Assembly: GCA_963758635.1 (NCBI GenBank)
Contig: CAVWWD010000004.1
Span: 192,001 to 256,000 of the forward strand
Reading direction: 5' to 3'
Origin: an uncultured Candidatus Rokubacteria bacterium
GTDB lineage: Bacteria; Methylomirabilota; Methylomirabilia; Rokubacteriales; CSP1-6
DNA: 64,000 nt
Positions 1-64,000 of this stretch are shown here, piece after piece. Both the position numbers and the translations under genes were made by a program. The notes beneath the pieces were generated by a model, which worked only from the letters and a program-made list of their open reading frames with translations, was not told the DNA's origin and made no database searches. Numbering within the stretch: position 1 is the first letter of the stretch; every line of letters begins with the position of its first letter.

Positions 1-365
1 CTCGGCGACCTGGCTCTCGAAATACCGCATGGGCGCGCCCAACGTAGTCGACGGGCCGGGCACCGTCAACCCGCCGGGCTTCGGGCAGGATCGGCCCGGA
101 CCGGGCACCGGCCCGGGCGTCGGTTCGGGCAGAAGACCGCCCCCTCGATGACGGCCGCTGGCACGCTGGATCGTGAGCCCGCGCTCCGACTGATGGGCGG
201 TGGACTGGCCCCGCGGGCGCTCCAGGTGGCCCGGACCCGGCCGCTCGCGGCCGAGCCGACAACCTCCCGAGAAGCTGGTTTACTCCCCCGGGCTGTCCCC
301 CTATAGTTGAGCCCCGGCGGCCGGTCCGTCTCTTCTCCCGCAAGAGGCCGGCCGCAGGAGACGCA

Positions 366-1769
366 ATGCCGAGCGACTCCGCCGAGCCCCTCCGGGACGT
401 CCGCGCCGTTGTCCTGGTCGTGGATGACGACGTGGGGCTGCGCGAGGCGTGTCGCCTGATCCTCGAGGACGAGTTCGAGGTCCTCGACGTCCCCGACGGA
501 CCGCATGCCCTCGAGGTCCTCCGCTCCACCCAGGTCGATGTCGTGCTGCTGGACATCCGCCTGCCCGGCATGGACGGCCTCGAGGTGCTGGAGCAGGCGA
601 AGGTGATCGACGAGCAGGTCGAGGTCATCCTGGTCACCGCGGTGAAGACGGTGAAGACCGCGGTCACCGCCATGAAGCTCGGGGCCTTCGACTACCTGAC
701 CAAGCCGTTCGAGGAGGAGGAGGTCCTGGCCGTGGTGCGCCGGGCCCTCGAGCGGCGGGCGCTCCAGCGCGAGGTGGTCTTCCTGCGCTCCGAGCTCGCG
801 CGCCGCCAGGACGGCGACGAGATCGTGGGCCAGTCCGCGGAGATGCGGAAGCTGGCCCAGATGATCGCGCAGGTGTCGCGCACGAGCGCCACGGTGCTCA
901 TCGCGGGCGAGAGCGGCACCGGCAAGGAGCTCATCGCCCAGGCCATCCATCGGCAGAGCCCGCGGCGCGACAAGCCGTTCGTGCCCGTCAATCCCGCCGC
1001 CATCGTCGAGTCGCTGATCGAGTCGGAGCTGTTCGGGCACGAGCGCGGCGCGTTCACCGGCGCGTACCAGCGAAAGCTCGGCAAGTTCGAGATGGCCCAG
1101 GGCGGCACCCTCTTCCTGGACGAGATCGCGAGCCTCCGGGCCGAGCCGCAGACGAAGCTCCTGCGCGTCCTCCAGGAGCGGGAGATCGAGCGGGTGGGGG
1201 GGACGCGGCGGATCCCGGTGGACGTGCGCATCATCGCCGCCACCAACGTGGACCTCAAGCGCGCGGTGGCGGCGGGCGGGTTCCGCGAGGACCTCTACTA
1301 CCGGCTGAACGTGGTGCCCATCGCCGTGCCGCCGCTCCGCAGCCGGAGCCAGGACGTCCCGCTGCTCGTCGAGCACTTCATCCGCCGCTACAACCAGCGC
1401 TTCGGCAAGCGCATCACGGGCGTCGCGCCCTCCGCCATGGCCGCCCTCGAGGACTACCGGTGGCCGGGCAACGTGCGCGAGCTGCAGAACGTCGTGGAGC
1501 GGGCGGTGGCGCTGGTCGACGCCCCCCAGATCCAGCTCCAGGACCTCCCGATGGACGTGGTCATGGGGGAGCGGCGGCTGCGGGACGGCGAGGCGCCCGC
1601 GGTGCCGCTCGCCCAGGCCGTCGAGGACTTCGAGCGTCAGATCGTCCAGCGGGTCCTCGAGCGCGTCCGCTGGAGCCAGCAGGACGCGGCGATGATCCTG
1701 GGCCTGCACCGGAACACCCTCCTCCGCAAGATCGCGAAGTGGGGACTGGTCCCACCGCCACGTCGATAG
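366..1769 (+). CDS. Sigma-54-dependent response regulator (NtrC/AtoC family: REC-AAA+-HTH)
   Basis: REC domain (LVVDDD, LLDIRLP, KP), Walker A GESGTGKE, ESELFGHERGAFTGA motif, WPGNVRELQN, C-terminal Fis-type HTH; GGAG RBS upstream. Confidence 0.96.
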   Translation: MPSDSAEPLRDVRAVVLVVDDDVGLREACRLILEDEFEVLDVPDGPHALEVLRSTQVDVVLLDIRLPGMDGLEVLEQAKVIDEQVEVILVTAVKTVKTAVTAMKLGAFDYLTKPFEEEEVLAVVRRALERRALQREVVFLRSELARRQDGDEIVGQSAEMRKLAQMIAQVSRTSATVLIAGESGTGKELIAQAIHRQSPRRDKPFVPVNPAAIVESLIESELFGHERGAFTGAYQRKLGKFEMAQGGTLFLDEIASLRAEPQTKLLRVLQEREIERVGGTRRIPVDVRIIAATNVDLKRAVAAGGFREDLYYRLNVVPIAVPPLRSRSQDVPLLVEHFIRRYNQRFGKRITGVAPSAMAALEDYRWPGNVRELQNVVERAVALVDAPQIQLQDLPMDVVMGERRLRDGEAPAVPLAQAVEDFERQIVQRVLERVRWSQQDAAMILGLHRNTLLRKIAKWGLVPPPRR

Positions 1770-1791
1770 ACCGTCACCGGCGACGGTGCAG

Positions 1792-1890
1792 TGCACCACC
1801 GGCGGTGCATGCCGGCCAAGTGCGCGCCGCGCCTGACGCGGGACGCCTCAGCCGTCCCTCGACGCCGCGCGGTGCAGCGTCCACAGTGCA
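1792..1890 (+). promoter_or_regulatory. Two candidate enhancer (bEBP-binding) sites, TGCA-N10-TGCA
   Basis: TGCACCACCGGCGGTGCA at 1792-1809 and TGCAGCGTCCACAGTGCA at 1873-1890, about 85-180 bp upstream of a sigma-54 promoter; resemble NtrC-type sites. Confidence 0.6.
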
Positions 1891-1972
1891 GACCGCGGAT
1901 CTTGCATGGTCGCGACGGCGCCGATTCAGCTTTTGATGATGCGGAGTTGCACGACACGCAGCGGGCGTTCGC

Positions 1973-1989
1973 CTGGCGTCCGATTTGCT
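1973..1989 (+). promoter_or_regulatory. Sigma-54 (-24/-12) promoter
   Basis: CTGGCGTCCGATTTGCT: GG(1975-76)-N10-GC(1987-88), close to consensus YTGGCACGRNNNTTGCW; next to a sigma-54 activator gene. Confidence 0.8.
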
Positions 1990-2064
1990 TAGCCTTTGCG
2001 TCGCTGTACGGGCCCTCGTGGGGAGGGCCCATGGTGTCACACACCCGACCGAGGAGGACGAACG

Positions 2065-2202
2065 ATGGCGAAGGCCTGGGCGGTGATCATGATCGTGTCC
2101 GCGTTCCTGCTGGTGGCTCCCGTGATCGAGTACGGCGCGGTGGAGTCGAACCACATCTTCACCGCCATCGGCAACGCCGACGGCGGCGCCGGCGGCGACT
2201 AG
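2065..2202 (+). CDS. Small 45-aa putative exported peptide MAKAWAVIMIVSAFLLVAPVIEYGAVESNHIFTAIGNADGGAGGD
   Basis: Strong RBS GAGGAGG at 2051-2057, ATG 2065, GC3-biased codons, signal-like N-terminus; first gene after the sigma-54 promoter. Confidence 0.75.
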   Translation: MAKAWAVIMIVSAFLLVAPVIEYGAVESNHIFTAIGNADGGAGGD

Positions 2203-2220
2203 GAGGCCTTCTCTCCCTCG

Positions 2221-3838
2221 ATGATCCACTGGCGAGGCCTCGGCGTCACCATGCTCCTCCTCGCCAGCACCGCCATGCCCGTGGTCCCGGCTCACGCGCA
2301 GGACAAGGCGGAGCCGGGTCCGCGGGCGGTCGTCAACGGAGCCTACCGGCGTCCGCTCGGCGGCGATCCGGCCACGCTGGACCCTGTCCGGACCAACGAC
2401 ATCTACGGCCGCGCGGTGACGCAGCAGATCTTCGACGGCCTCGTCCAGTTCGATCAGACGCTCACCATCAGCCCGGCCCTGGCCCAGTACTGGCGCGCCT
2501 CGCGCGACGGGCTCACCTGGACCTTCACGCTGCGCAAGGGCGTGAAGTTCCACCACGGGCGGGACGTGAGCGCGGACGATGTCGTGTACTCGTTCACGCG
2601 CATCCTCGATCCGCGGCTCCGGTCGGACGCCGCCGACCTCTTCGGGCACGTCAAGGGAGCGGCGGAATTCCGTGAAGGACGCGCGAAGAGCGTGTCCGGC
2701 CTCGTCGCGCTCGACCGCCACACCGTGCAGGTCACGCTCGAGGAGGCGCAGATCGCCTTCGTGTCGCTCCTCGCCCTGGGCCACGCCCGCATCGTCCCGA
2801 AGGACGTGGTCGAGCGGCTAGGCGACGCCTTCGGCACCCACCCCGTGGGCACCGGGCCCTTCCGGTTCGTCCGGTGGGAGCGCGGGAAGGAGATCGTGCT
2901 CGCCGCCAACCCCGACGCGTTCGACGGCGCGCCGCGCCTGGCCCGCCTCGTGTACCGGATCTTCCCCGGCGAGGCGCACGACGTGATCTGCCAGGAGTTC
3001 GAGCAGGGGCAGCTCGAGGAGAGCCCGGTGCCGCCGGCGTGCCGGAACAAGACCTCGGACCCGCGCTACCAGTACCTGCGCCGCTCGACCTTCACGGTGC
3101 GGTTCTACGGCCTCAACACCCGGATGCGCGGGCTCGACGACGCGCGCGTGCGCCGCGCCATCGCGCACGCCCTGGACCGCGAGCGCACCGTCCAGGAGAT
3201 CTTCCTCGGCCGCCATCAGCCCGCGCGCGGCATCCTGCCCCCGGGCATGCCCGGCTACAACCCGGGGCTCCGGGCGCCCGGCCACAGCGTCGCCGAGGCC
3301 CGCGAGCTCCTCAGGCGGGCGCGGGCATCCGGACGGCCGCGGGATCGGGCCGCTCACCATCTGGTCGGCGGCGCGGGGGGAGCGGATCGACCAGGAGCTG
3401 GGCACGGTGAAGCGGCAGCTCGCCGCCGTCGGCATCGCCGCCGACGTGCGCTACGAGACCGACTGGCCGACGTTCACGAAGGCGCTCGGCGAGCGCAAGT
3501 ACCCGATGTTCGTCTACGCCTGGCACGCCGACGTGCCCGATCCGGACAACTTCCTGTACAAGCTCTTCTACTCGAGGGGCGCGCGCAACCTGACGGGTTA
3601 CGCCAATCCCGTCGTGGACGACCTGCTCCTCCGGGCTCGCGAGGAGCCCGACCTCGGCCGGCGCATCGAGCGGTACCGGCGCGCCGAGCAGATCATCGTC
3701 GACGACGCGCCCATCATTCCCGTGTGGCACTACACGTACGAGCGGCTGTTCCAGTCCTACGTGCGCAACGTGGAGGTGAACGGGCTCGGCGACGCGTACC
3801 TCCCGCTGCGCAAGATGTGGCTCGAGGCCCCGCGGTGA
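2221..3838 (+). CDS. Peptide/nickel-type ABC substrate-binding protein (SBP family 5), one frameshift near 3320
   Basis: Signal peptide (AHA-Q), DPATLDP, IFDGLV, WTFTLRKGVKFH, GTGPF; C-terminal part (W-ADVPDPDNFL, DAPIIPVW) continues in the 3407-3838 frame. Confidence 0.9.
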
Positions 3839-5763
3839 GAGCGCTCGTCCGCCCCCCGTGGCTCCGCTTCGGCTTCAGCTCGCTCCAGCGGAAGCTCCTC
3901 CTCGGCACGCTCTTCGTGCTCGTCCTCATCATGGCCGGCGTCATGCTGGTGGTGGAGTACAGCCAGCGCGAGGCCATCGTGTCCGAGGTCCAGCGGCGCG
4001 GCGAGGTCCTCGCGCGGAGCCTCGCCGCCACCTCGACCACGCCGCTCTTGCTCTACAACTTCACCGCCCTCGAGCAGAACGTGACGCGCATCGCCCGCGA
4101 GGCCGACGTGGTGTACGCCATCGTCCTCGACGGCGACGGCCGGGTGGCCGCGCACAGCCGCCGGCCGGACCTGGTCGGCCGCGGCCTCGAGGGCGCCGTC
4201 GACGCGCGCGCGGGCCGCGCCGGCGCGCTCCTCATCCAGGAAGCCACCAGCCGGGCCGCTGGGCAGACGGTGTACGACATCGCCGTGCCCGTGTTCGTGG
4301 AGCAGCAGCGCTGGGGCACGGTGCGCGTGGGTCTGTCGCGGCGGCGGATGGACGCGGAGATCACGGAGACGCGCCGCGAGCTCGCCATGCTGTCGCTCGT
4401 GACGCTCGCCCTGTGCGGGCTCGGCGCCGCCTTCGTGGCGCGGCGCATCGCGGGCCCCGTGAAGCAGCTCTCGGCCGGCGCCGCCGCGGTGGCGCGCGGC
4501 GAGCTCGACCAGTGGATCCCCCCCGTGGGGTCGGACGAGCTGGCCCAGCTCGCGGCCACGTTCAACCACATGACCGCGCGCCTGCGCCACCAGCGCGCCG
4601 AGCTCGAGGCCGCCCACGCCGAGCTGCGGCAGCGCTTCGAGGAGGTGGCCGAGCTGAACCGCTACACCGACAACATCCTCGGATCGGTGACGAGCGGCAT
4701 CGTCACCCTGGACCTGGACGGGCGCATCGGCACGATGAACCCGGCGGCGGAGATGCTGACCGGCCTCTTCGCGCCGGACGTGAAGGGCCACTACTGCGCG
4801 GAGGTGTTCACGGCGAGCCCCGAGGTCGCCGAGGCCCTCATGGAGACGCTGACCAGCCGTCACGGCCTGCCCAACGTGTCGCTCACGCTGCGGCGGCCCA
4901 ACGGCTCCACGCTGCCCATCGAGATGAGCACGGCGCCGCTGCGCGGCCTCGAGGCCAAGGAGCTGGGTGTGGTCGGCGTGTTCCGCGACGTGAGCGTGCT
5001 GCGGGAGCTCGAGGAGCAGGTGCGGCGCTCCGACCGGCTCGCCGCGCTCGGCACCCTCGCCGCCGGGCTCGCGCACGAGATCAAGAACCCGCTCACCGCG
5101 CTGCGTACGTTCAGCCGGTTCCTGCCGCGCAAGTTCGACGACGAGCGGTTCCGCGAGCGCTACCAGCGGGTCGTCCCCCACGAGCTCGAGCGCATCAACG
5201 CCATCGTGGAGCGGCTGCTGGAGCTGGCGCGTCCGGCGCGGCTGACCTTCCAGCCCGTACACCTACCGGAGCTGCTCGACCGCGTGCTCGACCTGTACGC
5301 CGGCCAGATCGAGACCAGGGGCATCGAGGCCCATCGCGAGTACGCGCGCGACTGCCCGCCCATCCAGGCCGACGCCGAGTACCTGTACCAGGCCATCGTG
5401 AATCTCGTGGGGAACGCGCTGGAGGCCATGGAGGCGGGCGGCCGCCTCACGCTGCGCGTGGGGTGGTTCCACGGCAGCGATCCCTTCGGCCCCGTCCGGG
5501 GCCCGGCGTGGCGCCTCAAGGTGGAGGTGGAGGACACGGGGATCGGGATCGGCGCCGACACCGCCGGAAAGGTATTCGACCCGTTCTTCACCACGAAGGG
5601 CGCGGGGACCGGCCTCGGCCTCGCCCTCACGCACAAGATCGTCGAGGACCACCACGGCCGCATCACCTTCAGCAGCGTGCCGGGGGCGGGGACCACGTTC
5701 CGCATCGTGCTGCCCGTGACGCCCGGAGGGGCGCCGCGGATCAGAAAGGGACAGGATGCCTAG
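3835..5763 (+). CDS. Membrane sensor histidine kinase (periplasmic sensor-HAMP-PAS-HisKA-HATPase)
   Basis: GTG overlaps the SBP stop (GTGA); two TM helices, HAMP (DELAQLAATFNHM), PAS, AHEIKNPL, N/G1/F/G2 boxes (DTGIGI, FDPFFTTK, GTGLGL). Confidence 0.93.
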   Translation: MRALVRPPWLRFGFSSLQRKLLLGTLFVLVLIMAGVMLVVEYSQREAIVSEVQRRGEVLARSLAATSTTPLLLYNFTALEQNVTRIAREADVVYAIVLDGDGRVAAHSRRPDLVGRGLEGAVDARAGRAGALLIQEATSRAAGQTVYDIAVPVFVEQQRWGTVRVGLSRRRMDAEITETRRELAMLSLVTLALCGLGAAFVARRIAGPVKQLSAGAAAVARGELDQWIPPVGSDELAQLAATFNHMTARLRHQRAELEAAHAELRQRFEEVAELNRYTDNILGSVTSGIVTLDLDGRIGTMNPAAEMLTGLFAPDVKGHYCAEVFTASPEVAEALMETLTSRHGLPNVSLTLRRPNGSTLPIEMSTAPLRGLEAKELGVVGVFRDVSVLRELEEQVRRSDRLAALGTLAAGLAHEIKNPLTALRTFSRFLPRKFDDERFRERYQRVVPHELERINAIVERLLELARPARLTFQPVHLPELLDRVLDLYAGQIETRGIEAHREYARDCPPIQADAEYLYQAIVNLVGNALEAMEAGGRLTLRVGWFHGSDPFGPVRGPAWRLKVEVEDTGIGIGADTAGKVFDPFFTTKGAGTGLGLALTHKIVEDHHGRITFSSVPGAGTTFRIVLPVTPGGAPRIRKGQDA

Positions 5764-6853
5764 AGCCGTCTCGGAGGGGCGGGGCCTCGCCCCGCAGGGC
5801 GCGCAGATCGCGCGCGCCGACGTCGTCGCCAAGGTGACGGACGGCGTGTTCCACACGTTCAACAACATCCTGGCCGTGGTGCTCGGCCGCGTGGAGCTGA
5901 TGCTGGGGCAGGTGGACGCGGGGCGTCTCAAGGCCGCGGAGCTGCGCAACGGGCTCCTGTCCGTGCAGAAGGTGACGCAGGACGCCGCCGACCTCCTCGA
6001 GCGCGTGCAGGAGCTCGCGCAGCCGCCCGCCGACGAGCCCGAGCGGACGGTGGACCTCAACACCGCGGTCGGCGAGGCCATCGCTTTCGTGCGACCCCAC
6101 CTCGTCCTGGACCGCGCGCCCGGCGCCGCCCTGCGCCTGGCCTGCCGCGTGACGAGCGCGCCGGTGCTGGTTCGCGCGCGAGCCAGCGCGCTGCGCGAGC
6201 TGCTCGTGACGCTCCTCGTGGACGTGACCGACGCCACGCCGGACGGCGGCGAGATCACCGTGGAGACGGCGACCGCCGAGGGGGGCGCCATCCTCCACGT
6301 GGGCGGAGTCGGCGCCGCGGATGCCGGCCCGCCCGACCTGCTCGCCACGCGGGACCTGGTGGCCCGGTACGGCGGGAGGATCTCGGTGCGGCGGGAAGCC
6401 GATGGCGCCTCCACGGTGAGCCTCACACCGCCCGGCGCGATGACCGTGACGCGGGCCCGCCGCGCCGTCGATGCCGCGGTGCCGCCGGGCCTCGCCGTGC
6501 TCGTGGTCGAGGACGAGCCGGCGCTCCGGAGCCTGCTGCGCGACTTCCTCGAGTCCCAGGGCTGTCGCGTCTCCGTGGCCGCCTCGGGGTCGGACGCGCT
6601 TGCGGAGCTGGCCACGTCCGAGTGGGAGGTCGTGCTCTCGGACCTCCTCCTGCCCGGCGCCAGCGGGCTGGACATCGCCCAGGCGGTCAAGTCGCGGTCA
6701 CCGCGCACCGGCGTCGTGCTCCTCTCCGGGAAGCTCCTTCCCGAGGACCTGTGCGCGGACGGCGAGACGGTGGACGTGGCCCTCGCCAAGCCGGTGGACC
6801 TCGGCAAGCTCGGCAGCGTGATCGCCACCCTGGGGCGCCGATCGCGCGAATGA
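5756..6853 (+). CDS. Atypical hybrid protein: HisKA-like H box, degenerate ATPase domain, C-terminal receiver
   Basis: FHTFNNILAVVLG H-box; no recognisable N/G1/G2 boxes; REC motifs LVVEDE, LSDLLLP, LLSG, LAKP. Confidence 0.8.
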   Translation: MPRAVSEGRGLAPQGAQIARADVVAKVTDGVFHTFNNILAVVLGRVELMLGQVDAGRLKAAELRNGLLSVQKVTQDAADLLERVQELAQPPADEPERTVDLNTAVGEAIAFVRPHLVLDRAPGAALRLACRVTSAPVLVRARASALRELLVTLLVDVTDATPDGGEITVETATAEGGAILHVGGVGAADAGPPDLLATRDLVARYGGRISVRREADGASTVSLTPPGAMTVTRARRAVDAAVPPGLAVLVVEDEPALRSLLRDFLESQGCRVSVAASGSDALAELATSEWEVVLSDLLLPGASGLDIAQAVKSRSPRTGVVLLSGKLLPEDLCADGETVDVALAKPVDLGKLGSVIATLGRRSRE

Positions 6854-6872
6854 CGGCGAGGGCGGCCGTGCT

Positions 6873-8099
6873 ATGCTTCGGGCCGTGCCAGCGCCCGCGG
6901 ACGTGACGATCATCGGCGGAGGCATCGTCGGCCTCGCCACCGCCATCGCGCTCACCGAGCGTCACCCGCGGGCCCGCGTGCAGATCGTGGACAAGGAAGC
7001 GCGCGTCGGCACGCACCAGACCGGCCACAACAGCGGCGTCATCCACTCCGGCATCTACTACAAGCCCGGCTCCTTCAAGGCGCGCCTGTGCGTCGAGGGC
7101 GCCCGGCTCATGACGGAGTTCTGCGACACCCACGGCATCGCCTACGAGCGCTGCGGCAAGGTCATCGTGGCCACGTCCGAGGCCGAGGTGCCGCGTCTCG
7201 AGACCCTGCATCAGCGCGGCACGGCCAACGGCGTGCCCGGTCTCAAGATGATCCCGGGCGAGGCGGTCAAGGACTACGAGCCGCACTGCCGCGCCGTCGG
7301 CGCGCTGCTGTCGCCGGCCACCGGCATCGTGGACTACGTGCAGGTGGCCCAGGCCATGGCCGCCCTCGTGGAGAAGCGCGGCGGCGAGGTCACGACGAGC
7401 GCGGCGGTGACGGCGATCCGCCGGGACGGCGCCGGCCTGGTCCTGGAGACGGCCCGCGGCCCGGTCCACACGCGTCACGTCGTCAACTGCGGCGGGCTGC
7501 ACTCCGACGCGGTGGCGCGCCTGATGGGCATCGAGCCCGAGGTGCGCATCATCCCGTTCCGCGGCGAGTACTACATGCTGCGCCCCGAGCGGCGCTCGCT
7601 GGTGCGCGGGCTCATCTACCCTGTGCCGGACCCCGAGTTTCCGTTCCTCGGCGTGCACTTCACGCGCACGATCCACGGGGACGTGGAGGCCGGCCCCAAC
7701 GCGGTGCTCGCCTTCGCCCGCGAAGGCTACACGATGGGCACGCTGAACGTGGGTGAGACGATCGGCACCTTCACGTACGGCGGGTTCTGGGCGATGGCCC
7801 GCCGCTACTGGCGGATGGGGATGTACGAGTTCTACCGCTCGATGAGCAAGGCCGCGTTCGTCCAGTCGCTCCAGCGGCTCGTGCCCGACCTCCGCGCCGA
7901 GGACATCGTGCCCGGCGGCTCCGGGGTCCGCGCGCAGGCGGTGTCGCCCGACGGCTCGCTCGTGGACGACTTCAAGATCAGCGTCACCGCGGGCGCCGTC
8001 CACGTGCTGAACGCGCCCTCGCCCGGGGCGACCGCGTCGCTCGCCATCGGCCGGCACATCGCCGGCCTCGCCGCCGACACGTTCACGCTCCCCGCCTGA
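6873..8099 (+). CDS. lhgO: L-2-hydroxyglutarate oxidase
   Basis: GGGIVG FAD motif, HQTGHNSGVIHSGIYY, PFRGEYY, IYPVPDP-FPFLGVHFT, NAPSPGATASLAIG. Confidence 0.92.
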   Translation: MLRAVPAPADVTIIGGGIVGLATAIALTERHPRARVQIVDKEARVGTHQTGHNSGVIHSGIYYKPGSFKARLCVEGARLMTEFCDTHGIAYERCGKVIVATSEAEVPRLETLHQRGTANGVPGLKMIPGEAVKDYEPHCRAVGALLSPATGIVDYVQVAQAMAALVEKRGGEVTTSAAVTAIRRDGAGLVLETARGPVHTRHVVNCGGLHSDAVARLMGIEPEVRIIPFRGEYYMLRPERRSLVRGLIYPVPDPEFPFLGVHFTRTIHGDVEAGPNAVLAFAREGYTMGTLNVGETIGTFTYGGFWAMARRYWRMGMYEFYRSMSKAAFVQSLQRLVPDLRAEDIVPGGSGVRAQAVSPDGSLVDDFKISVTAGAVHVLNAPSPGATASLAIGRHIAGLAADTFTLPA

Positions 8100-8102
8100 C
8101 CC

Positions 8103-8498
8103 TCAGGACTGCTTCGCCAGCCGCGCTTCCGCCTGCTGCAGGCGACCCTCGGCCTCGATCATCTGGCGGGCCAGCTGCTTGATGAGGGCCAGCGCGAGCG
8201 ACGGGTTGGCGCGCACGAGGTGCTCCAGCCGGTTCGACGGGATGACCATCAGCGTGACGGGCTCGCCGGCGACGGCGTGGGCGGACCGGGGGGCGTTCGT
8301 GAAGAGCGCGATCTCGCCGAGCAGCTCGCCCTTGCCGAGGACCCGGAGCACGCGCTCCTCCTCGCCGAACCGCCGGCGGATCTCCACGCGGCCTTCGTGC
8401 ACCATGTACGCCTCGCCGTTGGCCGCGTCGCCCTCGCGGAAGATGAAGTCGCCGGGCTTGTACGTCCTGGTCGGCACCTCTCCGATCTGGCGGCTCAT
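8103..8498 (-). CDS. Stand-alone cyclic nucleotide-binding domain protein
   Basis: IFREGD, GRVEI, LGEIAL, PRSAHAVA cNMP-binding signature; no HTH. Confidence 0.88.
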   Translation of the reverse strand: MSRQIGEVPTRTYKPGDFIFREGDAANGEAYMVHEGRVEIRRRFGEEERVLRVLGKGELLGEIALFTNAPRSAHAVAGEPVTLMVIPSNRLEHLVRANPSLALALIKQLARQMIEAEGRLQQAEARLAKQS

Positions 8499-8538
8499 GG
8501 CGTATTCCTCGTGGTATAGAATGACCGCGGTGGTGCCT

Positions 8539-10160
8539 ATGGTACGCCCGTTCTCCCTCCTGGTGGCCCTCGCCGCTGCTGCTGTGCGCGCCCGAGGCTC
8601 ACGCGCAGATCACCGTGCAGGAAGCCATGCTCCGCGCCAAGCCCGCCGTCGTCCTCGTCAACACCGAGGTGGACGCGGAGGTCACGCTCGACTGCGGCGC
8701 CGGCCCCCTGACCGTCAAGCCCCCGGTGTTCCGCGAGACGGGCACCGGCTGGTTCGTCGACCAGGCCGGGTGGGTCGTCACCAACGGCCACGTCGTCCAG
8801 CCCGCGCACACGCCGCCGCGCTGGCTGGTGAACCAGCAGGCGCAGAAGGCGGTGACGACGGCCTGCCTGCCCGCCGCGCTCGCCAAGGCCGGGCTCGCGC
8901 CCGGCGAGCATCCGGACAAGGAAGAGGCGATCAAGCGGAAGCTCCTGGATCAGCTCTTCCCCTCCACGAAGGTGAAGCTGACGCCGACGGTCACCGTGGT
9001 CGTCTCGAGCGGCGTGAAGCTCAAGGCCGAGGTGAGCAAGTACACGCCGCCGGTGAGCCCCGAGCCGGGGATCATGTCCGGCCGCGACCTCGCGCTGCTG
9101 AAGGTGCAGGGCGAGGGCTATCCCGGTCCTCACGGTGGCCGACTCGAAGACGGTCCAGATCGGCGACTCCATCCACATCATCGGCTTTCCCGGCGTCGTG
9201 CTGACCCACGAGCTCCTGAACAAGTCGGCGTCGGTCGAGGCGTCGATCACCCGCGGCTCGGTGTCGGGATTCAAGGAAGACGTGGCCAACCAGCCCATGA
9301 TCCAGACCGACGCGCCCGCCTCGTGGGGGAACTCGGGCGGGCCCGCCGTGAGCTCGAAGGGGGCGGTCCTGGGCGTCCTCACGTTCGTGTCGCTGACACC
9401 GGGGGCCGAGGGGTCGATCGTCCAGGGCTTCAACTTCGTCATCCCCTCGCAGGCCGTCCGCGACTTCTTGAAAGACACGCCGGTGAAGCTGGACGGCAAG
9501 AGCCGGTTCAACGACGTGTGGTTCGGCGCGCTGCGCGCCTACTTCACCGAGGACTGGGCGGAGCGCGGTCAAGCAGTTCCAGGCGACCGACGCGGTGATC
9601 CCGAAGCTGCCCGACGTCAAGCGCCAGCTCGACGAGGCGCAGGAGATGCTGAAGAACCCGCCGCCGCGGCCCTTCCCGTGGTTCTGGGTGGCCATCGGCG
9701 TCACCGTGCTGAGCGCGGGCGGCTACGGCGTGCAGTTCTTCCTGCGCTGGCAGAAGAACCGCTACCGGGTGCAGCCCTCGGAGGTCATCCGGATGCTGGA
9801 GTCGGGCAAGGCGCCGGTGGTCCTCGACACGCGGCGGAGCGAGGTCTACGACGCCCTGCCGTTCCGCATCCCCAACTCGGTTCGCCTCGCCCCCGAGGAG
9901 GTGTCGGGCGGGGTGTCGGGGCTCGAGCTGGACACCGCCGCGCCGCTGGTCGCCTATTGCACGGATCCGAACGAGGTCACGAGCGCGAAGGTGGCGGCCG
10001 GGCTCCGGAAGCTCGGCTTCAAGGACGTGAGGATCCTCAAGGGTGGGCTGGGCGCGTGGACGAACGCCGGCCTGCCGATCGAGAGCCGCTCCGACATCTC
10101 CGCGGTGCGGGCTCGAGCTCTACAAGGCGCTGGCCGGCGGCAACGCGTGGCTACGCTCAG
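8539..10160 (+). CDS. Exported trypsin-like (S1C) serine protease fused via a TM helix to a rhodanese domain; several frameshifts, end approximate
   Basis: Signal peptide; GTGW, VTNGHVV, DLALLKV, QTDAPASWGNSGGP triad motifs; TM WFWVAIGVTVL; rhodanese LDTR, YCTDPNE, LKGGLGAW. Confidence 0.78.
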
Positions 10161-11796
10161 GAGCGCCCGCGCGCCCGGCGCCCCCGTCCGGCGCGCGGGG
10201 ATCCGAGCCGCCCACGAGGCCGGCGCCCGCCGGGTCCATCCAGATGCACTGGGCGTGGCCGAAGAGGTCGTCCCACTCCTCGCCGACCTGCACCTCGTGG
10301 CCACGCTCCGCGAGGTCGCGCGCCAGCTCCTCCGGATAGCGGCCCTCGACGCTCAGCGCCCGCGTCGCCGTGCCCCACGTGCGCCCGTAGAGCCAGCGCG
10401 GGGCCTCGACGGCGGCCTGCGGGCCGAGGCCCCGGTGGAGCACCCGCGTGAGGAGCGCCGCCTGGGTCTGCGGCTGTCCCTCTCCGCCCATCGTGCCGTG
10501 CACGAACCGGGGGCGGCCGCCCTCGAGGTACATGCAGGGGATGAGCGTGTGCATCGTGCGCTTGAGCGGGGCGAGCGCGTTGACGTGCGCGGGGTCGAGC
10601 GAGAAGAAGCTGCCGCGGTTCTGCAGGACCACGCCGGTGTCGCCCGCGAGCACCGCGGACCCGAACGTGTAGTAGAGCGACTGGATCAGCGCCACCGCGT
10701 TGCCGGCGCCATCGGCGGTCACGATGGCGATGGTGTCGCCCCCCGCGCGGCGCCGGGGCCGGCGGGGCGGCCGCGCGCCGCATGGAAATCCGTGCCCCGC
10801 ATCGCGGCGAGGCGCTCGGGGGCGAGCAGCTCCTCCGGGCGGACCCGCATCGCGCGGGGCTCGGTCAGGTAGCGGTCGCGATCCTCGAAGGCGAGCTTCA
10901 CGGCCTCCACGAGCAGGTGGACGTAGTCGGCCTCGGGCAGGGCGGCGAGGTCGAAGCCGGCCACGATGCCCAGCAGCGCGAGCGCCGACATCCCCTGGGT
11001 CGGCGGCGGGAAGCTCACCGCCTCGCCCGCCGCGTAGGGGATGCGCAGCGGGCTCCATCCATTCCGAGTGGTGCTCGAAGAAGTCGGCGAACGCCAGCGG
11101 GCTGCCCGCGCCTGCCGCCGCCGCGGCGAGCCGCCGGCCGAGGTCGCCGCGATAGAAGACGTCGGCGCCGCCGTCCCGCACGGCCTCGAGCGTCCGGGCG
11201 AGGTCGCGCTGCACGAGCGGGCCGCGCGCGAGCGCGTCAGGATGATAGAGCGGCCAGAGGGCCGCGCGCGTCTCCGGGGCGGCGCCGTCCCCGAACAGGT
11301 CCGGCTCGCGCGGGGGCGGCCGCCGCTGACCCGCCGAGGGCGCGAACCCGTCCCGAGCGTGCCCGATGGCGTCGCGCAGGAGCGCGGGCCACGGCAGCCG
11401 CGAGCCCATCTCCTCGACGCTGTAGCGATGCGCGCGCCACCAGCCGTCCACCGCGCCGGGCACCGTCACCGCGGCGAGCCCGCCGCGCGCGGGGATGGCC
11501 CCGGAGACGCCGCGGGCCGCGTACCACCCGATGGTGGCGGACGCGGCGGCCCGGCCGATGCCGCAGAGGGCGCGGAGCCGGCCGGCGGCCGCGTCGTGGA
11601 TGAGCCACACGTTGTCGCCGCCGAGCCCGTTCATGTGCGGATACACGACGGCGACGGTGGCGGCGGCGGCGATGGCGGCATCGACGGCGTTGCCGCCGGC
11701 CCGGAGCGCGGCGACGCCGGCCTCGGTGGCGAGCCGGTGAGGCGTGGCGACCATGCCGCGCGCCGCGCGCGCCTCGGGGAACCGGGTCGCGGTCAT
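10157..11796 (-). CDS. ggt: Gamma-glutamyltransferase family protein (frameshifted)
   Basis: GMVATPH, GGNAVDAAIA, VVYPHMNGLGGD, DTIAIVTAD nucleophile Thr, LQNRG, HTLIP, GTMGGEGQPQ, GGSDPR. Confidence 0.92.
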
Positions 11797-11850
11797 GGTA
11801 GTGTCCACTGTACTCGGAAACCGGCGCTGCGCCCCCGTGAGACCCGAGCC

Positions 11851-11870
11851 CGCCGCGTGATCACGCGGCG
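11851..11870. promoter_or_regulatory. Perfect 20-bp palindrome between divergent ggt and dioxygenase genes
   Basis: CGCCGCGTGA|TCACGCGGCG. Confidence 0.45.
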
Positions 11871-11913
11871 AGCGGAGCGGGCCGGCGCCCGGTCGCGAAG
11901 GAGGCGCTCAGGG

Positions 11914-12759
11914 ATGGGCAGGATCGTCTACGCCGGCGCGATGTCGCACGTGCTGTACCCCGACTACTACGGCAAGAACGTGGGGCCCCACGGCCGGAAG
12001 ATGGTCGAGGAGCTGATCGAGGTCGTGCGCGACATGGGGGTCGCGCTTCGCGCGGCGCGCCCCGACGCGCTGGTCGTCATCGCCGACGACCACCTCAACG
12101 TGTTCTCCTTCGACGCGGTGCCCGCCCTCTGCGTCCGCGTGGGCCGCTTCGTCGATCGCATGGTCCAGGAGGACGCGATCGAGTTCGACCGCGCGCTGGA
12201 GGGGCTGCCCGCCCGCTACCCTCTCCACGAGGACCTGGCCAACCGGCTCCTGGAGCAGGGGATGGAGGCGGGCTTCGACCTGGCCGCGTCCTGGTCGGCG
12301 CCGCTCGATCACGCGTTCCTGAGCCCGGTGGGGACCCTGTGCGGGGCCGAGCCCGCGCCGCCCCTGGTGCCGTTCTGGGTGAACTGCTTCCTGGCCCCGC
12401 AGCCCACCGCGCGCCGCTGCTTCGCCGCCGGCCGGCTGCTCGCCCGCGTCGTGGCCGAGGGGCCGTGGAACGTGGCCGTGATCGCCACGGGCGGGCTGAG
12501 CCACTTCCCGGAGCTGTCGCTGGCGCGCGTGGGCCAGTCCGATCCCGCGTTCGACCGGCGCGTTGTCCGCTGGCTCGAGGCCGGAGAGCACGAGCCGCTC
12601 TGCGCGCTCAGCGCCAAGGAGCTCCACGAGACGGGCTCCCACGAGCTCCTGAACTGGATGGTCCTGGTCGGCGCGGTCAGCCCCGCGCGCGCCCGCGTGC
12701 GCTTCTTCGGCGAGATGGGCCGCATCGACCTCGCCGCCCTGGAGTGGGACACGAGATGA
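11914..12759 (+). CDS. Extradiol ring-cleavage dioxygenase, LigB-type catalytic subunit
   Basis: MGRIVYAGAMSH, PDALVVIADDH, LDHAF, IATGGLSH, GSHELLNW; AGGAGG upstream. Confidence 0.88.
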   Translation: MGRIVYAGAMSHVLYPDYYGKNVGPHGRKMVEELIEVVRDMGVALRAARPDALVVIADDHLNVFSFDAVPALCVRVGRFVDRMVQEDAIEFDRALEGLPARYPLHEDLANRLLEQGMEAGFDLAASWSAPLDHAFLSPVGTLCGAEPAPPLVPFWVNCFLAPQPTARRCFAAGRLLARVVAEGPWNVAVIATGGLSHFPELSLARVGQSDPAFDRRVVRWLEAGEHEPLCALSAKELHETGSHELLNWMVLVGAVSPARARVRFFGEMGRIDLAALEWDTR

Positions 12760-12764
12760 GCCGC

Positions 12765-12848
12765 ACCGGAGAGACACGCCGTGAACGGCATGCACGAGGT
12801 GGTGGGGGGGTATGGGGGCGGAGCGGCGCCGCTCCCCCCCATTTCAAA
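12765..12848 (+). repeat. Small GC-rich insertion (REP/MITE-like) flanked by a 9-bp direct repeat ATGAGCCGC
   Basis: ATGAGCCGC at 12756-12764 and 12849-12857; internal G-run/C-run hairpin (GGGGGCGGAGCGGCGCCGCTCCCCCCC). Confidence 0.6.
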
Positions 12849-13064
12849 ATGAGCCGCTACGACCTGAACGTGATCCTCTACCGCCTCAAGAAGGACGCGG
12901 CGTTCCGGGCGCGCTTCCGGGCGGATCCCCGCGCCGCGCTGGCCGGCGCGGACCTGACCGACGAGGAGGCCGAGGCCTTCGTCCGCTGGGACTTGCGCCG
13001 GCTGAACGATCTGGGAGGGTCGCTCCATCTGCTGGTCTCGATCCCCGCGCTCGGCGGCCATTGA
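12849..13064 (+). CDS. LigA-type small (alpha) subunit of the extradiol dioxygenase
   Basis: MSRYDLNVILYRL...FRARFRADPRAALAGADLTDEE pattern; adjacent to the LigB-like gene; alternative in-frame start at 12756. Confidence 0.8.
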   Translation: MSRYDLNVILYRLKKDAAFRARFRADPRAALAGADLTDEEAEAFVRWDLRRLNDLGGSLHLLVSIPALGGH

Positions 13065-13183
13065 CGGTGCCCGCGAAGCGGGCAGGGGCCGCGCCTGGCG
13101 CTTGCCATCCGGCGTCCGGCCGGTGTATGTAAGGGCCACTCAGTACACCCGGTTCAGGGCGCTCATCGAAGAGGAGCCGACAC

Positions 13184-14857
13184 ATGTCCACGAAGCCTCC
13201 GTCCCGTCCTTCCAACGTCAACCGGCGCCAGTTCCTCAAGACCGCCGTCACCGCCGCGGGCGCCGCAGGCGTCGGGCCGGCGGTGCTGCGCGGCCGCGCG
13301 GAGGCGCAGGAGACGCCTTCTCCGATCCGGCCGGAGGCTGGGGCCAAGCGCGGCGGGACGCTGCGTTACTCGGTGCACACCGCGCCGGTGCACTTCGACG
13401 TGCACCAGTCCGGCACCGTCGCCAACATCGGCGCCCAGAGCCCGATGTACGACACGCTGATCCGCCGGCACCCGAAGGACGGGCAGACGATCATCCCGGA
13501 CCTCGCCTGGAAGTGGGACATCGCGCCCGACGGCAAGAAGTACACCTTCCACCTGCGCAAGGGCGTCAAGTTCCACGACGGGGCGGACTTCACGTCGGAG
13601 GACGTCAAGGCCACGTACGACCGCATCGCGCACCCGCCCAAGGGCGTGGTGATCCCGCGCACGCCGCTGTTCAGCACGGTGAGCGAGATCGTGGCGCCTG
13701 ATCCCCACCGCATCGAGTTCCGTCTGAGCGAGCCGCGGCCGCGCGCGTTCATGCTCGGCGCCTTCGCGAGCGGCTGGAACATCATCGTGCGCAAGAAGAC
13801 GATCGATGAGACCCAGTCGAACCTCCGCCAGGTCATGAACTACCCGGGCACCGGGCCGTTCAAGCACGTCTCCCGGAAGGACAAGGAAGTCTGGATCATG
13901 GAGCGGAACCCCAACTACTGGAACAAGGGGCTGCCCTACGTGGACCGGCTCGAGATCTACCACGCGCCGCCGTTCTCGGCGGAGCTGGGCGCGTCCTTCC
14001 TGTCCGGCAAGGTCGACTACGCGCGGCTGCTCGATCCGGTGTCGTGGCGCAAGGCCAAGGAGATGCCCGGGGTGACGGCGGCGGCCTTCAACCAGAGCGT
14101 CATCCAGTGCGTGTACGCGAACCTGAAGAAGAAGCCGCTCAACGACCCGCGGGTGCGCCGGGCCATCCACCTCGTCATGGACCGGAACGCCCTCGTCGAG
14201 GTGGTCAAGGACACCGCGCCGATGCAGATCGGCGGCTTCGTGTATCCGTTCCACGAGTTCTCGACGCCGAAGGCGGAGCTGGAGAAGAAGCTCGGCTACC
14301 AGAAGGACATCCGGCCGGCCGTCCAGGAAGCCAAGAAGCTCATGGCGGAGGCCGGCTACGCCGGCGGCATCAAGGGCCTGGACTTCCTGGTGCGCGAGGC
14401 CAACACGTTCAAGCTCTGGGCGGTGGCCATCCAGTCCATGCTCAAGGAGCACCTCAACATCGAGACCAACCTGCGCGTCGTCCAGATCTCGCAGTGGTTC
14501 GAGGAGGCGGCGGCGGGCAACTTCGACCTCGGCATCACCGCCATCGTGTCCACGCTGATGGATCCCTCGGACTACTTCACCGCCTGGTACGGCAAGGACG
14601 GCCCGCAGAACTACGGCGGCTGGACCAACGAGCAGTTCCACACCGTCGCCAAGCAGCTGGAGCGCGAGCTCGACGACAACAAGCGCAAGGCTCTGGTGCG
14701 GCAGGCCGAGGCCATCCTCGAGCAGGACCCGCCGCTCATCCCGGTGGCCTACGAGCAGATCTACGACGCCTGGTACAACAAGGTGCGCGGCCAGAACCCG
14801 TCCACGTACTTCGGCATCTACGACGTGGTCCGCTGGGACCAGGTCTGGGTGGCCTAG
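13184..14857 (+). CDS. ABC transporter substrate-binding protein (family 5), Tat signal
   Basis: NRRQFLK twin-arginine motif, GGTLR, YTFHLRKGVKFHDG, GTGPF. Confidence 0.94.
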   Translation: MSTKPPSRPSNVNRRQFLKTAVTAAGAAGVGPAVLRGRAEAQETPSPIRPEAGAKRGGTLRYSVHTAPVHFDVHQSGTVANIGAQSPMYDTLIRRHPKDGQTIIPDLAWKWDIAPDGKKYTFHLRKGVKFHDGADFTSEDVKATYDRIAHPPKGVVIPRTPLFSTVSEIVAPDPHRIEFRLSEPRPRAFMLGAFASGWNIIVRKKTIDETQSNLRQVMNYPGTGPFKHVSRKDKEVWIMERNPNYWNKGLPYVDRLEIYHAPPFSAELGASFLSGKVDYARLLDPVSWRKAKEMPGVTAAAFNQSVIQCVYANLKKKPLNDPRVRRAIHLVMDRNALVEVVKDTAPMQIGGFVYPFHEFSTPKAELEKKLGYQKDIRPAVQEAKKLMAEAGYAGGIKGLDFLVREANTFKLWAVAIQSMLKEHLNIETNLRVVQISQWFEEAAAGNFDLGITAIVSTLMDPSDYFTAWYGKDGPQNYGGWTNEQFHTVAKQLERELDDNKRKALVRQAEAILEQDPPLIPVAYEQIYDAWYNKVRGQNPSTYFGIYDVVRWDQVWVA

Positions 14858-14881
14858 CGCCAGGGGCGACCCGGGCGGGAC

Positions 14882-15835
14882 GTGCCGAAGTATCTCCTGC
14901 GGAGGGCGATCTTCGCCCTCGGCACCATGCTCGGGGTGTCGCTGATCGTCTTCGTGGTCCTCCGGATCCTGCCCGGGGACCCGCTGGTGGCCGTCCTGGG
15001 CTACGAGGGCCACGCGAGGCTCACGCCGGACGCCCGGGCCCAGATGATGCAGGAGCTGGGCTTTGCCGACTCGCTGCCCGTGCAGTACGTTCGCTGGCTT
15101 CGCGACATCGCGTCCGGGCATCTCGGCAAGTCCTTCTTCCGCGGCGACACCGTGGCCGCGATGATCCTGCACCGCGGGCCGCTGTCCGCGGAGATCGCCA
15201 TCCTCGCCCTCGTCGTCTCGTGGCTCGTCGGCCTGCCCGTGGGCGTCCTGAGCGCGCTCCGGCCCAACGGGTGGGCCGACGCCATCGTCCGGTCCATCTC
15301 CGTGCTGTTCATCGCGGTGCCCGGCTTCTGGCTCGGGCTCCTCGTCGTGCTCGCGCTGCTGTTCTGGTTCGGCTACAAGGCGCCGATCGTGATCGTCCAC
15401 GTGTGGGAGAACCCCTGGCAGAACTTCCAGCAGGTCATCGGGCCGGCGATGGTGCTCGGGCTCGCCCAGGGGGCGTACATCGCGCGCATGTCCCGCTCGT
15501 GCCTGCTCGAGGTGATCCGCGAGGACTACGTGCGCACCGCGCGCGCCAAGGGGGCCCGGGAGCGCGCGGTCGTGCTCCGGCACGCGCTCCCCAACGCGCT
15601 CCTGCCCGTGATCACGATCTCCGGCGTGCTGCTCGGCTTCGTCCTCGGCGGCTCGGTGGCGGTCGAGCAGGCCTTCGGCGTGCCCGGGCTCGGACGCGCG
15701 CTCGTGGTGGCCATCGTGGAGCGCGACATCGTCGTGGTGCAGAACCTCGTCCTGCTCTACGCGGCCATCTTCGTGGTGGTCAACGTGTTCGTGGACATGT
15801 CCTACGCGCTGCTCGACCCCCGCATCCGCTACTGA
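14882..15835 (+). CDS. ABC transporter permease (DppB/OppB-like)
   Basis: LPGDP, EDYVRTARAKG, HALPNALLPVIT, LDPRIRY. Confidence 0.95.
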   Translation: MPKYLLRRAIFALGTMLGVSLIVFVVLRILPGDPLVAVLGYEGHARLTPDARAQMMQELGFADSLPVQYVRWLRDIASGHLGKSFFRGDTVAAMILHRGPLSAEIAILALVVSWLVGLPVGVLSALRPNGWADAIVRSISVLFIAVPGFWLGLLVVLALLFWFGYKAPIVIVHVWENPWQNFQQVIGPAMVLGLAQGAYIARMSRSCLLEVIREDYVRTARAKGARERAVVLRHALPNALLPVITISGVLLGFVLGGSVAVEQAFGVPGLGRALVVAIVERDIVVVQNLVLLYAAIFVVVNVFVDMSYALLDPRIRY

Positions 15836-15838
15836 GCC

Positions 15839-16780
15839 ATGGCCCCCTCCGACGGATCGATCCTGCGCGAGCTGCTGGCGTTCGTGCGCCGCAACCCGCT
15901 GTCCGCGGTGGGAGGCCTCGTGGGCCTGACCGTCATCGTGATCGCGCTCGCCGCGCCGTGGGTCGCCCCGAAGGAGCCCCTCAAGACCAACTTCCTGCGC
16001 ATGAGCAAGCCGCCCGACGCGCAGGCGTGGTTCGGCACCGACCAGGTCGGACGCGACACGCTCTCGCGCGTGATCTACGGCGCGCGCACCTCGCTCTTCG
16101 TGGCGTTCTTGGCGGTGCTGCTCGGCACCACGGTGGGGTCGCTGTGGGGGGTGGCGTGCGGCTACCTCGGCGGGCGCTTCGACCTCGTGAGCCAGCGGAT
16201 CATGGAGGTGCTCCAGGCCTTCCCCGACCTGATCCTGGCCATGGCCATCTCCATGGCCATCGGCACCGGCCTTCCCGCCGTGATCGTCGCCATCGCCGTC
16301 ACGCGCATCCCGTTCGGAGGGCGCGTCATCCGCTCGGTGGCGCTGTCCGTGCGCGAGATGCCCTACGTCGAGGCCGGGCGCGCGGCGGGCGCGTCCGCCC
16401 TCCGCATCATGACGCTCCACGTGCTGCCCCAGTGCCTCGCGCCGTACCTGGTGCTCGCCACCACGCACCTCGGGGTGGCGATCGTGATCGAGGCCGCGCT
16501 CGGCTTCCTCGGCGTCGGCGTGCCGCCGCCGACCCCCACGTGGGGCAACATGCTCGCCGACGCCATCACCGCCCTGGTCCCCCATTGGTGGCTGGTGCTC
16601 TACCCGGGGCTCGCGATCACCGTCACCGTGCTGGCGTTCAACCTGCTCGGCGACGGCATCCGCGACACCCTGGACCCCCGGCTGTCGCCGGCCATGCTCC
16701 GCGTGCTCACCGGCTCGGGCCGGCGCGCCGCGCCCGCCGCGAAGGTGGCCGAGGCGCGCGAGGAGAGCGCTCCCGCCTGA
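15839..16780 (+). CDS. ABC transporter permease (DppC/OppC-like)
   Basis: FGTDQVGRD, YGARTSL, YVEAGRAAGAS, PTWGNML, FNLLGDGIRDTLDP. Confidence 0.95.
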   Translation: MAPSDGSILRELLAFVRRNPLSAVGGLVGLTVIVIALAAPWVAPKEPLKTNFLRMSKPPDAQAWFGTDQVGRDTLSRVIYGARTSLFVAFLAVLLGTTVGSLWGVACGYLGGRFDLVSQRIMEVLQAFPDLILAMAISMAIGTGLPAVIVAIAVTRIPFGGRVIRSVALSVREMPYVEAGRAAGASALRIMTLHVLPQCLAPYLVLATTHLGVAIVIEAALGFLGVGVPPPTPTWGNMLADAITALVPHWWLVLYPGLAITVTVLAFNLLGDGIRDTLDPRLSPAMLRVLTGSGRRAAPAAKVAEAREESAPA

Positions 16781-16900
16781 GCGGGGCAGCCGCCCGAGGG
16801 CGCTCCCCGCCCGAGAGCGGTCGCCGGCGGCGGGGCGCGCCGGGGCGTTCGGCCCGGAAAAGCCTGCCGGTCCGGGCCGCCTTTCTGCGAGGATGGCGGC

Positions 16901-17722
16901 GTGCGGGCGTTCGACGCGAAGTTCGGCCCCGACTTCCTCGCCGCCGTCCCCGAGGCTCCCGGGGTCTACCGCATCTTCGACGCCGACGGCACGCTGATCT
17001 ACGTGGGCAAGGCCGCGAACCTCCGGCGCCGGCTCGCCCAGTACCGGACGATCGGCCGGAGGAAGGCGCACCGCAAGCGCCGGGCGCTGGTGGGCGCCGC
17101 CGCGCGCATCGTGTGGGAGGTCTGCGAGTCGGACCTGGCCGCGTCACTCGCGGAGATCCGGCTGATCCAGGACCTCCGCCCGCCGCGCAACGTGGTGAGC
17201 GCGTTCCCGTTCCTCTACCCGTTCATCGGCGTCCGCGACGAGGGCGTCGAGACCTACTTCTGCCTGACGACCTCGCCCGCGGCGTTCACCGGCTTCGACC
17301 TCCACGGGGCGTTCCGGTCGCGCGAGGTCACGCGCGAAGCGTTCGCCGCGCTCGCGCGGCTGCTCCGCTGGGCCGGGCATCCCGTCCCGCGCCACCGGTG
17401 CGCTCGCTTCGTGGCGGCGCGGCACTCGCGCGTGATCGGCTTCCGGCGCCTGCCCGCGGGGAGCCCCGCGCGCTGGGCTGGTCTGCTGCGGGGCGAGTCG
17501 CGGGAGGCGCTCGAGGCCTTGTCCCTCGAGCTGCTCGAGCACCCGGGTGCGCGCGCCCGCAGCGCGGAGATCCAGGAGGATCTGCGCGCGGTGGGACGCT
17601 TCTTCCGCCGGGAGGCCCTCGCCCTCGCCCGGGCGCGCGCCGCCGCGGGAGACGAGCGCTACCCGATCCCCCAGGAGGATCGCGACCTCCTGTTCACGCG
17701 CTACCGCCACGCTCGCGCGTGA
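16901..17722 (+). CDS. GIY-YIG nuclease domain protein (UvrC N-terminal-like)
   Basis: PEAPGVYRIFD...IYVGKAANLRRRL, E..LI..LRPPRN. Confidence 0.85.
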   Translation: MRAFDAKFGPDFLAAVPEAPGVYRIFDADGTLIYVGKAANLRRRLAQYRTIGRRKAHRKRRALVGAAARIVWEVCESDLAASLAEIRLIQDLRPPRNVVSAFPFLYPFIGVRDEGVETYFCLTTSPAAFTGFDLHGAFRSREVTREAFAALARLLRWAGHPVPRHRCARFVAARHSRVIGFRRLPAGSPARWAGLLRGESREALEALSLELLEHPGARARSAEIQEDLRAVGRFFRREALALARARAAAGDERYPIPQEDRDLLFTRYRHARA

Positions 17723-17738
17723 GCCTCCCGAGGGCGGG

Positions 17739-18735
17739 GTGAGAGTCGCCCTTCTTCACAACCCGAGGCCGACGGCGGCGCCCGCCGGGCCCGCGGACGA
17801 CGAGTTCGAGGAGTACGACTCCCCCGGCACTATCGCCGCGATCGCCGCGGCCCTGCGCGCCCTCGGCGTGTCGGTGGAGCCGGTGGTCGCGGACCGCGCG
17901 CTCCCGCGCCGCCTCGAGGAGGGACGCTACGACGTTGCCTTCAACGTCGCCGAGGGACAGGGCCGGCGCTGCCGCGAGGCCGTGCCCGCTGCGGTGTGCG
18001 AGCTCCTCGGGCTCCCGTTCACCGGCTCGGACGCGCTCACGCTGGCCGTCACCCTCGACAAGGCCGTCGCGCGCCGGATCGTCTCTCCGGACGTGCCCGT
18101 GGCGCCGGCCGCCCTCGTCGAGGGCGAGGCTGACCCGGCCGCGCTCGCCGCCTTGCGCTACCCCGTCATCGTGAAGCCGAACGACGAGGGGTCGAGCAAG
18201 GGGATCGGCGACGACGCCGTCGCCGCCGACGCCGCGGGCGCGTCCCGACGCTGCCGCGATCTTCGGGAGCGCTACGGGTGCCCGGTGCTGGTCGAGGAGT
18301 TCCTGCCCGGCGCCGAGGTGACCGTGGCCGTCGTGGGCAACGGAAGCGGCGCCCGCGTCCTCGGCGCCATGGAGATCGCCGCGGCGCCGGGCGGCGACGC
18401 CCGGCCCTTCGTGTACTCGATCGACGTCAAGCGCGACTGGCGGCGGCGCGTGCGCTACCACGTGCCGCCGCGGCTGCCTGTCGCGTGTCTCGTGTCCATC
18501 GAGCGCCTGGCCCTGACCGCGTTCCGGCTGCTGGGCTGCCGCGACGTCGCCCGCCTCGACTTCCGCCTCGACGCGGCGGGGCGACCCTGCTTCATCGAGT
18601 GCAACCCGCTGCCGGGCCTGGATCCCGCCAACAGCGACATCGTGCCTCCTGTCGCGCGGGCAGCTTCCGTATGAACGGCTGGTGCAGGGCATCCTGCTCG
18701 ACGCGGCCCGGCGGATGGGATTGGGCCTGCCGTGA
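17739..18735 (+). CDS. D-Ala-D-Ala ligase-like ATP-grasp protein (frameshift near 18650)
   Basis: FNVAEG, FTGSD, LDKA, YPVIVKP-DEGSSKGI, LVEEFLPGAE, ARLDFR, FIECNPLPGL. Confidence 0.88.
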
Positions 18736-19223
18736 CGATCACCCCCGTGAACGTCCTCGTGAGGGCGCTGTCCGCGGCGGATCACGGCGAGGTCCACGAG
18801 ATCCTGCGCGCCTGCGGGGTCTTCACCGAGGAGGAGGTCCGCATCGCGCTCGAGATGGCCGGCGCCCCCGACGACTACCCAGGCTTTGCCGCGGAGGTGG
18901 CGGGGAAGGTGCGGGGCTTCGTCTGCATCGGCCGGACGCCGTTGACCGCCACCACGTGGCACCTATACTGGATCGGCGTTCATCCCGAGGCGCAGGGCAC
19001 GGGGGTGGGGCGGGCGCTCCAGGCGCACGCGGAGGGCGTCCTCCTGGAGCAGGGCGGTGAGCGTCTCGTGCTGGAAACGAGCGGCCGGCCCGACTACGCG
19101 CGCGCGCGCCGCTTCTACGAGGAGGCCGGTTACGTGGCGGTCGGCCGCATCGAGGACTTCTACAAGCCCGGGGATCCGTGCGTCATCTTCTGCAAGACGC
19201 TGGCCCGGCACCGGAGGTCATGA
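18732..19223 (+). CDS. GNAT family N-acetyltransferase
   Basis: LYWIGVHPEAQGTGVGRAL motif A; FYEEAGY; GTGA overlap with upstream gene. Confidence 0.9.
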   Translation: MTITPVNVLVRALSAADHGEVHEILRACGVFTEEEVRIALEMAGAPDDYPGFAAEVAGKVRGFVCIGRTPLTATTWHLYWIGVHPEAQGTGVGRALQAHAEGVLLEQGGERLVLETSGRPDYARARRFYEEAGYVAVGRIEDFYKPGDPCVIFCKTLARHRRS

Positions 19224-19226
19224 CAC

Positions 19227-19565
19227 ATGCCCCAGCACGATGTCGAGGTCACGGACCGGAACGGCGGGACGGCCACCATCGAGGTGTCGGTGCCCTTCGT
19301 CGGCGAACCCACGTGGCGGGTCACGCAGCATCGCTTCCTTCGCCTGCAGAGCGGCGTGGCGGACCGGGGCGGGGACGCCTCCGGCGAATGGCTCTCGCTC
19401 TACGGAGCGAAGTCCTACGACGACCATCTCCTGGTCCTCCATCTCGACGCCTTCTTCGACGGGGAGCGGGTGAATGGCGCGGGCGGGGGCACGCTCTACG
19501 AGCACGACAACCTCCTCCTGGTGCCCGGTCCGCTGAGCTGGAGGCTGGTCGGGTCGAGGCCCTGA
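19227..19565 (+). CDS. Hypothetical protein
   Basis: GGAGG upstream, GC3-biased codons, follows GNAT gene. Confidence 0.6.
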   Translation: MPQHDVEVTDRNGGTATIEVSVPFVGEPTWRVTQHRFLRLQSGVADRGGDASGEWLSLYGAKSYDDHLLVLHLDAFFDGERVNGAGGGTLYEHDNLLLVPGPLSWRLVGSRP

Positions 19566-19599
19566 GCGGCGGACGGGGGCCCGAGCCGCGCGCGGCCGA

Positions 19600-21205
19600 T
19601 CACCAGGGCCGGCCCTGACCGGCCGAGTCGATGATGCCCAGCAGCACCCGGAGGTCCGCCGGCTTCACCACGTGGTGATCGAACCCGGCTTCGCGCGTCC
19701 GGCGGCGATCCTCGGCGAAGCCGTAGCCGGTGAGCGCCACCAGCGTGGGCCGTGCGCCCGGGAGCGCGCGCACGCGCCGCGCGACCTCGTAGCCGTCGAG
19801 GCCGGGCAGGCCCAGGTCCACGACGATCACGTCCGGACTCCAGTTCTTCGCGACGTCGAGGCCGGTGGCCCCGTCGGCGGCATCCCGCACCTCGTGGCCG
19901 ACGGACGAGAGCAGGAGCCCCAGCATCTCGCGGGAGTCCCGCTCGTCCTCGACGAGGAGGACCCGCCGCGACTGTCGCGCGCGCTGCGGCTCTCCCGTCT
20001 CCCGCTCCGCGTCGTCCGCCCGGACCCCGAAGGGCGACGCCAGCGCCGGCATCCGCGCCGTGAAGAGCGCGCCCTGGCCGACGCCCGCGCTCGCCGCGGT
20101 GATCGTGCCCTTGTGCAGCTCCAGGAGCTGCTGGACCAGGCGCAGTCCGAGTCCCAGGCCCCCCTGGGCCCGATCGATCCCACGCTCGCCCTGGACGAAG
20201 AGCTCGAAGACGTGGGGCAGCAGCTCGGGGGCGATGCCCGAGCCCGTGTCGCCCACGGAGAAGACGGCTTCGCCCGCCATCCTGCCGGACCTCCACCGTG
20301 ATCTGCCCGGTGCTCGGGGTGTGCTTGACGGCGTTGTCGAGGAGGTTGCTCCACACTTGCTCGAGCCGTGTCTCGTCCCCGAGGACCCACACGTCGTCGA
20401 CCAGCGTGACGAGGCCCGGCGATTTCGGCGCGGCGGCGAGGAGCGTGGCGATGGCCCGCCGTGCCACCACCGCCAGGTTGACCGGCGCCAGCTCGAGCAC
20501 GATCTTGCCGCTGGTCACCCGGGCGATGTCGAGCAGGTCGTCGACCATCCGGCCCAGGTGCCGCGCCTGGCGGTTGATGACCTGACGCGCGCCGGCGGCC
20601 GGCGACGCGGGCAGGCTCGGCAGCTCGAGGAGCGCCACGGCGTTCAGGATGGCGCTGAGCGGGTTCCGGAGCTCGTGACTGAGCATGGCGAGGAAGCGGT
20701 CCTTCGCCTGGTTGGCGGTCTCCGCGTCGGCGCGCGCCGACTGCTCCGCCTCGAGGAGCTGGGCGAGCCGCTCCTCCACGCGCCGGCGCTCCGTGATGTC
20801 GCGGGCGATCTTCGACGCGCCGATGATCTCGCCCGAGCTGTCGCGCAGCGGCGACAGCGTGACCGAGATGTTGATCTCCTGGCCGTCAGCCCGGACGCGC
20901 ACCGTCTCGTAGTGCTGGATGCGCTCGCCGCGAGCCAGGCGGTTGAGGAAGTCCTGCTCCTCCTGGAGACGGTCGGTCGGGAAGAGCTTGGTGATGGGCT
21001 GGCCGATCATCTCGTCGGCCGTGTAGCCGAAGACCCGTTCCGCCCCGGCGTTCCACGACGTCACGATGCCCGTCAGGGTCTTGGTGACGATGGCGTCGTC
21101 CGAGCCCTCGACGAGGCTTCTCAGGAGGGCGCCCCATCGCTCCTCGATGGGAGTGCCCGTGGGCCCGGCGTCGGAGGCGCGGGGGTTCCGTCTACGCTTG
21201 GCCAT
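19600..21205 (-). CDS. Cytoplasmic PAS hybrid histidine kinase/response regulator (frameshift near 20280)
   Basis: PAS/PAC (SDDAIVTKT, WNAGAE, SKIARDITE), SHELRNPL, NLLDNAVK, DTGSGI, GLGLGL, REC domain. Confidence 0.92.
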
Positions 21206-21619
21206 GGCGAGGCTCCGCTCCAGTCTAGCTGACGGCCCCCGGCAGCCGGCCGACGATCGCCCTCAGGCTCGGCGCGAGGCTGCGCCCTGACGCCCGAATC
21301 GTCGGCCTGCGCGCGACTGTGCAAGAGCAGTACCGATAACGCTCGCCGTCGGAAACGTAGGCACCGTCGTGGCCGAGCCGGCGCCATGGGTTGCCAGATT
21401 ACCCAGTAGGATTTGCCGCATGGCACCGGCTCACACGGGTTTCCACGGACGGCTCCCCCGGTGGGGTCTCGTGCGAGTCCGAGGAAGGCGGAGGCCTGTT
21501 TCACCTACGGCGGGCCGGGCCAATGCCGCGCAACGCCAAGATGCCCGTGGCGAGCCGTCACCGGAGGTGGCCGCGCTACCGCCAGGGGCCGTCCTGTCGT
21601 GGTGGGAGGACTGCTGCGG

Positions 21620-21811
21620 TCAGTAGGCGGCGCGCCTTTTCAGCGCGCGGCCAGACAGCATCGTCGTCTTACCGCTGTAGCCGGCGCCGGTGTTCCACTC
21701 CACCTTCACGTGATCCTCGCGCATCAGGGCGACCACCGTTCCGACGGTGTCCGTGGGCGAGTCGCGAAGCTCTACCGTGTCGCCAACGACGAAGCCGTGC
21801 GGGGTTGTCAT
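21620..21811 (-). CDS. Small hypothetical protein (63 aa, possibly SH3/KOW-like beta barrel)
   Basis: FVVGDTVELR...GTVV...VKVEW pattern. Confidence 0.45.
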   Translation of the reverse strand: MTTPHGFVVGDTVELRDSPTDTVGTVVALMREDHVKVEWNTGAGYSGKTTMLSGRALKRRAAY

Positions 21812-22253
21812 GGGCCACAGTTTACGCAATATCGCGGGCAGACGTAGGCCGGTCTCGAGACCGCGATCGGCAGGTGCGACTGAGTGTTCATCGCGCGCAG
21901 CGGGCGGATCGACGTGGAAGAGCGGCGCGCACCGCTGGGGACCCGCCGTCACCGGACGCGACCGACGTGGGTCCCCTGGGGACGATCGGTGCGGCTCGTG
22001 GGGAATCTTCGATTGCCTCCCCGGCGACGGTCGCGTGGATCGCCGAACCCGACGTGAGACGTCGGGAACCTTTACATCTCTGGTTCTGGGCTGGCCGGCA
22101 TTGACGCCAAGCCATTGACTTCATGTGCAATGGGACTGTGGAACGACACTTGCGTAGTAGGCCCCCGTGGCTCTCTGATCTAAATGTGTCCCACGGGTTA
22201 CCTCGGAGGCTGACATGCTGAGAGCTGTCGTCGCGGTCGGGGTGGGAGGATTC

Positions 22254-22920
22254 ATGAGATCCGCAATCGGGCGTGCCGTCGCGAAGTTGTCACGAAATTC
22301 GCTCCTGGCCCTCGGGCTGCTGGTCGTCGGAACGTCTCCTGCGAGTGCGGCCACCATCTTCACTGCCGACATGGACAACACGCAGGAGGTCGCTCCCGGC
22401 TTGCCCGGTACCACCACGGGGACTGCACAGGTCGATCTCCAGCTGAACGACCTCGGCGGTGGGAACTTCTCCCTGACCATGCAGCTCCTGTTCTCGAGCG
22501 ACTTCAACTTCAGTGAACTTTGGCGGCCCCGACACCGGCGCCGAGGTGGTCAGCAATCTCCACGTCCACAACCAGGCGCGTGGCGCCGCCGGAAGCGTCG
22601 TGTGGGGCATCTTCGCTCCGGACCACGACGTGGACAACGACAGCGTGCTCACGAGCAATCCCGATGGGACGACACTCATCACCAGCGAGTGGGACCTGAC
22701 CGAGGGCAACGGGCCGATCACGCTCGCGAACTTCCTCGCCGAGCTGCAGGCCGCGACGCCGGGCTCGGACGTCGCTCTCTACCTGAACGTCCACACCTCG
22801 GACGCCCCCGGCGGTGCGATCCGCGGGCAGTTCGTCGCCGCCGTGCCCGGGCCAGCGTCGGGCGCGCTGCTCGCGCTCGGTATCGCCCTGCTCGTCGTGA
22901 GGACTCGCCGCCGCGGCTGA
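22254..22920 (+). CDS. CHRD-domain PEP-CTERM-type exported protein (frameshift near 22515)
   Basis: GGAGGA RBS, signal peptide, QEV-P..GTA, LHVH, LYLNVHT..PGGAIRGQ, C-terminal VPGPAS + TM + RTRRR. Confidence 0.82.
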
Positions 22921-22929
22921 GCCGGACCA

Positions 22930-23165
22930 GCCGTCTGCCCTTCGCGCAGAAGCGCCTGCGGTGGCGGCGCGACGGGCGCGTCGCACTCGAGCTGGAAGCG
23001 GCGGGGCACGACGGCACGCGGGAGCTCGTGTTCGAGCCGCTGGAATTCCTGGAACGGTTTGGCGGCCATGACCCGCGGGCCCGAAATCAATCTGCTCATC
23101 TGCCACGGCGCGCTGGCCCGCTCGCGCCACCGGGCGCGAGCGGGGATCGCCTACGGCTGCGTGTG
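22930..23165 (+). mobile_element. IS91-family transposase fragment (degenerate)
   Basis: RLR..DGRVALEL...DGTRELVFEPLEFLER, then shifted AAMT..PEINLLICHG, typical of the Y2 transposase C-terminal region. Confidence 0.72.
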
Positions 23166-23321
23166 CATCTCAGCCGTTCACCGTCCATGAAACCGGGGTA
23201 ACTCCAGGGGCGGCCCTGTCCTTCGCCGCGCGGGTGGCGGCGAGCCGGCTCGCCGCAGCCGGTTTGGTAGCCGCCGGCCGGATGCTGAATCCCTAGCAGC
23301 CATAGGAAGACGCGGGGGTTC

Positions 23322-25094
23322 TTGGTCGTGCTATCGAACCATGCCGCCGTCCCGCGGCGCGGCCAGTTCAGGGTTGCGCTGCTTCTGCTCGCGCTTCTCA
23401 CGCCCGGCGCGGAGGCTGCGGCTCCCCGACAGGTGCTGCTGTTTCACTCGTTTGGGCCCGATTTACCGCCGTTCAGCGCATTCGCCTCGGCATTTCGCAC
23501 CGAGCTCGCCCGGCTCGTCCCCGAGCGGGTCGTGTTCCAGGAGGTGTCACTCAACGCCGAGCAGACGGGACCACCCGAGGACGAGCGGCCGTTCGTCGAG
23601 TTTCTCCGGGCACGTTACGGGAGCTCGCCGCCAGAGTTGATCGTCACGCTCGGCGCGCCCGCCACGCATGTCTATCTGCGCCACCGGGAGCGGCTGTTTC
23701 GGGACGTCCCGCTCCTCGTCACTGCCGTCGAGCAGCGGCTCGGGCGCCGTATGGACCTCGGCGCCGGGGATTTTCTGGTGGGCGTGAGGACCGACATTTT
23801 ACGCATCGTCGAGAGCATCCTCCACGTCCTGCCCGACACCAGGACGCTCGGCATCATCATGGGCTCCTCGCCGCTCGAGCGTTTCTGGCTGAAGCAGCAG
23901 CAGAGCGACCTGGCGCCATTGGCGAATCGCGTCACCCTGCTCTGGCTCGACGGCCTCACGCTGGAGCAGCTGCGGGAGCGCGTGGCCGCGCTCCCGCCGC
24001 ATTCCGCCCTGCTGTACAGTTGGTTCATCGCGGATGCCAGCGGTGTGCCCTACGAAAACGAGCAGGCGTTGTCGGCCTTGCGGACCGTGACGAAGGCGCC
24101 GATCTTCGGCACGTTCGAAAGCCAGCTCGGCGAAGGCGTGGTCGGCGGCCCGCACGTCCCCGTGCGCACGCAGGCCCTCCTCGCGGCGCAGCACGCTCGC
24201 CGCATGCTCGCGGGAGGCGCGGCGGCCGGTGAGCGTCGCGCCTTCCTCGACATGAGCGCGCCCGTCTTCGATTGGCGGGAGCTCGAACGCTGGGGTATTC
24301 CTGAGGCGCGACTGCCGGCCGGCGCCGAGGTGCGCTTCCGAGCGCCGTCCCTGTGGGAGCAGCACCGAATGCTGATCGTGGCAGGGACCGCGATCGTCCT
24401 GTTGCAGGCCGCCTTCATCACCGCGCTCGTCGTCCAGCGCGCGCGGCGGCGGCGCGCCGAGGACGACGCGGTGGACCTCAGCGGCCGGCTGCTGACCGCG
24501 CACGAGGACGAACGCCGGCACCTTGCGCGCGAGCTGCACGACGACCTCACCCAGCGGCTCGCGCGCCTCGCCATCGACGCGGGCCGGCTGGAGCAAGGCG
24601 ACGGCGGGGACCGCCGCATCGTGGCGACCATGCGCGGTGACCTGGTGCAGTTGAGCGAGGACGTGCACGCGCTGTCGTACCGGCTGCACCCCTCGATGCT
24701 CTACGACCTCGGCCTGGTCGAGGCGCTCAGGGCGGAGGGCGATCGCGTCGCGCGTCGGGGCGCGCTGCAGGTGGAGGTGGACGCTCGCGGCGTACCGGAG
24801 GCACTGCCCGTCGACGTGTCGCTCTGCCTGTTCCGTGTGGCGCAGGAGGCGCTGAGCAACGCCACGCGCCACGGCGGTGCGAGCACCGTGACCGTGCTCC
24901 TGTCGTCGAACGGCAGGGGTCTGCAGCTCGCCGTCAGGGACAACGGCAGGGGCTTCGACCCGGCGAGGTTGCGTGACCGCGCGAGCCTTGGCCTTGCCAG
25001 CATGCGCGAGCGGGTGCGCCTCGTGAATGGCCAACTCCACATCGAGAGCACGCCCGGGACGGGCACATCCGTGATCGTCTGGGTGCCCGCGTGA
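23322..25094 (+). CDS. Membrane sensor histidine kinase (HisKA_3/NarX type) with large periplasmic ABC-binding-like domain
   Basis: Signal region, TM, EDERRHLARELHDDLTQ, QEALSNA.RH, DNGRGF, LGLASMRER. Confidence 0.92.
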   Translation: MVVLSNHAAVPRRGQFRVALLLLALLTPGAEAAAPRQVLLFHSFGPDLPPFSAFASAFRTELARLVPERVVFQEVSLNAEQTGPPEDERPFVEFLRARYGSSPPELIVTLGAPATHVYLRHRERLFRDVPLLVTAVEQRLGRRMDLGAGDFLVGVRTDILRIVESILHVLPDTRTLGIIMGSSPLERFWLKQQQSDLAPLANRVTLLWLDGLTLEQLRERVAALPPHSALLYSWFIADASGVPYENEQALSALRTVTKAPIFGTFESQLGEGVVGGPHVPVRTQALLAAQHARRMLAGGAAAGERRAFLDMSAPVFDWRELERWGIPEARLPAGAEVRFRAPSLWEQHRMLIVAGTAIVLLQAAFITALVVQRARRRRAEDDAVDLSGRLLTAHEDERRHLARELHDDLTQRLARLAIDAGRLEQGDGGDRRIVATMRGDLVQLSEDVHALSYRLHPSMLYDLGLVEALRAEGDRVARRGALQVEVDARGVPEALPVDVSLCLFRVAQEALSNATRHGGASTVTVLLSSNGRGLQLAVRDNGRGFDPARLRDRASLGLASMRERVRLVNGQLHIESTPGTGTSVIVWVPA

Positions 25095-25735
25095 GCAAGA
25101 GCAAGCCCCGCGTCCTACTCGCCGACGACCACCGCATCGTCGCCGAAGGCCTCAAGGGCCTGCTGGCGGAGGAGTTCGAGCTGGTCGGCATGGTCGAGGA
25201 CGGCCGGGCCCTGGTCAAGGCGGCGCGCGAGCTGCGCCCCGACGTGATCGTGGCCGACATTTCGATGCCGCATGTGAACGGCATCGAGGCGCTGGCACTG
25301 CTGAAACGAGAGAATCCGAAGGTGCGGGTCGTGTTCCTGACGATGCACCGGGACGCGGCCTATGCGCGGCGCGCGCTCGCCGCCGGCGCGGCCGGTTTTG
25401 TGCTGAAGCACTCGGCGCCCGCCGAGCTGATACTGGCGTTGCGCGCGGCGCTGCAGGGGCGCACCTTCATCACACCCGACCTGGCCGCGGAGCTGGTGCG
25501 CACGGCCGGGCGGGATGCGAAAGGACACGCGGATCCGGTCGAGACGATCACGCCGCGGCAGCGGGAGATCCTGGAGCTGCTCGCGGAGGGCAAGTCGGCC
25601 AAGGAGATCGCTTCGGCGCTCGGCCTGTCGGCCCGCACCGTCGAAGACCACAAGTACCGGCTGATGGAGTCGCTCGGCATCGACACCACCGCTGCACTGA
25701 TCCGGTTCGCGATCCGGCACGGCCTGGTCCCGTAG
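25091..25735 (+). CDS. NarL/LuxR-family response regulator
   Basis: LLADDH, ADISMP, TPRQREILELLAEGKSAKEIA HTH. Confidence 0.95.
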   Translation: MSKSKPRVLLADDHRIVAEGLKGLLAEEFELVGMVEDGRALVKAARELRPDVIVADISMPHVNGIEALALLKRENPKVRVVFLTMHRDAAYARRALAAGAAGFVLKHSAPAELILALRAALQGRTFITPDLAAELVRTAGRDAKGHADPVETITPRQREILELLAEGKSAKEIASALGLSARTVEDHKYRLMESLGIDTTAALIRFAIRHGLVP

Positions 25736-25801
25736 TTTCCTTCCTCTGAACCCGTAGATCTCCGGTTACAGCCGCGGCCGGCCGCGGCCTAGTCTGGTCG
25801 C

Positions 25802-26200
25802 GTGACGGTCCAGACGGGACGCTGCGTTCTACTGGCAGACCGGCATCACGGTCTGCGCGACAGTGTTCGGGGGCTGCTCGAAACGGTTTTCGAGACGGTC
25901 TTCATGGTCGCGGACGAAGCGTCCCTGCTGGAGGGGGCCGGCCGGCTGACGCCCGCCGTCGTGGTCCTCGACCTGTCGCTGTCTGCCGGCGATCTGCGCG
26001 GCCTTCTGGCCCGCGTCCGCGCGCGCGCGCCGGGTTCGAAGGTGTTGCTGCTGTCCGTGCACGACGAACCGACGGTGGCCGATAGCGCTCTGAGCGCCGG
26101 CGCCGACGCCGTCGTCCTCAAGCGCAGCCTCGTCACCGATCTCATGCCCGCGGTGGACGCCCTGCTGGCAGGAGGGCGCTATCGCTCACCCGGCATGTGA
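25802..26200 (+). CDS. Stand-alone receiver domain protein
   Basis: VLLADRH, VVLDLSL, LLSVHDE, GADAVVLK. Confidence 0.8.
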   Translation: MTVQTGRCVLLADRHHGLRDSVRGLLETVFETVFMVADEASLLEGAGRLTPAVVVLDLSLSAGDLRGLLARVRARAPGSKVLLLSVHDEPTVADSALSAGADAVVLKRSLVTDLMPAVDALLAGGRYRSPGM

Positions 26201-26354
26201 GCGAGGACGTGAGCCTGTGACCGAGACGCGAGCAGAAGCCGACCGGGCGCGGCGACTCCTCAGGGAGGAAAAGGAGGGTCAGGAGCAGACGGCACGCGGC
26301 GGCTCGAGGGCGGGGATCACCCGATCTGAACAGGCAAGGAGGGAACAAAAGTCC

Positions 26355-27207
26355 ATGGGATCAAACACCAAGGCGTGGCACCGGGCATTCTGGATCGCAG
26401 GCACAGCCGCCCTCTTGCTGGCCGCTGGCCTCGCGTACGCGCAACAGCCCGCACCCGGCAAGCGGGCGCCGGCCGCAGCCGCAGTGACCGAGTCGCAGGC
26501 GCAGGCACGGGCCATTCTGATGCGCATGGCGGACTTCCTCGGAGGAGCACAGCGCTTCAGCGTTCAGCGTGCGCGGGGGCTACGACGCGGTACAGCAGTC
26601 CGGGCAGAAGATCGAGTTCTGCGAGATGCGCAAGGTCACGCTGAGTCGGCCTGACCGACTGCGCATGGAAGGCGAGCGCAGCGACGGGGCGAAGACGCTG
26701 ACCGTGTTCACCGGCAAGGAGATCGTGCTGATCGACGAGACGAGCAACGTCTATGCGACGACGCCACAGCCTGGCGGCTTGGACGACACGATCGTCTATT
26801 TCGTCAGGGATCTCGGGATGCGGCTGCCGCTCGCCGCGCTCCTTCGTGAGCCAGCTGCCTGCCGAGCTGAACGACCGCGTGCGGTCGATCGACTACGTCG
26901 AGAGGACGAGCATCCACGGGGCCCCCGCCCATCATCTCGCCGCGCGCACCGACATGGTGGATTTCCAGGTCTGGGTGGCCGACGGCGACACGCCGCTGCC
27001 GCTGCGTGTCGTGATCACCTACAGGCAGGCCAAGGGTGAGCCGCAGTTCTGGGCGCAGTTCTCCGACTGGAATCTCGCGCCCGCGGTCGAGGATTCGATG
27101 TTTCTGGCGAAGCCGCCGGACGGGGCGCAGAAGGTCGCGTTCGCGGCGCAGCTTCCGCGCGTATCGGCGGCGGCGGCAAGCCATCCGGGGATAAAGGAGC
27201 CAAGTGA
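26355..27207 (+). CDS. DUF2092 family periplasmic protein (frameshifted)
   Basis: Signal peptide; ILMRMADFL..AQRFSV, GQKIEF, RPDRLR, HHLAAR..VDFQVWVADG..PLPLRVVITY, PQF. Confidence 0.8.
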
Positions 27208-28096
27208 TGAAGATCACGTCATGGCGTCGTGTCGGGACGGGACTCGTGGCGGGCGTGTTCATGCTGGGCCTCGTTAGCGAGGTGGATGCGCAGCGAGGGG
27301 GAGGGGGCGTGGCGGAGGCGGGGCGGAAAAGGAGGCGGTGGTGGTTCCGCGCAGGGCGGGGCGGGGGGCGGCTTCTCCCGTGGCGGCAGCGCTTCGGGCG
27401 GGGGATTTTCCTCCGGGTGGCGGGCAGCGCGGAGGCGGCGGCGGCAGCGCGGGGCGGCGCAGCGGGCAGCGCGGGGGCGGGGCAGCCGCGCAGGGCGGTG
27501 GCGGCCAGCGCGGGCGGTGGCGGGACAGCAGCAGGCGGCGGCGAGCGGCCGGCAAGGTCAGGCCAGCGCGGCGCAGTCGTCTGCGCAGCAAAGCCGGCAA
27601 AGCGCGCAGTCTTCCGGGCAAGCGGGCCGGCAGGAGTCCCAGGCCCAGCGCCAGGAGACATCGAGCGCAGAATCAGGCCCAGCGCCAGGATACGTCCAGC
27701 CAGAACCAGGCTCCCGGCAATCCACGGCGACGAGCATGCAGAGCACCCGACTCGTCGACCGTGACCAACGTCCAGAGCAACTATTCCGGGCGGTTGCTAC
27801 AACTGCTCGAACTGGGACAGCGGCGACGCGGCTGCCGGCTTCATGGCTGGGGCGATCGTCGGCGGTAGCGATGGTCGCCGCCGCGAGCCAGCCAACCACG
27901 ACGACGGTCGTCGCCGCGGCGCCCGCGCTCCGGCGGCCGCGGCGCCACCCGCACCGGTCGCCCCGCCGTGCAACGTCGCGCCGATTCCCGGTGAGCGGCG
28001 TGCCGTACTACAAGTGCGGCGCGACCTGGTACACGGCGGGCTATGCGAGTAGCGGGCGTGGTCTACATGCCAGTGCCACCGCCGCCCGGATATTAG
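27207..28096 (+). CDS. Exported Gly/Gln/Ser-rich low-complexity protein with C-terminal YYKCG.TWY motif (many frameshifts)
   Basis: Signal peptide ending AQRGG, G-rich then Q-rich repeats, TM-like AGAIVG, C-terminal GVPYYKCGATWY..Y..SGVVYMPVPPP. Confidence 0.6.
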
Positions 28097-29576
28097 ATGA
28101 AAAAGATCCTCGCGCTCGGTGTCGCGGCTGATCCTCGTCGTCGGCATCGCCTATGTCGCCTGGGGCAAGGTGCAGGAGGTTCTGGTGGCCCGGGCCGTTG
28201 ATGCACAAGCTGACGGAAGCGGGCCTGACGCCGGAGGCGCTCAAGAAGCTGGGGGCGGCCGGCTACCAGGCCGATCCAGCAGATCCTGGCGAAGATCGCC
28301 ACCGGCGGGCAGCCCCTGGGACGCTGGAAGGAAGGCCTGATGTTCGAGGGCATCGCGCCCATGCCGTGGCTCAAGAGCGCCGCCAACTGGTTCCCCGGCA
28401 CGGAGGAGGTCCAGCCCGACGAGATCCGCGTCACGTTCATGGGGAGCTCTCCGCTGCCCCGCCCTGGTCAGATGGGCACCTCCGTCTATGTCGAGCTGGG
28501 CAATGGCGACCGGTTCATCTTCGACATGGGGCCGGGCTCCATCGCCAACTACCTGGCCGCGCGGATTCCTCTGAACCAGATCAACGACATCTTCATCACC
28601 CACCTGCACTGGGACCACTTCGCCTCCGTGCCCTATGTCTACGTGTTCGGCGCGTGGGGCGGCCGCTGGCACGAGCCCCTCCGCCTCACCGGCCCGTCCG
28701 GGCGCACCGCGAAGCACGGGATCAAGCACATGGTCGAGCACATGAAGGAGATGCTGCACTGGCACCGGGAGAACTTCGGGACCTCTCCCATCGGAAAGGG
28801 CTTCGATATCGAGCTGAAGGAGTTCGACTTCAAGGACGACGGCGGCGTCGTCTATGAGAAGAACGGCGTCAAGATCTCGCACTGGCGGCAGTCCCACGTC
28901 ACCGACGGCGCCTCGGCCTACCGCCTGGACTGGAATGGGATGTGCGTCGCCTACACGGGCGACGGCCGGCCCAACTCGCTCACGGCCAAGTACGCCAAGG
29001 GCTGCGACCTCTTGATCACCGAGATCCAGCCCGAGGTGGTGGCCGTCACCGCGCAGGTGATGGGTGCGATGCCGTTCATCGCGCGGAACACGATCGACAT
29101 GGCTCACAACCCGGCGTACGCGGCGGGTCACCTCTACAACCAGGTGAAGCCGCGCCTGGCCATGGCCACCCACGTGTCCTACGACGAGTACGTGCTGCCG
29201 GAGCTCGTCGCCGAGGTGCGCACTCATTGGAACGGCCCGTTCGCGTTCGGCGCGCCGGACATGGTGGTGGTGAACATGACCAAGGACCGCATCTGGGTGC
29301 GCGACGGCGTGGTGTCGAAGTATCCCAACATGGCGTCGCCGCGGTTCGACATGGCCCCCCACGGCGGGCTGGTCATCCCCGCGCCGCAACAATCGACGCC
29401 AGGACGTCCAGGAGCAGTCCATCCGCGACGCGGAGATCCCTCCCGACCGGTACTACCCGAAGGGCTATCAGCCCGACACGTTGCCGTTCTGGCCGTCGGA
29501 CAAGCCGATCTTCCTCCCGGAGAACATGGTGCCCGACCAGATGAAGAAGAAGCCAAAGCAGCCGCAGTCGAACTAG
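28097..29576 (+). CDS. Exported MBL-fold metallo-hydrolase (RNase Z/arylsulfatase-like), frameshifted at both ends
   Basis: VTFMGS, FIFDMGPGS, THLHWDH, AYTGD, DLLITE, MATH motifs. Confidence 0.85.
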
Positions 29577-29611
29577 GCATGCAGATCACGACGGAAAGGG
29601 ACGGGGGAGCG

Positions 29612-31560
29612 ATGACACGAATGGCGCGGATCGTCGTCTGCGGGATGTTCGCGATGTCCGGGGTGGGTGCGGCGCACGGCCAGGAGCAGCGGAGATCGCT
29701 CGGGAGCCCCCGTACGGGGCAGGCGAGCGGCCGCTGGGTCGGCCTGCTCTGCGCCGTGTGCCTGATCCTGAGTGCGTGCGCCGCCGGCCCGGTGGGGGCG
29801 GTTCGTGTCGATCGCCAGGTCGCCTACGAGGACGTTGCTCGGAGCGCCATCACCACCCATGACCCGAGCTGGCCAAGCCGCAATATCCTGCTGGAACGGG
29901 GTCTCCTCACCACCTCGGGCGAGGGCACCGAGACGGCGCTGGCCGCGCTGCACCGGGAGATGGTCGCGACGGGCGGCAATGACGACCTGCTGTTTGCGCT
30001 CGCGGAGCTGTCGTACCTGCACGGGCGGACGACCGGGAAACGCGCCTACCACCTGGCGGCCGCCGTCTACGCCTATGCCTTCCTCTTCCCGGAAGGGGCG
30101 GAGGCCCCCCCGGTCGTTTCGATCCGCGCGTCCGACTCGCGGCCAACCTGTACAACTGGGCGCTGACCTCGGGGTTCGCGTCGGAGGACGGAGCGGAAGT
30201 CGTCCCCCGTGGCGGCCCGCTCGCGCTCCCGTTCGGGGGACTCGAGGTGGCCTTCGATCCCGCCGCGCTCAGAACCGGAGACCGCGAGCTGCACCGGTTC
30301 ATCCCGGTCGCGGAGCTCGACGTGTACGGGCTCGAGATGCGGTATCGCTGGTCGGGGCTCGGTGCGCCGCTGGCCGCCTCCACCCGGCCCATCGACGGCT
30401 CGAAGCCCGGCCGGGACATGGTGGCGCCGCGCCTGCAGGTTGCGGTGACCGCCCTCCTCCGGATCCCTGATGCCCGGCGCGCCCTCGTGCAGGGCCGTCC
30501 GCTCACGGGCACGCTGGAGCTCCACCCGGCCTGGGACGCGGAGTCGGTCTCGATTGCCGGCGAGCAGGTTCCCCTCGAGAACGAGCCGTCGGCGGCCCTG
30601 GCTCTCACGTTCACCGGCGTGCCGGTCTTCCAGCTCGAGACGCTCGGCCTGTTGGGCCGGCTCAGCGGGCTGATGCGAGACCGGCCCCCGCTCGTCTCCG
30701 CCACCCCCTACCGTCCCGGGCTCATCCCGGCCGTCTTCGTGCACGGCACGGGGTCGAGCCTGGTCCGGTGGGCGAAGATGTACAACCGGCTGGTCGGCGA
30801 CCCCGAGATACGCAGGCGCTTCCAGTTCTGGTTCTTTCAGTACGATTCCGGCAACCCGATCGCGCTGTCATCGCTCCGCCTGCGCGAGGCGTTGACCGCG
30901 GCGGTGGAGCGGCTCGATCCCGAGGGGCGCGATCCGGCCCTGCGCCAGATGGTCCTGATGGGTCACAGTCAGGGCGGTCTCTTGACCAAGATGCAGGTCG
31001 TCAGCACCGGAGATCAGCTCTGGAACGCGGTGGCGAGAAAGCCGCTGGACGAGCTGGAGCTGTCCGACGAGACCCGCAACCTGTTCCGCCGCGGGCTCTT
31101 CCTCGAGCCGGTGCCGATGGTCACGCGGGCCATATTCATCTGCACGCCGCACCGGGGCAGCTTCGTGGCCGGGCGGCGCGTGCTCGCCAATGTCACCCGG
31201 CAGCTCTTGAGCCTGCCTTTCACCCTCACCGGGGTGGCGGCCGACATCAACCGGAACCCGGGCGCCGCGAAAGTCGGGTTCGTGCCGACGGCGGTCGACA
31301 ACATGTCGCCGGGACATCCCTTCCTCATGGGGCTGCAGGAGATCCCGGTCGTCCCGTCCGTCAAGGTCAACTCCATCATCGCGGTCGAAGGGGACGGCAA
31401 GGCCGAGGACGGAGACGACGGCGTGGTCAAGTACTCCGCCGCCCACATCGCGCCCGTCGAGTCCGAGCTGGTCGTGCGGTCGGGCCATTCCGTCCAGGGC
31501 AATCCCCACGCGATCGAGGAGGTGCGGCGCATACTGCGTCTGCACGCGGGCCTGAAGTGA
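29612..31560 (+). CDS. Alpha/beta hydrolase lipoprotein (frameshift near 30110); start uncertain
   Basis: Lipobox LSAC, FVHGTGSS, GHSQGG nucleophile elbow, TPHRGS, DGVV, GHS. Confidence 0.85.
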
Positions 31561-31783
31561 CGCCGGAACTGGCCCGCGGGACAGCGCGGCTCGAAGCGGG
31601 GGCGCCTGGATCAGACCCTGCCGTTCGAGGAGCTTGCGCGACGCAGCCTGATCAACGCGGCGGCGCAGGATGCGGACAAGGCACCCGACTTCTCCCGGCG
31701 CATCCGGGCGGGGCTCCCGTGAATCCGACCAGTGTCGACTCAACGTGCTCTCCGCGAAGCAACTTCCACGACAGGAGGTCGAC

Positions 31784-33222
31784 ATGACAGGATCCAACGG
31801 CACGACCTCGGGGAGAGGTCGAGCGATCCGCGAGCTGCTGACGCGTGCGACCATGGTCGGGCTGCTCGTCCTGACCGCGTCGACGCCGGCCCGCGCCCAG
31901 CCCGTCGCAGTCCCCGACACCTGGGGCGGTGACTTCTGGTCCCGGCCGCGGCTCACTGGCAGCTGGGGCGGGTTCCGCGACGAGCTGGGCAAGAAGGGCG
32001 TCGTGCTCGACGTGGACCTGACGCTGACCCCCCAGGCGGTGCTCGGGGGCGGCCGCGACACCGGCGCCGAGTTCTGGGGCAACGCCGACTACACGCTGAA
32101 CGTGGATACCGGGAAGCTCGGTCTCTGGCCGGGGGGCTTCCTCAAGGTCTACGCGGGGAGCAGCTTCGGCGAGAGCGTGTCCGACCGGGCGGGCGCGATC
32201 GTGCCGGTGAACACGATGCTGCTCATCCCGGACCCGAACGAGCCGAGCACCGGGCTCATGCACGCCACCTTCACGCAGTTCCTCAGCCCGAGGTTCGGCG
32301 TGACCGCCGGCAAGATCTTCACCCTCGACGCCCCCGGCGAGTTCGCGGGCGACTACCGCACGCAGTTCCTCAACACCGGGCTGAGCATCCCCATGAGCCT
32401 CGCCATGGTGCCCATCTCGGCATATGGAGGCGGCGTCATCGTGGTGCCGTGGGAGGGTGCGGTGCTGTCCGCGCTGGCGATCGACCCCAGCGGCACGGTC
32501 AAGAACAACGACATCACGGATGCTTTCGACGATGGAGTGATGGTGATCGCCAACGCCCAGGTCGCGGTCGCACCGTTTGGCCTCCGCGGCAACCAGCGGG
32601 TGGGCTTCATGTGGAGCGACAAGGAGCGCCTTTCGCTCACGCAGGAGCCTGGGAACCTCGCGCGGTTCATCGCCACAGAGACCTTCCCGCGGCTCGGCAA
32701 CCCTGGCCCGGTCCTGCGCCGGATCCTGGAGCGGTTCTTTCCAGAGCTCCTGGTCCCGGTCCAGCCCGCGAACCGGGAGAGCAGCACCTGGGCGATGTTC
32801 TACGGCTTCGACCAGTACCTCTGGCACCCGGGAGGCGACCGCTCCCGCGGGATCGGGATCTTCTTCACGTTCGGGACGAGTGATGGCGAGGCCAACCCCA
32901 TCAAGTACTCCTACAGCATGGGGATCGGCGGCAAGGGCGTGATTCCGGGGCGCCCGGCGGACACCTTCGGGGTGGGCTGGGCCCGCACCGAGTTCAGCGA
33001 GCGACTTCGTGACGCTTCCTCCGCGAGCAACTCCGGCTCGGGCTCGAGCGAGAGGACGCGCTCGAGGTCTACTACAACTTCGCGATCACGGGTTGGCTGA
33101 ACGCGACCCTCGACCTGCAGGTGATCGAGCCCGCTCTGCAAAAGAAGCTGGGCTCGTCCGGCCGCCTGGAGAACGTGGACACGACCGTCGTGGCGGGTCT
33201 GCGCCTGCGGGCGCGCTTCTAG
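31784..33222 (+). CDS. OprB-family carbohydrate-selective porin (frameshifted near 33000-33030)
   Basis: AGGAGG RBS, signal, RLTGSWGGFRDEL..KG, DTGKLGLWPGG, GRPADTFGVG, EVYYNF, C-terminal LRARF. Confidence 0.85.
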
Positions 33223-33246
33223 GACAACTCAAAACGGGAGGGACAG

Positions 33247-33714
33247 ATGGCCAGGGTGAGGTCCGGAATGAAGGCCGCGTCGTTCACGCTCGGGGCCATG
33301 GTGTTGTCTTTGGTCGTGGGCCTGGGGTCGCTCGTCGTGGCCGCCGAGGCGCCGCTGGGCCGCTGGAAGTCGATCGACGAGAAGACCGGCAAACCAGTCT
33401 CCGAGGTCGAGCTGTACGAGCAGGGCGGCAAGCTCTTCGGCAAGATCGTGGGCTTGACCGAGCCCACCGACAAGGAAGGTAAGGCCAAGACGTGCACTCG
33501 CTGCACCGGCGCCGACAAGGACAAGCCGATCGTCGGGCTTGTCATCATCCGAGACCTCGCCCTGAGCGACGGACGATACAAGGGCGGCACCATCCTGGAC
33601 CCCGAGGACGGCAAAGTGTACAAGGCCGAGGTCTGGACCGAGGAAGGCAAGCTCAAGGTGCGCGGCTACCTCAGTATGTTCTACAAGACGCAGACCTGGC
33701 TCAAGGGCAATTGA
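33247..33714 (+). CDS. DUF2147 family protein
   Basis: Signal, GRWKSID, GKIV, CTRC, GGTILDPEDGKVY, LKVRGY..TQTW. Confidence 0.88.
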   Translation: MARVRSGMKAASFTLGAMVLSLVVGLGSLVVAAEAPLGRWKSIDEKTGKPVSEVELYEQGGKLFGKIVGLTEPTDKEGKAKTCTRCTGADKDKPIVGLVIIRDLALSDGRYKGGTILDPEDGKVYKAEVWTEEGKLKVRGYLSMFYKTQTWLKGN

Positions 33715-33735
33715 GCTGGTGAGCGAGGAGGCCCC

Positions 33736-34494
33736 ATGGAGCCGCTCGGGATCGGCACGGTCGTGTCCATATGCACCCTCGGGGGTGCGCTGATCGGCAT
33801 GTGGCTGCGCGCGGTCTTGCCCGAGCATCATGTCCGCATTGAATCCCAGGACACCATGAAGCTCGGGATCGGGCTCGTCGCCACGCTGACTGCGTTGGTC
33901 CTTGGGCTGATGACCGCCTCGGCCAAGAGCGCCTTTGACGGTCTGAACGCCGCGATCAAGAGCACGGCCGCCGATGTCATCGCCGTCGATCGAGTCCTGG
34001 CTCGCTATGGATCCGAGACGAAGGATATCCGGGAGACGTTGAAGCGTGTCGTTGCCGAGCGGATCGAGACGATCTGGCCTCAGAGGCCCTCCCAGGGCGC
34101 CAAGCTCGGGGTGCCGGCAGTGGAAATGGGCGAATCGATCGTCGACCAGATTCGCGCGCTGGCGCCGCCGAACGATGCGCAGCGGCTGCTGCAGTCTCGT
34201 GCCCTCGATCAAATCGAGGCCTTGTTGAGAATGCGGTGGGCGGTGCTGGGTGAGCGCGGCACCTCGATCCCCTTGCCGTTTCTCATTGTTCTCGTGTTCT
34301 GGCTCACGATCATCTTCATGAGCTTCGGATTGCAGGCTCCAGCGAATGCAACCGTGCTCACCGTGCTGCTCCTCTGTGCGCTCTCGGTCGCGGGCGCGGT
34401 CTTCCTCATCGTGGAAATGGACGGACCATTCGACGGCTTGATCCAGGTGTCGCCAGAGCCGCTGCGTTTCGCGCTCACCCGTCTGGGCCAGTAG
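33736..34494 (+). CDS. DUF4239/bestrophin-like membrane protein
   Basis: GLVATLTALVLGLM, D..LARYG, LVFWL..IF.SFGL, EMDGPFDGLIQVS. Confidence 0.78.
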   Translation: MEPLGIGTVVSICTLGGALIGMWLRAVLPEHHVRIESQDTMKLGIGLVATLTALVLGLMTASAKSAFDGLNAAIKSTAADVIAVDRVLARYGSETKDIRETLKRVVAERIETIWPQRPSQGAKLGVPAVEMGESIVDQIRALAPPNDAQRLLQSRALDQIEALLRMRWAVLGERGTSIPLPFLIVLVFWLTIIFMSFGLQAPANATVLTVLLLCALSVAGAVFLIVEMDGPFDGLIQVSPEPLRFALTRLGQ

Positions 34495-35012
34495 GTGGTC
34501 GTCAGGCTCGAGCTCGTCGGCGAAAGGACATCACATCGCAGAACACCGCAGCGCACGTGAGCACGTGAGCCAGCCCTCTCAGCAGCGCCGCGGGCGCGGA
34601 GCGTCGGACGCAACAGCCGCGCGGAAGGCGGAGCACCCCGCCTCGCCCTAGGCGTTCTTCGCGGGTGAGAACGCGAACGTCGACGGCCAGGGCCTCACGA
34701 TCTGCCGCCAGCGCGGCTATCGCCGCGCCGTGCGCAGTCCGTGCCTCCGTCAGCGCGGCGGCGTACTGCGTGGTGGCTGCTTCCTGTTCGGCGCCGAGTG
34801 TCGCGACCTGGGCGGCGAGCGTGGGATCGCGACGGCGCAGGCGGTGTCGGAGTCGACAGTGGCGTGTGGCGTGACAGGGACGGCGGTGTCAGAGACGGCG
34901 GTGCCGGGAACGGCGGTGGTGCTCAAGACACGTCCCACGGTGCGGTGTTTCCCTCTTTGACGGACGTGTCACGCACGTTTCGGGCGCGTTCGCCCCAAAG
35001 ACTGTTGATTTC

Positions 35013-38000
35013 TCAGGAGCACCCCGTGGTCGTGCCGCACGTGATGCACTTCAGGCAGGTGCCGTTTCGCACCATCGTGAACTGCCCGCAGTCGCCGCAC
35101 GGGTCGCCCTCGTAGCCCTTGAGCTTGGCGATCTCGCTCGCGGTGAGGACGCGCGGAGCGTCGATGACCGCGCCGCTGCCGCCGCTGAGCGGCGCCGCCG
35201 GCCGGGCCGTCACCGCGCGCGAGACCGGCCGCGCGAGCACCGGACCGGACGGTCTCCGCGGCCACGGGCCCCTGTCCGGGCTTGGTGCCGAGGGCGTCGC
35301 TGCGCAGGTCGTCGTCGGGCACGTGGGAGAGGTCGGTGCGGCCCAGGTAGGTGAGGGCCAGCTCGCGGAAGACGTAGTCGATGACCGAGGTCGCCATCTT
35401 GATCCGGTCGTTGCCCTTGACCATGCCGTTGGGCTCGAAGCGCGTGAAGCAGAACGCGTCCACGAACTCCTCGAGCGGCACGCCGTGCTGCAGGCCCAGC
35501 GAGATCGCGATGGCGAAGCAGTTCATCAGGGAGCGGAAGGCCGCGCCCTCCTTGTGCATGTCCAGGAAGATCTCGCCGAGGCTTCCGTCCTCGTACTCGC
35601 CGGTGCGCAGGTACACCTTGTGCCCGCCCACGACGGCTTTCTGGGTGTAGCCGCCCCGCCGGTCGGGCAGCCGGTGGCGTTCGCGCAGGTACTTGGTGAC
35701 CACGCGCTCGGCCATCTTCTCGGCCACCGCCTCCACGTCCGCCTTGGCGACGGCCTCGTCCTCCTCGTCCGACGTGGAGTTGAGCGGCTGGGAGAGCTTC
35801 GAGCCGTCGCGGTAGAGGGCGACGGCCTTGAGCATCATCCGCCAGCCCGTCTCGTAGGCCCGCTTCACGTCCTCGATGGTCGCCTCGGCCGGCATGTTGA
35901 TGGTCTTGCTGATGGCGCCCGAGATGAACGACTGGGCGGCGGCCATCATCCGGATATGGGCGTCCACCGCGATGAAGCGCTGGCCCTTCTTGCCGCAGCG
36001 GTTGGCGCAGTCGAAGACGGCGAGGTGCTCGGCCCGGATGTGGGGCGCCCCCTCGACCGTCATGGTGCCGGAGCAGTAGTCGTTGGCCATCTCGATGTCG
36101 GCCGTCGTGAAGCCCAGCGCGCGGAGCAGGTTGCCGTTCCACTCGGCCAGGCGCGCCTCGTTCAGGCCCAGGCGCCGGCTCGCGTAGCCTTCGCCCAGCG
36201 TCCACTCGTTGAAGGCGAACTGGATGTCGAAGGCGCCGGCGAGCGCGGCCTCGATCCGGTCGAGGCCGTCCTGGTCGAAGCCCTTGGCGCGGAGCGTGTC
36301 GTGGTTGACGGCGGGCGCGCCGGCGAGCGTCTTGCGCCCCACGCAGTAGGCCACGATGTCGTCGATCTCGGACTGCGTGTAGCCCAGCTTGCCGAGGGCC
36401 TCGGGCAGGCTCTGGTTGATGATCTTGAAGTACCCGCCGCCCGCCAGCTTCTTGAACTTCACCAGGGCGAAGTCCGGCTCGATGCCCGTGGTGTCGCAGT
36501 CCATGACGAGCCCGATGGTGCCGGTGGGCGCCAGCACCGTCACCTGCGCGTTGCGGTAGCCGTGGGCCTCGCCGAGGGCGAGGGCACGGTCCCACACCTC
36601 GCGGGCGGCCTGGGCCAGCGGCATCGGGCAGTGCCGCGGATCGATGCCGAGGGGCGTCATGGTGAGCCCCTCGTAGTCGGCGCCGGGCGCGTTGTGCGCG
36701 GCGCGCCGGTGGTTCTTGATCACGCGGAGCATGGCGCCCCGGTTCTTCGCGTAGCCCGGGAACGGCCCCAGGTCGCGCGCGATCTCCGCCGAGGTGGCGT
36801 AGGCCTCGCCGGTCATGAGCGCGGTGATGGCGCCGCAGATGCCCACCGCCTCGCGGGAATCGTAGGGGATGCCCTGCCGCATCAGCAGCGTGCCCATGTT
36901 CGCGTAGCCGAGGCCCAGCGTGCGGAAGTCCCAGCTCTTCTGGGCGATGGGCGCGCTCGGATACGAGGCCATCAGCACGCTGATCTCGAGCACGGTGGTC
37001 CAGAGCCGGCAGGCGTGGCGGAAGCCCTCGACGTCGAAGCTCCCGTCCGGCCGCAGGAACTTCACCACGTTGATCGAGGCCAGGTTGCACGCCGTGTCGT
37101 CCAGGAACATGTACTCCGAGCAGTTGTGGACGACGACGCCCCCCGCGACGAAGTGGTGGGTGGCGTCCTCGGTGAGGTCGAACACGTCCTCCTCGCCAGC
37201 CGGCTCGATCGACGCCACCGCGTCCGTCAGCTCGTCGCGGTACGCGGCCACCTCGGCATTGAGGCGCGCCAGCGCCGCCGCCTTCGGGCTGTCCGGGTGG
37301 AAGCCGATCTCCCGCTCGAACAGGACGCGGGACGACCGGCTGATGCGGAGCGAGAACATCGGTTGCACGGGATACTCGCGCGTTCCGCCCTGTCCGTCCG
37401 GCAGGACGCTGGTGGTGGCGCTGCCGCGCCGATCGCCGTAGATCTTGGCCTTGATCCCGAAGGACAGCAGCAGGATCTGGACCTGGCGGAGAAGCTCCTC
37501 GGAGCTCGAGTCGAGCGAGACGTACTGCGACTTCTCCCCGTAGTTCGCCACCGTGCCGTCGGCCGTGAAGAGCCCGCGGAGGACCGCGGCGAGCCCCGGC
37601 CGGTCGAGGTCGAAGACCGCCGGGGTGAAGCGCTTGCGCTCCGACCCCTCGTCGAGCACGGCGAACCGGCGGAAGATGTCCACGACGGGGCGAGAGCCGA
37701 AGGCCAGCCGCGCTCCCGTGCCGGTCCTCGTCACGCCGACACCGTCGTTGCGGCCGACCGAGCCCGCCACCTTCAGGAGCGCCTTCTGCTCATTGAGCGC
37801 TTCGGCAACGGAGGCGAGGACCGCGGCCTCGTTCGCATGCATGGTCAGGATGACCTGGTGCTGGACGCGACCCTGGACGGTCGAGCTGACGAGGCATCCG
37901 TCGCCGACCGCCACGCCGACGCCGAGCGCCACGTGTGAGGGCAGGGTGGTGCGGCCGAAGCCAGGGCCCTGGAGGAACAGCCGATCGGTCGTGGTGAGGT

Positions 38001-39603
38001 CCTTCACCGCCACGTCGCCCCGCCCGACCGTGAGGACCCGGTGGTCCGCGGTGATCCGCAGCCGGTACCCTGACCGCGTCGTGAGCGTGAACACCGGCTT
38101 TCGGCCGGTCGGGAAGATGCGCGTCACGAGATGCGGCTGGCCGTCGGCGCCGATGATGCGGGCGGACGTGCCGACCAGCTCGTCGATGCGGCGCCAACCC
38201 TCGGCGGTGGCCACCGGGGTGTCGCCGGTCACGCACGGATTCGACGCGTTGATGCGGCCGTCCTCGGGGCAGGTGTGCCACTCGTTGATCGTGGTGTCGT
38301 ACTGCACGCCGGGATCGGCCGAGGCCCACGCCGCGTAGGCGATCTCGCTCCACATCTCGTCGGCGGGCACGCGGCGGGACACCTTGCCGTCGGTGCGCCG
38401 GGTGAGGGCCCAGTCGCCCTTCTTCTCGAGCGCCTCGAAGAAGCTGTTGGGCACGCGGACGCTGTTGTTCGCGTTCTGCCCGGCCACGGTCAGGTAGGCG
38501 TCGCTGTCCCAGTCCGTGTCGTACTCGGGGAAGACCAGGTCGGTGATGCCCTGGGCGGCGAGCTGGAGCGTCTTCTGGATGTAGGCCTCGGGCACCATGG
38601 CGGCCCGGGCCTCGCGGACGGCGGAGCGGAGCGCCGGGTTGGTCTTGGGATCCGCGTCGAGGTGGTCACCGGCGCGGCAGGCCGACACCACGGCCTGCAG
38701 GCGGCGCTTGCTCAGACGGGAGCCGGCCACGAGGGCCGCGACCTTCTGCTCCTCGACCGTCTTCCAGCGGATGAACTCCATCACGTCGGGATGGTCGAGG
38801 TCGAGGCAGACCATCTTCGCGGCGCGGCGCGTGGTGCCGCCGGACTTGATGGCGCCGGCGGCCCGGTCCCCGATCTTGAGGAAGGACATCAGGCCGGACG
38901 ACTTCCCGCCGCCGGAGAGCGGCTCGTTCTCGCTGCGGAGGCCCGAGAAGTTCGTGCCGCTGCCACTGCCGTATTTAAAGATCCGCGCCTCGCGCGTCCA
39001 GAGGTCCATGATCCCGCCGTCGTTGACGAGATCGTCGTTCACGGACTGGATGAAGCACGCGTGCACCTGCGGGCGCTCGTAGGCGGAGCTGGAGCGCGTG
39101 AGGACGCCCGTGTCCGGGTCGACGTAGTGGTGGCCCTGGGCGGGGCCGGCGAGGCCGTAGGCCCAGTGAAGGCCGGTGTTGAACCACTGCGGCGAGTTCG
39201 GCGCGGCCACCTGGGCGGCCAGCATGTGGCACAGCTCGTCCTGGAAGGCCTGGGCGTCCGCCGGGGTGTCGAAGTACCCGTGCTTCCCGCCCCAGTGGGT
39301 CCAGCAGCCGGCGAGCCGGTGGAAGACCTGCCGGGCGTCCCGCTCGCCTCCGAGCACGGGGCGTCCGTCCTTGTCCAGGACGGGCTTCCCGTCGGAGCCG
39401 ACCTGCGGCACCCCCGACCTCCTGAAGTACTTCTGGGCGAGGATGTCGGTGGCCACCGCCGACCACGCGGCGGGCACCGTGATCCCCTCCTGGCGGAAGA
39501 CCGTCGACCCATCCGGGTTCTTGATCTCCGAGACGCGGAGATCGAATTCCAGTCCGGTGTAGGGGCTCTGGCCTTCACGCGTGAACCGCCGAGAGATCTT
39601 CAT
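35013..39603 (-). CDS. nrdJ: Vitamin B12-dependent (class II) ribonucleotide reductase with intein, TSCPD domain and C-terminal zinc ribbon (frameshift near 35240)
   Basis: [70 protein letters not shown]-terminal CGDC...CITC. Confidence 0.96.
37123..38235 (-). mobile_element. Intein (371 aa) with LAGLIDADG homing endonuclease in nrdJ
   Basis: Begins CVTGDT, block [12 protein letters not shown] motifs VGVAVGDG and LRGLFTADG, block F VFDL, ends VVHN followed by +1 Cys of the NPCSE active-site motif. Confidence 0.95.
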
Positions 39604-39653
39604 GCGACCCTCCTGGACCGTTACGGAAGCATTGCGGGCTCAAATGGAACGAT

Positions 39654-39701
39654 GCCCAACATATTGGGGTCAGCGGAGCCGAGTCAACCCTTATTTAGTG
39701 C
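39654..39701. promoter_or_regulatory. Tandem NrdR boxes upstream of nrdJ
   Basis: GCCCAACATATTGGGG (39654-39669) and AACCCTTATTTAGTGC (39686-39701), 32 bp apart, resembling acaCwAtATaTwGtg. Confidence 0.8.
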
Positions 39702-39815
39702 TTGTGCCGATCTTCCCAAAGCTGAGGGGGGGGTCGGACGCGGGCGGGCGAACGCCGCTCAGACGCAGGGCGTCATGGACCGGGCCCACGGGCCGAGATC
39801 TACAATGAGCGGGCG

Positions 39816-40342
39816 ATGCGCTGGCTCGTGGACGGCTACAACGTGATCCGTCGCTCGCCGGAGATGGCCGCCCGGGAGCGCGAGAGCCTCGAGGCCGGAC
39901 GCCTCGCCCTCTGCCGCGCGCTGGCGGAGGCGGCGCGCGCCAGCGGCGACGAGTTCACCGTGGTGTTCGACGGCACGCACGCGCGCGGCCCCGGCTCAAG
40001 CGGCGGATGGGGCGTGCGCGTGGTCTTCTCCAGCGCTCGCGAGACCGCCGACCGGGTGCTGGCGCGGATGGCGCAGGGCGGCGGCGCGGTCGTCTCGAAC
40101 GATCGCGAGGTCAAGCGCGCGGCGCAGCGCGCCGGCGCGATCGCCATCGGCACCGACGACTTCCTGACCCGGCTGGAGCGCCTCTCGCGGCCCCCGGGCG
40201 CAGAGCGATGAGCCGGAAGGCGACAAGGAAGAGGAGGACGAGGACCGCGCCGGCAGGGGCTCCGAAGAAGGGGAATCCCCGCCGGCTGTCGAAGAAGCGG
40301 CGCGCGCAGGCGCGGGCGCTCGGCCGGCTGCGCCCCCGCTGA
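39816..40342 (+). CDS. NYN/YacP-like PIN-domain RNase (frameshift near 40200)
   Basis: WLVDGYNV, VVFDG, VVFS..ETAD, VVSNDREV; basic tail KKGNPRRLSK. Confidence 0.85.
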
Positions 40343-40348
40343 CCCCGG

Positions 40349-41420
40349 TCAGTCCTCGTGGATCAGGCGGTACCGCCGCTGCAGGTACCCGTTCCGCACC
40401 GCGCTGTAGAAGTCGACCGTGGTCTCCTCGAAGCCCTGGAAGAGATCGAGGTTGAGCGACCGGTCGTTGACCGTGTCGATTATTTTCATCACGAGCCGCT
40501 CCCAGATGAACGGCAGCACGTAGCTGAGCGGGTCCATCGCCCCGTCCACCGCGTAGCCGATCCCGTCGCGGAAGGTGAGGGGAGCCATGAACGGCAAGAT
40601 CAGGTAGGGCCCGGGGGGCGTGCCCCACTTGCCCAGGGTCTGGCCGAAGTCCGCCTTGCTGGGCTCGATGTTCAGCTCCTGCTTCGCGATGTCCCAGAGC
40701 CCGCCGATCCCCGCCACGGAGTTGATGAGGAAGCGCGCCAGCTCGCGGCCGGCCCCCTCCCACTTGCCCTGCAGGAGGCTGTTGACCATGCGCGGGACGA
40801 AGTTGATGTTGGCGAAGGCGCGGCCGACCATGCGCTGGAGCTCATCCGGCATGACCACGTTGTAGACCGTTGGCGACGGGCTTGAAGACGTAGCGGTCCA
40901 CGTTGAGGTTGAACCTGAACATCACCTCGTTGAACTTCTCCAGCGGGTCGTACTCCTCGACCGGATCGTCGACGGCGCTCCGGGCCCCGGACGGCGTGTC
41001 CCCGGTCTGCGCCAGCCGCGTGTCGACCAGGCTCAGCGGCGAGGCGTCGGCGAGCGGGCTGGGGCCGGGATCCTCAGCGTCCGGCCCGGCGAGCGCCACC
41101 GGAACGCCGTCGGCCTCGACGGCCACTGACGCCGTCTCCGTCTCCGCGCCGATCGCCTCGTCGGGTTCCTGGACCAGCGCCGGGTCCGATTCCGCAACCC
41201 CGGCCGCCAGGAGCTCGCCGGGATCGGGGCCCGTGGGCTCGGTCGCCAGGAGCTCGCCGGCATCCGCTGCCGCGGGCTCGGTCGCCGCGGTGGTCGCGGA
41301 GGCGAGGGCGAGAGTGTCGGAGCTGAGGCCGCCGGAGAGGCTGCCGCAGCCGCTGAGGACCACGGCCATGACGCCAAAGACGAGGCTCGGTAGCCAAACA
41401 GATCTGGAGGGCAACGCCCG
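40349..41420 (-). CDS. mlaA: MlaA/VacJ lipoprotein with long acidic N-terminal linker (frameshift near 40865; start uncertain)
   Basis: Lipobox LSGC, YDPLEKFNE.MF.FN..DRY..KP, RFLINS..GIGGL, DFGQTLGKWG..GPYL.LP, DFY.AVR..YLQRR. Confidence 0.88.
41205..41286. repeat. Imperfect 39-bp tandem duplication in the mlaA linker
   Basis: CGCCAGGAGCTCGCCGG at 41205 and 41244; encodes ATEPAAADAGELL / ATEPTGPDPGELL. Confidence 0.7.
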
Positions 41421-41572
41421 TCTCTCCTTGGAGGCCCGCTCGAGAAGGCTCAGCTCGATCGGGACAGAGTGCAATAGCACGTAAGCGCTACCGGACAACA
41501 CTCGGACGAGACTAGCGCGAAACGCGGATCTTTTCTATGGCCGATCTACAGGGCGAAGGCGAGGGGGCGAGC

Positions 41573-41820
41573 GGTGGGGGGCGGGAGGCTCGCTCCCGCC
41601 CCGGCCACCCTGGTTGTGCCGCAGCGCATGGCTGCGGGTCCCGGCATCGTCGGGACGTTTGAACAGCGCCGGGCGCGTCACCGGAGGTCGTTCGCCGAGG
41701 CCGTGGCCTCAGCTCGTGATGGGCTCCGGTGACGCCACTTGTGAGTCCGGTGGAGTGTCCATGGTGGCCTCCTTCCGGGTGTGGTGATCTCGACGAGGGG
41801 GGCCGTGGGCCGCCCCTCGT
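41573..41820. other. Hairpin-dense intergenic element containing a 17-codon ORF (41709-41762, minus strand); candidate structured RNA or leader
   Basis: At least six stem-loops, including 12-bp GCGTCACCGGAG/CTCCGGTGACGC; AAGGAGG RBS before ATG. Confidence 0.4.
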
Positions 41821-41900
41821 GCCCACAGTGAAGACCCGCGACCCCGACGCTGTCAAGAGGCCAGAGCGGTCCCCCGCCCGTATATCATTCCCGAAAGCCC

Positions 41901-42500
41901 ATGACGGCCACGATGCTCCGGATCGCCCCCCTGTTGCTCCTGCTGGCCGCCGCGTCGCCGGCGCGGGGCACGACCGCGGAGGAGTCGCTGTGGGCGCTGC
42001 TCGCCGGCGGCGGCCACGTCGTGCTGATCCGTCACACCTCCACGGTGCCCGTCCCGGGCGGCGCATTCGATCCGCCGGGCTTCCGGCTCGAGGACTGCGC
42101 CACCCAGCGCCCGCTCTCGCCGCTCGGGCGCGAGGAGGCGCAGGGCATCGGCGCCTCCTTCCGCTTCCACCGGGTTCCGGTGGGCCGCGTGCTCTCGAGC
42201 CGGTGGTGCCGGTGCCTCGACACCGCGCGGCTCGCCTTCGGCGCCGTGGAGCCCTGGCCGGCGCTGGACTCCTTCTTCCACGACCGCGCGCTCGAGCCCG
42301 CGCAGACGCGGCAGCTCAGGGAGCGCGTGTCCGCGCGTCCGGCCACGGGGAACCTGGTGCTCGTCACCCATTCCGCGAACGTGACCGCGCTGACCGGCCT
42401 CCAGCCCGAGCCCGGCGAAATGGTGATCCTGGCTCCCGGAGGTCCGAACGGCTTCCGCGTGGCCGGACGCCTGCACCTGTCCGTGCGTCCGTCGGGCTGA
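41901..42500 (+). CDS. Exported histidine phosphatase superfamily protein
   Basis: Signal peptide, VVLIRHT, QRPLS..G, SSRWCRCLDTA, LVLVTH. Confidence 0.85.
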   Translation: MTATMLRIAPLLLLLAAASPARGTTAEESLWALLAGGGHVVLIRHTSTVPVPGGAFDPPGFRLEDCATQRPLSPLGREEAQGIGASFRFHRVPVGRVLSSRWCRCLDTARLAFGAVEPWPALDSFFHDRALEPAQTRQLRERVSARPATGNLVLVTHSANVTALTGLQPEPGEMVILAPGGPNGFRVAGRLHLSVRPSG

Positions 42501-42512
42501 AGAGACGCCGGC

Positions 42513-44216
42513 ATGCGGCTCGGAACCGGATCGCCGGCCGTACGCACCCGGCTCGTCACGGGCCTCATCCTCTTCACCTACGTCACGACCCACTACCTGA
42601 ACCACGCCCTCGGCCTCGTCTCGCTCGACACCATGGACGAGGGCCGGCTCTGGTTCCTCGCCCTCTGGCGCAATCCCGTCGGGACGGTGGCCCTCTACGG
42701 CGCGCTCCTCACCCACTTCTCGCTCGCCCTCTGGTCCATCTACCGTCGCCGCACGCTGGCCATGCCTCCATGGGAGGCCCTCCAGCTCCTGCTGGGGCTC
42801 TGCATCCCGCCGCTCCTCATCGGCCACATCGTGGGCAACCGGATCGCGCACGACGCCCTCGGCACCATCAACGTCTACACGCGGCTGGTGCTCATCCTGT
42901 GGGAGCTGCGCCCCGACCTGGGCTGGAAGCAGGCGGTGCTCTTGTGCCTGGCGTGGACCCACGGGTGCATGGGGCTCCACTTCTGGCTTCGCTTCCGCCC
43001 CTGGTACCCGCGCGCGGCGCCCGTTCTCCTGTCCCTGGCCGTGCTGCTGCCCGTGCTCGCGCTCCTCGGATTCGCCGAGGCCGGGCGCGAGGTGTCGGCG
43101 CTGGCCCGCCAGCCGGGCTGGGTCGCCTCGGTCATGCAGGCCGTGGACCACCCGGACGCCTCCGGGCAGGCGTGGCTCCGCGACGTCACCGACGCGTGCC
43201 TGGCCCTCTTCGCCGCGTGCGTGGCCGGCGCGCTCGTGGCGCGCGGCGCTCGGCGGCTGGCGCTCGGGCGTCGCGGGCGCGTGCGCGTCGCGTACCCGGG
43301 CCCGCGCGAGGTGACGGTGCCGGCGGGCTTCACCGTGCTCGAGGCGAGCCGGCACGCGGGCATCCCGCACGTGTCCGTGTGCGGCGGGCGGGGCCGCTGC
43401 TCGACCTGCCGCGTCCGCGTGGGCCGCGGCCGCGAGTGGCTGCCCGCGCCGAGCGCGGCGGAGCAGCGCGTTCTCGACCGCGTGGGCGCGCCGGCCGACG
43501 TGCGGCTTGCCTGCCAGCTCCGCCCGGTGCGCGCGGTGGCCGTGACGCCGATCCTGGCCGTGGCCCCCGCGCGCGTCCTCGCGCCCGACGCCAAGCCGCG
43601 CCGGGCCGGACAGGAAATCGAGATCGCCGTGCTCTTCGCCGATCTCCGCGGCTTCACGCGCATGGCCGAGCACCGGCTGCCCTACGACGTCGTGTTCTTC
43701 CTGAACCGGTACTTCGACGCCGTGGGCAGCGCGATCGACCATGCGGGCGGCGTGGCCAACCAGTTCACCGGCGACGGCGTGATGGCGCTGTTCGGCGTGG
43801 ACAGCGGCCCGGAGGCGGGAAGCCGGCAGGCGCTGATCGCCGCCGGCGCCATGGAGGACGCCCTGGCGGAGCTGTCGGCGCAGCTCTCGGCCGAGCTGCC
43901 CGAGCCCCTGCGCCTGGGTATCGGCATCCACACCGGCCCCACCGTGGTGGGCGACATGGGCTACGGCGAGGGCCTCTACCTCACCGCGGTGGGGGACACG
44001 GTGCACGTGGCCGCGCGGCTCGAGCAGCTCACCAAGCAGTACGAGTGCGAGCTGGTGATCTCCGAGGACGTGGCCCGCCGGGCCGGGCTGGACGCCTCGA
44101 GCTATCCCCGGCACGAGCTGACCCTCCGGAACCGGACCGCGCCGCTCGACGTGCGGATCATCGCCAGGGCGGGCGACGTGGCCGCGGTCATGCGCCGGCG
44201 CGAGGCCGCGGTGTGA
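42513..44216 (+). CDS. Membrane class III adenylate/guanylate cyclase with 2Fe-2S ferredoxin domain
   Basis: His-containing TM region, CGGRGRCSTC...RLACQ, LFADLRGFT, GDGVMALFG, GIGIHTG, GDTVHVAARLE. Confidence 0.93.
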   Translation: MRLGTGSPAVRTRLVTGLILFTYVTTHYLNHALGLVSLDTMDEGRLWFLALWRNPVGTVALYGALLTHFSLALWSIYRRRTLAMPPWEALQLLLGLCIPPLLIGHIVGNRIAHDALGTINVYTRLVLILWELRPDLGWKQAVLLCLAWTHGCMGLHFWLRFRPWYPRAAPVLLSLAVLLPVLALLGFAEAGREVSALARQPGWVASVMQAVDHPDASGQAWLRDVTDACLALFAACVAGALVARGARRLALGRRGRVRVAYPGPREVTVPAGFTVLEASRHAGIPHVSVCGGRGRCSTCRVRVGRGREWLPAPSAAEQRVLDRVGAPADVRLACQLRPVRAVAVTPILAVAPARVLAPDAKPRRAGQEIEIAVLFADLRGFTRMAEHRLPYDVVFFLNRYFDAVGSAIDHAGGVANQFTGDGVMALFGVDSGPEAGSRQALIAAGAMEDALAELSAQLSAELPEPLRLGIGIHTGPTVVGDMGYGEGLYLTAVGDTVHVAARLEQLTKQYECELVISEDVARRAGLDASSYPRHELTLRNRTAPLDVRIIARAGDVAAVMRRREAAV

Positions 44217-46558
44217 CGCGCGGCGCGCCCGGACGGCGCGCGCTGGCTCACCGTGGTGCTCGGCCTGAGCGCGGCGGTGCTGATCGCGCTCGCCGCGGGC
44301 CTGGCCGCGCAGGTCGGCCGGCCGTATCCCGGCTTCTTCATCGCGCTGGACCACAGGATCTTCCCGGTGGAAGCGCGCGCGGCCGGGCTCGCCTACGGCG
44401 ATCGCATCGTGGCGGTGGACGGCCGCTCTCCGATGACCCTGGCCGCGCGCGTGACGGAGGCGTCCGGGCCCATCCGCTACGACGTGGAGCGCGACGGCCG
44501 ACGCTTCGTCGTGGACATTGCGCCGCGTCCCTTCACCCGGAGCCATCTCGTCGATCACTTCGCGGGCTACTTCGCGGTGTCCGCCGTCATGCTCGGTCGC
44601 CGGCGTGGCGGTGTTCCGCCAGAACCCCACGGCCCGCCCCAACCGGAACTTCCTCCTCTACATGTGCCTCTGGGCGACCTCGAACGTGGCCGTGCCCGAG
44701 GCCATCCTGAGCCCGCACCGCTACGGAGCGGCGCTGACCGGGTTCGTTCCCACGCTGCTCTCGATCCACGGGTGGGTGCTCTTCCTGACCTACCCGAGCA
44801 CGCCCGCGCGCGAGGCCTGGCTCGAGCGCCACCGCGTGGCGCCGCGGCTCTACCGCGCCGCCGTCGTCGTGGCGGCAGCCGTGTCGGTGGTGTTCACCGC
44901 CGTCTACCTCTCCGCCCCCGCGCTCCTCGCCGACGCTGGCCTCTACCGCGCCTTCCTCTCCTTCCAGTTCGGCCTCGCCGTGATCTCGTTTCCCATCAAG
45001 ATCGTGGCGCTGCTCGACACGCGGCGGCGCGCCGCGTCGCCCCTGGTCAACCAGCAGACCACCGTGCTGCTCCTCGGCATCGGGCTCGGGCTGGGCGGCT
45101 GGCTCGCCTTCATGCTGACGCCGCTCACGCACTTCTGGCAGGGGCCGGTGGACCCGCAGGTGGGCTCCGCGCTGGTGCTCCTGTATCCGGCCGCGATCGC
45201 CTACGCGACCGTCCGCTACCGGCTCTTCGACGCCTCGGTGGTGATCCGGCGCTCCGTCGTGTACACCGCGCTCGCCGCCCTCGTCACCGGCGCCTACGCC
45301 CTCCTGATCGCGGGGGCGAACGCGCTCCTCGCCCAGGCCGACCTCGTCCGCTCGCCGTGGTTCTCGGGCGCGTTCATGTTCGCGCTCGTGCTCGCCTTCA
45401 ACCCGCTGCGGGATCGCGTCCAGCGCGCGGTGGACCGGACCTTCTTCCGCGAGCGCTCCGACCACGCGCGCACCATCCAGGCCCTCGCGCGCTCGATGCG
45501 GAGCCTGCTCGACCTCGACGAGATCACGCGGCGCCTCACCACGACGATCGAGACCGCCATGCACGCGCGCGACGCGCGGCTGGCCCTGGGCCCGCCGGAC
45601 GCCGACCTCGCCCGGGTCCTCGCCGCCGCGCCGGGGGCGCTCTCGCGCTACCAGGTGGCGGCCGACCCGAGGTTCGCGGCGCTGGGGCCCGCCGGGCGCC
45701 GCGCCTGGGAGGCTCTCGACGCCGAGGTGGCGGTGCCGCTCCGCTTCCAGGACGAGCCACGCGGGCTCCTGCTCCTCGGGCCCAAGCGCTCGGAGGCGCC
45801 CTACACGGCCGAGGACCTGGAGGCGCTCGAGACGCTGGCCGACCAGGCGGCGGTGGCGGTGGCCAACGCCGAGGCCCACCGGCAGGTCCTCGACTACGCG
45901 CGACAGCTCGAGCGGAGCCTCCTGATCCGCACGAGCCTCGCCAAGTTCGTGCCCCAGCGCGTGCGCGAGCTGATCGAGGAGTCGCCGGAGGCGCCGTCGC
46001 TCGACAAGCGGGAAACCGACGTTCTCGGTGCTCTTCGCCGACATCACCGGCTACACGCGCCTGTCCTCCCGGCTGGCGCCCGACACGCTGGACGCGCTGG
46101 TCGAGCGCTACTTCGGCGCGTTCCTGGACGAGATCGTCAAGCACGGCGGCGACGTGAACGAGACGGCGGGCGACGGGCTGATGGTGATCTTCCACGAGGG
46201 CGACCACGCGCGGGCCGCGGTGGCGACGGCCCACGCCATCCACGCGCGCGCCGGCGAGCTGAACGCCGAGCTCGCCGCGCGCTCCGACCCGCTCGCCATG
46301 CACATCGGCGTGAACACGGGCCCGGCGCTGCTCGGCGCCACCAAGATCGAGGGCCGCGCGGGCACGCGGTGGACCTACACCGCCTCCGGCCTCACCACCA
46401 ACATCGCGGCCCGGCTCGCCGCGCTCGCCCAGGGCGGCCAGCTCCTCGTGAGCGCGGAGACGCGCGAGCGCCTGGGCGACGACGTCCCCGCCGAGGACCT
46501 CGGCATCCAGCCCCTCAAGAACGTGGAGCGCCCGGTCCGCGTCCTCCGCCTACGGTGA
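44213..46558 (+). CDS. PDZ-multiTM-GAF class III adenylate/guanylate cyclase (frameshifts near 44595 and 46025)
   Basis: AAGLAYGDRIVAVDG PDZ, about 8 TM helices, LLLGPKRSEAPYTAED GAF, LFADITGYT, AGDGLM, HIGVNTG, NIAARL. Confidence 0.85.
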
Positions 46559-46575
46559 TGGTTCTCACCTCACAA

Positions 46576-46610
46576 CCCTCTCCCCTCGGGGGAGAGGGCA
46601 GGGTGAGGGG
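46576..46610 (+). repeat. REP-like palindromic element
   Basis: CCCTCTCCCCTCGGGGGAGAGGGCAGGGTGAGGGG, a widespread REP-type motif, just after a stop codon. Confidence 0.75.
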
Positions 46611-46682
46611 CGGTGGCACAAGCACGCGGGCCGCGCGAGCTGGTTCGGAGATTCAGGAGTCCACCGGGTACACTCGCGGTCT

Positions 46683-47459
46683 ATGGACGCGACTCTGGTG
46701 GCGATGATCGCGGCCGCCCGCGCCGGCGGCGACGCGGCCGCCGCGCACTTCAGGCGTGGCGTGACGGCCAGCCTCAAGCCGGACCGCTCGCCCGTGACCG
46801 TCGCCGACCGCGAGGCCGAGGAGCTGATCGTCGCCCGGCTCGCCCGCGACTTCCCCGGGCACGGCTTCCTGGGCGAGGAGTCGGGCGCGTCGGGGCCCGA
46901 GGGCGCCCGCTTCATCGTGGACCCGATCGACGGGACGCGGAACTTCGTCCGCGGCATTCCGTTCTGGGCCACGCTCGTCGCCCTCGAGGAGGGCGGGCAG
47001 GTCACGGCCGGCGTCGTCTACCAGCCGGTGAGCGGCGACCTCCACGTGTGCCGGCGCGGCGCCGGCGCCTTCCTGAACGGCGCGCGCCTGCGCGTGTCGG
47101 CCGAGCCGGCGCTCGATCGCGCCATGCTCGTGCACCCGAGCCTGACCCTGCTGCGCGGGCCCGACCTGTGGCCGGGGTTCGTCCGCCTGATCGACGCCAC
47201 CGCGCGGCAGCGGGGCTTCGGCGACTTCCTCTGCTTCACCACCGTCGCCGAGGGCCGGGCCGAGATCGGCATCGGCTTGAACGTGAAGCCCTGGGACCTG
47301 GCGCCGCTCCGGCTCCTCGTGGAGGAGGCGGGCGGGCGCTTCACGAGCTGGGACGGCGTGCCGACCATCGCCACCGACCGCGCGGTGGCCACCAACGGCG
47401 CGCTCCACGACCGGACGCTGGCGCTGCTCGCGGGCGGCGCGCGCGAAGGAGAGCCATGA
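46683..47459 (+). CDS. Inositol monophosphatase family protein (HisN-like histidinol-phosphatase)
   Basis: KPDRSPVTVAD, LGEE, VDPIDGTRNF, RGFGDF, KPWDLA. Confidence 0.88.
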   Translation: MDATLVAMIAAARAGGDAAAAHFRRGVTASLKPDRSPVTVADREAEELIVARLARDFPGHGFLGEESGASGPEGARFIVDPIDGTRNFVRGIPFWATLVALEEGGQVTAGVVYQPVSGDLHVCRRGAGAFLNGARLRVSAEPALDRAMLVHPSLTLLRGPDLWPGFVRLIDATARQRGFGDFLCFTTVAEGRAEIGIGLNVKPWDLAPLRLLVEEAGGRFTSWDGVPTIATDRAVATNGALHDRTLALLAGGAREGEP

Positions 47460-48518
47460 CCACCCTCGACGACCTCGACACCCCGGCGGTGACCGTGCAC
47501 CTGCCGGTGATGGAGGACAACATCCGCCGCGTTCAGGCCCTGCTCGCGAGGAACGGCCTCGGCAACCGCCCCCACATCAAGACGCACAAGATCCCCGCCA
47601 TCGGCAGGCTCCAGATGGCGGCGGGGGCGATCGGCATCACGTGCCAGAAGCTCGGCGAGGCCGAGGTGTTCGTCGACGCAGGCGTCGCCGAGGACGTCCT
47701 GGTCACCTACAACATCCTGGGCGCGGCCAAGCGCGAGCGGCTGATGGCGCTGGTCCCGCGCGTGCGCTCGCTCATGGTCGTGCTCGACAACGAGACGGTG
47801 GCGCGCGGCCTCTCCGAGGCGGCGTCGCACCACGGCCGGGACCTCGGCTTCCTCGTGGAGTGCGACACCGGCATGGGCCGGACCGGCGTGCAGACGCCGG
47901 AGGCGGCGCTGGACCTGGCGCGGACGGCCATGCGGCTGCCGCGCCTTCAGTTCCGCGGCCTCATGACGTTTCCGAACAAGGATCCCGACACGCGCGTGTT
48001 CTTCGAGCGCGCGCTCGCGATCTTCGGGAGCGCGGGCATCACGGTGCCCATCGTGTCCGGCGGCGGCACGCCGGCCCTCACCACGATCGAGCGCTTCCCG
48101 ATGCTCACCGAGCACCGCGCCGGGACCTGCGTCTACAACGACGCGATGGCGGTGACGTCGGGGGCGGCCACCTGGGATCAGTGCGCGATGCGGGTGCGGA
48201 CCACCGTGGTGAGCCGGCCCACGGCGGATCGCGCCGTGCTCGACGCGGGCTCGAAGGTCCTCACGTCCGACCAGTACTTCATGAAGGGCTTCGGCCACGT
48301 CATGCAGTACCCGGACGCGGCGATCGCGCACCTCTCCGAGGAGCACGCGGTGGTCGACCTCTCGGCGTGCCCGGAGCGGCCGCGGGTGGGCGACGTGGTC
48401 GACGTGGTGCCGAACCACTGCTGCGTCGTCACCAACATGGTCGACGAGATCCACGGGGTGCGCGAACGGCGCCGTCGAGGTCGTGTGGCCGGTGGCGGCG
48501 CGCGGCCGCGTCAGCTGA
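47456..48518 (+). CDS. PLP-dependent D-threonine aldolase/D-serine dehydratase family enzyme (frameshift near 48465)
   Basis: LDTPA, RPHIKTHK, ECDTGMGRTG, SGGGTP, EHRAG..VYND, DAGSK, LSEEH, PNHCC. Confidence 0.9.
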
Positions 48519-48532
48519 GCGGCGGCCACGCC

Positions 48533-50157
48533 ATGCGCCGGCGCGGGGCCGGGCTCGTGGTGGACGCGCTGGCCTCGGCCGGCGTGCGCCACCTCTTCTC
48601 GCTCTCCGGCAACCAGATCCTGTCGGTCTACGACGCGAGCATCGGCAGCGGGATCGAGATCATCCACACGCGGCACGAGGCCGCGGCCGTGCACATGGCG
48701 GACGCGTGGGGCCGCCTCACCGAGGAGCCCGGCGTGGCCCTGGTGACCGCCGGCCCCGGCCACCTGAACGCGATCTCCGCGCTCTACGGGGCGCGCATGG
48801 CCGAGTCCCCGGTGGTCTTCCTGTCCGGCCACGCGCCGCTCGGCCTCGCCGGCCGCGGCGCCTTCCAGGAGATGGACCAGGTCGGCGCGGCCCGGCCCGT
48901 GACCAAGGCGGCGTGGGTCGCCCGGGACGCCGCGGCGATGGGCGACGACATCGCCCGCGCGCTCCACCTCGCGCAGAGCGGCCGGCCCGGGCCGGTGCAC
49001 GTGAGCCTGCCGTCCGATCTCCTCGAACGCGAGGTCGACGCGCCCGCCGCGGCTCCCGCGCGCGAGGCGGGGGCCGGCGAACCGCCCGCCGCGCTGGGCG
49101 CCGCGATCCGCGATGCGCTCGACCTGCTGTCCGCGGCCGAGCGCCCGCTCGTGCTCGTGGGGCCCGCGATGGGCCGCGGCCGCCGATGGCGGACGGTGGA
49201 GGCGCTCTCGGAGGCCACCGGGATTCCCGCCCTCCTGATGGAGAGCCCGCGCGGCGTGAACGACCCCTGGCTCCACCTCGCGTCCCGATCCCTCGCCGAA
49301 GCGGACGTCGTCCTGCTCCTCGGCAAGCGGATGGACTACTCGCTGCGCTTCGGTGAGCCGCCCGCGTTCGCGCGCGAGTGCCGCTTCATCCAGGTGGACG
49401 CCGACGCCGACGCGCTGGCCGCCCCCGAGCGGCTCGCGCTCGCCATCGCCGCCGAGCCCGAGCGGGCGGCGGTCGAGCTGGCCGCGGCCGCCCGTTCCCG
49501 GTCGTGGGCGCGCCGCGACTGGGGCGACCGGGTCATGGCGGCGCGCCGCGGCGAGCCGGCGGGCTGGGACGAGCTGCGGCGCTCCACGCGCCGGCCCATG
49601 CATCCGCTCCGCGTCTGTGCGGCCATGCAGCCGCTCTTCGACGACGGCGCCATCCTGGTATGCGACGGCGGCGAGTTCGGCCAGTGGGTGCAGGCCGGGG
49701 CCGAGGCGCGGACGCGGCTGATCAACGGGCTTTCCGGGTCCATCGGGAGCGCGCTGCCCATGGCGGCAGCGGCGCGGCTGGCCGCGCCGGACCGCGCCGT
49801 GGTGGCCGCGCTCGGCGACGGGACGTTCGGCTTCCACGCCCTCGAGCTGGACACCGCGGCCCGCTACCGCCTCCCCATCGTGGCGGTGGTGGGCAACGAC
49901 GCCCGCTGGAACGCCGAGCACCAGCTCCAGATCCAGCAGTACGGGGCGGAGCGCACGGTGGGCTGCGAGCTCTCGCCGACCCGCTACGACGAGCTGGCGC
50001 GTGCCCTCGGCGCCCACGGCGAGCACGTGGAGGCGGCCCGAGGATCTCGAGCCCGCGTTGGCGCGCGCGGTGAAGTCGGGGCTGCCCGGCGTGCGTCGAC
50101 GTGGCGATCGACGGCGTGGCCGCGCCGACCTACGGTACGGCTCGAGCCGGGCATTGA
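48533..50157 (+). CDS. Thiamine pyrophosphate-binding protein (acetolactate synthase-like), frameshifts near C-terminus
   Basis: [44 protein letters not shown]...VVGND TPP motif. Confidence 0.92.
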
Positions 50158-50549
50158 CCGGCCGCGACACCGCGACGCCCGCCGGGCCCCGGCCGGATCA
50201 GACCTGGCTCCTGTGGGACGGCGCCTGAGACCTCTGACGACGGTCCGTCGCTTGGGTCAAGCGACAAGACTCCGGTGATCGCGTCCACGCCGTGCCCTAC
50301 CAGGAGGCTCCGTGGCCGCCGATGACGGCCGAGCTCGAGCGGCAGTGCGCCCGCGCCGCCCACGTGATCACTCCCGACGGCCGGACGCTCCGCGCCGGAC
50401 GGGCCAGCCTCCACGTGATGGGCCTCGTGGGGTGGCGCCGCTTCGCCGCGGTCTTCTCGACGCCGCCCCTCGTCTGGCTGGTCGAAGCCGGGTACTGGAT
50501 CGTCGCGCGGAACCGGGGCTTCTTCGGCCGCTTCCTCTTCCGCCGATGA
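50154..50549 (+). CDS. DCC1/DUF393 thiol-disulfide oxidoreductase, predicted selenoprotein with UxxU motif
   Basis: TTG start overlaps the upstream stop; reads LLWDGA-TGA-DL-TGA-RRSVAWV...PYQ...GY.IVARNR; both TGAs (50226, 50235) fall on the family DGxCxxC cysteines. Confidence 0.85.
50241..50274 (+). promoter_or_regulatory. Bacterial SECIS-like stem-loop
   Basis: GTCGCTTG-GGT-CAAGCGAC (50247-50265) with lower pairing; apical-loop G lies 18 nt after the second TGA and 27 nt after the first. Confidence 0.75.
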
Positions 50550-50562
50550 GGTAGGGCTGATC

Positions 50563-51717
50563 GTGACCCAGGCCGATCAGCTGGCGCGATGGGTCGCGCT
50601 GGCGATGGCGGCGGGCTTCGCGCTCTCGCCCGGGCTGTGGGTCTCGACCCGCGCCTATCCGCTGGTGCCGGTGTCCGGCCGCTTGCCCCGCATCCCGTAT
50701 CCGGTCGACGTCGTCGCGTTCGGTGCGCTCTGGGCTCTCCTGGGCCTGATCGCGCTGGCGGGGGCCTTCGCGCCAGGCCTGCTCGCCTTCGTCGCGCTCG
50801 CCGGCGCGCTCAGCCTCTGGGATCAATCGCGATGGCAGCCGTGGTTCTACCAGTACGTGATCATGCTGGCGGCCCTCGGGCTCCACCCGTGGACCGGCGC
50901 GGCGCTCGACACGTGCCGGGCCATCGTGGCGGCCACCTACCTGTGGAGCGGCTTCCAGAAGGTCAACACCAGCTTCGCGCGCGTGACCTTTCCGTGGCTC
51001 GTCGCGCCGATGACCGAGCGGCTCCCGGTCGGGCTCGCGAGGACGGTCGCGTGGAGCGGGCCCGCGGTGGCGCTCGGGGAGGCGGCCATCGGCGTCGGAC
51101 TGCTCGTGGAGCCGCTCCGGGACGTGGCGGTGGTGGCGGCGGTGCTGATGCACGCGACCATTCTCTTGTGCCTGGGGCCGCTCGGCCACCGCGTCAACAC
51201 GGTCGTGTGGCCGTGGAACGTCGCAATGGCGGCGTTCGTCCTCGTCCTCTTCTGGCGGGCGCCGGACGTGTCGACCAGCCGGATCCTCTCCGTGGATCCC
51301 GGGGTGTTCCACGCGCTCGTGGTCCTGCTATTCGGCCTCCTGCCCGCGCTGAGCTTCGTGAACTGCTGGGACTCGTACCTGTCGGCCGCCCTCTACTCCG
51401 CGAATCTCAAGTCGGGCGTGATCTACCTGACCGAGGCGGGGCGGGCCGCGCTCCCGGTGGCCGTAGAGCGCTACGTGGAGCCCGGCGCGGACGGCCGGCT
51501 CGAGCTCTCGCTGTCGCGGTGGTCGTCGGGCGAGACCAACGTGCCCGTCTATCCGGAGGTGCGGGTCTTCAAGGCCCTCGCGCGGGAGGTTTGCCGGCAC
51601 GCGGGCGACGTCGAGCTGGTCGTGCGCTACCGCTCGCTCGCGCGCCTCGTCCGCCGGCGCTCGACGGCGGACCCCGGCGCGCGGGTGATCGTGCGCTACC
51701 GCTGCGGCTCGCTGTGA
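50563..51717 (+). CDS. Multi-pass membrane protein (HTTM/MauE-DoxX-like)
   Basis: About 9 TM helices; DQSRWQPWFYQY, YLWSGFQK, E..IG.GLL, MH..IL, VWPWN. Confidence 0.72.
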   Translation: MTQADQLARWVALAMAAGFALSPGLWVSTRAYPLVPVSGRLPRIPYPVDVVAFGALWALLGLIALAGAFAPGLLAFVALAGALSLWDQSRWQPWFYQYVIMLAALGLHPWTGAALDTCRAIVAATYLWSGFQKVNTSFARVTFPWLVAPMTERLPVGLARTVAWSGPAVALGEAAIGVGLLVEPLRDVAVVAAVLMHATILLCLGPLGHRVNTVVWPWNVAMAAFVLVLFWRAPDVSTSRILSVDPGVFHALVVLLFGLLPALSFVNCWDSYLSAALYSANLKSGVIYLTEAGRAALPVAVERYVEPGADGRLELSLSRWSSGETNVPVYPEVRVFKALAREVCRHAGDVELVVRYRSLARLVRRRSTADPGARVIVRYRCGSL

Positions 51718-51927
51718 GCCGGGACCGGGACGCCGGCCCCCGCCGCTCAGCGCCGCGCGCTGGCCCAGTCGTCGATCCGCACGCGCCCGACCAGGGCGTA
51801 CGTGCCCGTGGTTGCGCGATCGGGTCGGGCATCTCTCCCGTACTGCTTCGGGATGGCGGTTGGTTCCACTGCATTCCCATCTGCGCTCCGCTCGCCTCCG
51901 GCTCGCTGCGCAATTCGCGCCGCATGG

Positions 51928-52653
51928 TCAGGATCTCCGCCGGCGCACGAGGGCCAGCATGGCGACGCCGAGGCCGACCCATGCGAGCGATGCCGGCGCG
52001 GGGACCGACGCACGGACGCCGCCGGGGTGGCTCAGGCTGACGTGCAAGGTGTAGTCGAGTCCGACCTGGGTGCCGCCAGCGGAAAAGGAGGAGTCGCCGG
52101 GGGGGCAACCAACGAGAACCGAGCCACCGCTGAAGCCGTCCGGGCGCGTCAAGGTGATGCCAAACGCGCAAAAGGCGCTGGGGATGTTGGGGAACTGTGA
52201 CACCGCGATGGAGTAGGTGCCGGGTCCGGGCAGGGGGAATGGCCCGAGGAAGGAATCGAGCCCGCTGAAGGTTCCCGGATCCTGCGGGACGGAGTCGGCG
52301 TCGACGCCGATGCGGGTGCCGTTCGGCGTGAACAGCGAGAGCACCGTGTCGAAGCTGAACGGGAAGTTGTCGATGTCGAACAGCGCGGAGCCGCCGGTCG
52401 CGGTGAACGAGTAGAAGTCGACATCGGAGCCGCCGCCGGCGCCCGAGATCGTGGCCGTCGGGAATCCCGGCGGGGCGAAGACCGTCGCGGGCACCGGCGT
52501 CGTGAAGGCCGAGGACGGGATCGCCTGCGCGGTGGCGCGCGTGTTGTTGGTGGCCGTGCCATCGATCTCGAATTCGACGACCGGCGCGGCGAGGGCCGGG
52601 GTTCCCACGGCCACGGCCAGCGCGACGACGGCAAGTCCAGCGAGCGTTCGCAT
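51928..52653 (-). CDS. PEP-CTERM-type exported protein with pre-peptidase C-terminal-like (PPC) domain
   Basis: GGGAGG RBS, signal, DVDFYSF, DTVLSLF, PGTYSIAV, C-terminal VPAPAS + TM + RRRR. Confidence 0.8.
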   Translation of the reverse strand: MRTLAGLAVVALAVAVGTPALAAPVVEFEIDGTATNNTRATAQAIPSSAFTTPVPATVFAPPGFPTATISGAGGGSDVDFYSFTATGGSALFDIDNFPFSFDTVLSLFTPNGTRIGVDADSVPQDPGTFSGLDSFLGPFPLPGPGTYSIAVSQFPNIPSAFCAFGITLTRPDGFSGGSVLVGCPPGDSSFSAGGTQVGLDYTLHVSLSHPGGVRASVPAPASLAWVGLGVAMLALVRRRRS

Positions 52654-52759
52654 GTGAGCCTCCCTTCGAGTGGTTCGCTCGTTTCGAGCCGTTCACTCCA
52701 GTGATCGCCGGAGGCCCCAGGGGCCGGGCCCCAGGGCCCCCGGCGCGGCGCCTCGACGA

Positions 52760-53419
52760 TCAGCGCGGCTGGGGCACGATCCGGATGTAGGGCTTCGGCG
52801 ACTTCCAGCCGCCCGGGTACTGCTTCTTCGCCTCCTCGTCCGACACCGCCGGGACGATGATCACGTCCTGGCCCTGCTTCCAGTTCACCGGCGTCGCCAC
52901 CTTGTGCTGCGCGGTCAGCTGGCAGGAGTCGAGCAGCCGCAGCACCTCGTCGAAGTTCCGCCCGGTGCTCATCGGGTACGTGAGCATGGCCTTGATCTTC
53001 TTGTCCGGCCCGATCACGAAGACCGAGCGGACCGTCGCGTTGTCCGCGGCGGTGCGGCCCTGCGCGGCGCCCGCCGTCTCCGCCGGGAGCATGTCGTAGG
53101 CCTTCGCCACCTTCATCTCCGGGTCGCCGACCAGGGGGTAGGTGAGCGCGTGCCCCTGGGTCTCCTCGATGTCCCTGGACCACCGCTCGTGATCGCTCAC
53201 CGAGTCCACGCTGAGGCCGAGGATCTTGCAGTTGCGCCGGTCGAACTCGGGCTTGAGACCGGCCATGTAGCCGAGCTCGGTCGTGCACACGGGCGTGAAG
53301 TTCTTCGGGTGGGAGAACAGGATCGCCCATCCGGTGCCGATCCACTGGTGGAAGTCGATCCGTCCCTGGGTCGTGTCCGCAGTGAAGTTGGGGGCCTCGC
53401 CGTTGATCCTGAGTGCCAT
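52760..53419 (-). CDS. Peroxiredoxin (Prx6/1-Cys family)
   Basis: FSHPKNFTPVCTTELG, TVRSVFVIGPDKKIK, YPMSTGRNFDEVLR, ATPVNW. Confidence 0.95.
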   Translation of the reverse strand: MALRINGEAPNFTADTTQGRIDFHQWIGTGWAILFSHPKNFTPVCTTELGYMAGLKPEFDRRNCKILGLSVDSVSDHERWSRDIEETQGHALTYPLVGDPEMKVAKAYDMLPAETAGAAQGRTAADNATVRSVFVIGPDKKIKAMLTYPMSTGRNFDEVLRLLDSCQLTAQHKVATPVNWKQGQDVIIVPAVSDEEAKKQYPGGWKSPKPYIRIVPQPR

Positions 53420-53497
53420 GTGCCGTTACCTCCAGCGGTTGAGGGTGTGAAGGCTGATGCGTCGCGGCCATTCCGCGCGGAGCCACCATCGCGCCAT

Positions 53498-53562
53498 GGC
53501 GTGATCGCGGCGTGATCGCCCGGCGCGCCTGCGGGCGGCGACGCCCCCGCGACGATCACGCC
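53498..53562. promoter_or_regulatory. 11-bp tandem repeat plus inverted copy; candidate operator for the BTAD regulator
   Basis: GGCGTGATCGC at 53498-53508 and 53509-53519; near-identical copy on the minus strand at 53552-53562. Confidence 0.5.
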
Positions 53563-53598
53563 GCGTGCAATAATCGGTGGCCCCTCGAGACCCCCACG

Positions 53599-56500
53599 AT
53601 GACGTCGCGGCTCCGTCTCACCCTGCTTGGCGGCTTCGGGGCCCACCTGGGCTCCGGCGAGCCTGCCGCACTGCCCAGCCAGAAAGCGCGGGCGCTGCTG
53701 GCCTTCCTCGCCCTGCACGCCGGTCGGCCCCAGCCGCGGGCCAAGCTCATGGCGCTGCTCTGGGGCGAGTCGCCCGATCGCCAGGCCGCCCAGAGCCTCC
53801 GGCGCGCGCTCTACCTGATCCGGCGCGCTCTCGGGCGCGGCGCCGCCGGCGCGCTGGTGATCGACGGGGATGGCGTGTCCCTCGACGCCGCCGGGCTGGA
53901 GGTCGATGTCCTCGAGCTCGAGCGCCTGACCGCCGGCGACGCGCCCGGCGACCTGGAGCGCGCGACCGCGCTTCACCGCGGAGAGCTGCTCGAGGGCCTG
54001 GATGCCGCGTCGAGCCAGTTCGAGGGCTGGCTACGCGATGAGCGCTTGCGCGTCTTCGAGATGGCCGTCCAGGGCGCGGCCAGGCTCCTCGCCCATCATC
54101 TCCGCGACGGCCAGTACGAGGCGGCGGCCCGGGCGGCCGCGCACGTGGTCGCCCTGGATCCCGCGCAGGAGGCCGTGCACCGGGCGCTGATGCGCCTGCA
54201 CGCCGAGCACGGCCGGCGCGCCGCGGCGCTCCGGCAGTATCAGGTGTGCGTCGACGCGCTCCGGCGCGAGCTGGGCACGGAGCCCGAGCCGGAGACGACC
54301 GAGCTGTACCTGGAGATCCTGCGCGCCGCCCGCGCCGGCCGGCGCGGCGGCGGGAGCGGGACCGGACGAGGCGCCCCGCCCGGCCGGCGAGATCCCGCTC
54401 ATCGGACGCGACGCCGAGCTGGTGGCCCTGCGACACGCGCTCGACGAGGCCTGCCGAGGCCATGGCCGCCTCGTGGTGATCTCCGGCGAGGCGGGCATCG
54501 GCAAGACGCGCTTGCTGGCGGAGCTGCGCGTCGAGGCGGCGGCGCGCGACACGCGCGTGCTGCTCGGGCACTGTCACCAGACCGAGCAGGTGCTGCCGTT
54601 CCGCCCCATCATCGAGTGCCTCCGCGCCGGCGGGCTCGCCGCCGATTCCGCGCTGCTGGCCCAGCTGTCGCCGGCAACCCGGACGGACCTGGCCCGCCTG
54701 CTTCCCGAGCTGGCCGATCCCTCGGAGGCGCCGGCCGCGGGCGCCGCCGCTCACCTCACGTGGCTCTTCGAGGCGCTCCTCGCGCTGGTCGATCGCGCCG
54801 CCGCGCGCGAGCCCATCGTGCTCATGCTGGAGGACGTGCACTGGGCCGACGAGATGACGGCCCGCTGGCTCGCCTTCGCGGGACGCCGGCTCCCGGGGCT
54901 CCGCGCCCTGCTGGCGGTCACGATGCGCGACGAGGACGTGGAGGACGCCCCCACCCTCGCCATGGCGCTCGGCGAGCTGGCCGGCGCGCCGGGCGTCCTG
55001 CGCCTCGGTCTCGAGCCGCTGTCCGAGCGGGGCACGCGCGACCTGGTCGCCGTGCTGAGCCGCGCCCGCGAGCGGGCGGGCCGGGCGGTCTCCACGCAAT
55101 CGGGGGTGTGGCGGATCAGCGACGGCAACCCGTTCGTGATCGTCGAGGCCGTGCGGGAGATCCTCGAGCGCGGCGGGGCCGGGCTGATCGAGGAGGGAGG
55201 CGTGCCGCACCGCGTCCGCGAGATGATCGAGGCGCGGATGCAGCGGCTCGGCGAGCCGATCCGGCACGTCATGACGGTGGCCGCCGTCGCGGGCCAGCCG
55301 GTGGCGCTCGATCTCCTGAGCCGGGCGGCCGGGATGGGCGAGCGGGAGACCGCCGAGGCGGTGGAGCAGCTCGTGCGCCGGCGCATCCTGCACGGCGTGG
55401 AGGAGCGGCTCGACTTCGCCCACGATCGCATCCGCCAGACCGCCTACCAGGCCGTGCTGCCGGCGCGGCGGCGCGCGCTCCATCGCGCGGTGGGGGAGGC
55501 GCTGGAGGCGACCGCGAGCGGGCCGCGCGCGGACCTGGAGGATCGGCTCGCGCATCACTTCTCCCAGGCGGGCGTGGCCGACCGCGCGGTGGCCTACCTC
55601 GCCCGCTTCGCCGAGACGGCGCGGCGGAGGAACGCGCTCGACGAGGCGACGCGTTCGCTGGACCGGGCCCTGGCCATGGTGGACGAGCTCGGGGACGTGG
55701 AGCGAGATCGGGTTCGCCTCGACCTGCTCGTGCGCAAGGCGTTCCTCCTCGCGCTGGGCAACCGCCCTCGCGAGGTGCTGACGCTCCTGGCCCCGCACCG
55801 CGACCTGGTCGAGTCGCTCGGCGATCCCGCCGCCGCGGGGCCGTACCTCTTCCGTCTCGGCATGAGCTACGCGCAGCTGGGCGACGCGGGGGAGGCGGAG
55901 CGCCTCGGCCGGCGCACGGTGGAGGAAGGCACGCGGGCGCGGGACACGACGACGATCGGCCTCGGGCATCACCTGCTGGCCTTCCGCGCGCACCTCGGCG
56001 GCCACCGGTTCCGCGAGGGCGCCGAGCACGCTCGCCAGGCCGTGGCGCATCTCGAAGGGGCCGGCGAGACGCACTATCGCGGGCTCGCGTACTGGGTGCT
56101 CTCCCACCACCTCCTGTACCTGGGCCAGTTCGGGCCCGCGCTGGAGGCGGTGGGCCGGGTCGAGGCCATCGCCGAGCGACTGCGCGAGCCGCGCCTCTAC
56201 AGCTTCGGCGCCGTGCGGAGCTTCATCCTGGCCAGCCGCGGCGAGTGGGAGGAGGCGGTGCGCCACGGCGAGCGCGCCCTCGGGCGCGCCGTGGACCCCG
56301 TCAGCGCCGCCGTCGCCCTGTCCGCGCTGGGCTATGCGCACGCGCAGGGTGGCGACGCCGACCGGGCCGTCTCCGCCTTGGTCGAGGGCCGGGACAACGT
56401 CCGGCGCCTCTACGTGTCCCGGGCGACCGATGCGCGATTCAGCGCGTTCCTGGCCGACGCCTACCTGCTCAAGGGTGACGCCGCCGAGGCGCGCGTCGTC

Positions 56501-56833
56501 GCGCTCGAGGCCCGCGAGTTCGGACGCGAGGGCGGCTACGAATGGGGCGAGGTCTGGGCCGAGCGCGCCCTGGGCCGCGCCGCGCACGCGCTCGGCGATC
56601 CGGCCGCCGGGGTGACCCACCTGCGCGCCGCGCGCGAGCGCTTCGCGGCCCTGGAGGCCGCCTTCGAGACGGCGCGCACCGCGTTCCACCTGGCGGAGGC
56701 GCTGTCCGCGGTCGGCGACGCGGCGGCGGCGGCGGTCGCGGCGGGCCAGGCGCAGGACGGCTTCGCCGCGCTCGACGTGCCGATCTGGACCGCGCGCGCG
56801 GCCGAGCTGGCCCGGCGGCTCGCGCCGGGATGA
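53599..56833 (+). CDS. BTAD (SARP/AfsR-like) transcriptional regulator with AAA ATPase and TPR region (frameshift near 54380)
   Basis: LTLLGGF, KARALLAFLAL, ALLW, DPAQEAVHRALM, ELGTEP; SGEAGIGKTRL Walker A, LEDVHWAD Walker B, GNPF, FAHDRIR. Confidence 0.9.
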
Positions 56834-56843
56834 GCGCGATCAG

Positions 56844-58031
56844 CTACCGCGAGATGCTGAGGCGCTCGCGGCCGTAGTTGTCCTCGTCGTGCCAGGGCTT
56901 GCCCTCGGCGAAGCGCGAGGCGCGGAACGGCGCCAGGTCCACGAGCCCGGGCTTGCCCTCGACGATCCACTCGGCGAGGCACCGGCCGATGGCGGGCGAG
57001 GTCTTGAACGACGTGCCCGAGTCGCCGAGCATCACGTAGAGGCCGTCGGCGCCGGGCGCGCGGTCGATGATCGGCCGGCCGTCGGGGCTCATCATGATCA
57101 TGCCCGCCCATCCGCCGCGCATCGTGGCCTGGCTGAAGGCGGGGATGCGCGCGGAGAGCTTCTCCCGGCAGAGCCCGACGTAGTCGGCGTCCACGCCCTC
57201 GTCGAACTTGTCCGGGTCGTCGTCGGCCTGGTGCACGCCGAGCTCCACGCCGATCAGCGTGGCCTGGGCGCCCTCCGGCCGCATCCAGGACTTGTGCACG
57301 GCGTCGATGATGACGGGATGCCGGACCTGCCAGCCCGCGGGCCAGCGGAACACCGAGATCTGCACGCGATGGGGCAGGAGGCCCAGCTCGAAGCCGAGCG
57401 GGGCCAGGAGCCGGCTCGACCACGCGCCGGGCACGGCCACGACCACCGGGCTGTCGATGCGGCCCTGGGTCGTCTCGACGCCCGCCACCTTCCCGCCGGC
57501 CACGAGCACGCGCGTCACCTCGCAGTGCGTGCGGATGGTCGCGCCGTTCCGCCGCGCCGCCTCCGCGAACGAGTAGGCGGTGGCGTTCGGGTCGGCGAAG
57601 CCGGAGTCCGGCTCGTACGCGACCGCGCCGATGTCGTCCACGCGGCAGCCGGGCACGAGCCGCGCGACGTCGTCCGTCCCCACCTCGCGCGTGTTGATGC
57701 CGAGCGCCTGCTGCCGCGCCACGTTCCGCCGGAGGGCGGCCTCGTAGCCGGCGGGCACGAGCTGGAGGAAGCCCGCGCGCTCGAAGCCGCAGTCGCCGCC
57801 CACCACGTTGGCGAAGTCGTGGAAGACCTTCAGGCTCTCGTGGGCGAGGCGCGACTCGGTCTCGTTGGTGTAGTGCATGCGGACGAGGGAGCCGGACTTC
57901 CCGGTGGCGCCGGCGGCAAGCTGGCGGCGCTCCACCAGCGTGACGTTCTTGACGCCGAGCCGGGTCAGCTGGAAGGCCGTGCTGGTGCCGTTGGCGCCGC
58001 CTCCGATCACGATCACGTCCGCGTGTGGCAT
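56844..58031 (-). CDS. FAD-dependent oxidoreductase (DAO/sarcosine oxidase beta-like)
   Basis: DVIVIGGGANG, GATGKSGSLVR, GAWS, SPDGRPII, SGTSFKTSPAIG. Confidence 0.92.
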   Translation of the reverse strand: MPHADVIVIGGGANGTSTAFQLTRLGVKNVTLVERRQLAAGATGKSGSLVRMHYTNETESRLAHESLKVFHDFANVVGGDCGFERAGFLQLVPAGYEAALRRNVARQQALGINTREVGTDDVARLVPGCRVDDIGAVAYEPDSGFADPNATAYSFAEAARRNGATIRTHCEVTRVLVAGGKVAGVETTQGRIDSPVVVAVPGAWSSRLLAPLGFELGLLPHRVQISVFRWPAGWQVRHPVIIDAVHKSWMRPEGAQATLIGVELGVHQADDDPDKFDEGVDADYVGLCREKLSARIPAFSQATMRGGWAGMIMMSPDGRPIIDRAPGADGLYVMLGDSGTSFKTSPAIGRCLAEWIVEGKPGLVDLAPFRASRFAEGKPWHDEDNYGRERLSISR

Positions 58032-58177
58032 TGGGGGACTCCTTCTCTCACATTTTCCACGTGGCGCGGCCCTGGAACTGCCCACGCGGGTCACATCGCG
58101 CGTGTGCGTCCTGGCGCCAGACCCGTCACGCGGGCGTGACAGACCGCCGGCATTGTGCCACGGGCGGCCGCGTGGTT

Positions 58178-59200
58178 CTATATAGAAGGGGCGCCGTCGC
58201 CCAGGACCACGCGGCGGGCGGCGCGGTCGAAGCCGCGCGGCTGGGCCTCCCGCGCGACCCGGGCGGCAAAGGCGCTGGGGGTCGCGTCGATGTCGCGTTG
58301 GGCGGCGCTTTCGATGGCCGCCGAGTAGGTGACCGAAGCTGCATCGCGCACGGGGGTGCCCTCGGCGTCGCGCCCCTCCGCGCTCCAGACCGTGGAGAGT
58401 TTGACTTCACGCGTCTTGGCCGAGCCGTCGGGCGGCTCGCCGGGGCGCCCCTGCAGCTCCGAGGCGCGCATGGGCACGCCCGTGCAGTCCAGGCCGAGGT
58501 ACAGCGTGGCGCCACGGCCTCGGTGGCGGCGGGCGCCTCCACGACCGCGCGTTCGTCTTGGGCGATCGCGCGCCCCAGGGCTTCGGCCGCGCGCTCCACG
58601 TGCTTGGTGAGGAAGGCCACGCCGGCCAACTCCCGCACGAGCTCGTGGCCCTCCTGGAAGCTGACGAGGGCGCCGACGAGCCCCACCATGCGCAGCACCC
58701 CGGGCGACAGCGAGGCCCCCGTGACCCCGAGCGCCGCATCGCGCGGGCAGAACCCCGCCGCACAGGGGCCGCAGTGAAAGTACGCGCGCTCGATCCGCAG
58801 CGGCCCCAGGACGCTGATCACGGTCTTGGTCCGGCGGTCGACATAGCGCGCCGGGGCGCTGCAGCGGGGGCACGGCGCCGGACCGCCGCCGGCGTCCGAG
58901 GTGTCCGCGTTGATCCGTTGCTCGACGGCGCGCGCCGCGACCCGCAGCGCCTCGCGGCGGGCCGCCTGCTCGATCGCCTCGAAGTCCCACTCCGCGACGG
59001 CGTCGGAGCCGACGAGCGCGGTCGATCTCCGCGACGACTTCCGTCGTGACGGCCGCCTGGAGCCCCCTTTTTCGGCCGCGTCGGTCGCGGCCTCCCCGTC
59101 CAGGTGGGCATCGGCCCACTGCTCGCAGGCCTCCCAGAAGGCATCGACGTGGCGACGGAACTGCTGCCCGGCCGCGATCTGCTGCCGTGTGCCGGTAGGG
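58178..59200 (-). mobile_element. ISKra4-family transposase remnant (truncated, frameshifted)
   Basis: CPRC...LGPLRIERAYFHCGPC..GFCPRD, LDxTGVPMR, KTREVK, VVLGDGA followed by premature stop; AAAAAGGGGG slippery-like site near 59070 after a short upstream ORF. Confidence 0.8.
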
Positions 59201-59319
59201 CGCCGGCTTGACTCCGCCCGGGAAACGCTCTATAACTCAACACGATTTCATCGGCCGGAACCCGGCCGGGCCCGTCAGCGTTGACCGTAGGAACCACCAA
59301 TCGTCGATCCACGGAGGGT

Positions 59320-60870
59320 ATGACCATGAAGCTTTCGCGACGCAAGCTCCTGCAGGGCGCCGCGGCCGCCGGCGCCGCCGCCGCGGCTGGCCCGCTGGCC
59401 CGCCCGGCTCACGCCCAGAGCACCCAGAAGCGCGAGCTGGTGGTGGGCCAGGGCGGCGACATCGCCTACCTGGATCCGCACCTCAGCACCTCGTCGAACG
59501 ACATCCGCGTGTCGTTCAACCTCTACGACAACCTGACGAGCCGCCGCCCCGACGGCAAGCTGGCCCCGGGCCTCGCCACGGAGTGGAAGCTCCAGGGGCA
59601 GACCGCATGGGTGTTCAAGCTGCGCTCCGGCGTGAGGTGGCACAACGGCGATCCGTTCACGTCGGCCGACGCGAAGTTCAGCATCGAGCGCACGCTGGAC
59701 ACCAGCCTCAAGGGCAACCGCGTGAGCACCGTCCTCACCACGGTGGAGCGCGTCGAGGCGCCCGACCCCGCGACCGTCATCGTCCACACCAAGAAGCCCG
59801 ACCCGCTGCTGCCGGCGCGGCTCGGCTTCTATGGCGGCCAGATGGTCCCGAAGAAGTACATCGAGGGCGTGACCGCGGAGACGTTCAACCTGAAGCCCGT
59901 GGGCACCGGCCCGGTGCGCTTCGTGTCGTGGACCAAGGACGACCGCGTGGTGCTCGAGGCCAACGGCGACTACTGGGGCGGCAAGCCCGACTTCGATCGG
60001 CTGATCATCCGCGCCGTGCCGGAGATGGCCCCGCGCGTGGCCGCCCTCATCAAGGGCGAGGTGGACATCGTCACGCAGCTCCCGCCCGACCAGGGCGAGC
60101 GCGTGAAGGCCAACGCGAGCACCACGGTGGCCGGCGCGCTCTACGGCGGCCTCTACGTCCTCGCCGTGAACTCGAAGCGGCCGCCGCTCGACAACCCGCT
60201 CGTGAAGCAGGCGCTGTCGCTGGCCATCGACCGCGAGCTGATCATCAAGGAGCTGTGGCGCGGCCGCGGCATCGTGCCGAGCGGCATGATCGCCAAGGGC
60301 GACAACCACTTCGACGCCTCGCTGCCCGCGCTCGCCTACAACCCCACGGAGGCGAAGGAGCGGCTCAAGAAGGCCGGGTACAAGAACGAGGAGATCTTCA
60401 TCGAGACCACCGCCGGCTACCTCGCGGGGGACAAGCCCATGGCCGAGGCCGTCCAGGCGATGTGGAAGGACGTCGGCGTCAACGCCAAGGTCGAGGTGTT
60501 CGAGTTCTCCGTGCGGTCGCAGAAGATGCGCGACAAGAGCTTCAAGGGCATGTACTGGTCGGATCCCACCTCCACGCTCCGCGATCCCGACGGCATGGTC
60601 TGGCGCCTGATCGGGCCGGGCGGCCCCCAGGACTACTGGCGGCATCCGGAGTTCGACGAGCTGGGCGCCGCCGCTCGCTTCTCGGTGGACGAGAAGTTCC
60701 GCGGCGACGCGTACAAGAAGATGACCAAGGTCTTCCTCGAGCACTTCCCCTGGATTCCCGTCGTCCAGCCCTACGAGGACTACGGCCTGCAGAAGCACGT
60801 GGAGTGGACGCCGGACCCGCTGCAGCAGCTCGAGATCCGTCGCTTCAACTTCAAGTTCCGCCGGGCCTGA
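59320..60870 (+). CDS. ABC transporter substrate-binding protein (family 5), Tat signal
   Basis: SRRKLLQ Tat motif, LDPH, LYDNL, GLATEW, PVGTGP; GGAGG RBS. Confidence 0.94.
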   Translation: MTMKLSRRKLLQGAAAAGAAAAAGPLARPAHAQSTQKRELVVGQGGDIAYLDPHLSTSSNDIRVSFNLYDNLTSRRPDGKLAPGLATEWKLQGQTAWVFKLRSGVRWHNGDPFTSADAKFSIERTLDTSLKGNRVSTVLTTVERVEAPDPATVIVHTKKPDPLLPARLGFYGGQMVPKKYIEGVTAETFNLKPVGTGPVRFVSWTKDDRVVLEANGDYWGGKPDFDRLIIRAVPEMAPRVAALIKGEVDIVTQLPPDQGERVKANASTTVAGALYGGLYVLAVNSKRPPLDNPLVKQALSLAIDRELIIKELWRGRGIVPSGMIAKGDNHFDASLPALAYNPTEAKERLKKAGYKNEEIFIETTAGYLAGDKPMAEAVQAMWKDVGVNAKVEVFEFSVRSQKMRDKSFKGMYWSDPTSTLRDPDGMVWRLIGPGGPQDYWRHPEFDELGAAARFSVDEKFRGDAYKKMTKVFLEHFPWIPVVQPYEDYGLQKHVEWTPDPLQQLEIRRFNFKFRRA

Positions 60871-60921
60871 GCCCGGGGCCGGGCCGGGGCGCCGGAAGCG
60901 CGCGCCCCGGCCCGGTGGCTC

Positions 60922-61849
60922 ATGCGCGCCTTCCTCGTCTTCCTCGCCGGTCGCGTCGGTCGCGCCCTCGTCGCGCTGTGGCTGGTGTCCACCGTCGTCT
61001 TCGTGGTGATGCGGCTGTCCGGGCGACCCCGTTCCGCTGCTGCTGCCCCCCGACGCGCCGCGCAGCGAGATCTTCCGCGTGCGCGCCGAGCTGGGCCTCG
61101 ACCGGCCGCTGCCCGTGCAGTACGGCGTCTTCCTCGGCAACGTGCTGCGCGGCGACTTCGGCCAGTCCATCCGGGTCAAGTCGACCGCGCTCGCCGTGGT
61201 GGTGGAGCGGCTGCCCGCGACCCTCGAGCTGGGCCTCACCGCGTTCGGCCTCGCCATCGTCGTCGCCATCCCCATCGGCGTGCTCTCCGCCGTCCGTCGC
61301 AACACCCTGATCGACCACGCCGCGATGACCCTCGCCCTCGTGGGCCAGTCCGCGCCCACGTTCTTCATGGGCATCCTGTTCATCCTGCTCGTGTCGGTGA
61401 AGGCGGGGCTCCTGCCCACGTCCGGCCGGGGCACGTGGCAGCAGCTCGTGCTGCCCGCGGTGACCCTCGGGCTCTTCGCGATGGCGTCGGTGGCCCGGCT
61501 CACCCGCTCGGCCGTGCTCGAGGTGCTCCACGCCGACTACATCCGCACCGCCCGCGCCAAGGGCCTCGCCGAGACCCTCGTGGTCGCCAAGCACACGCTC
61601 AAGAACGCGGCGATCCCCATCGTGACCATCACCGGGCTGCAGTTCGGCGGCCTGCTCGCCGGCGCCGTGGTGACGGAGACGGTGTTCGCGTGGCCCGGCA
61701 TCGGGCGCCTCGCCATCCAGTCGATCTACAACCGCGACTATCCCGTCGTGCAGTGCGTGGTGTTCCTGTCCGCGGCGATGTTCGTGGTCGTCAACCTCGT
61801 CATCGACATGATCTATGGCCTCCTCGATCCCCGCATCCGCGTCCGGTGA
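60922..61849 (+). CDS. ABC transporter permease (DppB-like), frameshift near 61022
   Basis: LGLDRPL.VQY, RLPATLEL, DYIRTARAKG, VVTETVFAWPGIG, LDPRIR. Confidence 0.93.
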
Positions 61850-62723
61850 TCTCGCCGTCGCCTCCGCCGCGCGGGCGGCGGGGCGTCGCTCCCGGCGCGC
61901 GCGTCGGCTGACCGCGGCGGGGCTCGGCTTCGTCCTCCTGCTCACGGCGGTGGCGCTGGCCGCGCCGTGGCTCGCGCCCCAGGACCCCACGCGGCAGTCG
62001 CTGCGCGCGCGGCTGGCGGCGCCCACCTGGGAGGCGCCGGACGGGAAGTCCCATCTCCTCGGCACCGATCACCTGGGCCGCGACGTCCTCTCGCGGATGG
62101 TGTACGGCTCGCGCGTCTCGCTGCTGGTGGGCTTCGCCGCCGTGCTCGTGGGCGGCCTCGTGGGTTCGGCCCTCGGCCTCGTCGCCGGGTTCCGCGGCGG
62201 CTGGGTCGACACCGCGATCATGACGGTGGCCGACGCCCAGCTCGCGTTCCCGTTCATCCTGCTCGCCATCGGCATCATCGCCGTGCTGGGCCCCAGCTTC
62301 CCGACGCTGATCATGGTCATCGGCCTGTCCGGCTGGGTGTCCTACGCGCGCATCCTGCGCTCGCAGGTGCTCGGCCTGCGCCACCGCGAGTTCGTGGACG
62401 CGGTGCACGCGCTCGGCGGCGGCGCGCTCCGCATCATCTGGAAGCACGTGGTCCCCAACGTGCTCTCGTCGCTGGTAGTCATCGCCACGCTCGAGCTGGC
62501 CCGGGCCATCGTGCTCGAGGCGACGCTCTCGTTCCTGGGCCTCGGCGTCCAGCCGCCCACGCCGTCGTGGGGCGGCATGGTGCAGGAGGGCCGCGAGCAC
62601 CTGGACTCGGCCTGGTGGATCTCGACCTTCCCCGGGATCCTGCTCATGATGACGTCGATCGTGGTGAGCCGCACCGGCGACTGGCTGCGCGACCTCCTCG
62701 ACCCCACGCTGCGCGGCGAGTAG
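61840..62723 (+). CDS. ABC transporter permease (DppC-like), start uncertain
   Basis: HLLGTDHLGRD, YGSRVSL, LSFLGLGVQPPTPSWG, GDWLRDLLDP. Confidence 0.93.
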
Positions 62724-63370
62724 TGGCGCGCTCGCTCCGGCTGATCGAGCACGACCTGGCTCCCGGCGCCGGCCTCTCGCTGCCCGCCGCGGTGCGCGTG
62801 CTCTTCGCCGCCACCGGCGAGGCGACCGTCACGAGCGCCGGCGCCGCACGACCGCTCGACGCCGGCCATGCCTGGCACGGCGCCGGGAGGCGTGTGGAGT
62901 GACAACCGCCTCGGGCGCGCGACTGCTCCGGTTCGAGCTGGTGCGCCAGCCGCCTCCGCCGGTGGGCGAGGGCCGCGCCATGCTCGAGCATCCGCTGGCG
63001 CTGTCCGGCGAGGACGCCTGGCTGATCCGCTGCGACCGCGTCGACTTCGCCCCGGCCGGCGTCGCCCTGCCGCACCGCCACCGCGGCGGCGGCATCCGCA
63101 GCCTGCTCCGCGGCTCGCTGACCGTGACCGTCGGCGACGGCCCGCCGCGCGCTGATGCGTCCCGGCGATCCATGGTTCGAGAGCGGCCGCGAGCCCGTCC
63201 TCGCGGTCGCGGCGCCCGACGCGGACACCAGCTTCGTCCGCGTCTCCATCCTCCCCGCCGAGATCCAGGGCCGATCGTCCATCCTCTACGTGGACCCCGC
63301 CGACGCCACCCGCAGCCGCCCCCGCACCTACACGGTCTACGTCGACGAGATCCTGAAGCATCTGCCCTGA
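62723..63370 (+). CDS. Cupin-fold protein (frameshifts near 62890 and 63150)
   Basis: CDRVDF..AGVALPHRH.GGGIR.LL.G, PGDPWFESG.EPV. Confidence 0.65.
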
Positions 63371-63479
63371 GGCCGCTCGACCGGGACGATCGCGGTGGGG
63401 GGACCGCAAGCAGTGGGAGGAGACGTCGGCTCGCGGACTGAAGGTCGTGTCCGTCATGCGGAGGAGGCAACAGCGGATG

Positions 63480-63639
63480 GAGGGGGGACGGAGGGGGAGG
63501 CACCCGGGGTCGCGGGGCCCTTCCCCGCCATCGGTCAGCGGAGATCGCCGCGCCCGGATGGAGCCCAGCCGCAACGGGGCAGCGCACGCGTGCGGCGTGG
63601 CTCCGCGATCCCCGGTGCCTCCCCCTCCGTCCTGCCCTC
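63480..63639. repeat. Long imperfect inverted repeat (MITE/REP-like) between convergent genes
   Basis: GGACGGAGGGGGAGGCACCCGGGGTCGCGGGGCC pairs with GGCTCCGCGATCCCCGGTGCCTCCCCCTCCGTCC. Confidence 0.65.
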
Positions 63640-63666
63640 GCGCGCCTGATTCGCGCGGCGTGAACG

Positions 63667-64000
63667 CTAGAGCCGGGAGGCGAGCGCCGCCACGCGCTCG
63701 CGGGCCGCGTCGTCGAAGCGACGCGCCACGCCCACCGCGCAGTTGTCCTCCGCGTGCCGCGGATCGCGCGTGGCCGGAATGCTGACGCTCACCCGCGGAT
63801 CGCTCACCCCCCAGTTGAGGAGCGCCTGCGCCCAGGTCGTGAGGCCGTACTCGGCGAGGAACGCGAGCTCGCGCGCGGGCGGCGCCTCGCGCGCGAGCCG
63901 GCCGACGCCGAGCGGCCGCATCAGGATCACGCCGATGCCGTGGGCGGCGGCGAGGGGAAGCAGCACGCGCTCCACCTCGCGATCTTGCGGGTTGTACGGG
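63667..64000 (-). CDS. Aldo/keto reductase, C-terminal part (runs off the window)
   Basis: PYNP..REVERVLLPLA...GIGVILMRPLG, AQALL.W, VSIPAT. Confidence 0.85.
   Translation of the reverse strand, partial: PYNPQDREVERVLLPLAAAHGIGVILMRPLGVGRLAREAPPARELAFLAEYGLTTWAQALLNWGVSDPRVSVSIPATRDPRHAEDNCAVGVARRFDDAARERVAALASRL

Follow-up and report, generated by a model that had tools for sequence, protein, structure and literature searches.

A candidate peptide autoinduction locus with an orphan periplasmic binding protein and a sigma-54 activator in Candidatus Rokubacteria

What is the role of a family-5 periplasmic binding protein (SBP) that is encoded between a 45-residue open reading frame and a histidine kinase, and that is adjoined at its locus by neither a permease nor an ATPase? 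The question is raised by a window of 64,000 nucleotides, the whole stretch of DNA analysed here, from an uncultured Candidatus Rokubacteria bacterium. An original prediction had placed in positions 366 to 6,853 an NtrC-family activator, two activator sites, a -24/-12 promoter, a small ORF, the SBP, the kinase and a pseudokinase-receiver, and had interpreted them as a peptide autoinduction circuit. Scans for ORFs, domains and motifs recovered all of these parts in that order, and the inventory stands in full with two corrections added. Judging from comparative sequence analysis, we consider peptide autoinduction (quorum sensing) through an SBP-coupled kinase the probable function of the locus. 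No account of a peptide-SBP-sensor cassette was found in the literature searched, and an Rfam scan of positions 1-9000 gave no match. Twenty sequencing runs are listed with part of the window, six of them recorded as RNA, a listing that by itself is no evidence of expression.

The activator (366-1769, plus strand) is composed of a receiver domain, a sigma-54 AAA+ domain and a Fis-type helix-turn-helix domain as predicted by Pfam, and it scores below all NCBIfam equivalog cut-offs. It is preceded by a sigma-70-like promoter (279-307, plus strand), a consensus match with 9 of 12 positions and a 17-nt spacer, of which one was found in the search compared with 0.1 in shuffled sequences. The recognition helix HRNTL is retained among orthologues as HRN[ST]L. 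Downstream of the activator gene, motif scans detected two predicted upstream activator sites, to which no strand was assigned: TGCAC-N8-GTGCA at 1792-1809 and a second one with one mismatch at 1873-1890, 101 bp before a predicted sigma-54 promoter (1974-1989, plus strand). A weak IHF-like site with two mismatches to the consensus, possibly a chance match, is located between boxes and promoter (1926-1938, minus strand). The genome, in which rpoN was found, contains a total of 15 TGCA-N10-TGCA sites in 6.17 Mb, and of 28 strict -24/-12 matches just one has such a box upstream, or 1 of 81 promoters when these are scored by a promoter matrix. Among orthologous promoters, 49 of 64 carry the box with at most one mismatch, and the -24/-12 element is positioned 76-120 nt upstream of the peptide ORF in 64 of 70 loci. 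The arrangement of activator box, -24/-12 promoter and peptide gene is conserved as far as Desulfobacterota. A sigma-54 activator gene thus occurs together with an RpoN promoter that has a box in front of it, and the activator is the probable ligand of the box, although a second, NtrC-like activator with an RNTL helix is encoded elsewhere in the genome and 17-bp NtrC-like boxes are present at several loci. One further conserved box in this genome (C7:477349) was rejected as a regulatory site, as it lies inside a protease gene.

The 45-aa ORF (2065-2202, plus strand) is preceded by GAGGAGG located 7 nt before its ATG and encodes a basic N-terminus, a hydrophobic helix, a conserved spacer, an alanine and the tail DGGAGGD, the predicted signal. 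It is present as a single copy in the genome and is matched at E 7e-17 by a profile built without it. The family comprises 92 ORFs (90 distinct) at 78 loci in Rokubacteria, NC10, Nitrospinota and Desulfobacterota, several loci having two to five tandem copies, and a dN/dS of 0.25-0.41 over 50 loci indicates purifying selection. Searches of Pfam and NCBIfam with the precursor gave no match, and the ESM Atlas returned only unnamed clusters of 45-47 aa (best 0.91). The hydrophobic helix varies among loci and is the least constrained segment. Rokubacteria precursors have a conserved 20-residue spacer, which places the predicted cut some 20 residues past the helix, a long distance for signal peptidase I. 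The spacer is absent in Desulfobacterota, whose precursors consist of a signal peptide with a textbook P-V-L-A site and, directly after it, 5-7 residues. Only the alanine and the glycine-rich tail are universal. The tail follows the signal peptide, has 4-9 residues and is mostly of the form [DE]-G-G-x, with variable length and last residue; the acidic motif is missing from 18 Desulfobacterota tails. In 46 of 56 cases the tail mass is at most 600 Da, and the size limit of porins lies near 600 Da. This pattern is that of a short C-terminal mature peptide behind a signal peptide, with predicted cleavage. A lipoprotein was rejected because the tail does not always begin with cysteine, and a Flp pilin because the helix is N-terminal.

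The SBP (2221-3838, plus strand; Pfam SBP_bac_5) is DppA/OppA-like and is read in two frames owing to a single additional base near 3320. This base, which the original prediction had overlooked, is likely an assembly error, since the gene is unbroken in relatives and splits across frames affect 4 of the 18 genes tested from this assembly, that of the SBP among them. Because the frameshift lets the first half of the SBP read on into the kinase, an apparent ORF of 1180 aa arises, which was rejected as an SBP-kinase fusion. An intact orthologue is predicted to have the Dpp/Opp fold (pLDDT 94). The Trp-x-x-Asp motif, which in DppA and OppA holds the amino terminus of the peptide, is kept (Asp in 66 and Trp in 65 of 68 SBPs, mapped by alignment to W405 and D408 of DppA). 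The peptide carboxyl terminus is served in DppA by Arg355, and about two residues off this position a lysine or arginine is found in 63 of 68 SBPs. A permease is encoded at 1 of 89 loci of the SBP family, compared with 40 of 61 other SBP5 loci.

The start codon of the sensor kinase gene (3835-5763, plus strand) overlaps the SBP stop codon in GTGA. The protein has the architecture TM-sCache_3_2-TM-HAMP-PAS-HisKA-HATPase (Pfam), with the sCache_3_2 domain, which the original prediction had not named, in the periplasm. Among family loci whose flank is long enough, the SBP is followed by the sensor in 73 of 76, and the sensor occurs in none of the 61 other SBP5 loci; the binding protein is therefore co-encoded with a kinase in the absence of a transporter. 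The same sensor is still paired with the SBP where the output is an HD domain. The accessory pseudokinase-receiver (5756-6853, plus strand) has kept the H-box histidine and an intact receiver with its aspartate, but its N, G1 and G2 ATP boxes are gone, as judged against its closest homologue (L075, 43%); it is not conserved among the cassettes.

The cassette occurs in roughly every second genome sampled from this uncultured soil phylum and in some sulfate-reducing bacteria. Across 251 genomes of the phylum, peptide and sensor are both present in 120 and both absent in 106, with 25 discordant. The small ORF was found in 61 of 79 loci identified with the SBP, so its absence from syntenic loci, which would have spoken against the original prediction, is not the rule. 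The 18 loci without it comprise 6 truncated ones, 2 outside the family, 4 on a peptide-less long branch and 6 on a subtilase-linked branch; the SBP tree was a quick tree from which 23 rows were thinned out and in which the out-of-frame rows L246 and L250 were disregarded. Peptide and box are both missing from four cassettes of the Aminicenantes type. The autoinduction interpretation gained from the conserved small ORF, from the feedback wiring and from a tail that is singled out, whereas the test for co-variation of peptide and SBP that the original prediction had asked for was negative: with activator and kinase controlled, peptide distance and SBP distance gave a partial r of -0.27 (p 0.97, 25 loci). 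Partial Mantel tests on these 25 loci, which used crude distances, revealed neither SBP-sensor covariation nor any sign that the outer parts are exchanged as a block. Specificity looks low, because peptide-SBP covariation is absent and the tails differ in how long they are and in the residue with which they end.

A second source of the tail motif was found in secreted S8 subtilases bearing tandem [DE]GG-x-[ASG] repeats, which are paired with cassettes that have no small ORF (L081, L246, L250, L308 and L486/L095). Tandem pentapeptide repeats are present in 67 of 68 members of this subtilase family and in 0 of 52 other subtilases, with up to 39 motif copies within one protein. For two genomes of Entotheonella that encode the SBP and the sensor but no small ORF, a repeat subtilase elsewhere in the genome was predicted before it was found. 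The family was not found among the best five candidates per genome in the 251 phylum genomes, nor was a repeat subtilase found in G675, G676 and G677; a scan of genome contigs, dominated by generic subtilases, showed an SBP or sensor in 0 of 80 loci. The repeat alone is not diagnostic: 80 of at least 121 DNA stretches with four motif repeats were examined, and these were mostly unrelated low-complexity DNA, with the cassette on one contig. Since the subtilases of cassettes without a small ORF repeat the same motif, the comparison points to the C-terminal tail as the likely signal.

In the mechanism we propose, export of the precursor would be followed by cleavage behind a small residue by a protease, yielding a glycine-rich peptide of 4-9 residues (here DGGAGGD) that may pass between cells and would bind the periplasmic SBP. 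The liganded SBP would then dock on the sCache domain of the kinase, by which the activator would be switched on, and the activator, presumably through its boxes, would drive the promoter at 1974 and thereby the formation of more peptide and receptor. In some lineages, its regulon may extend to functions that are secreted or serve competition. The box is also located upstream of sigma-54 promoters of other genes in one genus of Rokubacteria, and the box-linked targets there include phospholipases. In genome G034, a sigma-54 promoter lies near 22 of 27 perfect boxes, compared with 16 of 1432 random positions, and the genes downstream encode a subtilase, metalloproteases, patatins, an MbnB/TglH-type RiPP cluster and a contractile injection system. 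In this genome, G003 and G022, no regulon members outside the operon were visible.

The lack of a visible regulon in this genome would also fit a cell-autonomous loop, in which the peptide stays in the periplasm of its producer and reports export, proteolysis or retention by the outer membrane (confinement), or sets a bistable switch, rather than serving a census. Signal source and receptor share one compartment, the missing peptide-SBP covariation agrees with such a loop, and the subtilase repeats, which adjoin the prodomain and occupy a surface loop in the subtilase-linked forms, would report protease maturation. We nevertheless regard this as unlikely, given that most tails are small enough to leave the cell, that copy number is amplified to 5 genes or 39 motifs, and that the targets in G034 and G040 are extracellular and competitive functions. 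Direct binding of the peptide to the sCache domain, with a threshold set by the SBP acting as sink, buffer or inhibitor, is improbable: the SBP-sensor linkage persists across three output types and the amine-binding aspartate is kept in the SBP. It would be in line with the weak resemblance of the sensor to DcuS (E 0.005), a sensor fold that binds small acids, with a lone second kinase carrying the same sensor in genus g30, and with a peptide distance that correlates better with the sensor (0.51; partial r 0.18, p 0.11) than with the SBP (0.29).

About as improbable is an uncut small protein acting on the kinase from the membrane, as do the modulators MgrB and SafA, with an SBP whose ligand is some unrelated metabolite or nutrient peptides and with NtrC as a possible regulator. 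Size and single helix, the conserved Rokubacteria spacer, the NtrC-like activator in the genome and the binding of glutathione, opines and nickel by family-5 SBPs are compatible with this proposal; yet the helix is the very part that is least constrained, the Desulfobacterota forms are little more than a signal peptide, and in the subtilases that accompany the same pair of SBP and sensor the motif comes with no helix at all. Finally, the SBP might be a specificity factor like PrgZ, a family-5 pheromone receptor, feeding an Opp/Dpp permease for a cytoplasmic RRNPPA-like receptor while the kinase senses something else. Import by Opp is possible because the genome has 64 SBP5 matches, and the precursor layout resembles that of Phr (PMC11343458). 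We consider this very improbable in view of the near-complete lack of permeases in the loci, where no cytoplasmic receptor gene was seen, the translational overlap of SBP and kinase, and the absence of the sensor from the 61 other SBP5 loci.

The autoinduction loop preferred here combines features of several known systems. In AioX-AioS-AioR, a periplasmic binding protein without transporter is co-encoded with a kinase and a regulator acting at an RpoN promoter for arsenite sensing (PMC5908839). The present locus has the same kinds of components, but AioX is of the oxyanion type and serves an external metalloid, whereas the SBP described here belongs to SBP_bac_5 with the Dpp/Opp fold, outside the AioX subfamily, and the gene for its likely ligand belongs to the operon under control. 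LuxP is named as a signalling binding protein in the same paper (PMC5908839). The activator reached 343 bits against a cut-off of 800 for NF041946 of the LuxO family, and the SBP is of family 5 rather than LuxP-type. In LuxP-LuxQ-LuxO, the autoinducer AI-2 is read by a binding protein and a kinase with a sigma-54 activator at the end, in a diderm host; a predicted autoinducer would take the same kind of route here, but AI-2 belongs to the metabolites rather than to the ribosomal peptides, and the binding-protein class differs. In the Phr-Rap (RRNPPA) systems of Bacillota, a short Sec-exported precursor releases a C-terminal pheromone of 5-10 residues, sometimes repeated in 1-4 copies, by signal peptidase and other proteases, and the pheromone is bound by a family-5 protein and enters by Opp to a cytoplasmic receptor (PMC11343458). 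Precursor, predicted short C-terminal peptide, family-5 protein and motif repeats are shared; here, in contrast, the partner of the SBP is a membrane sensor, the bacteria are diderm, and up to 39 repeats lie inside a protease. No RRNPPA receptor gene adjoins the cassette at this locus, the neighbours being activator, SBP and kinase. As in Agr and ComCDE, where the peptide gene lies inside a positively autoregulated two-component operon, the peptide gene is part of a two-component operon, but the kinase is of the HisKA type with sCache domain and SBP, and a sigma-54 activator replaces LytTR; a domain scan of the locus detected no AgrB, ABC exporter or LytTR regulator.

Peptide autoinducers are textbook signals of Gram-positive bacteria. 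We give roughly even chances to the broader proposal of an undescribed diderm quorum-sensing family in at least four phyla, which would use porin-sized unmodified [DE]-G-G-x-x peptides supplied by small precursors or by subtilases with their own pheromone as repeats, an orphan DppA-like receptor and a dedicated sCache sensor, with either a sigma-54 output (secreted enzymes, RiPPs, contractile injection systems) or an HD-domain and PilZ-regulator output, and whose core might be a cross-species signal. If true, a widespread diderm peptide system with a periplasmic receptor would change the division between Gram-positive and diderm signalling, and a protease with repeated copies of its own pheromone would represent a novel route to a signal. 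Rokubacteria, an abundant uncultured soil group, would have a first candidate communication system, and a synthetic peptide of 5-7 residues would be a defined chemical to probe them or to help in their cultivation. Tests are cheap, as the peptides are short and unmodified, the receptor is soluble with a confident model, and repeat-bearing subtilases occur in cultured species (P0198 and P0214, named Desulfonema magnum, and P0217, named Desulfococcus multivorans).

All the parts named in the original prediction are present in the window, which belongs to an assembly of 6.17 Mb in 12 contigs that is 87% complete. The peptide ORF is located at 2065-2202 on the forward strand. Chance does not account for the pair of TGCA-N10-TGCA sites and the -24/-12 element in front of it: the genome contains 15 such sites, and only one of 81 promoter-like matches, that of the window, has them upstream. 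Compared with genome G003, the gene for the orphan family-5 periplasmic binding protein (SBP) has a single additional base near 3320; since 4 of 18 tested genes of the assembly are split across frames, this frameshift is likely an assembly error. The last gene is indeed a pseudokinase-receiver by sequence, but it varies among relatives and is no fixed part of the cassette. Further downstream, a trypsin-like protease and the rhodanese domain that comes after it are spread over three frames (8615-10060), and a gamma-glutamyltransferase-like gene (about 10120-11808) shows further frameshifts.

The peptide precursors form a family of their own, which no Pfam or NCBIfam entry matches. The proposed synteny search revealed 74 small ORFs in 61 of 79 SBP loci (five unrelated rows removed), so that the ORF is not absent from syntenic loci, and later additions brought the family to 92 ORFs in 78 loci. 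A profile built without the window peptide recovered it at E 7e-17 and detected no second copy in the genome. In all 83 distinct precursors compared, a tail of 4-9 residues with 57% Gly comes after G/V/A/L-x-A (82) or -S (1); this pattern was chosen after viewing the alignment and is therefore a description, not a test. A small-[DE]-[GS]-[GSDA] motif is located near the end of 71 of 90 precursors, and 18 of the 19 lacking it are Desulfobacterota forms, which comprise 29-33 residues and consist of a signal peptide, P-V-L-A, and the tail. In 50 loci, dN/dS was 0.41 for the helix and 0.25 for both the spacer and the first tail codons. Peptide genes occur in up to five tandem copies; one long-read assembly contains four, of which two have a frameshift within the tail (L068:5012-5873). 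Two loci carry small Cys-x-x-Cys lipoprotein-like ORFs upstream of the activator (L255:11702-12544, three in tandem; L256:1684-1842), one of which is preceded by a sigma-54-like promoter.

The absence of a permease and the coupling of the SBP to a kinase, both noticed in the window, hold across the family. In the loci collected (79 from the SBP search and 75 more from a search with the Desulfobacula SBP), a kinase with the periplasmic sCache_3_2 sensor region follows the SBP gene in 73 of 76 family loci with enough flank. A permease is found near the SBP in 1 of 89 family loci (a count in which one contig appears twice and some loci come from the same genome) versus 40 of 61 other SBP5 loci, none of which has the sensor. 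In 251 genomes of the phylum, unpublished ones included (G009, G023, G084, and G115), the peptide profile matches 127 and the sensor profile 138 (E 1e-25 or better); 120 have both, 18 the sensor only, 7 the peptide only, and 106 neither, and as these genomes are fragmentary and related, no statistical test was applied to the co-occurrence. The sensor was present in 13 of 401 sampled genomes of the phylum containing Desulfobacula. In Desulfobacula itself, the activator gene is located downstream on the opposite strand, yet boxes, promoter, and peptide still precede the SBP. Long-branch SBP-kinase-activator cassettes without peptide (L096, L097, L100, and L105) differ from the rest in the SBP pocket, the sensor patch, and the helix of the activator.

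In 64 of 70 loci, a -24/-12 element precedes the peptide by 76-120 nt, and 49 of these 64 also have a TGCAC-N7/8-GTGCA box. The activator orthologues conserve the helix HRN[ST]L, and Aminicenantes-type regulators have a different helix and no box. The window genome also encodes an NtrC-like activator whose helix reads RNTL and which could compete for the boxes. A second sigma-54 promoter, sometimes with its own box, is found 3' of the kinase (L090:7193, L092:7635, L093:8228, L247, and L254-L256) and in several loci precedes a receiver gene.

Peptide autoinduction through an SBP-coupled kinase is the most likely reading and, in our view, a probable one. The precursor would be exported and cut after a small residue, freeing the tail; the SBP would bind the tail and, when liganded, dock on the sensor; the kinase would then phosphorylate the activator, which would drive synthesis of more peptide and receptor, and output beyond this loop would consist of lineage-specific public goods. 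The same loop might run cell-autonomously within the periplasm, which we regard as unlikely. That the tail binds the sensor directly appears improbable. The sensor, weakly DcuS-like, has a conserved patch (L-x-Y-N-[FY]-x-A-L-E) and 523 relatives among cluster representatives at E 1e-10, carried by kinases, HAMP-GAF-HD proteins, and a stand-alone hybrid kinase of the Rokubacteria genus g30. That the tail is the ligand, as autoinduction and these two alternatives jointly state, is very likely.

The small protein might instead be a membrane modulator and the SBP ligand unrelated, which appears improbable too. The intact G003 SBP has a predicted fold (pLDDT 94) matching Dpp/Opp peptide-binding proteins, and also glutathione, opine, and nickel binders. 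The equivalents of DppA W405/D408, which presumably hold the peptide amino terminus, are conserved (Trp in 65 and Asp in 66 of 68 SBPs), the Asp being missing only in two peptide-less Aminicenantes-type SBPs. Import of the peptide by Opp is very improbable. The peptide/SBP co-variation suggested as a check did not appear: in a crude test with activator and kinase accounted for, peptide distance did not follow that of the SBP (partial r -0.27, p 0.97), and SBP and sensor distances did not track each other, which lends no support to block swapping. This leaves either a shared core signal of low specificity or an incorrect pairing. The hybrid kinase of g30 (L108-L111, e.g., L110:8518-10905) contains a second sensor copy with no SBP or peptide nearby and may read the same signal; a weak sensor-region paralogue (28% identity; contig C10 of the window genome, 56549-57166) is common in the phylum and unlinked to the peptide.

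Comparators for autoinduction include LuxPQ and Agr/ComCDE. In production the cassette resembles Phr, in sensing LuxPQ or AioXSR, and it belongs to none of these systems. AioXSR senses an external metalloid with an equivalent three-part wiring (PMC5908839). RRNPPA precursors of Bacillota, which may contain 1-4 pheromone copies, look like those of the cassette but yield peptides that are imported to reach receptors in the cytoplasm (PMC11343458). Listings of a literature collection with few subscription papers yielded no account of the cassette or of the repeat subtilases discussed below.

The g30 genomes have 30, 24, and 32 perfect boxes (control 14, 15, and 10), often with operon-like spacing. 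With a promoter score widened to admit a TCGC variant after it had been seen, a sigma-54 promoter is located within 260 bp of 22 of 27 boxes away from the operon in G034 (16 of 1432 random positions) and of 10 of 29 in G040 (12 of 1501). This variant, TCGC for TTGC at -12 (L206, L209, L211, L215, L216, L219, and L222), is nearly identical between unrelated operons. A scan of 63 downstream proteins, many of which match no family, revealed a subtilase, M10/M4 proteases, three patatins, an MbnB/TglH-type RiPP enzyme, a contractile injection system with an activator of its own, PAN and PEP-CTERM proteins, and other regulators; several targets are common to both genomes. The injection system of G034 (L211:1-6900; sheath, gp19 tube, baseplate, and Pvc16) is led by this sigma-54 activator of its own and preceded by a box doublet and the variant promoter. 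At L216:1351-6250, also in G034, a 150-aa gene, the RiPP enzyme gene, and a trypsin-nuclease gene follow boxes in this order. A three-gene operon without Pfam match is box-controlled in two genomes (L208:3841-6340 and L219:2077-4579), and a related N-terminus is fused to a patatin at L215:4303-5907. No regulon of this kind is visible in the window genome, G003, or G022, where output may proceed via co-transcribed kinases and receivers.

The tail motif has a second home. In four loci with SBP and sensor and without small ORF (L246 in G508, L250 in G318, L308, and L081), the neighbouring gene encodes a secreted subtilase of family S8 that contains one or two tandem-pentapeptide blocks. A protein search yielded 68 close relatives among the best 120 of 171 matches, other subtilases following at sharply lower scores; among the matches listed, 67 of the 68 and none of 52 other subtilases have at least three repeats, the number reaching 39 and the units being DGGAA (553), DGGSA, DGGAG, DGGSG, and EGGAG. 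Every [DE]GG is preceded by Ala, Gly, or Ser, whereas Asp or Glu may occur one position further back; this pattern favours cleavage directly in front of the acidic residue of [DE]GG. The catalytic Asp, His, and Ser and the oxyanion Asn are invariant in 44 aligned repeat subtilases. One block replaces a short loop (subtilisin BPN' 161-164); the other often separates the N-terminal part from the catalytic domain and is preceded in 26 of 68 subtilases among the matches listed by a Q-A-V-x-A-T-A-like stretch resembling Q-A-I-G-T-A of 59 of 90 small precursors.

In a quick SBP tree (two out-of-frame rows disregarded), L308, L081, Entotheonella, and L095 group together (support 95) inside the family (support 99). 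Repeat subtilases predicted beforehand for this branch were found in G255 (12 matches, control 0), G678 (11, control 0), and G253 (several, with one run lying upstream of a sensor kinase), and not in G675. In the 401-genome sample, the subtilase family occurs only in G508 and G318, both sensor-positive and both seeds; the repeat alone is no marker of the system. G253 has several subtilase genes in tandem (L486 and L487), most with SEGGD repeats and one with Gly-Asp-rich C-terminal repeats. At L250:9362-9862 and L308:3185-3679, a ribbon-helix-helix-PilZ regulator is encoded directly upstream of the repeat subtilase and the sensor protein ends in an HD domain; the loop is possibly closed there via c-di-GMP in place of sigma-54.

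Follow-up and report, generated by a model that had tools for sequence, protein, structure and literature searches.

Genes and features at the locus

The 64-kb stretch of DNA analysed here (the window) carries, within its first 7 kb, a run of genes that are all read from the forward strand. At 366-1769 lies the gene for a response regulator of the NtrC/AtoC type, with a receiver, a sigma-54 AAA+ activator domain, and a Fis-type helix-turn-helix (Pfam Response_reg at 2e-28, Sigma54_activat at 8.5e-72, and HTH_8 at 3.5e-11). Its product is presumed to be the activator of the promoter downstream of it. Then comes the small gene that is the subject of this analysis (2065-2202), followed by a gene for a family-5 solute-binding protein (SBP) of the OppA/DppA type (2221-3838), matched by Pfam SBP_bac_5 in both halves. 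This SBP is an orphan and carries its own signal peptide (AHA|Q). The next gene (3835-5763) encodes a sensor histidine kinase, built, by its Pfam matches, as transmembrane (TM) segment, sCache_3_2, TM segment, HAMP, PAS, HisKA and HATPase; its GTG start overlaps the stop of the SBP gene (GTGA).

The run ends with a gene (5756-6853) for a protein of 365 amino acids with a C-terminal receiver (Pfam Response_reg at 3.6e-17). It is no more than a possible member of the group. Its N-terminal part has an H-box-like motif, HTFNNIL, and no Pfam kinase match. Four of the relatives' loci that were scanned (L033, L036, L038, L043) have a single-domain receiver 3' of the kinase.

As it stands in the window, the SBP gene runs in frame 1 to about 3320 and in frame 2 from there to 3838. 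This is an assembly error, an extra base near 3322, and the gene is intact, because the near-identical contigs from all three DNA runs that cover the site, drawn from two studies, lack one base there (3318-3327). The same base is missing from one RNA-library contig from a relative, and the relatives' SBP gene is a single frame.

The small gene starts with an ATG at 2065 and stops at 2200-2202, with a Shine-Dalgarno sequence (GAGGAGG, 2051-2057) placed 7 nt 5' of its start. Its product is a protein of 45 amino acids, MAKAWAVIMIVSAFLLVAPVIEYGAVESNHIFTAIGNADGGAGGD. The same stop also closes a longer, TTG-started frame (1996-2202); GGAGG-type sites stand 5' of the ATG throughout the alignment of upstream regions (A3) used below. 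The product begins M-A-K, continues with a hydrophobic stretch from A4 to I21 (18 residues, ending FLLVAPVI), and closes with a polar, acidic tail of 24 residues that ends in GNADGGAGGD. A preliminary description, made from the letters alone, had already remarked on the ribosome-binding site, the frame, and a lysine followed by hydrophobic residues and this ending; all of these are there, the lysine being K3.

Conservation of the small gene

A frame of 45 codons is, of course, unremarkable by itself in DNA of 70% G+C. Nor is the fold of the region around the start (1990-2070) remarkable in the single sequence (z = -1.38, with 18 of 200 shuffles as stable). The case for the gene, and for a hairpin ahead of it, therefore rests on comparison with relatives.

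Such relatives are many within a narrow lineage. A six-frame search of 61 related genomes gave a match to the peptide in 49 at E <= 10 and in 46 at E <= 1e-4, the remaining three being chance-level matches only. Across the phylum (Rokubacteria/Methylomirabilota), 121 of 251 genomes have profile matches, among them 90 of 158 in family f1 and 19 of 21 in family f4, and some whole genera have none (g49 with 10 genomes, g51 with 21). The other families of the class include members with diverged copies, and the window's own genome holds no paralogue. A word-indexed search of 5.8 billion proteins returned 50, nearly all of 45 amino acids and all without a Pfam domain; the few that have names are called "hypothetical protein." Only 65 of 1.84 billion cluster representatives matched a profile at E <= 1e-3, and the family is therefore small and lineage-bound.

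A scan for the core motif, taking one genome per species, found 65 loci, mostly titled Candidatus Rokubacteria, Rokuibacteriota or Methylomirabilota; about 14 of these are titled only "uncultured bacterium" or after another phylum. Peptide-bearing contigs are filed in bins named for Nitrospira, Dehalococcoidia, Binatia, Verrucomicrobiia, Gaiellaceae and Actinomycetota (L072, L057, L089, L098, L111, L115). These six are short (2-7 kb), except one of 68 kb, and the foreign-phylum bins are probably binning errors rather than instances of gene transfer. Long matches from the exhaustive search were set aside: P0108, P0079 and P0112 look like wrong-frame or chimeric gene calls, and P0090 may be another.

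The substitutions among the relatives are those of a coding sequence. Over 91 distinct coding sequences, the entropies of the three codon positions are 0.66, 0.50 and 1.12, and the pooled pN/pS is 0.47 in frame, against 1.27 and 1.64 in the two shifted frames. Constraint is strongest in FLLVAPVIESG, at the outer end of the hydrophobic stretch, where pN/pS is 0.145; the N-terminal part has 0.60, and the rest of the tail 0.55. Conservation and a coding-type pattern of substitution are what the preliminary description had asked of a genuine gene, and both are found. Its check on whether the C-terminus is the conserved part turns out negative, the most conserved segment lying further in and the last residue varying.

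RNA-library contigs from three studies cover the gene. One (2039-2497) extends from the peptide gene to within that of the SBP, and shows two differences; others span 2066-2279 and, from a relative, 2103-2203. This is only a weak sign of expression, because such contigs are assembled and may contain DNA. One RNA contig ends at 1997 and another starts at 2039, and contigs cannot show RNA ends.

The comparisons thus establish the 45-codon frame as a genuine small gene that Rokubacteria conserve. The peptide matches no Pfam family (E <= 0.01, the MgrB model included) and no NCBIfam family (E <= 1), a search of a protein atlas found unnamed clusters only, and we found no description of the family or its module in Rokubacteria in the open-access full-text literature. 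By the Pfam and NCBIfam models, it belongs to no described family.

Promoter, upstream sites, and leader hairpin

Ahead of the small gene lies a predicted sigma-54 (-24/-12) promoter, TGGCGTCCGATTTGCT (1974-1989, forward strand), with a predicted transcript start near 1999-2001. It is the sole match to TGGY-N7-TTGCT in the window, where 0.32 would be expected. The relatives have it too: TGG[CT]-N7-TTGC stands 61-98 nt 5' of the ATG in 74 of 75 distinct first copies of the gene and in none of 15 inner copies of arrays, the lone exception being a copy within a widely spaced array. The background for this motif is 0.015 per 150 nt; 145 matches occur in 1.49 Mb, and about half of them are these promoters.

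Further upstream is an enhancer-like dyad, TGCACC-N6-GGTGCA (TGCACCACCGGCGGTGCA, 1792-1809), 182 nt from the promoter, with an extra half-site GGTGCA at 1785-1790, so that the whole feature spans 1785-1809. In 43 of 72 loci the promoter is preceded, at a distance of 90-240 nt, by dyads of the form TGCAC[AC]-N-[TG]GTGCA, which often come in pairs about 21 bp apart. Three words, TGCACA, GTGCAC and CACAGT, show an enrichment of 11-19 fold upstream. We infer that the dyads are bound by the adjacent NtrC-type regulator. The peptide-SBP-kinase operon thus carries the full sequence signature of an activator-dependent sigma-54 unit, that is, a promoter with GG at -24 and GC at -12, upstream activator sites, and an activator gene adjacent to them, the start position being a prediction. 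Autoregulation of the operon would be the reading of such an arrangement.

The leader of the predicted transcript holds a conserved hairpin of 8-9 bp with the loop A/GUGGG, about 10-30 nt into the transcript. In the window it is formed by GGGCCCTC and GAGGGCCC (2010-2030, forward strand), with 8 bp and a 5-nt loop, and it folds as first described. It was examined in alignment A3, which comprises 57 of 74 distinct upstream regions; the 17 left out are f4-type or odd regions in which the hairpin lies elsewhere. Here, 89.5% of cells are paired, against 40-64% with slid partners, and changes on both sides are seen in eight of nine pairs. The covariation score of 0.468 compares with 0.219 in shuffles and was reached by none of 500. 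The loop, (A/G)UGGG, is conserved as well. Rfam has no family for the hairpin, whether the region or the whole window is searched.

A pyrimidine tract just 3' of the -12 element (TTGCTCTCTCCTCC) is complementary to the region of the ribosome-binding site (GGAGGAGAGAGC). In the window the two lie at 1989-2000 and 2049-2064, and they are also found in the upstream regions of L009-L011 and L015. A pairing of the two was dropped as a candidate: RNAalifold does not predict it, and the tract is probably upstream of the transcript start.

Anatomy and topology of the peptide

The family set comprises 89 distinct proteins of 41-48 amino acids that share one plan. The N-terminus has a single K/R in 86 of the 89. 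The hydrophobic stretch has 18-23 residues and a mean Kyte-Doolittle value of 2.7. The tail, of 20-26 residues, is free of K/R in 80 of the 89, has 2-4 D/E, and contains a cysteine in only 22. Invariant, or nearly so, are A18, P19, V20, I21, E22, S23, G24, F32, A34, G36, A38 and G41. The last residue is variable, being D in 28 proteins, W in 28, G in 10, E in 8, F, M and S in 4 each, and others in the rest. Distant members follow the same plan, with MKK, a hydrophobic stretch, VPAME, and an ending SSTQVFSRVGMAEG-GGGGE. From genus to genus the tail is nearly identical, and no pherotype-like diversification is seen between strains.

This anatomy predicts a protein that inserts with its N-terminus inside and its C-terminus outside, placing a tail of about 23 residues in the periplasm, because by the positive-inside rule the charge lies in the N-terminal K/R and the tail is mostly K/R-free. 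The preliminary description had likened the layout to that of the Phr/PapR precursors, with their export signal, spacer and C-terminal mature peptide. The hydrophobic core of a signal peptide has 7-15 residues; by this rule of thumb, a stretch of 18-23 residues is of transmembrane length, and the likeness is not supported. No signal-peptidase site is conserved either. After LVA comes a Pro, and just one site with small residues recurs, IES|G, in 65 of 89 proteins; it has Glu at -2, and reads IEY|G in the clade of the window. The neighbouring SBPs have plain AxA signal-peptidase sites.

Several other identities were tried and rejected. The Phr/PapR receptor route finds no partner, the neighbours being an NtrC-type regulator, an SBP and a histidine kinase, with no adjacent RRNPP protein or permease. 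A double-glycine leader, as in ComC or a class II bacteriocin, does not fit an N-terminus of M-x-K and hydrophobic residues, and no C39 exporter occurs in the 90 frames scanned. A type IV or Flp pilin would have a prepilin leader ending in Gly, which is absent, and the conserved Glu here comes after the hydrophobic stretch. A Pup-like GGE/GGQ end, an RTX-like GGxGxD calcium site, and an aromatic end like that of outer-membrane proteins were all dropped, as they do not suit a membrane-anchored protein whose final residue is variable.

A conserved module

The genes around the peptide travel together. Of 20 loci of 16 kb, 19 have the NtrC-type gene directly 5' of the peptide gene, as do five of five distant loci, and 18 have the kinase 3' of the SBP. 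These 18 show the full series of activator, peptide(s), SBP and kinase; one of the other two is cut by a contig end, and the second (L047 of genome G050) has peptide copies and an SBP, without activator or kinase within 8 kb. In the distant families, activator, peptide and SBP are kept in five of five loci, and a kinase, here without PAS, in four; the fifth locus ends at a contig edge. The gene order and the promoter persist in these families too. The suggestion that the peptide gene belongs with the adjacent kinase system is borne out by this order.

Peptide and SBP are tightly coupled. The SBP start lies 19 nt downstream of the peptide gene in the window, and 2-30 nt past the peptide stop in most of 54 loci. 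Among the 61 genomes, 43 have both genes and 13 have neither; three have the peptide only and two the SBP only, and in all five discordant genomes the locus lies at a contig end.

Beyond these genes, nothing is conserved around the module. The 90 of 118 flanking frames that were scanned, delivered by a crude frame caller, show no recurrent radical-SAM enzyme, protease or C39-type ABC exporter, and no Opp permease recurs beside the module. The conserved neighbours likewise include no exporter, no Opp permease and no receptor of the RRNPP type, and within 1-8100 of the window there is no adjacent permease. In one relative (G027), a Pup-proteasome cluster comprising a proteasomal ATPase, a Pup ligase and a proteasome subunit (L032, 11616-15895) lies about 3.5 kb from the module; it is not conserved beside the module in other loci.

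The binding protein and a predicted complex

Among solved structures, the SBP is nearest to 8upi (2e-66), and then to HbpA, DppA, OppA and MppA, with PrgZ at 3.9e-32. These nearest solved relatives bind peptides. A complex of SBP and peptide was predicted with the mature SBP and peptide residues 16-45 from G003, the closest relative with an intact peptide/SBP gene pair, each supplied as an alignment of 50 rows that we had made ourselves.

The complex scored 0.76 (runs 0.69, 0.76 and 0.76), and the best of three controls scored 0.00; the mark set for this score is reached by 116 of 157 solved complexes and by two of 215 mismatched pairs. The score is, of course, the model's own confidence, and as many complexes of OppA/DppA with peptides have been solved, likeness to these may drive the pass. 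Any two runs have 57% or more of their contacts in common. With a pLDDT of 49-54, the fold of the partner itself is uncertain.

In the predicted interface, peptide residues 33-45 (TAIGNAEGGAGGD) meet SBP residues from both lobes, including the invariant R303 and the segment W443-A445-D446; this is the ligand cleft of the family. The last 13 residues (TAIGNA-E/D-GGAGGD) are thus predicted to sit in the cleft between the SBP lobes. The earlier idea of a C-terminal mature peptide is, in this respect, half upheld: the predicted complex makes the tail the recognized part, and the conserved signal-peptidase site that would free it is absent. Peptide residues 16-32, the most conserved segment included, are unplaced in the model.

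Covariation between the partners was also examined. By mutual information between the last residue of the tail and the SBP columns, position 262 ranks first, with Arg accompanying acidic ends. Three of the 12 top mature positions lie within the predicted interface, and a tree-based test of these data has only four independent pairs, and so no power.

FLLVAPVIESG, together with the rest of residues 22-32, lies outside the predicted interface, and something else must therefore also constrain the peptide. This suggests a second contact, with the kinase or with a protease. It leaves room for a model in which the peptide bridges SBP and kinase, and also gives weight to an alternative in which the peptide is a direct modulator of the kinase, after the manner of MgrB or SafA, binding the kinase TM helices, the Cache domain, or both, and feeding back on it, with the SBP sensing something else. 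Size and predicted type II topology are like those of MgrB and SafA, control by the protein's own system, as it would be here, is also a feature of mgrB, and the host phylum is diderm, outer membrane and LPS genes being reported in PMC5712423. Against it stand the lack of a Pfam match to MgrB or any other family, and the kinase TM helices, which are no more conserved than the Cache domain and give no hint of an intramembrane partner. This alternative leaves unexplained the co-inheritance and coupling with the SBP, the prediction that joins SBP and tail, and the tandem amplification described below. We hold it to be unlikely.

Tandem copies, a possible release, and other roles

The peptide gene occurs in 1-5 tandem copies, with repeats in family f4 and in one distant genome. 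The largest array, in G055, has five copies 216 nt apart; G048 has four, and G081 three that are identical. The tails within the arrays are nearly identical. In the G055 array (L022, 1285-2288; G055:C37:163338-164335), the inner copies each have their own GGAGG site, with a short GC hairpin before it (of the type GGCGCC-N4-GGCGCC) and no promoter, and the first copy differs from the rest in its N-terminal half only. A further array (L047; G050:C18:327551-328549) has a spacing of about 430 nt, with two copies intact and three split by frameshifts, so that residues 1-27 and 24-44 match in different frames; the SBP then follows. Errors in the assembly could have produced this array; it could equally be a copy of the module that has moved or is in decay.

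Amplification of this kind fits a product that is consumed or exported. One alternative is a released pheromone, in which the tail is cut off, accumulates outside, and is sensed through the SBP and kinase of neighbours, inducing its own operon in the manner of comCDE or agr. Such a signal gene would stand first in a probably self-induced operon that also holds its receptor, the near-identical arrays (five, four and three copies) would give it high output, and the tail is the part whose recognition is predicted. The anchor-length hydrophobic stretch and the lack of a conserved signal-peptidase site speak against this, as does the absence of a protease or export gene from the flanking frames scanned. 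In a diderm host, a peptide of about 2 kDa must cross the outer membrane too, and the tail, nearly unchanged across genera, shows no diversification like that of pherotypes. The chances of this alternative seem poor to us.

Of a tethered and a released tail, the tethered form is somewhat favoured. Its grounds are an anchor of TM length, the want of a conserved signal-peptidase site, a tail that stays much the same from strain to strain, and a diderm host.

Tandem runs of small hydrophobic peptides are also typical of RiPP and bacteriocin loci, and a frame only 19 nt ahead of the SBP start might serve to set expression of the SBP and kinase. The peptide could on these grounds have no signalling role, being instead a RiPP or bacteriocin precursor, a small toxin, or a regulatory upstream frame. 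Yet the conserved neighbourhood comprises only the activator, the SBP, the kinase and sometimes a receiver, with no exporter, immunity gene or modifying enzyme among them, and most tails lack cysteine. A purely regulatory frame would not need the purifying selection on amino acids that is seen class-wide, tail included. A role outside signalling thus appears very improbable.

A proposed self-encoded ligand

The data point to a reading that combines both ideas of the preliminary description, pheromone precursor and membrane modulator: a membrane peptide whose tail is the ligand of an SBP. Specifically, the peptide would be the self-encoded ligand of the OppA/DppA-type SBP of its own operon, acting in an autoregulated loop. 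To this we give roughly even chances.

The loop might run as follows. The tail of the membrane peptide would fill the cleft of the SBP, either tethered or after release; the 11 residues between the membrane and the bound part would permit binding while tethered. The loaded SBP would act on the periplasmic Cache domain of the kinase, which would phosphorylate the adjacent activator, and this, in turn, would drive the sigma-54 promoter. The operon would in this way govern the supply of the peptide, receptor and kinase that it encodes. With up to five tandem copies, the dose of peptide would rise relative to that of the receptor.

A more elaborate version, specific to Rokubacteria/Methylomirabilota, is tentative. 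Here, the tail would be a built-in ligand of the SBP, and the membrane-proximal segment would contact the Cache kinase, so that the peptide would bridge receptor and kinase; external peptides, or proteolytic release of the tail, would then switch the self-amplifying sigma-54 loop, with the dose set by copy number. If true, a diderm phylum would have an autocrine or quorum circuit based on a peptide, made of parts that have not been seen together before.

The self-encoded-ligand reading, if true, would describe a self-encoded signalling loop of an undescribed kind, and possibly a case in which one operon encodes both a binding protein and its ligand. What the analysis delivers is a small-protein family in a fixed module with a predicted receptor, a kinase, an activator and a promoter. 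With a partner named and a read-out at hand, the function of an unannotated gene of 45 codons becomes directly testable. Genome annotation overlooks this gene, which is present in about half of the genomes of its phylum. That phylum is uncultured yet abundant in soil. To our knowledge, only a few model bacteria have yielded small membrane proteins that tune sensor kinases, and diderm bacteria rarely sense peptide signals outside the cytoplasm.

Comparison with known systems

The peptide systems of Gram-positive bacteria offer the first comparison. In comCDE, agrBDCA and Phr/PapR, a short precursor gene lies by its receptor in a self-induced operon, and the C-terminus is the active part. The module here likewise has a precursor-like gene beside its predicted receptor, in an operon that is probably self-induced. 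It differs in lacking AgrB, a C39 exporter and a double-glycine leader, as well as an RRNPP receptor, an Opp permease and a conserved signal-peptidase site; it has instead a sigma-54 promoter with an NtrC-type activator, in a diderm host. PrgZ, like the SBP here, is a family-5 binding protein related to OppA. It binds the cCF10 pheromone and passes it to the Opp importer, through which it reaches a receptor in the cytoplasm, whereas here there is no adjacent permease and the neighbour is a kinase.

Binding proteins that serve kinases are a second comparison. In LuxP-LuxQ, TorT-TorS and AioX-AioS-AioR, a periplasmic binding protein without a transporter is encoded beside the kinase, and AioXSR ends in a sigma-54 activator. 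In all of these the ligand is an external small molecule. The operon here, in contrast, also encodes a peptide that is predicted to fill the cleft.

In PilA-PilS-PilR, an NtrC-type regulator acts on a sigma-54 promoter, and the kinase receives feedback from a small product anchored in the membrane. The peptide here has no prepilin leader (G|FTLIE), its hydrophobic segment precedes the conserved Glu, and it is not a pilin.

The small modulators of PhoQ come closest in size and form. MgrB has 47 amino acids and SafA 65, the C-terminal 25 residues of SafA binding the PhoQ sensor, and both are described in PMC8534201 as small single-pass proteins under two-component control that act at the sensor. 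MgrB-PhoQ and SafA-PhoQ share with the plan predicted here a single-pass protein of 45-65 amino acids with a short periplasmic C-terminal tail; ScrA may be another small membrane modulator of kinases. There is no relation in sequence, and the present gene, which can occur in tandem arrays, opens the very sigma-54 operon that encodes the sensor. Its predicted partner, moreover, is not the kinase but a separate peptide-binding protein. In none of the analogues compared does a peptide encoded by a gene occur together with an orphan receptor of the Opp kind, a Cache kinase and a sigma-54 loop.

Follow-up and report, generated by a model that had tools for sequence, protein, structure and literature searches.

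A DCC1-like protein gene with two in-frame UGA codons at its motif cysteines and one conserved SECIS-like hairpin

A small protein of the DCC1-like family (PF04134), encoded within a 64,000-nucleotide stretch of an uncultured Candidatus Rokubacteria genome (the window), is in our judgement very likely a thioredoxin-like selenoprotein with a UxxU motif that is decoded by one SECIS. The original prediction, made from the DNA letters alone, was of an oxidoreductase with selenocysteine (Sec) at both redox positions. That interpretation is supported by TGA codons retained in independent contigs, by sel genes in the genome, by TGA codons in homologues and by a conserved, covarying hairpin. The features are listed in Table 1.

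Table 1. Positions of the gene, its motif and hairpin, its neighbours and the relatives with a displaced hairpin. Positions are those of the window unless a locus is named.
Feature	Position	Strand	Remarks
DCC1-like (PF04134) gene	50154..50549	+	131 aa with both internal TGAs as selenocysteine; putative TTG start
TGA, first Cys position of DxxCxxC (U25)	50226..50228	+	placed by alignment with relatives
TGA, second Cys position (U28)	50235..50237	+	placed by alignment with relatives
SECIS-like hairpin	50247..50265	+	8-bp stem 50247-50254 / 50258-50265, loop GGT (GGU) 50255-50257, -10.1 kcal/mol
Third cysteine (C65)	50346..50348	+	conserved across subfamily
Stop of frame ending upstream TPP-enzyme gene	50155..50157	+	overlaps TTG start (TTGA); TPP domains matched
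384-aa membrane-type protein	50563..51717	+	downstream; no Pfam or NCBIfam match
UxxC genes with upstream hairpin	L050:1537-1584, L062:945-992, L068:2489-2536	+	two lineages

The predicted reading frame proved correct: it runs from the TTG through both internal TGAs to a terminal TGA at 50547-50549. With the internal TGAs read through, the protein scores 53.3 bits against the PF04134 profile (cut-off 27.8), and still 33.1 bits with the stops left in; it is the sole PF04134 match in the source genome (G000). DUF393, a name used in the original prediction, is the older name of the same DCC1-like family. No match to PF00578 was found in the read-through protein, only PF04134 being matched at E up to 0.01, and no family of NCBIfam release 20.0 matched at E up to 0.1. 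The segment D22-G-A-U25-D-L-U28 aligns with the DxxCxxC motif of 34 Cys-only relatives and fits only if Sec stands for Cys. All ten near-identical database proteins are fragments of 75–85 aa that start after the motif, and IMG labels the fragments 'predicted DCC family thiol-disulfide oxidoreductase YuxK'. We conclude that the frame is a real gene, and that its product is very probably a DCC1-like protein with two Sec residues.

To place the gene among its relatives, we assembled 95 loci, comprising 15 genomic loci and the best 80 of 224 metagenomic stretches confirmed after searches with patterns that excluded the motif; 94 were parsed, the unparsed one (L076) being a UxxC gene. After duplicate removal, the 80 distinct relatives among the matches listed comprised 32 UxxU, 12 UxxC, 2 CxxU and 34 CxxC genes. 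The first motif position is TGA in 44 and Cys in 36 of these relatives, the second TGA in 34 and Cys in 46, so that homologues show the Cys/TGA pairing that had been put forward as a check. Among the listed loci, both positions are always Cys or TGA; the final parsing pattern demanded Cys or a stop there, while an unconstrained pattern agreed for 85 loci and the other ten agreed too. Frames run for 110–119 codons to their stop in 32/32 UxxU and 32/34 CxxC genes, with lengths alike in all classes, and Cys65 is kept in 77 of the 80 (32/32 UxxU, 12/12 UxxC, 2/2 CxxU, 31/34 CxxC). The relatives are kin, and such counts therefore overstate their independence; Fisher tests were set aside for this reason.

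TGA-bearing genes occur in three phyla. A close orthologue is present in 11 of 251 genomes of the source phylum, always with TGA (seven with two, four with one). In the phylum of G252, five of six matches among 17 genomes carry TGA, all of them two, and in the phylum of G254, where 301 genomes gave 56 matches, eight of these contain TGA within the matched part. Viral contigs gave one weak 30-residue match only, and plasmids none. A tree of 92 rows and 116 columns, built with the motif masked and rooted by midpoint only, its bootstrap not settled, needs 18 motif-state changes. In the well-supported clade of the window gene, the earliest branch is a UxxU row and the UxxC and CxxC rows fall inside the clade, which suggests repeated Sec loss there, the order of events being unproved under the midpoint root.

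The hairpin that follows the second TGA has its loop G at the 27th and 18th base after the two TGAs, as originally predicted, with 26 and 17 nt between TGA and loop. The bacterial SECIS model, as drawn in Figure 2 of PMC13188914, has a loop of 3–9 nt, a stem of 4–16 bp, a G in the first two loop positions, a spacing of 16–37 nt and a minimum free energy of at most -7.5. For both UGAs the window hairpin fits this consensus in every one of these respects (3 nt, 8 bp, G, 26/17 nt and -10.1 kcal/mol); it departs from the consensus in that it is apparently used from two registers and in that neither a conserved lower stem nor an Rfam SECIS-family match to the hairpin region was detected. Folding z-scores for four segments, from 0.11 to -1.88, are unremarkable. 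Hairpins of the same class follow 25 of 118,497 TGA triplets versus 13 of 34,888 TAG triplets in the genome, rare and not enriched after TGA, and one further TGA-N6-TGA pair among 2,530 in the genome has such a hairpin. The case for the element hence rests on conservation and covariation rather than on stability.

Among the matches listed, a hairpin of at least 7 bp with a loop G is found in 42 of 46 TGA-bearing genes (31/32 UxxU, 9/12 UxxC, 2/2 CxxU) versus 2 of 34 Cys-only genes. Stem positions pair in 96.3% of cells in the 46 TGA-bearing genes (41 distinct rows), versus 55.1%, the level of shuffled sequences, in the 34 Cys-only genes. Compensatory changes from U-A to C-G were observed at two stem pairs, each in 11 of the 41 distinct rows; in each pair, the change on one side alters the amino acid (Val/Ala, Lys/Arg) and the change on the other is synonymous. 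None of 500 shuffles reached the score and no slid register came close, in a test that took its structure from the window's own sequence, which favours that structure; RNAalifold independently recovers seven of the eight stem pairs. Furthermore, rare codons in the stem are retained, GCT (3.4% of Ala codons) in 21 of 32 and CGA (5.9% of Arg codons) in 17 of 32 UxxU genes. Two held-out sets were scored with the hairpin definition fixed beforehand. From the phylum of G252, all 4 additional UxxU genes carry the hairpin; from that of G254, it is present in 4/5 TGA-bearing and 0/20 Cys-only genes (25 of 30 loci parsed). Of the five unparsed loci of the latter phylum, all but L216 were read by eye: L204 (CxxU) has about 6 bp and three CxxC loci have no hairpin. 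One CxxU gene (L212; G330:C188:5745-6083) is a real exception, without the family hairpin; it may use another structure or represent a recent nonsense change. The hairpin of one UxxU gene (L126) contains a G-G mismatch. Judged from these alignments, the hairpin is under selection. Separately, two Cys-only genes nested among TGA-bearing ones (L073:2489-2536 and L120:622-669, both + strand) still have a hairpin of 8 bp where the SECIS would lie, possibly as a relic.

The motif variants bear on how one hairpin could act on two codons. The same hairpin is present in CxxU genes, which have only the near UGA, and in nine of the 12 UxxC genes, which have only the far one, and RNAalifold detected no other conserved helix over 48 columns starting at the first UGA. 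Given a hairpin that is kept in CxxU and most UxxC genes and the lack of a second helix, the simplest reading is that the element serves both UGAs, and on these comparisons one hairpin probably serves either. A second, upstream SECIS in UxxU genes was considered and rejected, as there is no conserved helix. In the three exceptional UxxC genes (L050, L062 and L068), the usual hairpin is broken and a 6-bp hairpin with a GGUC loop lies exactly 9 nt upstream. L050 occupies a different place in the tree from L062 and L068, and a grouping of all three was rejected (p-AU 0.009) in a test whose group was defined by the hairpin and which was run after the tree had been seen. In these genes the SECIS appears to have shifted 9 nt upstream once the second Sec had been lost. 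The occurrence of the upstream hairpin in three UxxC genes of two lineages suggests that the near spacing is favoured.

A preference of this kind could also mean that both residues are Sec but that the hairpin acts on the second UGA alone, decoding of the first being inefficient or dependent on another structure, separate or transient. The near spacing does hold for the second UGA alone, and the displaced hairpins of the three exceptional genes fit such an arrangement. Nine of 12 UxxC genes, however, have the far hairpin only together with intact frames, the region after the first UGA yielded no other conserved helix, and 26 nt lies inside the spacing range published in Figure 2 of PMC13188914. 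We regard a dedicated hairpin as improbable and favour one element that serves both codons.

Structure prediction addresses the role of the motif. An AlphaFold2 model built from 15 sequences (pLDDT 88.9) has a four-strand core with C-terminal helices, the core being a predicted beta-alpha-beta-alpha-beta-beta arrangement in which the motif starts the first helix after strand 1. Structure searches gave weak matches, to glutaredoxin, thioredoxin and GST N-domains; the best Foldseek E was 0.02, and the best VIA match had Z 5.8 (rmsd 2.7, 72 aligned). Foldseek gave no match at E up to 0.001, and a sequence search of the PDB returned no solved relative. A DxxCxxC motif near the N-terminus and a plant function of DCC1 are described in PMC7598583. 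The window protein is like DCC1-like oxidoreductases in its Pfam score above cut-off, the position of DxxCxxC, its length of about 130 aa and its predicted core; it differs in that both motif residues are UGA-encoded and a SECIS candidate lies in the coding region, and its subfamily is further marked by a conserved third Cys and by the segment P-Y-Q-x-A-P-x-P-P-M. From family and fold, the function is most likely that of a thiol-disulfide oxidoreductase with a diselenide/diselenol centre, in which Cys65 is a possible resolving or recycling residue.

The two Sec residues could instead bind metal or act as a sensor rather than form a catalytic dithiol/diselenide. Precedents exist, in that a bacterial UxxU is annotated as metal-binding in NF041115 (PMC13188914, Table 1) and UxxU residues are nickel ligands in hydrogenases (PMC13582414), and the third conserved Cys could complete a three-ligand site. 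Against this, the model places the motif where the first helix after strand 1 begins, a position like that of thioredoxin-fold active sites, and the one characterised member, Arabidopsis DCC1, is reported to reduce a protein partner (PMC7598583). A metal-binding or sensory role is accordingly unlikely in our view, and a redox-active diselenide/diselenol centre remains the preferred reading.

The source genome, 87% complete, contains all four genes of the Sec pathway whose presence had been put forward as a check: selA, selB and selC on contig C10 and selD on C3. Its single tRNA-Sec is canonical, with an 8-bp acceptor, a G discriminator and a UCA anticodon. In the assembly, one indel interrupts selA and another selD. 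The genes selC, selA and selB lie together at C10:234138-239096, where selC is separated from selA by two small genes unrelated to the pathway; selD (C3:51092-52010) has Cys in its N-terminal motif and an apparent N-terminal extension. SelB, recognised by its C-terminal domain, is present in 223 of 251 genomes of the phylum (a tally that includes four genomes flagged unpublished, on which nothing else here depends), among them all 11 with the TGA form. Co-occurrence of gene and machinery is hence necessary but not discriminating, and on gene content Sec use appears nearly universal in the phylum; a genome with a CxxC gene (G253) also has tRNA-Sec. Other redox genes of the source genome use TGA as well: eight of its 19 PF00578 (AhpC/TSA-type) matches, on C3, C4, C5 and C8, have TGA at a motif position, as does FdhA (C7:398472-400085) at its catalytic position. 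Most of these other TGA genes have a candidate hairpin, as located by a simple script, with its loop at a near (+20 to +25) or a far (+29) spacing, so that both kinds of spacing occur in the genome.

Hairpin-aided recoding might also insert Cys at one or both UGAs through tRNA-ReC (SelC*) or another UGA-reading Cys tRNA, giving a UxxC, CxxU or CxxC product or a mixture. Roughly 56% of the genomes that encode UxxU hydrogenases contain a tRNA-ReC, and the paper that reports this warns of such decoding (PMC13582414); the source genome, moreover, is incomplete. On the other side, searches of that 87%-complete genome with its own tRNA-Sec (nhmmer) and for SelB (tblastn) found no second selC and no second SelB. 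The top match is a UCA tRNA-Sec in five other UxxU genomes of the phylum (G018, G027, G028, G033 and G037) and also in G251, G252 and G244, and secondary matches are ordinary Ser/Leu tRNAs (18 loci, within the best 150 candidates per genome, some weaker ones being left out). On the loci and the 87%-complete genome so covered, we consider decoding as Cys highly unlikely and retain Sec at both positions.

Because the two TGAs carry the argument, we compared the region with contigs (not raw reads) from four of 24 listed runs, one of which could be the source sample. The X1 contig (50099-50359) has one difference and the X4 contig (49904-50569) has 11, all listed, and in each both TGAs and the hairpin are unchanged; the sequence check proposed for the TGA positions was thus passed at the level of independent contigs. 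An X2 contig also spans the TGAs and hairpin, with only two of its three differences accounted for. A contig from an RNA run (X17) covers 50293-50527 only, with the TGAs outside it, and transcription is not thereby shown. Relative to the window, the X4 contig is without one base at 50032 and one at 50091, and hence the frameshifts upstream of the gene look like assembly indel errors or strain differences. The extra bases at these positions split the 3' end of the TPP-enzyme gene and are probably assembly errors. A pseudogene or assembly error with two nonsense codons, to which indel errors nearby and in selA and selD of the same assembly and the truncated products of public gene callers might point, is refuted by the conservation data and has next to no likelihood, for both TGAs are retained in independent contigs, the same two TGAs recur at 49–67% protein identity in three phyla, and the relatives combine a conserved frame length with a covarying hairpin.

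The stop of the upstream TPP-enzyme frame, whose joining is supported by the single-base differences in the X4 contig, overlaps the putative start codon, which suggests translational coupling. The downstream 384-aa gene is probably co-transcribed; neighbours of its product in the ESM Atlas carry MauE (12–35% of members) or DoxX, and it lies beside a DCC homologue only in L089 and L116, so that it is not a conserved partner. Among the 47 of 80 loci that are 3 kb or longer, no neighbour is common to the UxxU genes, and no conserved neighbour points to a substrate. The largest neighbour cluster, from 30 loci, lacks a Pfam match; it probably consists of shadow frames on the strand opposite to the gene. 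Promoter and terminator scans found none. Elsewhere in the window are a membrane-anchored fusion of 2Fe-2S and adenylate/guanylate cyclase domains (42513-44216, + strand), a PEP-CTERM-like surface protein (51928-52653, - strand) and a 1-Cys peroxiredoxin (52760-53419, - strand).

Selenoprotein L (SelL) is an example of a diselenide protein, with two Sec three residues apart in a thioredoxin-like motif. The original prediction called UxxU motifs rare, and this proved too strong: Table 1 of PMC13188914 gives UxxU for three families, including the Prx-like UxxC/UxxU family (PF00578), a Prx-like UxxU family appears in PMC2398784, and PMC13582414 describes CxxU, UxxC and UxxU motifs in Group 4 [NiFeSe] hydrogenases, where the motif binds nickel. 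The window protein is like the Prx-like PF00578 family in the spacing of its two predicted Sec residues, which lie three positions apart in a motif of thioredoxin-like type; it belongs to another family, without a PF00578 match, and its diselenide is a prediction. As in the Group 4 hydrogenases, members with CxxC, CxxU, UxxC and UxxU are intermixed on the tree of its family. The hydrogenase motif is a nickel-binding one and tRNA-ReC is frequent there (PMC13582414), whereas the window family comprises small stand-alone redox proteins, no tRNA-ReC was found in the genomes searched, and some UxxC members have apparent natural 9-nt SECIS shifts. One SECIS for both UGAs has been proposed, not tested, for the UxxU hydrogenases (PMC13582414).

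DCC, DUF393 and PF04134 are absent from the text of the 2026 catalogue of 119 selenoprotein families (PMC13188914); DCC/DUF393 is likewise absent from the available text of PMC9312934, DCC-family terms from the main text of PMC12013277, and DCC from the available text of PMC2398784. We found no literature link between the DCC1/DUF393/YuxK family and Sec, although supplementary candidate lists could contain the family. Family, SECIS type and UxxU motif are thus each known, and the combination does not occur in the available text of the catalogues examined.

In the mechanism that we propose, both TGAs stand at the motif cysteines of a frame that is open to its conserved end, in a genome that supplies the Sec machinery. 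The one conserved coding-region hairpin would be the SelB-binding SECIS, serving the two UGAs in turn, from 26 nt and then from 17 nt. The protein would work as a thiol-disulfide oxidoreductase whose two selenols, placed where helix 1 begins, alternate between the reduced and the diselenide form, and Cys65 may take part in recycling. On a broader reading, to which we give slightly better than even chances, this is an uncatalogued multi-phylum selenoprotein family: a single SECIS in the coding region, together with canonical SelB, suffices for decoding two UGAs at a distance of three codons and so yields an intramolecular diselenide site, CxxC, CxxU, UxxC and UxxU form a natural allelic series, and the SECIS moved 9 nt upstream twice after the second Sec was lost, restoring the near spacing to the remaining UGA.

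If correct, these conclusions would add to the bacterial selenoproteome a family that gene callers truncate, and would provide a small two-Sec redox protein of 131 aa for studies of diselenide chemistry. They also open to direct test the proposal of PMC13582414 that two UGAs, here nine bases apart, can share one in-frame bacterial SECIS. For this single-SECIS question, the natural variants of the family, with either UGA alone or with the hairpin in either register, would supply the controls.
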